Below are positions 1 to 64,000 of a DNA stretch of 64,000 bases, one piece after another. The DNA is from Eledone cirrhosa. Lineage: Eukaryota. The notes under the pieces were generated by a model. The model saw only the letters and a program-made list of their open reading frames with translations. It was not told the origin of the DNA and ran no database searches. The stretch is taken from positions 57,102,001 through 57,166,000 of the forward strand of contig OZ024740.1 in the NCBI GenBank assembly GCA_964016885.1. The letters run 5' to 3'. The translations under genes and the position numbers were made by a program. Within the stretch, counting starts at the first letter, position 1. The number at the start of each line of letters is the position of its first letter.

Positions 1-1532
1 TTCTTGTTGTGTGTGTTTATTGCCGTGCATTTGTTTTTCTGGGGGTGGGGTGTGGTTCTGCTATTTTCTTGTCGTTGTTGCTGGGTGTGTGTGTTTTGTT
101 GTTGTGTTTGCGATGTTGGTGCTTGTGGTGGTGGTGTTGAAGGTGTTGTTGGCGGTGGGGTTGTCGCCGGTGGTGATGGTGGTGCTGGTGTGGGTGGTGA
201 TGGTGTTGGTGGTGTTGCTGCTGTGGGTCTCTTTGCAGTAGACTTTACCCTTTTCTCATTTCTTTCCTCCCTTTTCAAAGGCGACGATGCGCTGCTTCTG
301 CGTTTGTGCCTTCTTGAGACCTTTTGCCATCCCTCTCCCACCTCACACTCCATGTCTGATTCTGTGAGGTCGGGGAGGGGTACCAACTCCACTCTTTCAC
401 TTGTTGTTGTTGGTGATGTTTGCACTGGAGTCTCTGTTGCAGCTGCATTTGGTATTGCTGTTGTTGTTGTTAGTATTTCCACTGCTGCTGCTGTTTTTGA
501 TTTCCGTGGAGTGGGTATGGGTGCCACGGGCCTATCGTTCCTGGTTGCCGCTTGTCCTGTTGCTGGTAGCCGTGGAGCCGGATTCGGAAGGAGGGGGGTT
601 TTCTCCTTTCTCAGGGTCTTCTCGTTGCAGAAGGCCCTGAGGTGAGTCTTCGATCCACAGCGAAAGCATTTCGGGCGTTTGCCCTCAACACTTATGGGCA
701 GTTGAGTGCCGTTATCGAAGTCTATCACATCCGGGATAGCTTCGATGCACTCCTGGTTGGTTTGGATTAGCATCTCAATGGAGGAGCCGACCCAATCTTC
801 TCTTACTTTTTTCTGTACTTGCAGTACAGTTGTTTTGTCCTCGATTCCGACGAGGACAGACGCGGCCAGCCAAGAAGGGGTCATTCCGGGGGGGACGTGG
901 GTCAGTTTGACCCTCACAATTTTTTGCCCACAGTAGGAGGGCACCAACACCATTTCCTCGCTCCTTAGGGTCACTACTGATTGGGCCTTTGCCTCCTGGG
1001 GTGTGGCAAAAAGTACGTCTACGGTGGCATATTTTTTGCCTCGGGTGATGTGCGTTTTCCGCTGCCACACAGACCCCAAGGCTTTTTGTATTTGGGCCTC
1101 TGTGGCTCTTTCCACCCTACGGGATTTTGTACTTACTGTACGGTACGTGACCGTACAGTGCTCTTGGGTTTCGAAAAAATTTTTCGCTGCCTTGCAGATT
1201 GCTCGGTGTCCGTTCTTTGTCACCATCTTCTTCGCTTCCTCTAATTCCTCATTTGTTATGAGGATTGTTTCCAAATTTTTCGCAATACCTGCAAATGAGA
1301 TTGGTTTTTCTCTGCTGTTGTTGTTGTCGTCAGAGCTGCTGGTACTTTTGTTGTTGCTGCAGGTACTACGACTACTGCCTCCGCCGCTGTTGCTGTGGTT
1401 GTTGTTGGTGTTGCTGCTGCTAATGCTGTTGTTGTTTATGCTGCTGCTGATGCTGTTGCGGCTGCTACTGTTGTTTTCCTTGTCACTTTTGCTGCGGCTG
1501 CTGTTATTACGGCTGCTACTGCTATTATTCAT
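1..1532 (-). CDS. ORF1 (Gag-like, CCHC zinc knuckle) of an L1/Tx1-type non-LTR retrotransposon; runs off the window start
   Basis: Manual translation from the minus-strand ATG at 1532 has no stop down to base 1 (at least 510 aa). It has an S/N-rich N-terminus, then ISVEGKRPK-CFRCGSKTHLRAFC (CX2CX4HX4C, ~626-668), then GWQKVSRRHKR and a P/T-rich tail. Missing from the ORF track, probably because no stop lies in the window. Confidence 0.8.
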   Translation of the reverse strand, partial: MNNSSSSRNNSSRSKSDKENNSSSRNSISSSINNNSISSSNTNNNHSNSGGGSSRSTCSNNKSTSSSDDNNNSREKPISFAGIAKNLETILITNEELEEAKKMVTKNGHRAICKAAKNFFETQEHCTVTYRTVSTKSRRVERATEAQIQKALGSVWQRKTHITRGKKYATVDVLFATPQEAKAQSVVTLRSEEMVLVPSYCGQKIVRVKLTHVPPGMTPSWLAASVLVGIEDKTTVLQVQKKVREDWVGSSIEMLIQTNQECIEAIPDVIDFDNGTQLPISVEGKRPKCFRCGSKTHLRAFCNEKTLRKEKTPLLPNPAPRLPATGQAATRNDRPVAPIPTPRKSKTAAAVEILTTTTAIPNAAATETPVQTSPTTTSERVELVPLPDLTESDMECEVGEGWQKVSRRHKRRSSASSPLKREERNEKRVKSTAKRPTAATPPTPSPPTPAPPSPPATTPPPTTPSTPPPQAPTSQTQQQNTHTQQQRQENSRTTPHPQKNKCTAINTHNK

Positions 1533-2108
1533 GACGTCAGACGAATGAAATGGGTTTTCGTATTTCCCGCACACCTTTTTCGTCGTTGTCGTCGTCGTCG
1601 TGGAGAAATGTTGCACGCTTTCTACGTGATTTTACTTTACTGGCGTGGCTTGCGAAAGAGAAGGGAGGGAGAGAGACAATCTTCTCTCTGCTGTAGTGAC
1701 GATTGAGGAAGAAGAAGACGGAATGAGTGACCTATGAAAATTCTTTTTCGTAGCCATGTTTTTTTTTGTTTAAAATAAATATTGGGCACAAAACCCCAAT
1801 AAGCGGTTATTTAACCCCGAAGGGCCAAATAACGGGCAGAAAGACCCCTCTCACGAGGAGGAGGGTGTTTTTGTCTACAATTTGGTTAAAGTTTTAAACA
1901 ATTTACAATTGTTATAGCGGTCAAAATTTACAATACCTTACAGAGCCGCGCCTCCGTCAACCATAGCATTCAATAATAATAATAATAATAATAATAACAA
2001 CGATAATAATAACGACAACAAAAACAATAATAATATACATATACATATATATACACACACACATGCACACACATAAACATATCTATACACACACACACAC
2101 GATAGCAA

Positions 2109-4025
2109 CTAACAGCGCTGCGATCGAATGTGGCTTTTTAGCCCAGCCAATGATCTAAAATGTCTTGCACAGAGTCGGCAACCAAAACATTCACTGGGAA
2201 TAGCCGGCTGTGGTTGGATTTCATGTACTTGTGCATGTCGCTTGAGCCCTCCTGCTGATTTACATTCCCTACCACATGCTTGGCAAGCATGATGAGTAGC
2301 ATCTCCAACAGCAGCCTGGTAGTCAACCACTGGTCTTACTTTATAACTGCGAAGATGACTTTCGAGTCCAGCTTTGCTTAGGCAGAGTCTCGCACAGACG
2401 CTGCATGTCAGCACTATAGGAGGACCCTCGCCGTCTAGAAGTGCAACAGCAATGCCCTTCCTCACATCCAGCTTTACTTTCTCGTATGCGATTCGAGATG
2501 CCTCAAAGGCAACTTTTCCCTCATATACAGTCTTTCTCCATTTATTACGATCAGCAGCAATATTTTCCCATGTATCAGCAGAGATGTTAGCGTCTTTCAA
2601 AGAGGCTTTCAAGGAATCCTTATACCTCTTTTTTGGTTTATATGGCAGTCGTGTTCCTTTAACTAACTCTCCATAAAAGAGTTGTTTTGGTATTCTAGAA
2701 TCCTTCATCCTGGCAAGGTGACCACTCCAACGGAGTCGTTGCTTAAGCACAAGAGCTTCTATACTGTCACACATAGAGCTTTCCAAAATCTCGACATCAC
2801 TGATGTGGTCCCTCCAGTGAACGCCATGGATGCGTCTGAGACACATCTGATGGAAACGCTCCAATTGCTTAAGGTAGTGTCGATATGTGACCCAGGTCTC
2901 GCAGGCATAAGGAAGACAAGAGAGCACACATGCCTTGTACACCTTTACCTTTGTCCTCCTGCATATGTCTCGCCGACCCCAGAGTCGCCTTTCTAGCTTT
3001 CCGAAAGCATCACTTGCTTTCCTAATCCTAAGTGAGAGTTCACTATCAAGTTTGCTGTATCGATTGACAGTGCTTCCCAGGTAGACAAACTGATCAACCA
3101 CTCCAAGTCGTTTACCATACACATAGATATTTGGTTCAGTGTACTGCTTACCAGGGGCAGGTTGGTACATGACGACGGTTTTCTAGAGACTGACAGTCAA
3201 TCCTATGGCAGTGCAAGCGTTAGAAAATGCATTCAAAATGTGCTGCATATCACTCTCTGTGTGCGCTACAAGATCGCAATCATCTGCATACAAGAGGTCT
3301 CTTATGATTGATGTAAATACTTTTGTCTTTGCAGCAAAGCGCCTGATGTTAAATATGCTGTCTGAGGTTCGATATCGGATGTAAACACCATGATCGCTAT
3401 TCCTGAATACAATACAGAAAACCATTGCAAAGTATATGGCAAACAGGGTCGGTGCTGGAATATCCCCCTGTTTCACTCCATTTTTTACTGAGATAGGCTC
3501 CGACATGTTACCTCCGACATTAACCCAAGCCTTCATGTCGTCATGGAAAGACCTAACTAAAGCAAGGAACTTATCAGGGCAACCAAGTTTCTGGAGAACC
3601 TTCCATAATGCATCTCTGTTAACAGTATCGAAAGCTTTTGTCAAATCGACAAAAACCTGATACAGATCCAAACCTTGTTCCATGCACTTCTCCTGGAGCT
3701 GTCTAGCTGAGAAGATCATATCAGTAGTGCCGCGTCCAGCACGAAAACCAGATTGGCTTTCAGGAAGAACACAATCTGCAATCTGTGTCAGCAGACGGTT
3801 CAGAAGCACCCTACATAAAACTTTCCCTTCGACAGAAATCTATGATATACCTCTGTAGTTCCCACAATCATTCCTGTTACCCTTTCCCTTGTACAAGACC
3901 ACCATTACTGCATCTCTCCAGTCCTCAGGTACGGATTCATTAGCCCATATCCTGCCAAACAAAGAGTGAAGATGTTGCAGGAGTCGCTCACCACCATATT
4001 GTAGGAGCTCAGCATGTATGCCATC
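2109..4025 (-). pseudogene. RTE-clade (BovB-like) LINE, 5'-truncated, RT with C-terminal C2H2 fingers
   Basis: ORFs 3840..4091, 3183..3809 and 2109..3170 share one frame, broken by TAG codons at 3840 and 3183. Motifs: NYRGIS, LPESQSGFR, FVDLTKAFDTV, GVKQG, LLYADD, FVYLGS, RLRWSGHLARM. Confidence 0.92.
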
Positions 4026-4509
4026 CATACATACATACATATATGGTGGCTGCCAACTCGTTTTCGAGTACGGCCACTTCTTTATATCCATGTAGGAGAA
4101 CCCCTACCGATGCGCTGAACGAGTGTGACTTTTTAGTCCAGCCAGCGACTTGAATACTCTGGTACAAACACTACACCTGTGACAATTATTGACACATAGT
4201 GCTGGGCCCATGGTACCATGTGACGACAAGTGCAGAGAGATCTCCAGATATAAAGCAATGCCTGTGCCGTGAAGCTTTTATAGTGAGCAAAGGCACTGCA
4301 CAAAGCCAGTCCCACTCTCTTAACCAAGATGATATTTACCAAAAAGAAGAACAAGTCAGCATCATTGGATACCATCAGAGTTGCAGGTGTTATATCAGAG
4401 TTTTCCTTCTCCTAGAATTCTGCCTTGACAAAGGCTAAGGGGTCATACATACATACATACATACATACATACATACATACATACATACATACATACATAC
4501 ATACATACA

Positions 4510-4544
<35 letters not shown>

Positions 4545-4930
4545 TTATGCAGAACTAATGAGAAATCTGCAGATACTCCACCTTGACTATACCTTCAGAT
4601 TTATGCCTGTGATAATTGGGGCACTAAGATATGTTAGTAAGTGCCTCAATACAAATCTTGAGAAGCTGGGCTTCACAGGCACAGAAAGAACACAACTAGT
4701 TAGGAAATTACAAGTACAATCCATAAATGGAACAGTAAAAATATGTAAAACATTCCAAAAATTCTGCATCTAATAACTACATATACACATGTACAGATAC
4801 AAAGCATATGCACTTGCACAGATACAAAGCATATACACATGCACACATACAACTCAAAACATCCACATCCACACATACATTAACATCCATAACTACACAC
4901 ACACACACTCATGCATGCAGACATGCATAC
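4545..4930 (+). mobile_element. 3' fragment of an R4/Dong-like (restriction-like endonuclease) LINE
   Basis: ORF 4558..4773 (MPVIIGALRYVSKCLNTNLEKLG..LQVQSINGTVKICKTF) matches the IPIVIGALG..LG..LQK..L.GT C-terminal pattern. It sits next to (CATA)n. Confidence 0.65.
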
Positions 4931-6949
4931 ATATCTACCTAGTTGATGTTGTTTAAATTCCAATGAGAGAGTATTGTATCTGTTAGAAACCGACTCTCTC
5001 TCTATTGGTAAAAAATGTGTGAAACTATAAAACCAGAAGAACATACATACACACGTACGTACATACATACATACATACATACATACATACATACATACAT
5101 ACATACATACATACATACATACATACATACATACATACAATTTTGACCTCGACTTACGGCCGGGTTTGAACATAGAGTGCTGAGAGCCGGGATGAATACT
5201 GTAACAATACTTTAACGTCTCTACTAATTTGCCGTGTTCATATATATGTCTGTGTGTGTGTGGGGGGGGGGTATGCGTGTGTGTGTGTTTATGTGTTTGT
5301 ATGTATATGTGTGTATGTGTGCATGTGTGTGTATCCGTGCACGTGAATGGGCGAATGTTTGTGTTCTTTTAAGGTTGTAGATTTTTTTTGTTATAACAGT
5401 AATGTATTTTTTGTTTTTTCTGTATAGTTGATTTATTATTTTATTGAGGATTACGTCATTTTCAAACATTATATATAATCTATGGTTTGTCAGTCAAATA
5501 AATTACTATAGATTTTTTTCTTAAGCCTCTAATCTAAAATTAACTTCCTTGTTTCCAATCTCCTGTAGAAAATTTATTTTTCCATCTTATCACCTCATTT
5601 TTGTTTCTGTTCTGCTCAAACAAACCTATTAAATGTTGTTGTTGTTTAGCTCCAAGTCTGATGTAATCAAACTGGGCTATGATCAAAAGCGTTCCCTTCA
5701 TTATCAACTCCTCTTTTTCATAATCATGGTGAACCCAGAACTACATTATCTAACAGTAGGATGTTACTTGCGTGTGATTTGGCTGCTGTTTCTAACAGAC
5801 AGAGTGAGGCTCCCATGTTTGCTTGTAAACTAATTAATTCTAGTCTCATTGCAAGGGTATTTTACTACTTTATACTCAATTGTTTGTTATATATTGTATC
5901 AAATATAATACCTACCAATATTTTAAACGAAGTTTTTACTCCATGTTGCTCAACAATTTAAGACTTAAGGGCGATGCATATTTATTAGTCTATAAAACAA
6001 ATGTAAAAGACAAATGCAGATATATAAATACAATCTTCAAAGCTTTTAATGACTCAGTTTAACAATATTTTCTCTGTTGCTGAAATAAAAGTAGCATATG
6101 AAATTACTATCGAATTGCAGATTTGTATGTTTTTATCTTTTTATCGTTTGCGTGCTATCCCAACTAAATCTAGTGACAGGATATGCACAACGTCGAAGCG
6201 TTGACTCAATAATTGTATCTGTAAATTATTTATTGTCGGTAACAGCCGATCCGAGTTTGATTGGTGTAAATGGCAAGATAGTGACAAAAGAGATTTCAGT
6301 ATAATAGCGATATTCATTTGTTCAGCTTAGCTGTAAATTGTTTGGTAACAGCAGTGCAGCTGAGGTAATGTTTTTAGAAAGCATTTGAATATTGAATGTC
6401 AATAGAGACGAAGTTTTAAGATTTCCATTGTGCTTCATTTGATCGTTATGAATCTATTTTAATCGTCGTAAATTCAATACACACTGGGTGGATGCAACAA
6501 TTTAACATTACATACAATTTGTACAAACATTATGCTCAAATAAAAGCTGATATTACAGCGCACATTAAAGAGACTGTGACTAGCATCTGTACATATTACA
6601 CACACTATGAGTAACGCTGACATTTAAAAAAATGGAGGAAAATAGAGGATGAAATTATGATATGGTTATAAATCAACGTCACCAAATAACAATGTAATCA
6701 TTGTTTTCTTTTTGAAAGTATTATTTTACATTGCATGTAAAAACTTTTCTAATTAAGTTTAGGTATTTTTATAGTAAACGTAAAGTATCTGTTTGTCTTG
6801 AGACTACCATCACCATTTTTTAATGAATCTTAGCAAAATTGATCACAGATCAAGAACCACTCTAGAAGAATCCACAAATAAAAATATTCTCAAATGATTT
6901 ACACTAGCTTTGGTCACCAGTAAATACGCTAAATTCGATATACTATGCT

Positions 6950-9300
6950 GAATGGTATGGTACGCGGAATGTGATTCTGGACACACGCCGCTTTATTGAA
7001 TTGTATTCTAACAGATTCTGCTCGTGGCCACAGCGTAGGCGGGCAAAGTGGAGACAGTTGGAGCGTGACAGTTGATGTTCCCCTACACATATCATTAATC
7101 GTGTACATCCCAGCACAGTATTCTGGTCTAATAAAGCTATTGATGTTGCAAATATTTCTTTGTGAGTGTGTTTTTGAAATGTATATTTTTGTTGTATATT
7201 TGTTTGTGAGAGTTTCGAGGGGTTTTCGAGTAGTGACTGGAGCAGTAGGGAGTAAAACATACTTCCTCCATAAGCTTTACCCGTTGCCTGTTTACGTGGT
7301 CTTCTATTTTTCGTATTTTTGTTTGGTTATGTTTGTGAACAGTGGGCTCGCTCTGTGTAACGTTTCTGATGTGTAAGTGCGTTGTTTTGTTCTCTCTGAA
7401 GTTTCTTGTATTTTATTGTGTAAAGACCAGAGCCCGAGGTTGGAGTGGCATAGTCGATCATGAATTTAATATATTGTTTGTACAACATTGTTATTTTTGT
7501 CTGTTGGTACTTGTGTCTTTCTGTGGTACTTGTGATTGTTTTAGGTATGTTTGAGTTGTGTTTTACTTTCTTTACTGTGTCACCTGTGGATGCTGGGATT
7601 ATCTTAATAGTGTTGTGTATAATTCCTAGTGTCTTTTTTCATGTTTGTTGCATGTTTATGAGGTTTAATGTGAAGGCTGGTTGTATTTGATATTCTCTGG
7701 AGTTACTGGTAACTGAAACTGCGTATCTAGTAGGTACTTCCATAAGTTTGTTATTATAGAACCAGATTCCTATGGTGGAGTTGTTGAATAATGGTGTTCG
7801 AAGAGTAGTGGATAGATATTAGTCGCTGTTATCTACATACGATGCTGTGTGAATATTTTATTGGGGTATGTGAAAGCCGTATATGTGAAGGTTGAAAAGA
7901 ATGGGTAAAGATATGGATCCTTGAGGTACGCCGTTCAGGAAATTGCATTTCTGGAAGTCTTGTCGTCAATAATTGTTTTCTTAAATGTATGCATTCTAGT
8001 GACTATGTGAAGGCGCTTGGCTTTGTGCTTAGGATATTCGGCTCACTGTCGTGAGTTCGATTCCCGGTGGCGCGTTGTGTCCTTGAGCAAGACACTTTAT
8101 TTCACGTTGCTCCAGTCCATCCGGCTGGCAAAAATGAGTTGTGCCTGTAATCCGAAGGATCAGCCTTGTCATATTGTGTGTCACGCTGAATCTCCCTGAG
8201 AACTACGGTAAGAGTACGCGTGTCTGTGGAATGATCTTTGGTGCTGTTTATTTGTGAAACTCTTCATAATGTTTCTTTGCGGTACTCATTAAATATCGCT
8301 TTTTGCATTCTACATCTATGTGCGAATGTGATGTAAATGAATAGATAAACGGTCTAAGGAAGTTTTGGGGAATTGTTTGCTAACTGGTTTCGGTAGTTTG
8401 GTATGGGCAGTAGGTGATGTGTCAGGAAGACTCATGAGGGGTACGTATGTGTTAGTGTGAGACATTTAAGATGTTGAGGTGTCCAGTAGCAACGATTTTG
8501 TTTCGCCCTTCATGCTTTCTATGCCATTTGAAAACAGTGTGGAGGGAGCTTTGATTATGAGATGAACAGGAATGTTAAAGTGAATAGAATGGTTTGTAGG
8601 TCGGTGGGAAAATCTACTTTTGTTATATATTATTATATCAATTTTCTCCGAGTTACTGTTTGTTTTTCTTCATTTATATAGCCTGGATTTCTAGTATCGT
8701 GTCATACCCTATTAGTTAGAGCATATCATTTGTTATATCTATATATTGAATACCAGTTTTAAGACTAACACCGCCATTAGAAATGGCTCTGTCTAGTGTG
8801 ATTGATGTATAATTTGGAATTTAGGTTGTTTTATCATGTGTTGGTTTTGAGAATGCTTCTTGAGTTATTGCGATGTATCCCTTGGGTCAGGTAATCTTTC
8901 TACTTTTTTTATTTCAGGAAGTTTTATACCATTAGTGTTCAATTGCGGAGATTTTAGATTGTCTGTGTTGTGCTTACTAATTATATTTTTGCGTGCGTTT
9001 ATGAGAAAAAGCATATGCTTTATAATGAATTATGTGCTAGTCATTTTCTTTTGATTCGCTGATATTGTCATAGCTGTTTGGAGAACAAAGGTGTTCTTTT
9101 TTCTAGATTATTTGCAAAATATTGGTGGTTTGCTAGTTTTGTGTGAGGATTTGAAGATTGTGTAAGATTTTTACATTTGAGCGGATATGATGGCTTCTGT
9201 TGTTCAACATATCTGTATATGCTGGAAATTTCATCCTTCAATAAATATTCCAAGCATGACCGCCCTCTTTTACTTGATATATGATAGTATCACAGGGTTC
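6950..9300 (-). pseudogene. Highly decayed LINE (Jockey/I-group-like)
   Basis: Minus strand ~7880-7945 reads NGVPQGSISLPILFNLHIY (RT motif), followed by a YVDN remnant of YADD. 6943..7260 has EHQLSRSNCLHFARLRCGH. Boundaries are approximate. Confidence 0.5.
8012..8232 (+). mobile_element. tRNA-derived SINE inserted in the decayed LINE
   Basis: Box A-like TGGCTTTGTGCTTAGG, box B GAGTTCGATTCC, and core GTGTCCTTGAGCAAGACACTT. Older copies of the same body lie near 26600-26710, 29990-30240 and 31690-31870. Confidence 0.8.
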
Positions 9301-9383
9301 GGTTATTATGTTTCTGTTAGTGAATAATACAATTGTTCTCGGTATTGTGACCACTTCTATATATATATATATATATAAAACCA

Positions 9384-9431
<48 letters not shown>

Positions 9432-9437
9432 AGTGGT

Positions 9438-9787
<350 letters not shown>

Positions 9788-9919
9788 TGTATGTATGTAT
9801 GTATGTATGGGCAGGGCGAGAAAGGTGGAGGTGATAACAGTGGGAGTTCGGCTCTTCCTTGTCTGGATCTGGTGTGCAGCGTCAGTAGGGAGGTAGTGAT
9901 TCATATATATATATATATA

Positions 9920-10488
9920 TCTCCCCCCACCCCCTATCCACACACGCACAGACCCTCCGACACACAAAAACACCCCCCACACACACCTTCCTGAACATGC
10001 AACCCCGTTCTTCCCCCAACCCTCACTTTCACATACACACACACACACACACACACGCACACCTAACCACACACACCACCTTCAGCCCTCCCCGCTCGGA
10101 CACCCCGTCTCCCTCTCCCCACTCCACCCGCCTCCACCTCTACTCACCCCACACCCTTCCACCACCTGTTTACCCCCCTTTTAATTTCAGTTTATTTTGA
10201 TCATGCCTTTATTTTTAAATGTTCTCATTCCTTGTATTTTGATCATGCTTTATTTTTATTTATTATTTATTATATTTTTGTCTTTATTTGTTAATTTTTC
10301 ATTCGCACCGTTTCCTTTCGCTATATGTCTCTCCACCACTCCCCTACACACCTTTTGAACTCTTACCTGAAGAAGGGCTTATGCCCGAAACGTCGTCCTC
10401 CACCTACCCCCCACTCTCCTGAGCGTGAATCTAATAAACATTTGTCGTACTGCCTCTCTGTTCTGTCCCTGTTCAATTTTTTATTATA
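9920..10488 (+). repeat. 5' pseudo-LTR of PLE1
   Basis: Near-identical to 14627-15194; contains an HHR-like core and AATAAA. Confidence 0.92.
10365..10396 (+). ncRNA. Minimal hammerhead motif in the PLE1 pLTR (second copy 15070-15101)
   Basis: CTGAAGA-a-GGGC(TTAT)GCCC-GAAA-CG-TC. Stem I is only ~2 bp. Minimal HHR motifs are established features of PLE pLTRs. Confidence 0.65.
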
Positions 10489-10951
10489 CAAAACACACGC
10501 TCACACGGCCTCCATCCTTGGAACTCACTTAACAACCGGCTCAACCCCGATCTAATCCGCCGTGACCTGTCTCCGAACTTTACACACCTTCCCACACTTT
10601 GTCTTTCCTTCCACGCATTACCTCTGTTTGATTTTGTTACCGTACCCCTTTTTTTTCCGTATATGATTCTTTGCCTGTGTTCCTACAATTGTATTCCATG
10701 ATTTTTTGTTCACGATCGCCTGTGTCATTACCTTTATGATATTTCTATGAATTTTTATTCACGATCGCCTGTGTTATTACCTTTATGATTTTTTGTCTTT
10801 AATTTTCCGGTGTTTACTCCCTCCCTACGTTTTTCTGGTTCCTTTTCCCATCCCCGTCTCTGCCTATCCTTCGCACTTATCCCTTCGTTCACTCCACCCC
10901 GCCCTCTCTTCTCCCCCCACCCCCCACCCCTGCTTTCACCCAACGCCCATC

Positions 10952-13712
10952 ATGGCCAACCTGAGATCCTTTCTCCACCAACTCCACAATCGCCTCAAAT
11001 TTTCCTCACCCCCCTCCTTCCACCCTGCTATCTCCCCTCCGCCCTTCAACTCTCCTACCTTCTCTTCGCCAAAACCCGGCACTCCAGCCACATCCATTTC
11101 CTCAGCCACTGCCTCCGCCTCCACCTTATCCCCCTTGGCTTCCGTCTACACTTCCACCCCTCCCCCGCTGCCTCCCCCTCCGCGCAACGTATCCTCACCC
11201 GATCCTCACGCCTTCTGATGCGCAACTCCATCCGCGCCTCCCGCTCCACCCTCCGCCTACTTGACCACCAACTGACCCCCACTCTCCTCCGCCTTTACTC
11301 CACCTGCCACCCCCTCCTCGCCCAAGCCATCCTCTCCTTCATCCACAACCTCAACCACAACCTCTTCTCGTTCCTCAGCTCCACCAAAGCCCGCAAGCTA
11401 CACTCACTCCTCCCAACCCCCCCATCCACCACCACCCGCCCATCCCCATACGCCCACCACTCCCCACCTCTCCCCCGACCGCCACCCCCACCCAATCTCC
11501 ACCCCTCACCACACCCTCCCTTCCCTCCCCTAACACCCAAACCCCACCCCTTGTTGTCACCATACCCCCTGACCTCCCCCTCTCCGCACCTGAGCGCTCA
11601 CTCCTTAGTAGAGGCCTTCGCTTCATACCCCACACTCCGCTCAGCGACGAGTTCCGCACCCGAACGGAAGTCGAGCGATTCGTGCGACGCACTAAGCTAC
11701 AGGCACATTTCGGTCAAACGCCACCGGCTCCGGACGCCCCAGACCCGTTTCTCGCCCTGGGCCGACGACCATCTTCTTGGACGCCGGCCCCAGGGCAATT
11801 TAGCACCCTGGACGCCTTCGTCGATGCCAGCCGTAGCGCAGTAAATCGTTTCGACTTCCGCCACCGTTCCAAACGGCACAACATCTCACGGGGCGAACTC
11901 CTCGCTCTCCGCTCCCTCCGTAGCCGAGATGACATCGTCATCAAACCGGCGGACAAGGGAGGCGCCGTGGTGGTATGGCGCGCGGACCTCTACAAGGCCG
12001 AAGCCCTCAGGCAGCTCTGTAACCCCCTCTTTTACCGCCCTCTACCCTCCGATCCCACCCCCCTCTACCAACAACAAGTCTCCTCCACCATCAAAGACCT
12101 TATCGCCTCCTCCCCCCCCCCCACCGCTTCCCACCTCATCGTCCGCACACCCCGCACCCTCACCATCTACTTCCTCCCCAAACTCCACAAACCCGACAAC
12201 CCCGGCCGTCCCATCGTCTCCGCTTGCAACTGCCCCACCGAACTCATCTCCGCCTTTCTCGACTCCCTCCTCGCCCCCCTTGTCACCACCCTCCCCTCCC
12301 ACATCTCTGACACCAACCACGCCCTGCGCCTTTTCGACTCCTTCACCTACCTACCCGGCCCTCAGCCATTCCTCTTCACCCTAGACATCAAGTCCCTCTA
12401 TACCGTCATCCCCCACGCCGACGGCCTTCGCGCCCTCAAACACTACCTCGACCTTCTCCCCTCCCCCATTCCCTCCACCCCCACCCTCCTTCGCCTCGCC
12501 GAGCTGGTCCTCACCCTAAATTGTTTCTCCTTCTCGGGTGAGTTTTACCAACAGGTCACGGGGGTAGCCATGGGCACAAGAATGGGCCCGAACTATGCCA
12601 ACCTTTTTGTTGGCCATGTTGATGCCCAAATCTTTGCCCAGTACACCGGCCCCACGCCCGAACTGTACGGTCGTTACATTGACGACTGTATCGGAGCCAC
12701 GACCCTCACCCGAGTACAGCTCGACTCCTTTCTCTCCTTCTTCTGCTCCTTCCACCCCTCCCTCCACTTCACCACCTCTATCTCCACCACCCACGTCCAC
12801 TTCTTGGACATCTCCGTCGCCTTCGACCCCTCCCACCACTCCCTCGTCACCTCCGCCTTCTTCAAACCCACCGACTCCCACTCTTACCTCGACTTCACCT
12901 CTTCCCACCCCACCCACACTAAACTCTCCATTCCCTACTCCCAACTTCTCAGGATCCGCCGCCTCTGTAGCCGAGATGCTGACTTCGAGTCCCAAGCCCT
13001 TTCCCTAGTCAGCCATTTCATCCGCAGAGGTTACCCCCCTCTCTCGTCCACACCGCTCTCACCCGCGCCCGTGCTATCCCCCGCTCTACCACCCTCACCC
13101 CACGCCACCGCACACCCACCCACCGTCTCCCCTTCCCCATCACCTACCACCCCTCCACCGCACCATCCGCCGCCTCTTCCGACACCTCCAGTCCGACCCC
13201 TCCACCTCCCACATCTTCCCAACCCCACCACTCCCCTCCTTCATACGCGCACGCAATCTCCGCACCCTCCTCGTCCACAGCTCCCTACCCCCCAACCCAC
13301 GCTCCGTTTCCCCCCCCCCGGTTCCTTCCCCTGTTCTAGGCCCCGCTGCAACACCTGTCCCCACATCACCAACACCACCACCTCCCAGGGTCCCAACGGC
13401 CACCCTCTCTCGGTCCGGCATGCCTTCCGCTGCACCTCCTCCAACCTAGTCTACGGACTTCGTTGCACGAGGTGCAGCGCGACTTATGTCGGACAGACGG
13501 GACGCCGCCTGGCGGACCGAGTCACGGAGCACCTCCGGGACATTCGTCTCGGGGGCAGTTCCCCCATCGCCCGCCACTTTGGTGGCCCTGGACACTCCGC
13601 ACACCATCTCACAGTCTGTGGCCTACTCCAGTGCCACGGAACACCCGCCCATCGCCTCACGGTCGAACAACGTACTATCTTCATCTTACAGACCCCCCCC
13701 CCCCCGGCCTGA
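10952..13712 (+). CDS. PLE reverse transcriptase + GIY-YIG endonuclease, frameshifted
   Basis: Motifs IKPADKGGAVVV, YFLPKLHK, GRPIVS, LDIKSLYT, GVAMGTRMGPNYANLF, RYIDD, FLD, CSRPRCNTC and NLVYGLRC..YVGQTGRRLADRVTEH. N-terminal motifs and the 13040-13300 segment lie in other frames; the shifts fall in C-rich runs. The start codon is inferred. Confidence 0.88.
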
Positions 13713-14626
13713 ACTCCCCACCCTTATTCCTCTAGCGTTCGACCCCCCCCCCCCCACTTATCCCCCACTAACACCACTAACACACCCCTCCTTTTCACCG
13801 CCCACCCCACACTAACAATACTAACACCCCCACTCCACCCCTCATCTAACCACCCTTCCCCAACTAACATACTAACATCCCTTCCCTCCCCTCTTCTCCT
13901 CCTCCCCCTCCTTATCACACGCACACACTTACACCACCCACCCCACACGCAACTAACATCACTAACACCCTCCAACCCCACGCACACGTACCCACACACC
14001 CTCGTACACCACCAACTCTACACACCCTACCCCCACTAACCCCCACTCACACCTGCATTCCACCCCTCCCCACCTCCCGTCTACTAACACCCACTAACAC
14101 CTCCTCACCAAACTACACACACACCAGTACACCACACTCCCTCCATAGAACCACACACACCCTTCTCTCCCCACTCCACACTCACTCATCCCACTAACAC
14201 CCCTACTAATACACACACACACACACACACACACCCTCCTCACTCCAACTCTCACACCTACCCATCCTCGCCTCCCTACCATTCCGCTGACTGCTGCTAT
14301 GCCCTTCCGACCACTGTCTCAGCACCCACTGACCACAGCACTCCCACTGCTGACCACTTCCTGTTGCGCGCGCACCCCACATCTCTCCTCTTCCGACCAC
14401 CGCTTCTTGGATTACCCACACGCGTTTTGACTTCCAACCAAAATCTCCATACATCCGTGTAACTTACCACTTTCAACCATCCTCTAACACCATCACCTAT
14501 ATAACTCACCCACACACACATCCCAAAACAAATTTTTTTATCCACACGCCACCCACACCCACATCACGCTTAAACCACACACACGTGCTTCCCACCACAT
14601 ATTTACACCCTCAGCCTCCTGATTCC

Positions 14627-15186
14627 TCTCCCCCCACCCCCTATCCACACACGCACAGACCCTCCGACACACAAAAACACCCCCCACACACACCTTCCTG
14701 AACATGCAACCCCGTTCTTCCCCCAACCCTCACTTTCACATACACACACACACACACACACGCACAGCTAACCACACACACCACCTTCAGCCCTCCCCGC
14801 TCGGACACCCCGTCTCCCTCTCCCCACTCCACCCGCCTCCACCTCTACTCACCCCACACCCTTCCACCACCTGTTTACCCCCCTTTTAATTTCAGTTTAT
14901 TTTGATCATGCCTTTATTTTTAAATGTTCTCATTCCTTGTATTTTGATCATGCTTTATTTTTATTTATTATTTATTATATTTTTGTCTTTATTTGTTAAT
15001 TTTTCATTCGCACCGTTTCCTTTCGCTATATGTCTCTCCACCACTCCCCTACACACCTTTTGAACTCTTACCTGAAGAAGGGCTTATGCCCGAAACGTCG
15101 TCCTCCACCTACCCCCCACTCTCCTGAGCGTGAATCTAATAAACATTTGTCGTACTGCCTCTCTGTTCTGTCCCTGTTCAATTTTT

Positions 15187-15194
<8 letters not shown>
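14627..15194 (+). repeat. 3' pseudo-LTR of PLE1
   Basis: Direct copy of 9920-10488, ending at TTTTTTATTA into (TA)n. Confidence 0.92.
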
Positions 15195-15238
<44 letters not shown>

Positions 15239-15734
15239 TGTGCAGCGTCAGTTGTCTACCTCCCTACAGACAACTGACGCTGCACACCAGATCCAGACAC
15301 GGAAGAGCCGAACTCCCACTGTTATCACCTCCACCTTTCTCTTTCTCGCCCTGCCCATCTCTTTCTGTATAATGTATCCGGTGTACGTTTTCTTGACTAT
15401 TTAACTTTATTGAAGAGAGTTGTGAGATATTTGAGGAAGATTTTTGCTGCTATTCCTTTCAGGGTAAATGATTGCCTAGAAAATTCCTTGCTAGCTGATC
15501 GTGGTTATTTATTTATGTTTTATAACGATTTTTTAACAATTTCAGTGCTGTTTACAGGTTTCTAAATAGCTAATTACGGATTCATTGAATTTCTGACGAC
15601 ACGAATATCAGAGGAGCGTGTATAGATCAACGGAAAAAATATATAACACGAAACTTCATTCGGAAATCACCAACGAAAGATGAACATATACGTACGAAAA
15701 TACGTGCATACGCGAATGCATACAGATATATATA

Positions 15735-16182
15735 TCTATATTATAAAGCTGACGGCCATATGTATGTAACAAACTTTTCGCCAAACGGCTGGACCAAAAA
15801 GCATTAAATTTGCACCATAGATGTAACTTTTTCCAAGTAAGAAAGTGAGGGTATTTTTGTCTTCTAAATTTCGTTAAAAGATTAAAGATATTTTATCGTT
15901 TATTTAAATATTCATTTCTTTAAAATTTTCAAATGTCAACACTTCCGGTTAAACGACATTCCTCTCTCTTTCTTAGTCTGTCTTTTTAGATAGATACATA
16001 GCTATAACGCCGCGCCCTTATAATATGTCTCTCTATGTCTGGCTGTCTGCATTAAATACATAGCTATAACGTCGCACGCTTATAAAATTTGTCTGTCTGG
16101 CTGCCTGTCTGCATTGACTTCGCTTCTAACCATCTTTTAATTAATTCAGTGCAAATATACCGCACGCCCTCTCAATAATTAA

Positions 16183-16257
<75 letters not shown>

Positions 16258-16269
16258 TATTGGGAGGGC

Positions 16270-16342
<73 letters not shown>

Positions 16343-16965
16343 ATTAGTAATAATAATAAATGTGAGGACTAAAATCCAAAGAGGTTCGTTAAGGATAAAC
16401 ATATATCAAATATATAAGAACCCTAGAGCAAATATTGTTCTCATTGCTGAGTATTATCTTCGCTTTTTTCCGTTCATTGCCAGGGAACGTCTTCACGAAC
16501 CAAAGTATCGTCTTCCTGTTTTCTTACGGTTGCAACGTTTTTCAAAATATTTACTTCTGCATTCACAGATTGATTTTTTTAGTTTCAGAAGATCCCGTTA
16601 AACTTTAATCTGTTATTTTAATATATATATAATTATATATTCGTGTACAGACATCTTTGCATACACAAAAACAAAATATAAACAAACGCACAGACGGCTT
16701 ATCGTCATTGTTACTGCCGATATGCCACCCAAAAAGTCCCAGCCTGGCCGCAAGATCAGATTTTTCAGAAGAAAAAATGTTACTAGAGCAACTAAGCAAT
16801 TACCATCAACAAAGCTCAGGGTCAAACCCTAAAAGTGGCTGGCCTTCATTTGGGAAAACCATGCTTCTCCCATGGTCAATTGTATGTAGGATGCTCTAGG
16901 GTGAACTCGCCAAACAATCTCTTCATCTTTGCTCCCGAGGGCCGAACAAAAAATATTTGTAATTT
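15735..16965 (+). mobile_element. Helitron remnant with the C-terminus of a Pif1-type helicase
   Basis: ~16797-16958 translates AITINKAQGQTLKVAGLHLGKPCFSHGQLYVGCSRV..RTKNI. A candidate Helitron 5' end TCTATATTATAAAG lies at 15735. No 3' end identified. Confidence 0.7.
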
Positions 16966-17754
16966 ATATATTTTCTGTTACTTGGAATTTCCATTATGGT
17001 CGTACAAATTATTATAAAGTTTGTTAAAAAATGTGTTCTCTGTTCAGCCTTTATTGTTGTAACTATCAATTTTCTTTAACGTACTGGCTGCTGAACTGGG
17101 GAATCCTAAAAACTATTCAAACCCAACATCAGAGCACGTTACTTCGGCCTTTAAATAGTAGATACCAGTAAAATACTGGTCGATTCAAGTGAATTATTTC
17201 TGTCATTTTACAAACATAAGATTTCTGCTTTAAAAGAATTTCAAAATCATATTCCCTACTCTTTTGTGTTTAACCAAACAAATTGTATTTGTTTCCGAAT
17301 GACTCCAAATGCCTTCATGAAAGTAACAATTTATCATTTTTGCCTACGGTTATTTAACTATAAAGGAAACAGATTTGTTGGTATTCAAGACCTAATATAT
17401 TCTTATTAAGTTGGAAAACTATCAAAGCTAGGATATCTTATAAATCACAATTATGAAATCTCTTTAAACGTAATGTTTCCGATAGGTTGTAAGATTCAAA
17501 GTTACTAATGTTGCCAATGTCCTTAGTAAATGTTATTGGATAAATTGGAGGTAATATTATTACAAAGGCCGATCCTAATTTAGTTAGAGTTTCCACTGCA
17601 TAATAAACCAGTTATTAAAACAGTTACACAACAGCTAAGTTATAATTGACGTGATGCCTAAGATAGGCGGACACGAGCCTCAGGTAATTAGTTACTACTC
17701 AACAATTATCAAGACCTTGCATGAGAGTAAATGCACAATAACACAAAATTGCAC

Positions 17755-18232
17755 ACACATAAACAGTTGCGTACACTCGCTACATAAACACACGTGCACA
17801 CACACACGCACACACACACACACAAACAAACAATTACGCATATTCGTTACACAAACAAACGTGCACACATGTTCACATATAAACATTTATGCATACTCGC
17901 TACACAAACACACGGGCACACGGTCGCACACACACACACACACATATATACACACACACACGTAAACAGTTATGCATACTCGTACACTAACACACACACA
18001 TACACACACACACATACACACACACATAAATAGCTATGCATACTCGCTACACTAACACACACACACACACAAACAGTTATGCATACTCGTACACTAACAC
18101 ACACACACAAACACACACACACATACACACACACACAAACAGTTATGCATACTCGCTACACTAACACACACACACACACAAACAGTTATGCATACTCGTA
18201 CACTAACACACACACATACACACACATACACA

Positions 18233-18287
<55 letters not shown>

Positions 18288-18310
18288 ACACACACACACA
18301 CATACACTCA
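17755..18310. repeat. Compound (CA)n minisatellite
   Basis: Repeated AAACAGTTATGCATACTCG(C)TACACTAAC separated by CA runs. Confidence 0.85.
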
Positions 18311-18487
18311 CATCTGCATATACAAATCTAAGAGCAGTTATAAATGGAATTGTGACAGTAGCTGCAACAGTTGTCAATGACACTGTTACCAAGCTACACC
18401 GATCCTAGCCTTTACCTAGGGTAACATCGATGGTAGAAGACTTGCCAGATGGGTATCTGCTATTTTTCGAAATATATATATATATAT

Positions 18488-18695
18488 ATAGGAAAAGGTA
18501 TGACCCGACGGCAGAGCTCAAGCCGTTTCGACGGCTATTTATGAACTAGTCCAGAAATAGCCGTCGAAATGGCTTGAGCTCTGCCGTCGAGGTCATACCT
18601 TTTCCTATTACCCACTCTACTACCCTAAGTATTGAGTACTCTGGTGTCTGGTGCGTTATGGTCCATCTGGTTACTTACCACAATCCACCTCATTT
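18488..18695. repeat. Fold-back element family B, copy 1
   Basis: Palindrome 18488-18608 plus a ~85-bp tail. Homologous to 24112-24312 and 44547-44680. Confidence 0.85.
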
Positions 18696-19016
18696 CTTTC
18701 TTTCTTTTTTGTCGTTATTTCTTCTTTCGTCTTCTCTCTTCTCTCTCTCTTCCTTTTTCCTTTTATATATTTATTCCCTAATACTTCTATTTACTCATTT
18801 AAATATTTATGTATGTATCTGTTTATTTATTTTCTTCTTGCATACTCATACTCACCCCCTCCTTATACCTATATCTCGCTCCACGTCTTCTTCTTCATTA
18901 AATTTAAGTTCATCATTTATGGTATATAAATATTGAGTTTTGTTGTAATAAATCACTGCCAATACTGGAATTGAACCATCAAGACCGTTGAGGTATGTCA
19001 TAAATCAATTCATGTA

Positions 19017-19078
19017 TTTTATCTGACGAGGACGTACTGAAAGAACAGCACAGTACCTTCGAAATATATATAATAAAA
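19017..19078 (+). ncRNA. Type I hammerhead ribozyme
   Basis: TTTTAT-CTGACGA-GGACGTACTG..CAGTACCTTC-GAAA-TATATA-TA-ATAAAA: 6-bp stem I, 10-position stem II with one C.C mismatch, palindromic stem III, AUA triplet. Confidence 0.75.
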
Positions 19079-19234
19079 CATATATTTTGATTATGTGAAT
19101 GTCTTCATTTATTATTATTCTGAATAAAAATAACTCCAGAAAACTTCCTTGTAGAGTGCTTTTAATCTATTGTAAAACTATATTCATTGAGTAATCAATG
19201 AACCATAATAATCTTTGGTTATATAATTATATAT

Positions 19235-19660
19235 ATATAAAGTTGTATTCATGTCTGTTTGTTTGTTCACGAACTCCTCCTATGGTTTTGGAGATAGACC
19301 CCGTAACCATATATATTCTGAAATTACATTGCCCAGGATATTCGAATAAGTATATATCATTTTAATCAAAGGGTTCCCCGGGGGCACAAACGCCCACTGA
19401 AAACTTTTTCCCTTCGATTTATATGAAATTTAAACTATGGATAAATGACAAAATATGATGGCTATTCACAAACTTTCAGCAAATTTCAATAATATTAAGA
19501 CACCCTAATGGAGGTTGAACCCCCTATTAGGGTTCCCCGTAGGCACAAACCCCCGCTGAAAATGTTTTCCCTTCGATTTATATGAAATTTAAACCATAGG
19601 TAAATGACAAAATATGATGCCTATTCACAAAAGTTTTGAATTGATATTTTGAAAAAAAGT
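19235..19660 (+). mobile_element. Probable non-autonomous Helitron-like fragment with an internal ~160-bp duplication
   Basis: Starts TATATAAG..GTCTGTTTGTTTG in a TA run. GGGTTCCCCG..TTCACAAA occurs at ~19371 and ~19530. Confidence 0.4.
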
Positions 19661-19694
19661 TATTTGCAAGAAACAAAATAAGAATAAGATTTAA

Positions 19695-19880
19695 TAATTG
19701 TTTCTACTTTTGGCACAAGGTCAGCAATCACCCAGTACATTACTGGTACTTTATTTTATCGACCCCGTAAGGATGAAAGGCAAAGTTAACCACGGCGGGA
19801 TTTGAACTCAGATTATAAAGGGCCGTAACTCTGTGATGCAAAGCATGGCGTCCGACCCTCTACCGATACTGCCAAATAAT
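19695..19880 (-). mobile_element. tRNA-derived SINE (family S)
   Basis: Reverse complement has box B GAGTTCAAATCC followed by ..TTTGCCTTTCATCCTTACGGGGTCGATAAAATAAAGTACCAGT. Other copies lie near 20590-20750(-), 26320-26530(+), 27845-27960(-), 29510-29590(+), 41335-41520(+) and 42455-42575(+). Confidence 0.8.
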
Positions 19881-20192
19881 GAATTAATATTACGTAATTT
19901 AGCTACTAAATTTCGTAGCTCTTGATTAAACATAAATATTCTAATACATATTAGCCGCAAAGTGCAAATGATTTCCTTGAGCTAGTGCTGGACTTGAATG
20001 TATGCGTATGTGTATGCGTGGGGGTGTCTGTGTGTGTGTGTACATATGTGTATGCGAGTGTGTATGTACATGTGTGAGAAAAGACACGCAAGAAACCTGT
20101 GAGTTTAAAGAGACACTGTCGAAAGCATGATTCATTTCATATACCATGATGATCTTCCTCTGACACAAGTAGACTACCATCATATATATATA

Positions 20193-20423
20193 TTTAATTA
20201 GAATTAGAAAGTGAACAACACAATATAACTACTCCATTACCAAAGGTTTCTGGATCCCCGATAATATTAATATACGTCTGGATCGACATATATTAATATT
20301 GTCTGGGATCCAGAATCCTTTGGTAATGGAGTAGTTATATTGTGTTCACTTTCTAATTAAATAGCTCTGTTCTATACATAGAGCACTCTTTTTTCCATTG
20401 CTTTTCCTTCGGAATTACCTAAC
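20193..20423. repeat. Fold-back insert between TA runs
   Basis: Near-perfect palindrome 20202-20358 followed by a ~60-bp unpaired tail. Confidence 0.85.
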
Positions 20424-21250
20424 ATATATATATATATATATACAGAGAGAGAGGGGGTGAGAAAGAGGTCGTGTATATACTATATAGAAGGAATATAATA
20501 AATATTCATGTCCATCATTCATTTTGCTATATGGTGTTTCTAGGGCATTTTAAAACCTGGCGGAGCCCATAGATGTAAAGGAAGAATCAACCCCAATACT
20601 AGACAGGTATTTTCTTATCAAGCTTAAATGGATGAAAGATAACTTTGACCTCGGTGGGATTTGAACTCAGAGAGCAGAGAGTCAGAAGGAAAATTGCAAA
20701 ATTGCAAAGCTTTCTATCCCATGTTCTAACCACTCTGCCAATTCGCCGCTTTCATTTCCTATACCAAGACCTCATCCAGGATTCCACATCTTAACCAGCC
20801 GTCTTTGACCTTCCCAGGAAGCAACAGGTGTCCCTTAATCGCACAATACATGCCAGGACAGCCCATCATCTTCATCGATAGAAAATGGCAGACAGCCCAG
20901 CATTATAGACTATGAGGACCCTGACCAGACAGTACTGCATGTTGATCAGACGTTTTCCTGGCGATCTGGAGGCAATTCATAATTCTGCAAATAATGTCTT
21001 GGTCTGCCTCGCTGGTTTTGACCTGCCTCTCTAACTATTGTGCATATGTCATGCGACAAGAAAATTTCCTATAGCTAACTTTAAAAAAAGAATCAATTCT
21101 ATTTAGTTTATAATATTAGCCAAGCCCATTCTAATTACCATATATATTATATCATGTAGCAACAGAAGTGATGACAGTAGCCTAACAAAAATAAATACTC
21201 TCTACTTTTGTATTGATCACATTTACCTGCTGTTTACAAGCCTGAACCTA

Positions 21251-21287
<37 letters not shown>

Positions 21288-21296
21288 GTATGTATG

Positions 21297-21336
<40 letters not shown>

Positions 21337-21337
<1 letters not shown>

Positions 21338-23704
21338 TAGCAGAAGTTCCCGGCGTTGCCCGGGTGTAAGTCGACCTTTGGTCTGTTGTTAAAATGTTTG
21401 AAAGTTACTTCCCGCGCATCACAGGTGCAAAAACCTTCGAACCTCAAGGGAAAAAATAGTGGTTAGTATACGCAGGTGTGTAATTGAGCATAAATAATGG
21501 ATCAATTGTAGGTTCAGAGTGTATCGTTGAAATTGTTCTTTGCAAGACTGACGGAAGTCAAATTAACTTGAAATTGAAATTTCAGTTGATTTTTAAAGCA
21601 GGGTGAAAAAGTCGATTTTTTCAAATTTTTTATTTTTTTTACAATTTTGGCGCTCACATGTGCAGAAGAAGAAATAAAAGGGACTTTATCGCGGCATAAT
21701 GGACGAATCATTTGCGACAGTTTTCACGAAAATCGGACGTTCCTGTAAAAAATTATCCCATCTGCAACTTTGCCTTGTTTTTTGCGCAAAGTCGAACCCC
21801 CGCTTCAGTTTTATTGATTTTTTACATGAATGCGTGACCTCTGAAGTAGATTTGAGTAGCTAAAGATCTGTCCCGGTAAATTTGCTATATGTGAAAAAAA
21901 GTTGATCAAAATTGCGTCTAGGGTTATTGCCCTTTGCAACAGCCTCAAGAACATGTAATTAAAAAGATTTACCATGGACTATCGTGCACGTTGGTATTGT
22001 GTTTAGCCTGCGAAAATCGGTGATCAAATGAGGGAACAATAAGCCATACTGATGACGTTTAAGCGGGTGGCAAGGAATTGATGCGGCATAGATAGACATG
22101 GGAGTCTTGAAGGAGCACGTCGGTCAGGCAAAAGAAAGGGCCGAGGAGGGATGGTGGCTGACAGTGCATGGAGGCGGCATCCTGAGGCATGAAGATGTAG
22201 TGGGGCGACGGCCAGCAGGCAAGGAAGAGGGCATGGGTGGACGGTGGCAAGGATGCCGCATGGTGAGCCATGGAAGTCTTGAAGGAGCACTTCGGGCAGG
22301 AAAAAGAAAGGGCCAAGGAGGGGATGGCGGCTGACAGAGCATTGATGCGGCATGGTGATGCATGACGATGCAGTGGGACGACGGCGTGCAGGGAAGGGAG
22401 ATGGCCGGGATTGACGGTTGCAGGGATTCCGCATGGTGAACCATGGCACTCGTGAAGGACCAAGTCGTGCGGGTAAGGGAGAGGGAAGGGGAGGGCATGG
22501 TGGCTGACAGAGCATGGATGCGGCATGGTGAGGCATGACGATGCAGTGGGACGACAGCGTGCAGGGAAGGGAGAAGGAAGGACTTGATGGTGGCAGGGAT
22601 GCGGCTCAGTTAGGCAAGGCAATATTGAAGGAGCACGGCGGGCAGGTCTAAAAAATGGCTGAGGAGGGGATGGTGACCGACAGGGCAGTAATGCGGCATG
22701 GTGAGGCATGACGATGCAGTGGGACGACAGCGTGCAGGGAAGGGAGAGGGCAGGGGTTGATGGTGGCAGGGATGCGGCTTGGTCAGGCCTGGAAGTCTTG
22801 AGCTCTCCCGGAGTGTAGGCAATGGAAATGGGCAGGGGTGGACAGTGGCAGGAATTCGGCATGTTGAGCCGTGGCAGTCCTTAGGGACCACGGAGGGCAG
22901 GCAATGGAAAGGGCCGGGGAATGAATTGCAGCTGACAATGCAGAGATGCGCATGGTGATGCACAACGATGCAGTAGGTCGACGGTGTGCAGGGATGGGAG
23001 AGGGCAGAGGTTTGACGGATGCCTCATTACGGTACGGTAGTGGGACCACGGGAATGAAGGGAGCGCATGGAGGCTCGATGATCGCTTGAGAAGACTGATG
23101 CGCGGCGGTATAGTGTTGATAGTCCTTATATAAGAAATGGAAGAATCGGCATAAAAGGTTTGCTGAATATGGTGAGTGTTAATTTAAATAGATAGACTTA
23201 CGGTAGATAATCCTGATAGATTGAACGTCTTTTGCATGGCGGGAGTCGCGACAAATGTAAGCAAGAAGAATGGCATTTTTCGGTTGCCGGTTTTTTGCGT
23301 CTGGGGGTCCGATTATCGATTTTCCTTTTACAATTTCAAGTAACCCACGTTAATCCCCGCATCAAAATACATACCTACGTCAAATTTCATTGGAATCGGA
23401 CAAATTTCGTAAATATCGATTTTTGCCTCTGGTGAACCAATTATCGATTTTTCGAAAATTTAATGTAGCGCACGTTTATCCACGAATCAAAATACACACT
23501 TGCGTCGAGTTTCATCGATTTTTGAAAATATCGATTTTTGGCTTCTGGGGTCCCCATTATCGATTTTTCGAAATTTTCAAGTAGCCTATTCGATTCTACG
23601 CGTTGAGTTTTATATATGTGTGAGGTTTCATGAAAATTGGATGAACGGTGTAGCATGCAAGTTGGGAACACTAATCAATGCCCATCTTCACTTTATATAT
23701 AAGA
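21337..23704 (-). mobile_element. Complete non-autonomous Helitron
   Basis: Minus strand starts A|TCTTATATATAAAG at 23704 and ends with the hairpin CCCGGGCAACGCCGGG then CTAG|T at 21337, with no TSD. It has internal GC-rich subrepeats at ~22060-23030 and ~115-bp subterminal repeats at ~23300-23640. Confidence 0.85.
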
Positions 23705-24042
23705 TATATATATATAAGTGTATCGAACTAGACAAACTGAGTTTGTGGTAGTACGTTGAACTTTCCCACTCGCTCAATGAATTCACGTGACTTGCACTTC
23801 TGAAGCGCCAGTCCGTGATTCAGAGCGCACAGATTTAGTTATTAGTGGTAAGTTCGGGATTATGTGCGGGTGTAAACAATTTAGCCCGGACCAAACGAAA
23901 TCGTTGGTTTCTACTCTATGTCCTGTGCACTGTGGTGCAATAATTGCACCCAGTACACAGAAGCCACACGCAAAATACAGTGTTGTCTGGAAGGAATGGA
24001 CGCGGCCAGGACCAACACAAAATTTCGTCAACGAGGGCGATC

Positions 24043-24111
<69 letters not shown>

Positions 24112-24113
<2 letters not shown>

Positions 24114-24312
24114 CGAAGGAATTGTGGTAAGGAACCAGATGGACCAAAACGCCCCAGAGTACTCAATACTTAGGGTAGTAGAGTGGGTAATAGAAAAAAG
24201 TATGACCCCGACGGCAGAGCTCAAGCCGTTTCGACGGCTATTTCTAGACTGAGTCTAGAAATAGCCGTCGAAACGGCTTCAGCTCTGCCGTTGGGGTCAT
24301 ACTTTTTCCTAT
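24112..24312. repeat. Fold-back element family B, copy 2 (opposite orientation)
   Basis: Tail 24112-24189 plus palindrome 24190-24312 with apex TCTAGACTGAGTCTAGA; flanked by TA runs. Confidence 0.85.
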
Positions 24313-24479
24313 ATATATATCCAGGGAGTGTAATGTGAAGTTACTGTAGGTTCACCCGGGTGAGCACTCGATGTTTAGATCCACGTCAGTGTCGAGGTGT
24401 AGAGCTAGACAGAGTGTAATATAATAATATAATAATACAAGGATGATTTGTTATGCCTTCATTACGTTTATTGATTGGT

Positions 24480-24515
<36 letters not shown>

Positions 24516-24639
24516 TATTTAAACGTATGTTATTACTCTAAGGACCTACCCTTATTGAGTGCTTTGCTAACTCATTCATATTGTAGGTCGGCTTTGCTTG
24601 CCCACAGCCAAAGCTTCGATTTTACTAAGTTTCCACTTG

Positions 24640-24741
<102 letters not shown>

Positions 24742-25839
24742 TGCGTGCATGTGTATATGTGTAATGTCAAAGAAAACTTACCTGGTTCGAATTTTACAAT
24801 TGTGAGATCCTTATTTTCTCTACAAATTTGAATCTTGGAATTATGTGACAGTGGCACTAAATATGTATTTTTATATAACAGTCGGTATTCTAAACTCAGT
24901 GGTGGTGTTATTTTATTTTCCTCATACTTTGTCAGTAGTAGTTAATGTATCCATATAAATGATGAGTTAAATATTCATGTCATTTTCTGAGAAGAGGAAA
25001 TTGCCAAAGGAGTGTCACTGTTATCTTAGCATTGATCTACTGCAGTCCTATGTCAAAATGAAATGACTTGAAAAATGGAATAATTTCTGAAGTTGACGTT
25101 TCAATAGAAACTCTTATTTAATTAAAAAAAAATTTTTTTTGCCTCACAGCAGAATCACTGGAAGAATAGACATTTATTATTTTTAAACAACACTCTTCGA
25201 TTTTTTTAAATATGCCCAGTATAGTTACTTCCTCATTTCCAAACCACCAACTTCATCCTTTTTCAATGAGAATAGCTTGACATATTCCCCGAAGTTTGAC
25301 TCAGAAGCTGAATAAAATTTTAACAATAGCAAAACACAAGCTTATTTAAGAGGAAAAAAGCATGATATAAGACATAAAAAGATAAAATATAAAAATAGAG
25401 ATAAAGTAAATTTAAAATCAAAAACCAGAAGGTATTTTCTCTTTTACTAGCGTTCCAATAGAATTCATTGAAAAGCTAGTTAAAATATCCAATATCCAAT
25501 AGTTAAAATATCCAATAATGTAGGGCTCGTGAAGCTGATATATCTATATTATATAAAATGGATCATGTGTTTGGATAGTGAAGAATTTAATGTTTCGAGA
25601 CTTAGGACTTAGGGAGTCACGAGAATATATTTAAAAAGTGAAGATAGACTGGGTGAGGTGTAAAGAAACGAAGTGGTTGTAGATGATGCAATAAAAGATG
25701 GTGTATTAAATGTTTTTAATTGAAATGGCATGAACCTCCATCGGTTTCGACTATGAGTGTTTCAGTTGTTCGATCAACAGAAAGGCCTGCTCATGAATTT
25801 AACGTATAAGTGACTGGGCATTCCACTGATACATGTGCA

Positions 25840-25915
25840 GGGAGGAGGAGGAGGAGGAGGAGGAGGAGGAGGAGGAGGAGGAGGAGGAGGAGGAGGAGGA
25901 GGAGGAGGAGGAGGA
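25840..25915. repeat. (GGA)n microsatellite
   Basis: Read directly from the sequence. Confidence 0.95.
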
Positions 25916-28874
25916 AGATGCTTTCAGTATTCGTTTCCCTCATTCTGTGCTCTCAGTTAAAATCCCGCCGAAATTAACTTTGCCTTATATCTTTTCGTAG
26001 TCAATTAGTACAGTACCTGTCCAATACTGGGGTCAATTTTCCCTCTACATCTCTTTCTCTGTCTCTATCTCTCGCTCTCTCTATCTATCTAACTATCTCT
26101 CCTCCCCCCTCTCTCATTTTCTCTCTCACTCTGTCTTTCTATCTCCGTCATCTCTGTAAAACATCGGCTGTGTCTATACCTGGTGAGGGATGGACTCCGC
26201 CATGTTTAAATACTCAAGACATTTTATGTCATAACAATACCATTATGGTATGGCATTCCTGCCAATATTCTAAACAGTGTGGTGATCTTAGAGATGATTA
26301 TCCTTTATCCTAGGGCGGTGGATCGACAGAGTCGTTAGAGCGTTGGAAAAATGCCTAGCAGTATTTGTTTCAGCTCTTTGCGTTCTGAGTACAAATCCCA
26401 CCGAGGTCAACTATGCCTTTCTTCCCTTCGAGATCGATAAGATAAAGTACAAATCAAGTATTGGGGTCGATATAATCGACTTTCCCATCCCCACAAATTG
26501 CTTGTCTTGTGCCTAAATTAAAAATTAGTATTATCCTTCATCCCTTTCTTTTCAAAGGGGCCAATCTTAATACATATTGTGTCCCACTAAATTTCTCTGC
26601 ATATATAAACGTGTTTGTGGAATATTCAGTTATTTACACGTTAATTTCATAAGCAAGCTGTTCCATTGATCGGATTACTGGAACACTCATCATCGAAACC
26701 GACTGAGGTCCATTCTATTCCAGCTAGTATAATTCATGTTAACTATACAGTTATGCATATTCAGTTATTTCTCAAAATTACTGTTTAAATAGTCTTATAA
26801 TAACAGGCCTTCCAGCTATAGACAGCAATTATTGTTGTAAGACGAGAAACTAGATATGCCAATATGTTGTTTTTATGACAATGAGGCATGATTTGAAGGT
26901 ATCAGGCTGCCAATTTTAACAGGTTGGGAGACTAGCTCGAGTATCTCTTGTTCATTCAGGCTCTTTCGTGTTTGTATGATAGACGCAAATCCCTAGATAT
27001 GTATCTACTACGCATTCGTAGATACAGAGTATGTTTGTAAAGTGCAGAATGTCAACAACTCTTCCATTTAAATATGTTCTGGTGTTTTGCATCTAATATT
27101 TTTAATGCACTTTTGTAATGACGTAAAAATATTGCCGCTATATGTTAGATAGCAACACATATCATTTATTGGAAATGTGATCTTATTAGCTGTCTTATTC
27201 AAGATAAATGAGGATATAATTTTATGTATGTACATTTCATTGCGAGCAGGTAGTGTAATATGTCTTGGATCAATTCAGCAATACTATGTTTTGACGTCAT
27301 TTCAATATGCTGTATCATCTTATTCTCATTATTCATACCGAGTGAAACGTGTGAAAGCTGTTTGGATAACCGAGATCTACAGATGGTTAATGAAAACTGA
27401 AAATTGCTATCATCTACATTCAGCATCGCTCTTTCCAAAATATGACATTAATAACTTTATTGATAACAATTACAATATAATCATGATTTCCCAAAATAAT
27501 TTAAACATAATATTCATTATGTGTGGTGCTACAGTTTTGTCAGTAAAGGAGAATGTTTCATGGTTAGATTCCAATATACAACTTTATTGTTGTGTCTTTC
27601 ATTTATTAGATTATCCCCCTTTAAGAATGATTGAATTAAATGAAAATTTAGCTTTTTCTAACATTCAAGTACAATACGATTTTACCAGCCAATAAGAGAT
27701 CACTCATGGATCATTAGAGTTGCTAAAATAGCAGCCAAATCTCTCTCAAATTACATACATCTTGAAAACGGGAGAGTACGTTGAATAATAATTTCGTACA
27801 TAGGCTAAAGGTCAAGCAATTATAGTGCATGGAACAGTATTTGACCGGTACTTTATTTTATCGACCTCAGAAAAATGAAATGCAAAATTGACCACAGCTA
27901 GATTTTGACTTACAAACATAAAGACCCAGAAGTACGACAACGCATTGTGCCTAACGCCATCGATTCGCAACGCCGGATAGAGAGGATGATCATGGCTGGA
28001 ATGTTTTTGTCCATAGATTTACTCAATCATGACTAAGTCAGGACTAAACAACTACATGATCTCGAAGAAAAGCGTCTTAGATGGGCAGCGACTAAGTGGT
28101 TAGAAGACGATAGGAGTTTAAAACATTGATATTCATTTTGAATCGTTCTAGGCTTCTGATTCAAGACATAATGTCGGAAGCACGGAATTTCATGAGGAAA
28201 TCAGTTCTAAGAAAAAAAGACTACACAATGTGAGATGACAATCAGAGAAAGTATTAGACAAGATATTTGTGTTGTAATAAATGTTGATGATGGAACATAT
28301 GGTGACATTATAATAAAGTAAACGGGCCTACCAAGGAACCTGTACGTGGTCACTCGAGTTGCCAGACATAGCCAACAAGGTTTCCTCAGATCACAAAATA
28401 TCGTTTTAAAAATAAAGACAGGATAGTCACAGCTTTAACGCCTTTGAGTCAGAGCTGATCTGAGACAAACCGACAACAGTAAGAAAGATTGGCGAGTGTA
28501 AATCCCAGTGGATGTAAGAATGTTCTAATGTTTTAGTGCATTGTTATTCTTTTAAAATATTTGCCAATACTTTGGTGACACCTGAAGCTATTAAGTATTT
28601 GATTTATAAATATTAGGAATGAATTATAACAAACAACAAGTGGGAAAGATGAAGGGAATATTTGTAAATATTTGGTGTGATAGAGTAAACAGTATGTTTC
28701 GGAAGAATGGAGTCCCCGATTTAGTTTCGATAATGGGTTGAAACCCTTTTGCTTTTCTTAAAAAAGTTGCGAAAGGTTTGGTTATCACAACTTAATCTTA
28801 ACATCACTTAAAAATTTACAAACTATTACAACCTTTTATATTATCATCATCATCATCATTAACAGTAGCAACAT

Positions 28875-28935
<61 letters not shown>

Positions 28936-28960
28936 TGTAGTAGTAGCAGTAGCAGCAGCA
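28875..28960. repeat. (AGT)n microsatellite
   Basis: Read directly from the sequence. Confidence 0.95.
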
Positions 28961-30889
28961 ACAATAGGTGTGGGGGGGGGGATTTTTTTTTTAGCACCAG
29001 ATTTTCTCAGATTGAGAAGGCCTACAATCAAAGGCATTCCGCTCATGACTATACTGTTCTTTTAAAGTTAACTAGATTTACATTCTATTGCAGGAACGAG
29101 TAACCAGTGGTTTTTTAACCCCTTTAGTAGGGACTTTCCGGAAAAAAAAATCCATTAAAATTACTTTTTTGTTAATAACATATTTATTCATAAATTATAC
29201 ATATAAATCATTATTTTTTTATTTTTTACTTTTTATATTTAATTACATTTTTCACAATAAATTCAATTACATTTGTCAGTATATTTAATAAAAAATAAAT
29301 GTCTTTAATATGACATTATTTGATTTTAAACAAATTTGGCTTGCAATTTCTAGCGAATCGAGCGAGTAAATATAGACTTCACTCGTTTGTTTCTAATAAT
29401 TCCAGTTATCTGAAGATGTATCAGCTTTCTGGTTTCATTAATGTTAATCTCAGGCGACGAATTGGTTTTTCGTTGGAGTATTGGACAAAATTCCTTGAAT
29501 TACTAGTTCCAGTTCTCTGCCCATTGAGTTCAAATATCTCCGAGGTCAACTTTACCATATATCCTTTCGAGGTCGTTAAAATAAATTACTAGTGCAGTCT
29601 GGTGGATTAACAGAATTGTTAGAGCATTGGATGAGATGCCTTGTGGTATTTGTTACGTTTAAGTGTGTAGGTCTTAGTTCAAATCCTTCTGTGGTCTAAT
29701 TGGGTGGTAGAATTAATCTGAGGCCGGTTTAATATCCCCCCCCCCCCCCTCACACACACACACTTTTTGGGTGCCTTTTGTGAAGTCTGTTTTGTTGTTG
29801 CAAGCATTCGGGCCAAATATCCAGTAAGATGACACCAAACGCGAAGTCCCAGAAAGAGGTCAACAAAATTTACCTAATTCGGCAATCCATCCATTCTGAT
29901 ATGTGAATGCAACATGACTGAAAAATTAAGAAATTCGCTTCGCTATCATAAGATACGTGGCATCTATGGTAAGTTTTATTTTCCATAGCCGCGGGTCGAT
30001 TTGAGCTTTGGCAGTAAAACTGGGTAGACGGAAACTGTTTAGATACCCATCAGATAGATTCTATCTGCCATTCAAAGGGCCAGCTTGTCACACGCAGTCA
30101 TACACAATCTCCTTGAGAATCACGTTAAAGGTACGCTGTGCCTGTGGAAAGCTTAGCCACTTATATGTCAGTATCATCAGCCAGCTGTTCCGTTGATCGA
30201 ACAACTGGAAAAGTCATCGTCGAAACAGATGGTGGTCCATTTCATTCATGTATAAGTAAAAATACTAAATTATATGCAACCCTCCTGCGAATTCGTTTAC
30301 TAACTACCGTTTCATTCTAATTTGCTAGCGAAGAAGACTATGTGGGTGTTCGACCTGCTGGAAATCGCAATCAAATCTTCCTCATATTAAATTCTAAAGT
30401 TAAAAAAAAAATGAAAGACACTTTGCATAATAAATTACTGGTGCATATCAGACAAAGTGCTTACATCTGTCTATACAGACAGTGTTTACTAAAGTTCTAC
30501 AGATATATTCTTCAGTAAAGTATAACATTGTATAAACTAATCTTAGATACATTATGCTTAAAGAAAAGTGAAACAGATGGGATGGTCAAAGCTGGGTTGT
30601 CTTTGATCATAAGTTTATTTTACCACAGCTGACTTTGGAATAGTAACAACAGTAGAAATTTTTCATTACTCTTTTCTGTGAAATAGAATGCGTTTTGCCT
30701 GTCCTGAACCAAAGGCATAATACGACGTAGCCTCTGTGATGTAATCATACAAATCTTCCCCTAAAAATGTCAACATCTAGTTCACATAAAAAATTCGTGA
30801 TCCAAGTTAACCACAGTGGAATTCTTCTCTATTTATCTATATATATGTAAACATTTATTACCAGAAAGACTGACATAACACACGTTTAT

Positions 30890-31310
30890 TTATTTTTTTC
30901 CCCAATATGAGAAGTTTTATAGCTTGTCACTGCGAACATTTATTTACAATAGTTTATAACTTTGCCTATTAATCCGTATGGTGAGAAAATGGGATCCTAC
31001 GTACTGGCCTTCCCACAGCCCCGGCGGACAGGATGGTGAAGGGGTTTCCCCGGAGGATGGTAAGGGAGATGCGCTGGAAGAGCCATTCCAACTGGCGAGG
31101 CTCACACCTGCGGCTGACCAGCTCAGCGGCTATGGAGGAGAATAGGGAGGTAGCCCTAGGGCCAAGGACACCAGAAGTCTCCACTGCCAAGGGCACGACC
31201 GCGATCCTGTCGGAGAGCGACCGTTACTTGGAGAGTTTGGCCTCCTCAGCCCGACGTGCAGCAGTACCTGTTAGTGACAAGCTATAAAACTTCTCATATT
31301 GGGAGAAAAC
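30890..31310 (-). mobile_element. 3' fragment of a CRE-like (RLE) non-LTR retrotransposon with an 11-bp TSD
   Basis: Translates AARRAEEAKLSKY..VPLAVETSGVLGP..WLFQRISLTILRGN. Direct repeat CACACGTTTAT at 30879-30889 and 31311-31321. Confidence 0.8.
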
Positions 31311-32029
31311 CACACGTTTATAGACAACAATAACTCCATGTGAATTTTTAATTCTTAATTCAACTTCAGCTCTATATTACTTTATAGGAGCAGTCCTATT
31401 AATCGATGGTTTTGTTAAAGTTTTCTTCATTAACAATTAATAATAGCTTAACTAACTGGGGGAGGTACCCATAGAGACATACCGTGGGTAACGAATAGTA
31501 AAATGAGCGCTAACATACTTAAAGTAGTGGGCAAGCGCTAATAAACTTTAATTAATTAAAATTACAAATGTGACGAGGAGAAAATACGATTATATAAATA
31601 TCTAATTTTTGTCAAGAAAGGCGTGGGAGATAGTTTTAATGAATTGAAATCGTTTGGCTCACAACATTAAGCATGAATTGAATGAAGCGGACCTCAATCG
31701 ATTTCGACTGTGGGTTTTCCAATATTGTTCTTGGAACAGCCTGCTCGTGAAATTAATGTTTAAGTGGCTGAGCTTTCCACAGATACGTGTACTTTTATTA
31801 TAAGTTTCGGTGAGGTTCAATAAGACACAGAGTGTAACATGGCGGGCCTTTTGAATTACAGGTACAGTCAATCCGATAGCCTCCCAAATAATTTCCACGA
31901 GACTTGAGTCGATTCGAGGCTATGATAAATAACGCTTTTCCCAAGATGACATGCTGTACGATAGAACTTCATATTTGCGAATCAAACTTCTTAACCCTTT
32001 GGAAATGCTGCGTCCATTTCCTATGAATA

Positions 32030-32872
32030 GTTATTTCTAATTTAGGCAGAAGGCCTGAAATTTGTTAGGAATGAAAAGTCGATTATACTGACCCCAGTAA
32101 TTTACTGGTACTTTATTTTATCAACCCCGTAAGGATGAAAGGGAAACTTTACCCATGGCAGAATTTGAACTCAGAATTTAAAGAACAAGAACAAATATCA
32201 AAGTATTTGTCCGACGCTTTAACAATTCTGCCAATCCACCGCCATTTACTGTAAATAAAGTTTTCTAATATTGGCATAGAGCTAGCAAACAGGGGGAGGA
32301 GAAAAGTCGATTATATCGACCCCAGTGCGTTGCTTGTTCTTCATCGACCACGTAAGGATGAAAGTCGAAGCCAAGCTCGGTGAGATTTGAACTCACAACG
32401 TAAAGGAGTGTAACTTTATACCACAAAGCATGCTACTCTTCCGATACTGCCAATCGACCACCTTCTATAAGATTTTCTGATTTAGGCATGAGGCCAACAA
32501 TTTTGAGGAAGGAGAAAGTCGATTAGAACGATTAAAATGAACCCAGTGCATTACTGGTGCTTTATTTTAACGACCCCGTAAAGATGAAAAGCAAAGTTAA
32601 TTTGAACTCAAAATGTAAAGGGACGTAACAATATGCCGGAAACCATGTTGTCCGACGATTTACCGATACTGCCAATCTACCATCCTGATTTCTTTCTACT
32701 TTTGGCACAAGGCCAGTAATTACCCCAGTGCATTACTGGTGCTTTATTTTAACGACCCTGTAAAGATGAAATACAAAGTTAACCTCGGTGGGATTTGAAC
32801 TCCGAACGTAAAAGGCCATAACTCTATCCTGCAAAGCATGGTGTCTGACGCTTTACCGATCCTGCCAATCCA
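32030..32872 (-). mobile_element. Four head-to-tail SINE (family S) copies
   Basis: CCCAGT..GACCCCGTAAGGATGAAA..TTTGAACTC..CTGCCAATC recurs four times at ~200-230 bp spacing. Confidence 0.8.
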
Positions 32873-34170
32873 AGCAAATGTTTAGTTCTATTATTGCTTG
32901 TTTTTTTCTTCCATTCTTATTTTGTGTTTATAGTTCGTCTGTCTTATAAAATACTCTAACTTATGTCTGCCACAAAAAGGACAATTTAGCTAATAAGGTG
33001 TTCGTGGTGTAATACATTAACAATGCTATTTCAATTAATTATCTATACTTAATTCCAGTAACTTCAATCAAGACGACAAGAAATGTTTAACAATGGCTGA
33101 CAAACAACTTAGTATTCCGGCTGAATGCATAAAAGTATTAATGTCAGACAATTCACACCAAGAACCTTTGATAAAAGGATAAAAGAACCGCATGTCTTCA
33201 ATAAATATGCCTGGTTTTAAAATATAAATATATGATGACTCATATATTTGAACTTTTGATGATGCTATGATCTCGTGTATTATTTTGAAATAGGGGGAAT
33301 TTTAACAGTAGGAAATAAAAGTATAAACATATAGTCAATAGCTGTAATGTCAGAATTTGAATAGAAACGACAAAGAAAAGAAATAAGATCAGGAAAGGAT
33401 AGACAATGACAACAGCATGTTCTGGAATTCAACCGGAAACATTATCTTTATTCAACAGAAAGGTACAGAAAAATATTCTGTATTGTAATTCAAGAATAAC
33501 TTGACAAATCAGATCTATAAAACTATATATGAACAGGTTTACTAAATATATATGTATTTGCATTTATGTTCTTTTGTGACATGATAAATTCTGATTTTTC
33601 TAAAATGGCTGAGTTTTCAGTGTAACAAATTCCCGCTTTCTTTCTTTTCATACTGTCATCTATATTTCTATTTCTTCTCTCTCTCATTTTATCTTCCCAA
33701 AGAGGGCTAACGTCCGAGACATAAAGGCTCTTTTACTATTTCAAACATTAAACTAACATTTATGACGATTACATTGTATTGTTCTCAAGAGTTGTTTTTC
33801 CTTGTCGATTTTACTCATATATGTATATAGATATGTCTAATAACTATATCTGTCTGTATATTTAAACATATGGCTTTTGAATGTAACGTTTCTCTCTTCT
33901 TTCTCTGTCTTTCTCAATCTATTTCACTAAATAGCGAACTAGAGAAAAACTACACCAGTCTCAAGACTATTTCCTTAGCAAAGCGGTCATATAAAAAAGA
34001 TACATACAGATAGACAAACATCATATATATATATATATAATAAATGTAATCTGAGTTTTTTTAATATTAATAATAACATTCAATTCGTTTGCAATTATGC
34101 AAACAAGCCTCAATTTTATGGCCATGTCAGTAGAATGAACCCTTCATTCTTGCTCTTGTGCTGGCATGTG

Positions 34171-34218
34171 AACTGCAGACACTAATGTTTCTGGGTATCA
34201 CCCTTCATCAGTACAGCT
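34171..34218 (-). ncRNA. Type I hammerhead ribozyme (420-nt family)
   Basis: AGCTGTA-CTGATGA-aGGGT(GAT)ACCCa-GAAA-CA(TTAG)TG-TC-TGCAGTT; GUC triplet. Confidence 0.78.
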
Positions 34219-34284
34219 CACTGTTCACCTGCCAAACTGTCAGAGCTAGTGAAAATATATGCTATTTTCAAAAATACACAGTGA

Positions 34285-34515
34285 CTGATCGGCCTGATTT
34301 GCATATTAGCAGACTGGCGGATCAGTCGGATCTGCATATTAGCAGACTGGCTGATCAGTCAGATCTGCATATTAGCAGACTGGCTGATCAGTCAGATCTG
34401 CATATTAGGAGACTGGCTGATCAGTCGGATCTGCATATTAGCAGACTGGCTGATCAGTCATATCTGCATATTAGCAGATCCACTGATCAGCCAGATTTGC
34501 ATATCAGCAGACTGG
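34285..34515. repeat. 33-bp tandem repeat (~7 units) within the 420-nt element
   Basis: Unit GATCTGCATATTAGCAGACTGGCTGATCAGTCA. It explains the DLHISRLADQS repeat in ORF 34158..34685. The opposite arm has only ~3 units. Confidence 0.9.
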
Positions 34516-34556
34516 CCAGTCAGTTTCCTGTATACGAATTGAATGTTATTATTAAT

Positions 34557-34728
34557 AGGATTGGCAGTATTGGTAGAGATGCTTTGAAGCATAGAGTTAC
34601 GTCCCTTTATGATCTGAGTTCAAATCCCGCCGAGGTTAACTTTGCTTTTCATCCTTACGGGGTCGATAAAATAAAGTACCAGTAATGTACTGGGTAATTG
34701 CTGGCCTTGTGCCTAAAATAGAAACAAT
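34557..34728 (+). mobile_element. SINE (family S) inserted in the tail of the 420-nt element
   Basis: Flanked by duplicated TTATTAATA. Empty sites are present at ~34062-34075(-) and ~35148-35160. Confidence 0.8.
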
Positions 34729-34997
34729 TATTAATATTCGAAAAACTCAGATTACATTTATTGTATTCAGTGATGTAGAGCGAAAAATTTCTTTTTTATT
34801 TGAATTTGGCAAAGCCGGCCATTTATCGCTTGTATACAGGAAACTGACTGGCCAGTCTACTGATATGCAAATCTGGCTGATCAGTGGATAATATGTAGAT
34901 GTGACTGATCAGCCAGTCTGCTAATATGCAAATCAGGCCGATCAGTCACTGTGTATTTTTGAAAATAGCATATATTTTCACTAGCAGGTGAACAATG

Positions 34998-35045
34998 AGC
35001 TGTACTGATGAAGGATGATACCCAGAAACATTAGTGTCTGCAGTT
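34998..35045 (+). ncRNA. Type I hammerhead ribozyme (420-nt family)
   Basis: Same core and stems as 34171-34218, with one substitution in stem II. Confidence 0.72.
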
Positions 35046-35197
35046 CTGTTCACATGCCAACACAAGAGCAAGAAAGAAGGGTTCATTCTACTGACATGGC
35101 TATAAAATTGAGGCTTGTTTGCGTAATTGCAAACGAATTGAATGTTATTATTAATATTCGAAAAACTCAGATTACATTTATTGTAGAGCGAAAAATT

Positions 35198-35249
<52 letters not shown>

Positions 35250-35250
<1 letters not shown>

Positions 35251-36445
35251 AGGGTATTGAAGTTTGCTTGAAGCATTGTGGAATAATAAGATATATTTTC
35301 TTTAGGTCGTTTTGGAAGCCTCAACAATGCACATGGCTAATTCTCCGGGTAATAAGATCCGGTGGTGAAGAGAGAGATGTAAGTGAATGTAGAATGAGAT
35401 GTATAGTGTGTAGAAGAACGTAGGAAAGAGCGTAAAAAATAAAAATAATATTCAAAACAACGAACAGCGGAGGACACGTTTCGCACCTTTCCGACATCCT
35501 ACCAGACTTATCGGTGGGTAGACATACTACTTCACCATCCCCTGTGCGCTGCTTGAGGCTAACCAAGCCTTCTACAGGTTTCCTCCCAAGTTGTTGGGCC
35601 TCTGGTCTGCTCTGTCTCTTAGTATACCGGTCTACTATTTGTCTAATCTTATTTCTAGCTATGGTGAACTGTGCCTCTGTCTCCTCATCTATTTGTTGTG
35701 GTATGCAAACTCTTTTATTAAAGGGTAACCTCGTAGGATAGATATTACCCATCTTATATGTTTTGTCAGCTGGGTTGAAAAATAGTTTCTCTAAGGGGTT
35801 GTCATTATATCTACCATCATAGTTGTGTGTGTTGCTATTATTGTTATTATGGTGGTTGTTGTTGTTCCTATCATTAGCATTATTATTATTGTTATGATTG
35901 CTAGATGTATTGTTGCTGTGATTGTTAGATGTATTGTTGTTATGATTGCTAGGTGTATTGTTGCTGTGATTGTTAGATGTATTGTTGTTATGATTGCTAG
36001 ATGTATTGTTGCTGTGATTGTTAGATGTATTGTTGTTATGATTGCTAGATGTATTGCTGCTGTGATTGTTGTTTACTTCACCGTTATTGTTGTTGTTACT
36101 GTTATTTCAACCATTGTGGTTGTTACTTTTATTATGTTTCTTGTTTTTGTTGAGTCTATCATTAATGTTGCTACATGTATTATTTCCACTATTACCACTG
36201 TGGTTGTTGTTGTTGTTATTCGTATTGTTACCGTTATTACTACTGTGGTCGCTGCTGCTGTGTCTGTAGTTAATGTTTCTATTATTATTATTATTGTGGT
36301 TGTTGTTGTTGTTCTGTCTATCGTTAGTATTATTAGCATTATTACTATTTCTCACTCTCCTGCTATTGTTATTGTTATGGCTATTACTATTATAGCTGTT
36401 ATTTCTATACTCAGAGTTATTGTTTATATTACTACTACCGTTATT

Positions 36446-36489
<44 letters not shown>

Positions 36490-36770
36490 CTTTTGCATTC
36501 CAACGTATTTTTGTGAAACACTTTTCCAGCTCCGTTTTGCACTCAATAGGGTTAATCTTTTTGTAGATAGCAAATTTTGGTGGTAGCTGCAGGATTTGTT
36601 GTTCTTGTTCACTGTTCCCATAAATATTTACTGTGTGGTCATTGGTAAATTCTTCCGGTAGTTTTACATCAGTCATACGGATATTGTTGATGTTATCTGG
36701 GTATTTTTGAGAATATTCTATTTTCCTTTCTTGTAGTTTTTTTCTTATTCATCCATTCTAATTTCTTATT
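35250..36770 (-). pseudogene. Deleted PLE: N-terminal coding region with Asn-repeat expansion joined to a pLTR-like end
   Basis: LQLPPKFAIYKKINPIECKTELEKCFTKIRWN and VVCLPTDKSGRM are PLE pre-RT motifs. They are followed by GAAACGTGTC (3' half of an HHR-like motif, ~35471-35482) and non-coding sequence to (TA)n. Confidence 0.6.
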
Positions 36771-36934
36771 GAAATGCCGATTGCATTCGTTTCGGGCGTA
36801 TTTCGTTTCACCTCGGATGACGCTAATGAAGTCATCCCTTTCGTTTGGTGTGGTGAGATTTCGGACTTCCTTACCGTTGTATACCAGATGTATGTGACAG
36901 TACAGAGGACCTCCTCAGCAGAATCAGTGAGTGC

Positions 36935-38681
36935 AACAAAAACAGGAACCTATCCAACTGCATAATAGGCAGCATGGATGTGGTATCACTGTATCCATCC
37001 ATTAACATTGATTTTGCTGTGGAAAAATGTGTGGAGATGATCATTGAGAGTGAGGTGGAGTTCTGCGACGTCGACCCAGACGAACCGGGCCTTCTACTTA
37101 GACTTACCTACGACACTGACTACCTAGACAGCCATGACCTTAGACGTTTCTGCACTAGTGGACCCATAAGAGGTAGACGCCCCACCATAACCTCAATGGC
37201 TAAAAAGACTCCCATGGGAAGGTGGATTGGGTAGACCAAAGCTATACGGACCCCCCCCCCCCCCAAAAAAAAAACAATGATCAGGTAAGAAAAATGGTCG
37301 CACATGCAATAGGGGCTAGTATCAAAACTACCCTAAAGGGCCACATATTCAATTTCAACGAGAAGATCTACACCCAAAATGAGGGAGCAGCCATTGGCGT
37401 CAGCATAGCTGGTGATGTTGCCAACCTTTTTATGGTATGGTGGGAAAGGAGACTTAAAGATCTCCTTAATGAGAGCTCCATAAACCTCATCATGTACTCT
37501 CGTTATGTAGACGATATCAATATAGTTATAAGACATCCCCACTAGAAAGCACTAACAAGTTTGATTTAGAACGTAGCACGATGGAAAGCATCCAGCAGAT
37601 AGCTAATTCCATACACCAGAGTATAACTGTAACTATCGACTTCCCTTCCAAACACCCTAACAATAGACTACCTGTATTAGACACAGAACTCTGGATTAAC
37701 ACTATAGACGAGAGAGCCCAAATTCTCCACTCACACTATACTAAACCCATGAACTCCAAATACCTGATACTCAAAAACTCACCAATGTCCAGTAGTGCTA
37801 AGTTTAATATTCTGATCGCAGACTTGGTACGAGTGATGAAGAATGTGTCCCGCATGTGCGACCCAACAGAAATAGAAAGACACATCCAACACTTCATCAA
37901 CTGCATGCAGTTTTCTGGCTACAACCAAAGAGACAGAGTTAGAGTATACGAAGGAGCCATGGAGAAGTATAAGACCCTCATAGAACTGGACATGAAAGGA
38001 ATTTGCCCATTATAGAGGAGCAAATCATGGAATAGCTTAGATAGGGCTAGACATAAGATAGGGAAAGCCACCTCATGGTACGACAACCAGAGATACCAGA
38101 GTGTCATGTTTGTGGACGCTACCCCTGGAGGGAAATTAGCTAACCAGTGTAGAAAAACCCTGAGAAAGACCCACTTAAAGATTAAGGTGGTAGAAAAGCC
38201 AGGAACCACCATAAAATCCCTGATCAGCAAAAGCTACCCTTTTAAGAAAACCCACTGTACTAATAAGAAATGTATCATATGTAAGGTAAACCCCCGGTTA
38301 AACTGTAAAACTAGAAACGTAGTCTATAGCATAAGATGTACAGAGGGTACTTGCAGAAACATGACAACAACATACATAGGCGAGACAGCTCGTAGCATAG
38401 GTGAAAGGATAGACCAACACTGGGGGGAACTAAAAGGTCGAAAAAACGGGTCAGTACTATACGAACATGCCAGACAACAACACGACGGTAACATAGACAA
38501 CATAGAAATTAGAGTAATATCTAAACGACCCAGCAGATAGGCAAATCAGAGAGGCCAGTGAAATAGAACTTAGAAGACCAAGGCTGAACAGAAAGAATGA
38601 ATAGAATAACAACAACACCCAAACAAAGAACACTGACCTAAGAGAAGTATAAATAAATAAATAAATAAATAAATAAATAGA

Positions 38682-38716
<35 letters not shown>

Positions 38717-39282
38717 ATAGATAAATAAATAAATAAATAAATAAATAAATACATACACAAGCACAATAACAACAAACACATATAAACGCACACTAGTAAA
38801 GATAGAATACATTAACCAATACACAGTCACCCAATCACGAGCACACATCAAAGAAAACACTATACACACACGCAAACGCATGCGCAAAGAAGACAAAATA
38901 AAATAAATAAATAAATAAATAAATATATAAACAGACTAAATAAAGATGGCGTAGAAAATACAATGTAACGGGAGGAAACAATAGCACCACTGACGATGTT
39001 GCAGATGTGCAACGAAAGAACTTTGATAAACTATATATATATGTGTTTGTGTCTATATTGTATCTGTATTATTTTTGACCGTTGTTCAGTCAATGGCAAC
39101 ATTGAGGACCGAATAAATTAGATTACCGATATACAAGACACAGAAGCGAAAAGCGAAAACCAACCAAACAGTGAGTGTGTTCTGTTATTAATTCTGGCAA
39201 TATTACACAAATATGACCCTCCCCAAGTATAACAATATTTGTTTCGACACACGATTTTATATAAAAAACCTCGCAAAACTAT
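36935..39282 (+). mobile_element. PLE family 2, 5'-truncated and disrupted RT + GIY-YIG
   Basis: MDVVSLYPSI, GAAIGVSIAGDVANLFM, RYVDD, LPVLD and NVVYSIRC..YIGETARSIGERIDQH across four ORF pieces. The 3' region is shared with 54465-54960. Confidence 0.9.
38988..39025 (+). ncRNA. Minimal hammerhead motif in the PLE2 3' region (copy at ~54712-54749, minus)
   Basis: CTGACGA-t-GTTGCA(GATG)TGCAAC-GAAA-GAAC-TT; core and stem II are conserved in both copies. Stem I is short. Confidence 0.6.
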
Positions 39283-39294
39283 TTATATATATAT

Positions 39295-39540
39295 ATTAGA
39301 AATATAAGCTTTCACCGTATTTTTGACTAAAGAAATTTTTAGCCTGATAATGGGGTTTAGAACCCTCAGAGAAATGGAAAAAGATGAGTATTGACGTACA
39401 TGTACGCCAATACTCATCTTTTTCCATTTCTCTGAGGGTTCTAAACCCACTATCAGGCTAAAAATTTCTTTAGTCAAAAATACGGTGAAAGCTTATATTT
39501 CTAATTTCAAACCCGCTCACAGTTTCAAAACATGCTTACA
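39295..39540. repeat. Fold-back insert: 211-bp palindrome plus tail
   Basis: 39295-39505 is self-complementary with a few mismatches, apex GTACATGTAC, followed by a ~35-bp tail and a TA run. Confidence 0.9.
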
Positions 39541-39554
39541 TATATATATATATG

Positions 39555-40122
39555 ATATAAAAGAAAGACGAACACAGATATATACATATATGTGTTCAAA
39601 TCGTAAGGGACCAGATTCACTAAGGTGAAAAGAATACTAACTATAGACAATAGGGTTTGCCTGACTCAATTTAAGAATAAATCAAGAAAATAAATACAAA
39701 CCGGAATTGTGGTAACTACCAATCACCCAGACAGCTTTTGGTACTGCTGTTTCGCAATATTAATTGTGAATAGGAATGCCAATTATTGCTCATCAGTGGG
39801 TGAAGAATTAGTATCCTAGACACTTCTAAGTATATTAAGGAACTGAATAGTGTGCGTATATATAACAACGCACATGGTATCTGAACTTAGCACGTATCAC
39901 AAACTTAAACCTACTAAAAATAGCAGCCAGGTTTATTCGACATTTGAATTAGCTCAACAAATTAACGGAGCCGAATATATCAAAGGTATATATTGAGTTA
40001 GAAACTCATAATAGTCTCTTACAATAAAATATCTCTAGGAAAGAGATTTTTCCGAGCCTTATATTATAATTGAATATAAAAGAAAGACGAACACAGATAT
40101 ATACATATATGTGTTCAAATCG
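39555..40122 (-). mobile_element. Retrozyme-like element, 519-nt monomer with a 49-bp terminal redundancy
   Basis: ATATAAAAGAAAGACGAACAC..TTCAAATCG at 39555-39603 and 40074-40122. Non-coding and contains a full HHR. Confidence 0.75.
39723..39803 (-). ncRNA. Canonical type I hammerhead ribozyme
   Basis: TCACCCA-CTGATGA-GCAATA..TATTGC-GAAA-CAGC(AGTACCAAAA)GCTG-TC-TGGGTGA: 7-bp stem I, G-C closed stem II, full stem III, GUC triplet. Confidence 0.9.
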
Positions 40123-40125
40123 CAG

Positions 40126-40481
40126 TAACGCCACACAGCGGTGCTCGGCAGAAGCAATGGGGACAATCATCGATGCATTTCGAACTAAACTGGTTCTCGT
40201 CAGAACGATCCCTCCCGCAACTGCCGGACTTTGAAAACAGGCGAAAATATATAGTTTTTTCAACTATGTAAATGAGGTAATTAATCTCATTTGCATATGA
40301 AGCTGAATAAGTTGACTCAAATTAATATAGAATAGAATTAGAATTTAGCTTCGAATATAGCTTCGAATATAGCTGTATACCAATATGTATGAAAGACACT
40401 GGCAACTAACGCCACACAGCGGTGCTCGGCAGAATCAAGGGGTCAATCGTCGATGCATTTCGAAGTCAACTGGTTCTCGTC
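40126..40481 (-). mobile_element. Retrozyme-like element, 281-nt monomer in partial tandem
   Basis: TAACGCCACACAGCGGTGCTCGGCAG..TGGTTCTCGTC at 40126-40201 and 40407-40481; the repeat overlaps an HHR. Confidence 0.75.
40166..40209 (-). ncRNA. Minimal type I hammerhead ribozyme
   Basis: ATCGTT-CTGACGA-GAAC(CAGTTTA)GTTC-GAAA-TGCA-TC-GATGAT: 6-bp stem I with G.U pairs, palindromic ATGCAT stem III, AUC triplet. Confidence 0.75.
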
Positions 40482-40809
40482 TGTCTTTCATAGCTATGGC
40501 TTTCTAAATGTCTCGGTAATAGAAGAAAATAGTCAACTTGACATTGGTTTTGTTCCTCTCCTGATGTACTTTTGGGGGCTTTGGTGGTGTTAGATGCTTC
40601 CATTGTGATTATTCAGCTTTGCATTCGATGTTGTACTTGTACATCTACATCTCACCTAACACTTATCATGGTATTCAACATCTCAACACCCTTATTGGCA
40701 ATGTCAGGCGAAACGAAAATCAAAAATTGTAAAGAGTACAGCACCTCACACGCCGGCTGCCTAACGCATCCAGCGAACAGGCCTGAATACGCATGGAAAG
40801 AATAAAGTC

Positions 40810-41272
40810 GGAATCTACTATGCGCCAATTCGTCGCTTCCTCTCTTCTACCCCACTCTGCTACCAACCTTATCGCCCGTACTCTACTATCTACCTCCTCA
40901 TCAAATTACACAAGCCCGACAGCCCTGGCCGCCCTATCGTCTCAGCCTGTAATTGCCCCACTGAACTTGTTTCAGCTTTTCTTGATTCCGTATTTTTCCC
41001 CTGGTAGCAACCCTATCGTCTCACATATCTGACACCAACCTCGCCCGCCGCTTCTTCGACTCCATCTTCCCACCTGGCTCTCCACCTCTACTCTTCACTC
41101 TCGATATAAAGTCCCTATACACTGTGATCTTCCATGCCGAAGGTCTCCTGGCCCTGCAACACTTCCTTAACCTTCGCGCCGCCTCTCAACATCCCACCTC
41201 CACCCTTATTCGCTTAGCCGAGTTGGTCCTCTCCCTCAGCTATTTCTCCTTGGGTCATATTTACCAGCAGAC
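40810..41272 (+). pseudogene. Decayed RT fragment related to PLE1
   Basis: Aligns by eye to ~12080-12560 (KLHKPD.PGRPIVSACNCPTEL, LDIKSLYTVI, RLAELVL). Confidence 0.8.
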
Positions 41273-41596
41273 AAGAGTACCCAACAGTTCGTCTTCTTTA
41301 CTCTCAACAGTTCGTCTTCTTTACTCTCATTATGAATTGGCAGTATCGGTAGAGGGTCGGACGCCATGCTTTCCAGCATAGTTACGTCTCTTTACGATCT
41401 GAGTTCAAATCCCGCCGAGGTTGACTTTGCCTTTCATCCTTACGGGGTCGATAAAATAAATAAAGTACCAGTAATGTACTGATAATTGCTGGCTCTGTGC
41501 CAAAAGTAGAAACAAATATTCTTTTCATTTTTTTTTTTTTTTTTACTTGGACAACGTTTTATTTTCTGCTTCTAACTTTTGTGATCCTGAACTTTG

Positions 41597-41920
41597 GCAG
41601 GTGAACAGTGAGCTGTACTGATGAAGGGTGATACCCAGAAACATTAGTGTCTGCAGTCTGTTCGCATGCCAGCACAAGAGCAAGAATGAAGGGTTCATTC
41701 TACTGACATGGCTATAAAATTGAGGCTTATTTGCATAATTGCAAACGAATCGAATGTTATTATTAATAACGTTCTGAGTTCAAATCCCGACGAGGTTAAC
41801 TTTGCCTTTCATCCTTACCGGGTCGATAAAGTAAGTACCAGTAATACACTGGGATAATTGCTGGCCGTGTGCCAAACGTAGAAACAATTATTAATATTCT
41901 AAAAACTCAGATTACATTTA
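41597..41920 (+). mobile_element. Third copy of the 420-nt HHR element (5'-truncated) with a SINE at the same site
   Basis: Matches 34984-35180. HHR at 41611-41657. A SINE fragment at ~41769-41888 is flanked by TTATTAATA. Confidence 0.8.
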
Positions 41921-41926
41921 TATATA

Positions 41927-41961
<35 letters not shown>

Positions 41962-41965
<4 letters not shown>

Positions 41966-42310
41966 GGTCCGTGGTTAGAAAGGTTCCCCCAGACAGAGGC
42001 GGGTCTGGTATTTGCAACCTCTGTCTTAGTGAGACACTCGAGATACTTCATGGCGGAACCCAGCTATTAAACAGAAGGGCCGACTTATTCGGTGCCTGCA
42101 GACACCTAAGGACGGGAACTTTCCTCAAGCTATATGGATAAACCCCGGTTAACATGTCCCACAACGCCCCCCCCCCCGTAGGTCCCCTACACCCCGTACC
42201 AATGACCAATGGACAACAACAACCACCCATAGTTTGTGGTCCCTATGGTGGATGGTCCACCGGATCCTCTACTGGTTAGGAGTCATCAAAACCACGTTTT
42301 ATTGAACCTG
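41962..42310 (+). pseudogene. PLE GIY-YIG C-terminal fragment (CxLC..CRH type)
   Basis: WSVVRKVP..CNLCLSETLEIL..LLNRRADLFGACRH has the same pattern as 49741..50058. Confidence 0.7.
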
Positions 42311-42393
42311 ATTTTATATATATATATGTATATATATATATATTTTATATGTGTATATATGTGTATTTTATATATATGTATATATATATATAT

Positions 42394-42447
<54 letters not shown>

Positions 42448-43331
42448 TATGTTCAAATCTGAGTTCAAATCCCGCCGAGGTTGACTTTGCCTTTCATCCT
42501 TACGGGGTCGATAAAATAAAGTACCAGTAATGCATTGGGTAATTGCTGGCCTTGTGCCTAAAGTAGAAACAATTATATATATATATATATATGCATTTTA
42601 TATATATATATGTATATTTTATATATATATATATTTTATATGTATATGTGTTTTATATATGTGTATGTATTTTATATATATATATACTTGTGCGTACATA
42701 TATATATATACACACACCTGTATGGATTTGTGTGTGTGTAGATGTGTTTGTGTCTGAGGGGGTAGGTGTGAGTGTATGTACAAGTCAACCAACATAAGCC
42801 TTTTATTTCTAAATTTTCTAAACTATCTAAGTATTTGACTCTAACCATTATATTAAGTATTACCACCCCACATTAATTCCATATTTTGTATGTGTGGATG
42901 TGTGTGTGTGTGTGGAGGTGGGTGTGAGTGTACGTCCAAGCCAACCTACATAAGTCTTTTTATTTGTAAATTTTTACTCTCACCATAAATTTCAGTAGCA
43001 CCACCCCACATAAATTCCTCAATTTAAGAATGACCTGTAGTATCTATTTCATACTATTAACCTTAATTGAATATATATCTGACCAGGAATGCTTTTTGTG
43101 AAAATCAGTCATATGGAACTACTGTCATCTTGCCTGATGGTTTGAACTTTACAACACCACCTGCCTATTTGAGGTCAAATACCAACCCTACTAGCATCTA
43201 CAAACTGACCAATTAGAATTAAGACTATTCCTGCTGACAACATTAAATTATTCCTAACAAGCTCATATGTCCCAAGGCTCTGATACCATCAACACTATAA
43301 ACACAGAGCTGGCATATCTAAGAACTGACTA

Positions 43332-43387
43332 ACTGCCTGATGAGGTCATAGCCATTCAATGGCTATCATCGAAATATATATAGCAGT
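43332..43387 (+). ncRNA. Type I hammerhead ribozyme
   Basis: ACTGC-CTGATGA-GGTCATAGCCA(TTCAA)TGGCTATCATC-GAAA-TATATA-TA-GCAGT, ~45 bp before a (TA)n tract. Confidence 0.8.
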
Positions 43388-43428
43388 AAATAAAGGATTA
43401 TGAGTTCATGCAATTGACTTATGTTTCG

Positions 43429-43481
<53 letters not shown>

Positions 43482-43899
43482 TACCGACCACAGGAAGATA
43501 TATGTATGTATATTGCTTCCACCCCCTCACTGACCAGCAGCTGGCCATCTGGCGATTGCTAAATCTGACCTTTATAAAATAACCCACACCCCCAAATAAC
43601 TTCTCATTCACTACCAGAAAGGCACACAGCAGTCAACGAGCTGCTACCAAGATGAAAACTACTACGAAATCCCACAATGAATTTTATACTTGAATTTTCA
43701 AATCTCAAATTTTAACTCTTCTTATTATTAATTTTTCTTAATATTAATCAACATTTGAAAAGATGGCTTTTGCAGACCCATCGAAACCGGTCATTTTTTA
43801 TACCCTTTATTATTTCCTTACCTTATAAAATTATATGTTTTTTCACAAAAAAGTATTCTGTCTCTTATATATTCCATGTGCCATTACCAACCTCAATTT

Positions 43900-44071
<172 letters not shown>

Positions 44072-44249
44072 CATATATATATATGGGGTACGAAGTTTTC
44101 GTTATAGGTAATCCAGTTAGAGGTTGTGAGTACTCTGCGTCGTGGATAGTTTTAACGTACGGTTTTGTTTAACTCAACAAGACGTTTCCAAAGTTAGGCA
44201 ACGAGTTCGCGGTAATTCCTATGTAGGTTATACTTGGAGTATAATAATG

Positions 44250-44530
44250 AAAGAGTGAAGAATAACATGTTTGGCTGTACAACAAGGGGCTTTATTTCAG
44301 GTATTGACAATTGTTTCATTGATCAGGTGAGTCTAGAGGTCGCTAATCGCTTGAAGTTGCGTCACTCGATCTCCATTACATTATTTACCTCTGATCAACT
44401 CATCAGAAAAAGAAAATATAAAAATATAAAAATATAGCGCCCTCTAAACTCACCTGATCGATGAAACAATTGTCAATACCTGAAATAAAGCCCCTTGTTG
44501 TACAGCCAACCATGTTACTCTTCACTCTTT
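44250..44530. repeat. Fold-back insert with ~95-bp arms
   Basis: 44250-44345 is inverted relative to 44435-44530. The arms carry GAAACAATTGTC. Confidence 0.85.
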
Positions 44531-44546
44531 ATATATATATATATAT

Positions 44547-45349
<803 letters not shown>

Positions 45350-45559
45350 CACCTCTACCCCTACGATCCAGTATATACTTGCATCCATTTAACAAACCTG
45401 CTCTTGTAGTCAATTGTTATCATACAGTACATTCTTCTACCACCTGTATTTTCTCTTTTCCATTCTTATGCCTATAGTAATGCGGCAACAACATTTTGTC
45501 CTTGTTGAATGTAATTCCTTTTTGTGGATTGTACTTTTGCGGCTGTTTTGCGGCTGTTT

Positions 45560-46900
45560 AACTATATACGTGTAGCTTGACGTGACTGGGAAAAGGTCAT
45601 CAAGGGATAAGCTTGATTTTCTACGATTGACACTAGAGAATAACTCAGCTACATTCCCAAAACATTAAAGCTTGCAGCGTTTACAGTGGTGACAATACGT
45701 GACAGTAAAAACAAAAGTAGACCAAATATTTAAGCAGCTACTGCTCGGACATTATGTTTCTATAGACCTAATGTATCATTGTTATGAAAGAGCTCTTAAG
45801 TGTGTGTACGACGTCAGATTGGATGTAATGTGCAATACCCACGATAATCATTCGAACGAACGTTGCCAATGCTAATAGAGAGCCTGTTACTAATTTTCCC
45901 GAGGGGCTAAAGAAAACGATTGTTGAAGGAAGCTACACGACAGAACACGTATACAAACACATTGTCTAACACTTTTTATAGGCGAAAATACTGCTGATGA
46001 CATGATCTTATATATATATATATAATTCTGAAAATCCAAAGGCTTTCAAGATCTACACTACGTTTAATCTACCTATGATTTCGCATTCAAATAAATAAGC
46101 ATGGTGACTAAAATCCTTTTAGAAGACTGATTTTAAAATATTTTGGCTCTGATGTTGAAAGGTACAGTGCAAGGAATAATATTTCCAACAATCCAAAACA
46201 CCGAATGAATCTAATAATGTGGCAGTAGAATATATCCCCAAGAGCACAAGTCAATGAACCAAGGTTCAATAGCTAACTTCAAGGTGTATTAGTTGAGAAC
46301 TTTGAAACAACCCATTAAAGTTATTACTTAAACTTATGAATAGTGTACAGAAAAATATATGGCCAAACTGTGTCTGTGACTTTACTATCTTTCGACTTCT
46401 GCAAGATATTGATTGTGTCACTGTCAACTGCTGTAGGGTTTCAAACATTTGTAGATGATGTAAATGAGTTTCTAGAGCCTCACATACAAATCTTGTCTAA
46501 TGAGGAGTTGATGGTGTTAAACAAGATTAAATTATTGGAGAAAAGACGTTATGAAAATAAAAGAAGGCTACTTAAATAATCTGTAAATAACATTGCTAAG
46601 AATTTGGCACTTATAGAGAAAGGTCTGCAAGTATTTTGCTGATAATGATACTAATCATAAACGTAAGAGTTCATTGAGTTCATTCAATTCTTGTACTGAG
46701 CTGTGGAAAAAGATGGTGTGCTGCAAACGTCACATAATTTGGCTAAATTATTCACTTCTCAAGCAGATGATGATAATGATAAACTATAGGTCAACAATAA
46801 TGTCCCTCATCCTTCCAATAACTTCCATTGCACCATCTCCTCTCATGCAGTAGACAATATCGTTTGTAGTGGAAACGCTACTTAGTAAAATAGCTTGATT
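45560..46900 (+). pseudogene. Tigger/pogo-like DNA transposon fossil
   Basis: ~46030-46135 reads ENPKAFK..LPM..SNK*AW..D*F (compare NPRAFK..SNKKAWMT..DWF). ~46436-46520 reads GFQTFVDDVNEFLEPHIQILSNEEL. Boundaries are approximate. Confidence 0.55.
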
Positions 46901-46949
46901 CTTATTTACACCAAAATGGTTTTATTTATGTTTTATGTATAAAAACAGC

Positions 46950-47280
46950 TTTATCAGACAGGAAGTCAGCAAATATGCTGGCAAACAGGAACCACTCCTT
47001 GTGGTGGTAAAAAGACGGAAACTTGCCTGGTGACACGGTCACATATCCAACCACGACTCCCTATCTAAAACCATCTTTCATGACTCAGTTGAGAAAGGGC
47101 GAAGAAGAGACAGACAAAGAAAATGCTGGTTTCACAACATCAGATCTGGACAGGCTGCAATACAGCAACCCTTCTATGTATAACGGAGAATAGTGACCAT
47201 TGGCGACGGCTGACTGCGAAAGCGTCTAGTGTGGTACCCAAATGACAGGCTGCACCAGTTGCAGGGACTTAATAATAATG
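46950..47280 (+). pseudogene. 3' fragment of an RTE-type LINE
   Basis: VVKRRKLAW..GHISNHDSLSKTIF..VEKGRRRDRQRKCWFHNI. Confidence 0.7.
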
Positions 47281-47470
47281 TTGATGATATAGATTTATAC
47301 ATACTGCATTGTGAGTTTATTTAATAGGTGTTGCTCTAATGCAGAAAAGTGATTGTATTACATGATTTTCCCCCTAAATTTTAAAAGTGAAAGGCAATAG
47401 GAAAATAATTTTCACGTTCCAGTAAAATTTTCAGAAACATATATTTTGCTGTAATATGCTTCCGAGTGTG

Positions 47471-47547
<77 letters not shown>

Positions 47548-47798
47548 GAACGTTCAGTGTTTATTTCAGGTTTCGCTGTCTGAAGACCTCAGGCTATCAT
47601 AATTGATAGTCCTCAGTGAAATAGGTATAACGGAGTTTTAAAAAACCTGAATCAACTGAATATGGCTTCCGATCTCTTATTAATTTATAATGCTCCGTCT
47701 TGTATCATTTATACAGGTCGTTGATCGCTTCTTTTTATCTGCTTCACAAGCGACAGGCCATAGTGTAATCCGCACATCCTAGTTCTGTTAACCCCTTA

Positions 47799-51204
<3,406 letters not shown>

Positions 51205-52273
51205 TATTTTATATTTGAAAATTTTTGCACTAAGTCATACTTATACAACTTAACCTACGTATGTTTATACACACATCGTTTACACACACATCTATATATT
51301 TGTGTGTGTGTATGTATGTGTGTGTTTATATGTGTGTTTGTGTTTATATTTATATATATGTACGTATGTACGCGTATATATACACGTATGTATGTATGCA
51401 TCTATGTATGTAAGTATGCATGCATGTATGTATGTATGCATGTATGTATGCATGTATGTATGCATATATGTATGTATGTATGCATGCATGTATGCATGTA
51501 TGTATGTATGTATGTGTGCATGTATGTATGTATGCATGTATGTATGCATGTATGTATGTATGTATGTATGCATGCATGTATGTATGTATGTATGCATGCA
51601 TGTATGTATGCATGTATGTATGTGTGCATATATGTATGCAAGCATGTTTGTATAAGACGCAATAGGTATAGTGTGTGAATACATACATATGTGTGTTGCG
51701 TTTGCGTCTGTGCATACGTGCATGTGTGCGTATGTGTGGGTGTGCATACTAGTGCATGTTTGTACGCAAATGAAGGCTACTGTCAACAGTATTGCTGGTG
51801 TCAAATCACAAGTGATACAATCATTTGTGAGGCTTGCCTTGTCATCGCATTCGTTCATACCACAGTTCTTTTATTCTTTTATTCTTTTATTGCAGTAGTC
51901 CTTCTCCGATCTATATATGTAGCATTAGTAGAATAATAGCTTGCATATATCTAATCATTAAACGAACATCATTACATCTGCACAACTACAACTATCACTA
52001 TACCGTATCACCCATAATTGTTGCAAGCTTCACTGTTGCCAATAACAACTGCTGCTCTTTGCAGCCTAACATCTGCCGCTTTCTAACATCTTGGTTCCAG
52101 CATTGCGGTCTCACGATATCCATTCTCTCCAAGTTAAAGAGGCACTGCCATTTTCCCTCACATTTCCTTGTCACAGGTGTTTCCATGATGATATATAAGC
52201 ACTATCCTGAGGCTATAAATCTAGTTTCACTAGTCACAATGCCAAAATTATCTATGAGAGTTATGAGAAATTA

Positions 52274-52342
<69 letters not shown>

Positions 52343-52377
52343 AAAGTAATATACTTTTATTTATATATAGTACATTA

Positions 52378-52418
<41 letters not shown>

Positions 52419-52472
52419 TATATATGTATATATATATGTAAAAGTAATATACTTTTATTTCTATATAGTACG

Positions 52473-52548
<76 letters not shown>

Positions 52549-52573
52549 GTAATATACTTTTATTTATATATAG

Positions 52574-52618
<45 letters not shown>

Positions 52619-52621
<3 letters not shown>

Positions 52622-52887
52622 CCGGGAGCTTCCAACAGTAATGGTTGCATTCTTTAAGGGTATGTCAATATTTATTTATAAAACTGCTCTATATTATATT
52701 TTATCTGATGAAAGCACACCATAATTTAACTTGGTGTCCTTGAAATATGTATAATGAAATAAATATGGTTTTATAAATATAGTTTCTATTTGTCAATATC
52801 GTATTTTTACTCCAATTATTTGTTGAGTGCTTTATATCAGTTATAAAAATATTTGCTTGTTGTATCGCAACAATTTAAATAGAACTT

Positions 52888-52888
<1 letters not shown>
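52619..52888 (+). repeat. Solo pLTR of PLE3 including the tail
   Basis: Reverse complement of ~47904-48176; lies between TA runs. Confidence 0.85.
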
Positions 52889-52914
<26 letters not shown>

Positions 52915-52924
<10 letters not shown>

Positions 52925-53209
52925 TGAGGATGTATGTCTGTGTGTGTGTGAGTTCGAATCCCTAAACCTCGAGAACCACCCAACCGACTGTTTTGAAACT
53001 TTACACATGTAATACTTATGTTTCAGGGACTCTTCTGAGCAAAGAAAATTTCAAATTTTCTACGCCCCAGGGACCACATTAGGCGATTTAGCGATCTCGC
53101 TCTATAATTCTTAGTCTTTCTCTTTTTAGATAGATACATACTTATAACGTCGCGCCCTTATAATATCTGGTGTATGTCTGCCTGCCTGCATTACGTCACT
53201 TCCTTGACG

Positions 53210-53274
<65 letters not shown>

Positions 53275-53470
53275 TTTGAATTCCTAAAACGCGAGAAGTA
53301 CCCAACCGATTTTTTTCAAACTTTACATGTGTATTACTTATGTTTCAACTTTTTTTATCTCCTAGGGCCCGCATTAGGCGAAAAACTGCGTTGTTTAACA
53401 TTTTTAGGGGTTTTTTGAGGCGTTACGTCAGACCGATTTCCTTGAAATTGGAACTATGTATTAGTCAGTC
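52915..53470 (+). mobile_element. Probable Helitron 5' fragment
   Basis: Starts TATATAAAACTGAGGATGTATGTCTGTGTG, has a duplicated CCAACCGA..AAACTTTACA block, and shares TTTTTAGATAGATACATA..TATAACG.CGCGCCCTTATAATAT with ~15983-16027. Confidence 0.5.
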
Positions 53471-53805
53471 TCTTCTAAGTAGAACCATAAAGAATTAGCT
53501 TTTAAAGAATTTCCCTTTTCTTTAAATCCATCAACCATGACTGACCCCCAACGATCTTATAGACACCTGCAATATAGGCATTGTTAGCTTAAGAGAAACT
53601 TATAAATAAGGAGTGGCACCCCATTCTGAACTTGTTTACAGAATTCTTTCTGCCTTTCTTACTCTAAATATAAATTATAGCTTTAAAGAATTAGCTTTTT
53701 ATGAATTCCCTTTTCTATCAACCAATGACCTCTACCCATCCCACTCCCTACCCTCTCCTACCACCTGAAGAGACCTATAAATACCATATTTATTTTTTGA
53801 TACCC

Positions 53806-53856
53806 AGATTCCTGATGATTTCTAAAGAATGAAACAGTTCTAGTCCTGTAGAATCT
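53806..53856 (+). ncRNA. Type I hammerhead ribozyme
   Basis: AGATTC-CTGATGA-tTTCT(AA)AGAAt-GAAA-CAG(TTCTAGTC)CTG-TA-GAATCT; GUA triplet. Stem II is weak. Confidence 0.65.
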
Positions 53857-53948
53857 CATCTATATTAAATCTTTTATACTCTGCTGTGTATTGAGTACCT
53901 TATTAACTGTGGTTACCTCCGATTCAACCCGGAATAACGTATATATAT

Positions 53949-54313
53949 CGTCGTCCCCCACCAACACCCCACTCTCCAGAGCATGAAATTAATAAACATT
54001 CGTTGTACTGCCTCTCTGTTTTGTCCCTGTTCAAATTTTTCCATTATATATAATACACGCTCACACGGCTTCCATTCCTTGGAACATAACTTAACTACCG
54101 GCTCAACCCCGATCTAATCCGCCGTGACCTTTCTCCGAACTTTACACACCTTCCCACACTTGGTCTTTCCTAACTCTGTTCCCACACACTTCTCACCTGA
54201 GGAAGGGTTTATGCCCGAAACGTCGTCCCCCACCAACGCCCCACTCTCCAGAGCGTGAAATTAATAAACATTCGTTGTACTGCCTCTCTGTTTTGTCCCT
54301 GTTCAAATTTTTC

Positions 54314-54320
<7 letters not shown>
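53949..54320 (+). mobile_element. Retrozyme-like miniature of the PLE1 family, 272-nt monomer in partial tandem
   Basis: CGTCGTCCCCCACC..TGTTCAAATTTTT at 53949 and 54221. The body matches 10391-10608. HHR core CTGAGGA-aGGGT(TTAT)GCCC-GAAA-CGTC at 54197-54224. TA runs lie on both sides. Confidence 0.82.
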
Positions 54321-54359
<39 letters not shown>

Positions 54360-54384
54360 TTGGGTGTATATGTATATGTATATG

Positions 54385-54450
<66 letters not shown>

Positions 54451-54464
54451 ACGGCGATGAATTA

Positions 54465-56017
54465 GTTTTGCGAGGTTTTTTATATGAAATCGTGTGTCGA
54501 AACAAATATTGTTATACTTGGGGAGGGTCATATTTGTGTAATAATATTGCCAGAATTAATAACAGAACACACTCACTGTTTGGTTGGTTTTCGCTTCTGT
54601 GTCTTTTATATCGGTTAATTTAATTGTTCGGTCCTCAATGTTACCATTGACTGACCAACGGTCAAAAATACAGATACAATATAGACACAAACACATATAT
54701 ATATAGTCTAACAAAGTTCTTTCGTTGCACATCTGCAACATCGTCAGTGGTGCTATTATGTTTCCTCCTGTTGTATTGTATGCCTACGCCATCTTTATTT
54801 AGTCTGTTTATTTTTTTTTTTGTCTTCTCTGCGCATGCGTTTGCGTGTGTGTATAGTGTTTGATGTGTGTTCGTGTTTGGCTGACTGTGTATTGGTTATT
54901 GTATTCTATCTTAGTTTATTAGTGTGTGTTTATATGTGTTTGTTGTTATTGTGCTTATGTATGTATTTATACTTCTCTAAGGTCAGTATTGTTTGTTTGG
55001 GTGTTGTTATTCCATTCATTTTTTCTGTTTAGCCTTGGCCTTCTAAGTTCTATTTCGCTGGCCTCTCTGATTTGCCTATCTGCTGGGTCATTTCTATGTT
55101 TAGATATTATTCTAATTTCTATGTTGTCTATGTTACCGTCGTGTTGTTGTCTGGCATGTTCGTATAGTACTGATCCGTTTTTTCGTCCTTTTAGTTCCGC
55201 CCAGTGTTGGTCTATCCTTTCACCTATGCTACGAGCTGTCTCGCCTATGTATATTGTTGTCATGTTTCTGCAAGTACCCTCTGTACATCTTATGCTATAG
55301 ACTACGTTTCTAGTTTTACAGTTTATCCAGGGGTTTACTTTACATATTATACATATCCTATTAGTACAGTGGGTTTTCTTAAAAGGGTAGCTTTTGCTGA
55401 TCAGGGATTTTATGGTGGTTCCTGGCTTTTCTACCACCTTAATCTTTAAGTGGGTCTTTCTCAGGGCCTTTCTACACTGGTTAGCTAATTTCCTTCCAGA
55501 AGTAGCGTCTACAAACATGACACTCTGGTATCTCTGGTTGTCGTACCATGAGGTGGCTTTCCCTATCTTATGTCTAGTCCTATATAAGCTATTCCATGAT
55601 TTGCTCCTGTATAATGGGCAAATTCCTTTCATGTCCAGTTCTATGAGGATCTTATACTTCTCCGTGGCTCCTTCGTATACTCTTTGGTTGTAGCCAGAGA
55701 ACTGCATGCGGTTGTTGAAGTGTTGGATGTGTCTTTTCATTTTTGTTGGGTCGCACATGCGGGACACGTTTTTCATACTCATTTTGGGTGTAGATCTTCT
55801 CGTTGAACTTGAATATGTGGCCCTTTAGGGTAGTTTTGATACTAGCCCCTATTGCATGTGCGGCCATTTTTCTTACCTGATCATTGTTTTTTTTTTGGGG
55901 GGGGGGGTCCGTATAGCTTTGGTCCACCCAATCCACCTTCCCATGGGAGTCATTTTTGCCATTGAGGTTATTCAACGAGAAGATCTACACCCAAAATGAG
56001 GGAGAAGCCATTGGCGT
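54465..56017 (-). mobile_element. Second copy of PLE family 2 with an internal deletion and a short inverted 5' piece
   Basis: Matches ~37187-39282 but lacks ~37384-37834. 55971-56017 is an inverted copy matching 37354-37400. Confidence 0.9.
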
Positions 56018-56189
56018 GCGAAGGAATTGTGAAAAGGTGTACGGAGTTTAAAGCCGCGACAATTGGATGAATTGAAGTGGAAATGAGGATGAATATTTGG
56101 CCATTGAAATTCTTCTAAATATACATCGTTATGAAAATAGAGACCAGTATTGTATCGACGTGTATCGGCATATTACTTACATATGCTGT

Positions 56190-56720
56190 AAATATATAAA
56201 ACCATTAATGACGTGACCGGCTTCCCGTCACAGCTGGAGCAACTTTGCCTCAACCGTGATGATGGTAAGCGCCTGAACAGTATAACTCTCTTCTTGATCG
56301 AGGGAGAAAAATCTCTAATCTGGGATGCAACATGCTGCGACTCGTTCTCCGCATTCAACCTTATCGCTCCGGCCGCAAACCCGGGCACCGCCGTCCGCAA
56401 TGCAGAGAAGAGGAAGACAAACTACTACTGGAGCTTAACAGGCCATTTTCCTTTCGAGACCCCATGTGTCCTGAGTCCCCACACTGCTTTTTACCTCCGC
56501 AAAATCGGAAATACTGCAACACGCCTGATGTAAAGCCCGTGAGGTAGGGTGGTTGCCTTCGCCATTTCGTCTACGAGGAGCAGCTTAAGCATGTCACTCA
56601 ACCTGGGTTGTGCAGTCGAACACTTCCTCTCATGTTCCCTTCTTTCTTTGATTAATTTCACTTTCTTCCTTTTTTTCTCTTTTTTCTTTCAATAATTTGA
56701 AATAAATCGCATTCTTTTAT
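56190..56720 (+). pseudogene. Decayed 3' fragment of a CRE-like (RLE) LINE
   Basis: LNRDDGKRLNSITL..KSLIWDATCCDSF..PGTAVRNAEKRK (compare DGKRPDG..WD.T..AE..K..KY). Confidence 0.7.
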
Positions 56721-56734
56721 TTTTATTCTCTGTA

Positions 56735-59700
56735 ACTCTCTTTCCCTGTGCCTCTCATTAATTCTCTCTAGCTCTCTTTCCCTACGTCTCTAATTCATTC
56801 TCTCTAGCTATCTTTCACTACGTCTCTCATTCATTGTCTCTAGCTCTCTTTCCCTGTGTCTCTCATTCATTCTCTATAGCTCTCTTTCCCTGTGTCTCTC
56901 ATTCATTCTCTCTAGCTCTCTTTCCCTGTGTCTCTCATTCATTCTCTCTAGCTCTCTTTCCCTGTGTCTCTCATTCATTCTCTCTAGCTCTCTTTCCCTG
57001 TGTCTCTCATTCATTCTCTCTAGCTCTCTTTCCCTGTGTCTCTCATTCATTCTCTCTAGCTCTCTTTCCCTACGTCTCTCATTCATTCTCTCTAGCTCTC
57101 TTTCCCTGGGTCTCTCATTCATTCTCTCTAGCTCTCTTTCCCCGTGTCTCTCATTCATTCTCTCTACCTCTCTTTCCCTGGGTCTCTCATTCATTCTCTC
57201 TAGCTCTCTTTCCCTGTGTCTCTCATTCATTCTCTCTAGCTCTCTTTCCTTACGTCTCTCATTCATTCTCTCTAGCTCTCTTTCCCTGGGTCTCTCATTC
57301 ATTCTCTCTAGCTCTCTTTCCCTGTGTCTCTCATTCATTCTCTCTAGCTCTCTTTCCTTACGTCTCTCATTCATTCTCTCTAGCTCTCTTTCCCTGTGTC
57401 TCTCATTCATTCTCTCTAGCTCTCTTTCCCTGTGTCTCTCATTCATTCTCTCTAGCTCTCTTTCCATGTGTCTCTCATTCATTCTCTCTAGCTCTCTTTC
57501 CTTACGTCTCTCATTCATTCTCTCTAGCTCTCTTTCCCTGGGTCTCTCATTCATTCTCTCTAGCTCTCTTTCCCTGTGTCTCTCATTCATTCTCTCTAAC
57601 TCTCTTTCCCTACGTCTCTCAATCATTCTCTCTAGCTCTCTTTCCCTGTGTCTCTCATTCATTCTCTCTAGCTCTCTTTCCCTGTGTCTCTCATTCATTC
57701 TCTCTAGCTCTGTTTCCCTGTGTCTCTCATTCATTCTCTCTAGCTCTGTTTCTCTACGTCTCTCATTCATTCTCTCTATCTCTCTTTCCCCGTGTCTCTC
57801 ATTCATTCTCTCTAGCTCTCTTTCCCTGGGTCTCTCATTCATTCTCTCTAGCTCTCTTTCCCTGTGTTTCTCATTCATTCTCTCTAGCTCTCTTTCCTTA
57901 CGTCTCTCATTCATTCACTCTAGCTCTCTTTCCCTGTCTCTCATTCATTCTCTCTAGCTCTCTTTCCCTGTGTCTCTCATTCATTCTCTCTAGCTCTCAT
58001 TCCCTACGTCTCTCATTCATTCTCTCTAGCTCTCTTTCCCTACGTCTCTCATTCATTCTCTCTAACTCTCTTTCTCTACGTCTCTCAGTCATTCTCTCTA
58101 GCTCTCTTTCCCTACGTCTTTCATTCATTCTCTCTAGCTCACGTTCCATACGTCTTTCATTCATTCTCTCTAGCTCTCTTTCCCTGTGTCTCTCATTCAT
58201 TCTCTCTAGCTCTCTTTCCCTACGTCTCTCATTCATTCTCTCTAGCTATCTTTCCCTGTCTCTCTCATTCATTCTCTCTAGCTCTCTTTCCATGTGTTTC
58301 TCATTCATTCTCTTTAGCTCTCTTTCCCTACGTATCTCATTCATTCTCTCTAGCTCTCTTTCCCTGTGTCTCTCATTCATTCTCTCTAGCTCTCTTTCCC
58401 TGTGTCTCTCATTCATTCTCTCTAGCTCTCTTTCCTTACGTCTCTCATTCATTCTCTCTAGCTCTCTTTCCCTACGTCTCTCATTCATTCTCTCTAGCTC
58501 TCTTTCCCCGTGTCTCTCATTCATTCTCTCTAGCTCTCTTTCCCTGGGTCTCTCATTCATTCTCTCTAGCTATCTTTCCCTGTGTCTCTCATTCATTCTC
58601 TCTAGCTCTCTTTCCTTACGTCTCTCATTCATTCTCTCTAGCTCTCTTTCCCTGTGTCTCTCATTCATTCTCTCTAGCTCTCTTTCCCTGTGTCTCTCAT
58701 TCATTCTCTCTACCTCTCTTTCCCTGGGTCTCTCATTCATTCTCTCTAGCTCTCTTTCCCTGTGTCTCTCATTCATTCTCTCTAGCTCTCTTTCCTTACG
58801 TCTCTCATTCATTCTCTCTAGCTCTCTTTCCCTGGGTCTCTCATTCATTCTCTCTAGCTCTCTTTCCCTGTGTCTCTCATTCATTCTCTCTAGCTCTCTT
58901 TCCTTACGTCTCTCATTCATTCTCTCTAGCTCTCTTTCCCTGTGTCTCTCATTCATTCTCTCTAGCTCTCTTTCCCTGTGTCTCTCATTCATTCTCTCTA
59001 GCTCTCTTTCCCTGTGTCTCTCATTCATTCCCTACGTCTCTCATTCATTCTCTCTAGCTCTCTTTCCCTACGTCTCTCATTTATTCTCTCTAACTCTCTT
59101 TCTCTACGTCTCTCAGTCATTCTCTCTAGCTCTCTTTCCCTACGTCTTTCATTCATTCTCTCTAGCTCACGTTCCATACGTCTTTCATTCATTCTTTCTA
59201 GCTCTCTTTCCCTGTGTCTCTCATTCATTCTCTCTAGCTCTCTTTCCCTACGTCTCTCATTCATTCTCTCTAGCTCTCTTTCCCTGTCTCTCTCATTCAT
59301 TCTCTCTAGCTCTCTTTCCATGTGTTTCTCATTCAGTCTCTTTAGCTCTCTTTCCCTACGTATCTCATTCATTCTCTCTAGCTCTCTTTCCCTGTGTCTC
59401 TCATTCACTCTCTCTAGCTCTCTTTCCCTGTGTCTCTCATTCATTCTCTCTAGCTCTCTTTCCTTACGTCTCTCATTCATTCTCTCTAGCTCTCTTTCCC
59501 TACGTCTCTCATTCATTCTCTCTAGCTCTCTTTCCCTGTGTCTCTCATTCATTCTCTCTAACTCTCTTTCCCTACGTCTCTCATTCATTCTCTCTAGCTC
59601 TCTTTCCTTGTGTCTCTCATTCATTCTCTCTAGCTCTCTTTCCCTGTGTCTCTCATTCATTCTTTCTAGCTCTCTTTCCCTACGTATCTCATTCATTCTC

Positions 59701-62700
59701 TCTAGCTCTCTTTCCCTGTGTCTCTCATTCATTCTCTCTAACTCTCTTTCTCTACGTTTCTCATTAATTCTCTTTAGCTCTCTTTCCCTACGTCTCTCAT
59801 TCATTCTCTCTAGCTCTCATTCCCTACGTCTCTCATTCATTCTCTCTAGCTCTCTTTCCCTGTGTCTCTCATTCATTCTTTCTAGCTCTCTTTCCTTGCG
59901 TCTCTTATTCATTCTCTCTAGCTCTCTTTCCCTACGTCTCTCATTCATTCTCTCTAGCTCTCTTTCCCTGTGTCTATCATTCATTCTTTCTAGCTCTCTT
60001 TCCTTACGTCTCTCATTCATTCTCTCTAGATCTCTTTCCCTACGTCTCTCATTCATTCTCTCTAGCTCTCTTTCCTTACCTCTCTCATTCATTCTCTCTA
60101 GCTCTCTTTCCCTACGTCTTTCATTCATTCTCTCTAGCTCACTTTCCATACGTCTTTCATTCATTCTCTCTAGCTCTCTTTCCCTACGTCTCTCATTCAT
60201 TCTCTCTAGCTCCCTTTCCCTGTCTCTCTCATTCATTCTCTCTAGCTCTCTTTCCATGTGTTTCTCATTCATTCTCTTTAGCTCTCTTTCCCTGTGTCTC
60301 TCATTCATTCTCTCTAGCTCTCTTTCCTTACGTCTCTCATTCATTCACTCTAGCTCTCTTTCCCTGTGTCTCTCATTCATTCTCTCTAGCTCTCTTTCCC
60401 TGTGTCTCTCATTCATTCTCTCTAGCTCTCATTCCCTACGTCTCTCATTCATTCTCTCTAGCTCTCTTTCCCTACGTCTCTCATTCATTCTCTCTAACTC
60501 TCTTTCTCTACGTCTCTCAGTCATTCTCTCTAGCTCTCTTTCCCTACGTCTTTCATTCATTCTCTCTAGCTCACGTTCCATACGTCTTTCATTCATTCTC
60601 TCTAGCTCTCTTTCCCTGTGTCTCTCATTCATTCTCTCTAGCTCTCTTTCCCTACGTCTCTCATTCATTCTCTCTAGCTATCTTTCCCTGTCTCTCTCAT
60701 TCATTCTCTCTAGCTCTCTTTCCATGTGTTTCTCATTCATTCTCTTTAGCTCTCTTTCCCTACGTATCTCATTCATTCTCTCTAGCTCTCTTTCCCTGTG
60801 TCTCTCATTCATTCTCTCTAGCTCTCTTTCCCTGTGTCTCTCATTCATTCTCTCTAGCTCTCTTTCCTTACGTCTCTCATTCATTCTCTCTAGCTCTCTT
60901 TCCCTACGTCTCTCATTCATTCTCTCTAGCTCTCTTTCCCCGTGTCTCTCATTCATTCTCTCTAGCTCTCTTTCCCTGGGTCTCTCATTCATTCTCTCTA
61001 GCTATCTTTCCCTGTGTCTCTCATTCATTCTCTCTAGCTCTCTTTCCTTACGTCTCTCATTCATTCTCTCTAGCTCTCTTTCCCTGTGTCTCTCATTCAT
61101 TCTCTCTAGCTCTCTTTCCTTGTGTCTCTCATTCATTCTCTCTAGCTCTCATTCCCTACGTCTCTCATTCATTCTCTCTAGCTCTCTTTCCCTACGTCTC
61201 TCATTTATTCTCTCTAACTCTCTTTCTCTACGTCTCTCAGTCATTCTCTCTAGCTCTCTTTCCCTACGTCTTTCATTCATTCTCTCTAGCTCACGTTCCA
61301 TACGTCTTTCATTCATTCTTTCTAGCTCTCTTTCCCTGTGTCTCTCATTCATTCTCTCTAGCTCTCTTTCCCTACGTCTCTCATTCATTCTCTCTAGCTC
61401 TCTTTCCCCGTCTCTCTCATTCATTCTCTCTAGCTCTCTTTCCATGTGTTTCTCATTCAGTCTCTTTAGCTCTCTTTCCCTACGTATCTCATTCATTCTC
61501 TCTAGCTCTCTTTCCCTGTGTCTCTCATTCACTCTCTCTAGCTCTCTTTCCCTGTGTCTCTCATTCATTCTCTCTAGCTCTCTTTCCTTACGTCTCTCAT
61601 TCATTCTCTCTAGCTCTCTTTCCCTACGTCTCTCATTCATTCTCTCTAGCTCTCTTTCCCTGTGTCTCTCATTCATTCTCTCTAACTCTCTTTCCCTACG
61701 TCTCTCATTCATTCTCTCTAGCTCTCTTTCCCTGTGTCTCTCATTCATTCTCTCTAGCTCTCTTTCCCTGTGTCTCTCATTCATTCTTTCTAGCTCTCTT
61801 TCCCTACGTATCTCATTCATTCTCTCTAGCTCTCTTTCCCTGTGTCTCTCATTCATTCTCTCTAACTCTCTTTCTCTACGTTTCTCATTAATTCTCTTTA
61901 GCTCTCTTTCCCTACGTCTCTCATTCATTCTCTCTAGCTCTCTTTCCCTACGTCTCTCATTCATTCTCTCTAGCTCTCTTTCCCTGTGTCTCTCATTCAT
62001 TCTTTCTAGCTCTCTTTCCTTGCGTCTCTTATTCATTCTCTCTAGCTCTCTTTCCCTACGTCTCTCATTCATTCTCTCTAGCTCTCTTTCCCTGTGTCTA
62101 TCATTCATTCTTTCTAGCTCTCTTTCCTTACGTCTCTCATTCATTCTCTCTAGATCTCTTTCCCTACGTCTCTCATTCATTCTCTCTAGCTCTCTTTCCT
62201 TACCTCTCTCATTCATTCTCTCTAGCTCTCTTTCCCTACGTCTTTCATTCATTCTCTGTAGCTCACTTTCCATACGTCTTTCATTCATTCTCTCTAGCTC
62301 TCTTTCCCTACGTCTCTCATTCATTCTCTCTAGCTCCCTTTCCCTGTCTCTCTCATTCATTCTCTCTAGCTCTCTTTCCATGTGTTTCTCATTCATTCTC
62401 TTTAGCTCTCTTTCCCTATGTATCTCATTCATTCTCTCTAGCTCTCTTTCCCTACGTCTCTCATTCATTCTCTCTAGCTCTCTTTCCCTGTGTCTCTCAT
62501 TCATTCTCTCTAGCTCTCTTTCCCTGTGTTTCTCATTCATTTTCTCTAGCTCTCTTTCCCTACGTCTCTCATTCATTCTCTCTAGCTCTCTTTCCCTGTG
62601 TCTCTCATTCATTCTCTCTAGCTCTCTTTCCCTGTTTTTCTCATTCATTCTCTCTAGCTCTCTTTTCCTACGTCTCTCATTCATTCTCTCTAGCTCTCTT

Positions 62701-62935
62701 TCCCTGTGTCTCTCATTCATTCTCTCTAGCTCTCTTTCCCTACGTCTCTCATTCATTCTCTCTAGCTCTCTTTTCCTACGTCTCTCATTCATTCTCTCTA
62801 GCTCTCTTTCCCTACGTCTCTCATTCATTCTCTCTAGCTCTCTCTCCCTACGTCTCTCTTTCATTCTCTCTAGCTCTCTTTCCCTACGTCTCTCATTCAT
62901 TTTCTCTAGCTCTCTTTCTCTACGTCTCTCATTCA
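56735..62935. repeat. 36-bp satellite, roughly 170 units
   Basis: Consensus TCTCTCATTCATTCTCTCTAGCTCTCTTTCCCT(GT/AC)G. It produces the 12-aa periodic ORFs on both strands. Confidence 0.97.
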
Positions 62936-63183
62936 TCTCTCTATCTCTCTCTCCCTGTGTCTCTCTTTCATCTCTCTATCTCTCTCTCCCTGTGTCTCTC
63001 TTTCATCTCTCTATCTTTCTCTCCCTGTGTCTCTCTTTCATTCTCTCTATCTCTCCCTGTGTCTCTCTCGTATTCTGTATCTCGCTGTTCACCCTTTTCT
63101 GTCTTTCTCTTACAACGTGCATAGTATTTATGGCATCAAACTCTTCGTTTTTCTTCTCGCATCAGTCTTTCTTTTATATTCTG

Positions 63184-63242
<59 letters not shown>

Positions 63243-63420
63243 CAGACACACACACACACACACATATATATATACTCTCTCTCTCTCTCTCACTCCCTCC
63301 TCCCTCTCTCCTTCTCTCTCTTTCTCTCTCACCCACTCACTCTCTCTCTCCCCCTCACTCTCTCTCACTCTCACACTCTCTCTCTCACTCTCTCTCCCTC
63401 TCACTCCTCTCTCTTTCTCC

Positions 63421-63449
<29 letters not shown>

Positions 63450-63452
<3 letters not shown>

Positions 63453-64000
63453 GGGACTATGTAGAACGTCTATTGTCGCGGGTGGGACCAATCCAGTTGA
63501 CCACCGAGTCCATTGTCATGATCAAACCGCCACCCTCCTTCAAAAACGAAGGAGAGGCGGTTTTCCTATGTGTTATGGCTATGGTGAAAGAGGTTATATG
63601 GTGGACGAGGTTAAAAGGGCTGAGGTCAGACACCTTTTTCTCCGGCGAACAACTGATTCGCTTTTTCAAATATCATTTTGGAAGAAGAATCAGGATGGAG
63701 ATAGAGGTGCTGTACCCCAGCAAATTTTATGAAAGGTTTGTGAATGTGGCAAAGATGGCCCGAGCGGTTGGGCCTTCTCTCTATATAAGCCTATAGGGTG
63801 AGGAAAAAGAGGAAGAGAGGAAGGGAGTACTCACTCTTGGTGCTCCTGGAGATGAGGGTTGTACATTTTTTTTCGGAGTGTGTACAACCCCTGTGTAACG
63901 CCTCCCCCCTATTGGGGATTTCAATTGTTATTTGTTGTTTTATTAATAGTTTTATTTTCATATACCTGTATGTAAACTCCCCATTTGTATTTGTCCCCTT
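63450..64000 (+). mobile_element. 3' fragment of an L1/Tx1-like LINE ORF2 with 3' UTR
   Basis: ORF 63473..63796 (VFLCVMAMVKEVIWWTR..LIRFFKYHFGRRIRMEIE..F.ERF) resembles Tx1-type C-termini (K..IW..R..R.E..F..W). Confidence 0.55.

What the first reader, a model, noticed from the sequence alone, without database searches (positions are those of the whole stretch)
53949..54320. 272-nt mini-element derived from the PLE1 family, starting at the ribozyme cleavage region
Seen: the monomer is the PLE1 pLTR end plus the first ~120 bp of 5' UTR (10391-10608), then ~35 nt of linker back to the HHR core, with all coding sequence removed. The insert starts at CGTC, directly after GAAA and within 4 nt of the predicted GUC cut. 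Inference: this shows a retrozyme arising from an autonomous PLE by deletion while keeping the cis elements needed for mobilisation. It is diverged from PLE1, so it may be a self-propagating family.
Basis: partly seen in the sequence, partly recalled or inferred. Interest (0 to 1): 0.8.

Follow-up and report, generated by a model that had tools for sequence, protein, structure and literature searches.

The report
Rearranged Penelope retroelement stub with hammerhead
This 372-base insertion is a head-to-tail rearranged scrap of the non-coding end of an abundant Penelope-type jumping gene, likely a rare copying accident rather than a self-spreading ribozyme element, although it keeps the pieces that such an element would be predicted to need.

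Summary
The anatomy is real: 53949-54320 is 1.37 copies of a 272-nt unit in a TA run, about 89% like the non-coding ends of PLE1, an RT/GIY-YIG Penelope-like element in the window. (1) There is no novel linker: 710 raw reads and one contig show 54172-54190 is native pLTR of a common sister subfamily, so the junction is 54171|54172. (2) The insert starts 4 nt upstream of the predicted cut, so a cleaved RNA end cannot have set it. Read depth has no step at the cut, and 0 of 19 alignment starts in relatives lie near it. (3) At most 19 of about 729 reads can cross the junction, and the divergence from PLE1 is mostly subfamily sequence. Best reading: a single or low-copy product of a reverse-transcriptase template jump on uncleaved RNA. 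It has one hammerhead core with a 2-bp stem I and fails the published retrozyme definition. A small family is not excluded (no genome held). Retrozyme origin from pLTRs is already proposed in a 2026 preprint, and this scan reached a similar verdict on another genome (e1-7814458).

The parts
53949..54320 (+). Whole insertion: 1.37 copies of a 272-nt unit from a sister subfamily of PLE1
53949..54048 (+). First copy of the pLTR 3' end, 5'-truncated at hammerhead position 15.2 (CGTC, 4 nt before the predicted cut after 53952); has no catalytic core
   Evidence: cut register from relatives
54049..54171 (+). First 123 nt of the parent's 5' UTR (PLE1 10489-10609; 10 differences in 123 columns)
54064..54126 (+). 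Predicted three-way stem-loop right behind the AC-rich stretch that follows the element's 3' end; same fold in PLE1 (10504-10564); candidate protein-recognition element (inferred)
   Evidence: z -3.30; 1 of 200 shuffles as good; PLE1 z -3.22, 0 of 200; depth peak at 54100-54139 in X1 and X4
54171..54172 (+). The true junction, 5' UTR to pLTR; no microhomology when PLE1 is used as proxy for both donors
   Evidence: (alignments stop at 54171 and start at 54172)
54172..54196 (+).
   Evidence: (710 X12 reads, one X5 contig)
54195..54226 (+). Only complete minimal type I hammerhead motif: core 54197-54220, extra nucleotide after A9, 4-bp stem II (one private U-G wobble at 54208), loopless palindromic stem III, 2-bp stem I, predicted cut after 54224
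   Evidence: activity untested
54221..54320 (+). Second copy of the pLTR 3' end, ending at the same position as PLE1's 3' end; 3 differences from the first copy in 104 columns
53940..53948 (.). Short TA remnant of the target site, the tail of the host repeat on the left
   Evidence: 592 X12 reads run on into TA behind 53948
54321..54450 (.). TA/TG microsatellite on the right of the insertion (target; hides any target-site duplication)
53740..53939 (+). Host repeat: 3' end of another, more abundant family with a hammerhead-like motif (core 53812-53834); its left boundary was not mapped
9920..15193 (+). PLE1: Penelope-like element of Neptune type between TA runs; pLTRs 9920-10488 and 14627-15193 (one substitution, one 2-nt indel); ATG at 10952; RT plus C-terminal GIY-YIG frame 11265-13712; hammerheads at 10367 and 15072

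Best explanation
The insertion is a partial-tandem scrap of a sister subfamily of the Penelope-like element PLE1, likely made once, or a few times, by a template jump of the element's reverse transcriptase on RNA that had likely not been cut by its hammerhead. Inferred steps: the endonuclease nicked the TA tail of an older repeat. Reverse transcription began at the family's usual 3' end (54320) and copied 149 nt, through the hammerhead to 25 nt beyond its core (54172). It then jumped without homology to a point 123 nt into the 5' UTR of the same or another transcript, copied 223 nt more, and stopped 4 nt past the cut position at the foot of the stem II hairpin. Shown: the pieces, their order, the junction position, the TA target, the start upstream of the cut, and the low share of the junction in the reads laid. 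Inferred: the jump itself, single origin, and that the copy is now decaying rather than spreading.
For: The unit is one contiguous parent segment joined head to tail; reads place the break exactly at 54171|54172. The junction is rare. In X12, 710 reads continue from 54172 into normal pLTR, while only 19 cover 54162, of which 10 carry the PLE1 letter: upper bound 9 to 19 of about 729 (1.3-2.6%). In X1 the whole depth at 54162 (2091) is one contig with the PLE1 letter, and its alignment stops at 54171. The template was uncut: the 4 nt before the cut are present. PLE1 likewise starts 475 nt upstream of its cut. X12 depth is 1222 over the core and 1220 just after it, with 17 at the start of the first repeat. 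In the window, the 8 other core-bearing copies with a same-family partner all extend 25 to 245 nt upstream of the core. 0 of 19 alignment starts in related elements fall within 5 nt of the cut (one contig-end hit left out). At 7 of the 8 printed positions where the second repeat differs from PLE1, the PLE1 letter holds only 0.2-50% of X1 depth, so the divergence is mostly subfamily sequence. Three letters (53983, 54208, 54238) are near-absent in reads, as expected of private decay. The blunt junction fits a reverse transcriptase that primes at non-homologous internal sites, and uncleaved RNA was the main substrate in vitro (PMC11167929). Partial tandems are the normal PLE arrangement (PMC8557442, PMC3846280).
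Against: Sequence alone cannot tell a jump from a later deletion or from copying round a circle. No printed read or contig was seen to cross the junction; 437 loose ends, 11 joints and 101 differences were not printed. X12 is a RAD library with uneven sampling, and assembled contigs drop rare paths, so a family of a few to some tens of copies could hide. About half of the X12 reads in the 5' UTR (12 of 23 at 54096, 9 of 19 at 54162) do not carry the PLE1 letter, and X4 shows depth 22.4 at 54162 with no PLE1 letter. The unit keeps just the pieces a mobile derivative would need, and a 5' end within 4 nt of the cut has about 3% chance if uniform over the unit (post hoc). The sister subfamily's own 5' UTR beyond the break is unknown, so lack of microhomology rests on PLE1 as proxy.
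Confidence: 0.52

Rival explanations
1. A full-length copy of the sister subfamily inserted here and later lost about 4.4 kb, including the whole ORF, by a DNA-level deletion.
For: Order of parts equals a full element with its middle removed. Internal deletions of Penelope copies are reported as common in a rotifer (PMC3846280, passages). The two repeats differ at 3 of 104 columns against 1 substitution and 1 indel in about 568 for PLE1 (Fisher p 0.013 to 0.028), so the copy has had time.
Against: Those deletions are described as microhomology-mediated, and none is seen here with PLE1 as proxy. Copies bearing the 5' UTR are only about 1-2% of 3' ends (X12 16-29 against 1222; X1 118- to 269-fold fewer). 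Both breakpoints would have to fall in narrow non-coding zones at the two ends.
Confidence: 0.24
2. The 272-nt unit is a young, low-copy non-autonomous family: a master dimer elsewhere gives a cut-to-cut circle or multimer, the PLE protein binds the retained stem-loop, primes at the usual 3' end and copies 1.37 turns.
For: Unit size is in the retrozyme range (170-400 nt, PMC7229834). Terminal redundancy. Geometry parallels the minimal in vitro template of the anole element: cut to priming site 96 nt here against 85-92 nt by my arithmetic from PMC11167929, with a needed region just downstream, kept here as a stem-loop. A contig nearly identical to 54023-54123 has depth 208 in X1, well above the 9-60 of most other printed pieces, so this 5' UTR version is multi-copy.
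Against: No printed contig crosses the junction in X1 and at most 1.3-2.6% of X12 reads can. One core only and a 2-bp stem I; the core is predicted to be tied up in a competing hairpin. The linear monomer is no more self-paired than shuffles (z 0.26). The fold in which the single core cuts the upstream half-site costs 18.3 kcal/mol over the free minimum. Minimal PLE hammerheads cleave weakly and not as monomers (PMC4209133); 8 of 9 tested Xenopus dimers did not cleave (10.64898/2026.07.22.740005).
Confidence: 0.18
3. The junction is an assembly error joining two repeat copies.
For: No printed record spans the junction; the best runs hold only 55-57% of the sampled words.
Against: Nine X12 reads from another sample lack the PLE1 letter at 54162, which fits the window's letter; an X4 contig matches 54026-54129 without a difference; the two repeats carry distinct private changes; both ends are clean TA junctions.
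Confidence: 0.04

Closest known systems
EN+ Penelope-like elements of Neptune type: partial-tandem insertions, pLTRs and minimal hammerheads (Cervera and de la Pena 2014, PMC4209133; Craig et al. 2021, PMC8557442; Arkhipova et al. 2013, PMC3846280)
   Same: Parent has RT followed by GIY-YIG with a CX4CX2C linker, direct pLTRs, a minimal type I hammerhead with the extra base after A9 and a palindromic stem III, and TA-run targets. The stub is a partial tandem of its non-coding end; a 2-bp helix I is also described for the D. virilis element.
   Different: The stub's repeat unit includes 123 nt beyond the usual 3' end, longer than the described 30-40-nt tail, and no ORF sequence at all.
Metazoan non-LTR retrozymes (Cervera and de la Pena 2020, PMC7229834; Li, Clavereau and Pollet 2026 preprint, 10.64898/2026.07.22.740005)
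   Same: Non-coding unit of 272 nt with a type I hammerhead, terminal redundancy, and homology to a PLE pLTR. The preprint reports such homology for 24 of 57 Xenopus families against Repbase, 21 of the 22 matched elements being PLEs.
   Different: Only 1.37 units and one core (the preprint requires two consecutive units with complete motifs); minimal rather than canonical hammerhead; no excess self-pairing; no evidence of many copies or of circular RNA.
Poseidon element of the green anole, PAc, studied in vitro (Frangieh et al. 2024, PMC11167929)
   Same: AT-rich target, priming internal to the RNA some 90 nt downstream of the hammerhead cut in an AC-rich stretch, a needed region just downstream, and uncleaved RNA as substrate.
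   Different: Different clade; in PAc that region is the start of the ORF, here it is 5' UTR. The role of the stem-loop here is inferred by analogy only.
Non-autonomous Chlamys PLEs such as MRC1 of Chlamydomonas (Craig et al. 2021, passage)
   Same: Non-coding PLE derivatives with pLTRs and head-to-tail copies, similar to autonomous families at the 3' end.
   Different: Those are shown multi-copy, active families and most Chlamys lack canonical hammerheads; here a family is not shown.

Membership tests
EN+ Penelope-like element (parent PLE1) | RT followed by C-terminal GIY-YIG endonuclease | tested here: met
   RVT_1 at E 4e-4, below Pfam's cutoff; 629 homologues, best 51% identity at E 2e-204, all 120 listed with RT-related Pfam hits and several with PF01541
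EN+ Penelope-like element (parent PLE1) | Direct pseudo-LTRs holding a minimal hammerhead | tested here: met
   9920-10488 / 14627-15193 at 99.5%; cores at 10367 and 15072
Neptune/Nematis-type PLE | CX2-5CxxC linker before GIY-YIG; microsatellite targets | tested here: met
   C535, C540, C543 invariant in 18 of 18 aligned sequences; TA runs at both ends; feature as given in PMC8557442
Neptune clade | Placement in an RT tree with reference elements | not tested
   no labelled reference sequences were fetched
Non-LTR retrozyme | At least two consecutive units each with a complete hammerhead | tested here: not met
   1.37 units, one core at 54197-54220
Non-LTR retrozyme | Canonical type I hammerhead (helix I about 6 bp) | tested here: not met
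   stem I is 2 bp, stem III loopless; 13 motifs in related loci show 2-5 bp
Non-LTR retrozyme | Non-coding unit of about 170-400 nt | tested here: met
   272 nt
Non-LTR retrozyme | Multi-copy family sharing the unit | tested here: inconclusive
   junction at most 1.3-2.6% of X12 reads and not seen in printed X1 contigs; no assembly to count low copy numbers
Non-LTR retrozyme | Highly self-paired monomer RNA | tested here: not met
   linear cut-to-cut monomer -35.2 kcal/mol, z 0.26, 115 of 200 shuffles as good; circular fold -29.4 without shuffles
Non-LTR retrozyme | Self-cleavage and accumulation as circular RNA | not testable with these tools
   bench assay needed; no RNA holder listed
Non-LTR retrozyme | Homology to a PLE pLTR (as proposed in the 2026 preprint) | tested here: met
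   88-90% to PLE1

The most novel reading that the evidence does not exclude
This is a retrozyme caught at birth. One template jump has cut out exactly the parent's hammerhead, priming site and protein-binding stem-loop as a 272-nt unit, which now spreads at low copy number as a circle copied 1.37 times round by the PLE protein. The four retained bases CGUC are the substrate half that lets the downstream core cut the upstream site.
Probability: 0.15. Interest if true: 0.6.

Novelty: new member of a known kind. Interest (0 to 1): 0.25.

Why it matters
As a one-off it is an ordinary by-product of a very abundant retroelement family. It is mildly useful because it shows, base by base, how a retrozyme-sized unit can come out of a PLE's pLTR/5' UTR boundary in a single step, and it points to a conserved stem-loop behind the priming site as a testable recognition element for a Neptune-type protein. 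If the junction proved multi-copy with circular RNA, it would be a direct parent-daughter pair for the proposed PLE origin of retrozymes, which so far rests on co-occurrence and pLTR similarity.

Tried and rejected
Whole-genome count of the junction: no genome is held for this window. Rfam scan of the window at E up to 1: 86 matches, none a hammerhead family and none within 53949-54320; uninformative for minimal motifs. Exact scan of JGI metagenomes for the family's hammerhead motif: 0 matches. Related loci from metagenomes: 80 kept of 314 confirmed; none resembles the mini beyond a 28-nt core match in L010. No RNA holder listed for the stretch. Look-up of earlier findings by sequence gave one unrelated note and none for this genome. 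Rejected: my first idea that the linker was patched together from PLE1 5' UTR and pLTR bits, overturned by the reads. Rejected: that two of the three repeat differences are CpG decay; reads show A or C at 54238, so only 53983 is. Rejected: the second GUC (54225-54227) as cut site, as it leaves no stem I and relatives use the first. Rejected: a spliced intron as cause, as neither donor shows GT or AG at the break. The compensatory pair reported comes from a misplaced gap in a two-sequence alignment and is not counted.

Full report
Observation. The stretch 53949-54320 lies between a 9-nt TA remnant and a long TA/TG run. BLAST within the window gives 53949-54171 against 10391-10609 at 200 of 223 letters, and 54191-54320 against both pLTR ends of PLE1 at 88-89%. 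The first 104 letters recur 272 nt later with three differences (53966/54238, 53983/54255, 54042/54314). The insert is therefore 1.37 units of 272 nt. These matches are far beyond chance (E 1.5e-80).

The parent. [quoted passage not shown] It has 629 homologues among 8000 candidates scored, the best at 51% identity. By the features given in PMC8557442 (passages read) this is a Neptune-type element; I built no tree. Its ATG (10952) is not in frame with the long frame, so this copy is probably not functional.

The 'linker' is not new. I laid 4 of the 14 listed runs on 53740-54318 at 85% likeness: X1 and X4 (contigs, organism A), X12 (raw RAD reads, organism A) and X5 (contigs, organism B). In X12, 710 reads align from 54172 rightwards and run on leftwards into one consensus (agreement 0.95), which matches PLE1 10328-10357 at 29 of 30 letters by eye. 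One X5 contig does the same. So 54172-54196 is the normal pLTR of a common sister subfamily, PLE1 lacks 16 nt of it, and the real junction is 54171|54172. The unit is then a single contiguous piece of the parent, from 25 nt before the hammerhead core to 123 nt into the 5' UTR, joined head to tail. That arrangement results equally from a deletion, a template jump or copying round a circle. With PLE1 as proxy for both donors there is no microhomology and no splice signal at the break.

The junction is rare. At 54162, ten letters before the break, all X1 depth (2091) is one contig with the PLE1 letter, and its alignment ends at 54171. In X12, 19 reads cover 54162, 10 of them with the PLE1 letter; at most 9 to 19 of about 729 reads can cross the junction (1.3-2.6%). 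Hammerhead-bearing 3' ends outnumber the 5' UTR about 40- to 75-fold in X12 and 118- to 269-fold in X1, as expected of 5'-truncated copies. Against my reading: no printed record shows the junction either way. 437 loose ends, 11 joints and 101 differences were not printed, RAD sampling is uneven, and contigs drop rare paths. About half of X12's 5' UTR reads and all of X4's depth at 54162 (22.4) lack the PLE1 letter, and a contig nearly identical to 54023-54123 has depth 208 in X1. A family of low copy number is therefore not excluded.

Divergence from PLE1 is mostly subfamily sequence. The second repeat differs from PLE1 by 9 substitutions and 2 gaps. For 8 of the 9 positions one search prints counts. 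At 7 of them the PLE1 letter holds 0.2-50% of X1 depth (and roughly a third to two thirds of X12 reads), so the mini's letter is a common family letter. Three letters (53983, 54208, 54238) are near-absent in reads and look like private changes. The repeats differ more than PLE1's pLTRs (3/104 against 1/567 substitutions, Fisher p 0.013; counting the indel, p 0.028), so the stub is probably the older insertion.

The 5' end does not mark cleavage. In 13 motifs found in the 80 related loci, 10 have the loopless form in which the cut follows GAAA by four letters, with stem I of 2-4 bp. The same register gives a cut after 54224 (53952 in the first repeat) and a 2-bp stem I. The insert starts at 53949, so it holds the four letters that cleavage would leave on the other product; its template was uncut or religated. 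PLE1 begins 475 nt upstream of its own cut. X12 depth is 1222 over the core and 1220 behind it, with 17 at the start of the first repeat, so at most about 3% of sampled copies begin there. The 8 other core-bearing copies in the window with a same-family partner extend 25-245 nt upstream of the core (lower bounds). In related elements, 0 of 19 alignment starts lie within 5 nt of the cut (nearest 13 before and 25 after; one hit at a contig end and one 27-nt core-only hit left out; these are alignment edges, not verified junctions). One end within 4 nt of the cut has about 3% chance if uniform over the unit, noticed after the fact, and the adjoining stem II hairpin offers a stop that needs no cleavage (inference).

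What it keeps. Behind the usual 3' end lies an AC-rich stretch and then a three-way stem-loop (54064-54126) that folds better than shuffles in the mini and in PLE1 (z -3.30 and -3.22); contig depth peaks over its 3' half. In the anole element PAc, reverse transcription primes internally in an AC-rich stem-loop 111-118 nt into the ORF, the cut is 26 nt into the ORF, the first 172 nt are needed, and unprocessed RNA is the main substrate (PMC11167929, parts 1-2 of 4 read). Here the cut-to-end distance is 96 nt. But the locus has one core, predicted to be tied up in a competing hairpin. The monomer is not unusually self-paired (z 0.26), and the fold in which the single core cuts the upstream half-site lies 18.3 kcal/mol above the minimum.

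Mechanism. Most likely (0.52) a template jump during target-primed reverse transcription into the TA tail of an older repeat: 149 nt copied from the usual 3' end, a jump without homology to 5' UTR position 123, then 223 nt more. Rivals: later deletion of a full-length copy (0.24), a young low-copy circle-borne family (0.18), assembly error (0.04).

What is known. Minimal hammerheads in pLTRs, their weak dimer-dependent cleavage and the idea of circles as templates for more-than-unit copies are in PMC4209133 (parts 1-2 of 4 read). Retrozymes with canonical motifs, tandem arrays and self-paired circles are in PMC7229834 (passages and sections 13 and 17 read). The 2026 preprint 10.64898/2026.07.22.740005 (parts 1-3 of 5 read; its supplements were not seen and may list junction-level cases) already argues that animal retrozymes derive from PLE pLTRs. 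Partial tandems, tails, internal deletions and non-autonomous PLEs are in PMC3846280 and PMC8557442 (passages). My five literature searches listed no base-level parent-daughter junction of this kind, but the library lacks most subscription papers.

Verdict. A real feature, a new member of a known kind: a rearranged non-coding PLE stub that is retrozyme-like in size and parts but fails the retrozyme definition and shows no sign of abundance. Interest 0.25; the birth-of-a-retrozyme reading keeps probability 0.15 and would deserve 0.6.

Noticed in passing
window 53792-53868: The left flank is the 3' end of another, more abundant family with a hammerhead-like motif (core 53812-53834, 6-bp stem I, predicted cut after 53850). 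Reads show head-to-tail joints from about 53868 back to 53792, a 74-77-nt repeat of little more than the ribozyme (X1 depth 3160 in 3 contigs; 69 X12 reads from 16 starts). Tandem ribozyme arrays thus exist elsewhere in this genome and are a better retrozyme candidate than the mini.
   Followed up: partly
whole window: The hammerhead core pattern matches 24 times against 5.5 expected from shuffles (0 of 100 shuffles reach it); several families occur as truncated 3' ends next to TA runs (34188, 35005, 41618; 48049, 50964, 52705; 38990, 54720).
   Followed up: partly
window 9473-9576, 47571-47621, 40178-40203 with 40407-40481, 39295-39505, 44250-44530: Short palindromes or inverted pairs, the first three with hammerhead-like cores; they look like inverted-pLTR stubs of PLE insertions.
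   Followed up: no
window 54064-54126 and 10504-10564: Conserved three-way stem-loop directly behind the element's 3' end; contig depth over its 3' half is three to eight times that of neighbouring 5' UTR in X1, suggesting it is kept in more distant subfamilies.
   Followed up: partly
L045, L052, L056, L076, L026: In one related family, five alignment starts cluster 117-137 nt upstream of the hammerhead core, a possible preferred 5' boundary unrelated to the cut.
   Followed up: no
window 37187-39284 and 54460-55971: Two copies, on opposite strands and 87-96% alike, of another element with a GIY-YIG-like frame (38016-38540, 54967-55824) and a hammerhead-like core (38990, 54720).
   Followed up: no
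window 56725-63067: Array of about 176 copies of a 36-nt unit, 90% matched, with very long stop-free frames that are likely a by-product of its composition.
   Followed up: no
window 2109-3839 (- strand): Two adjacent frames that read like the RT and C-terminal part of a LINE-type retrotransposon (by eye; not searched).
   Followed up: no
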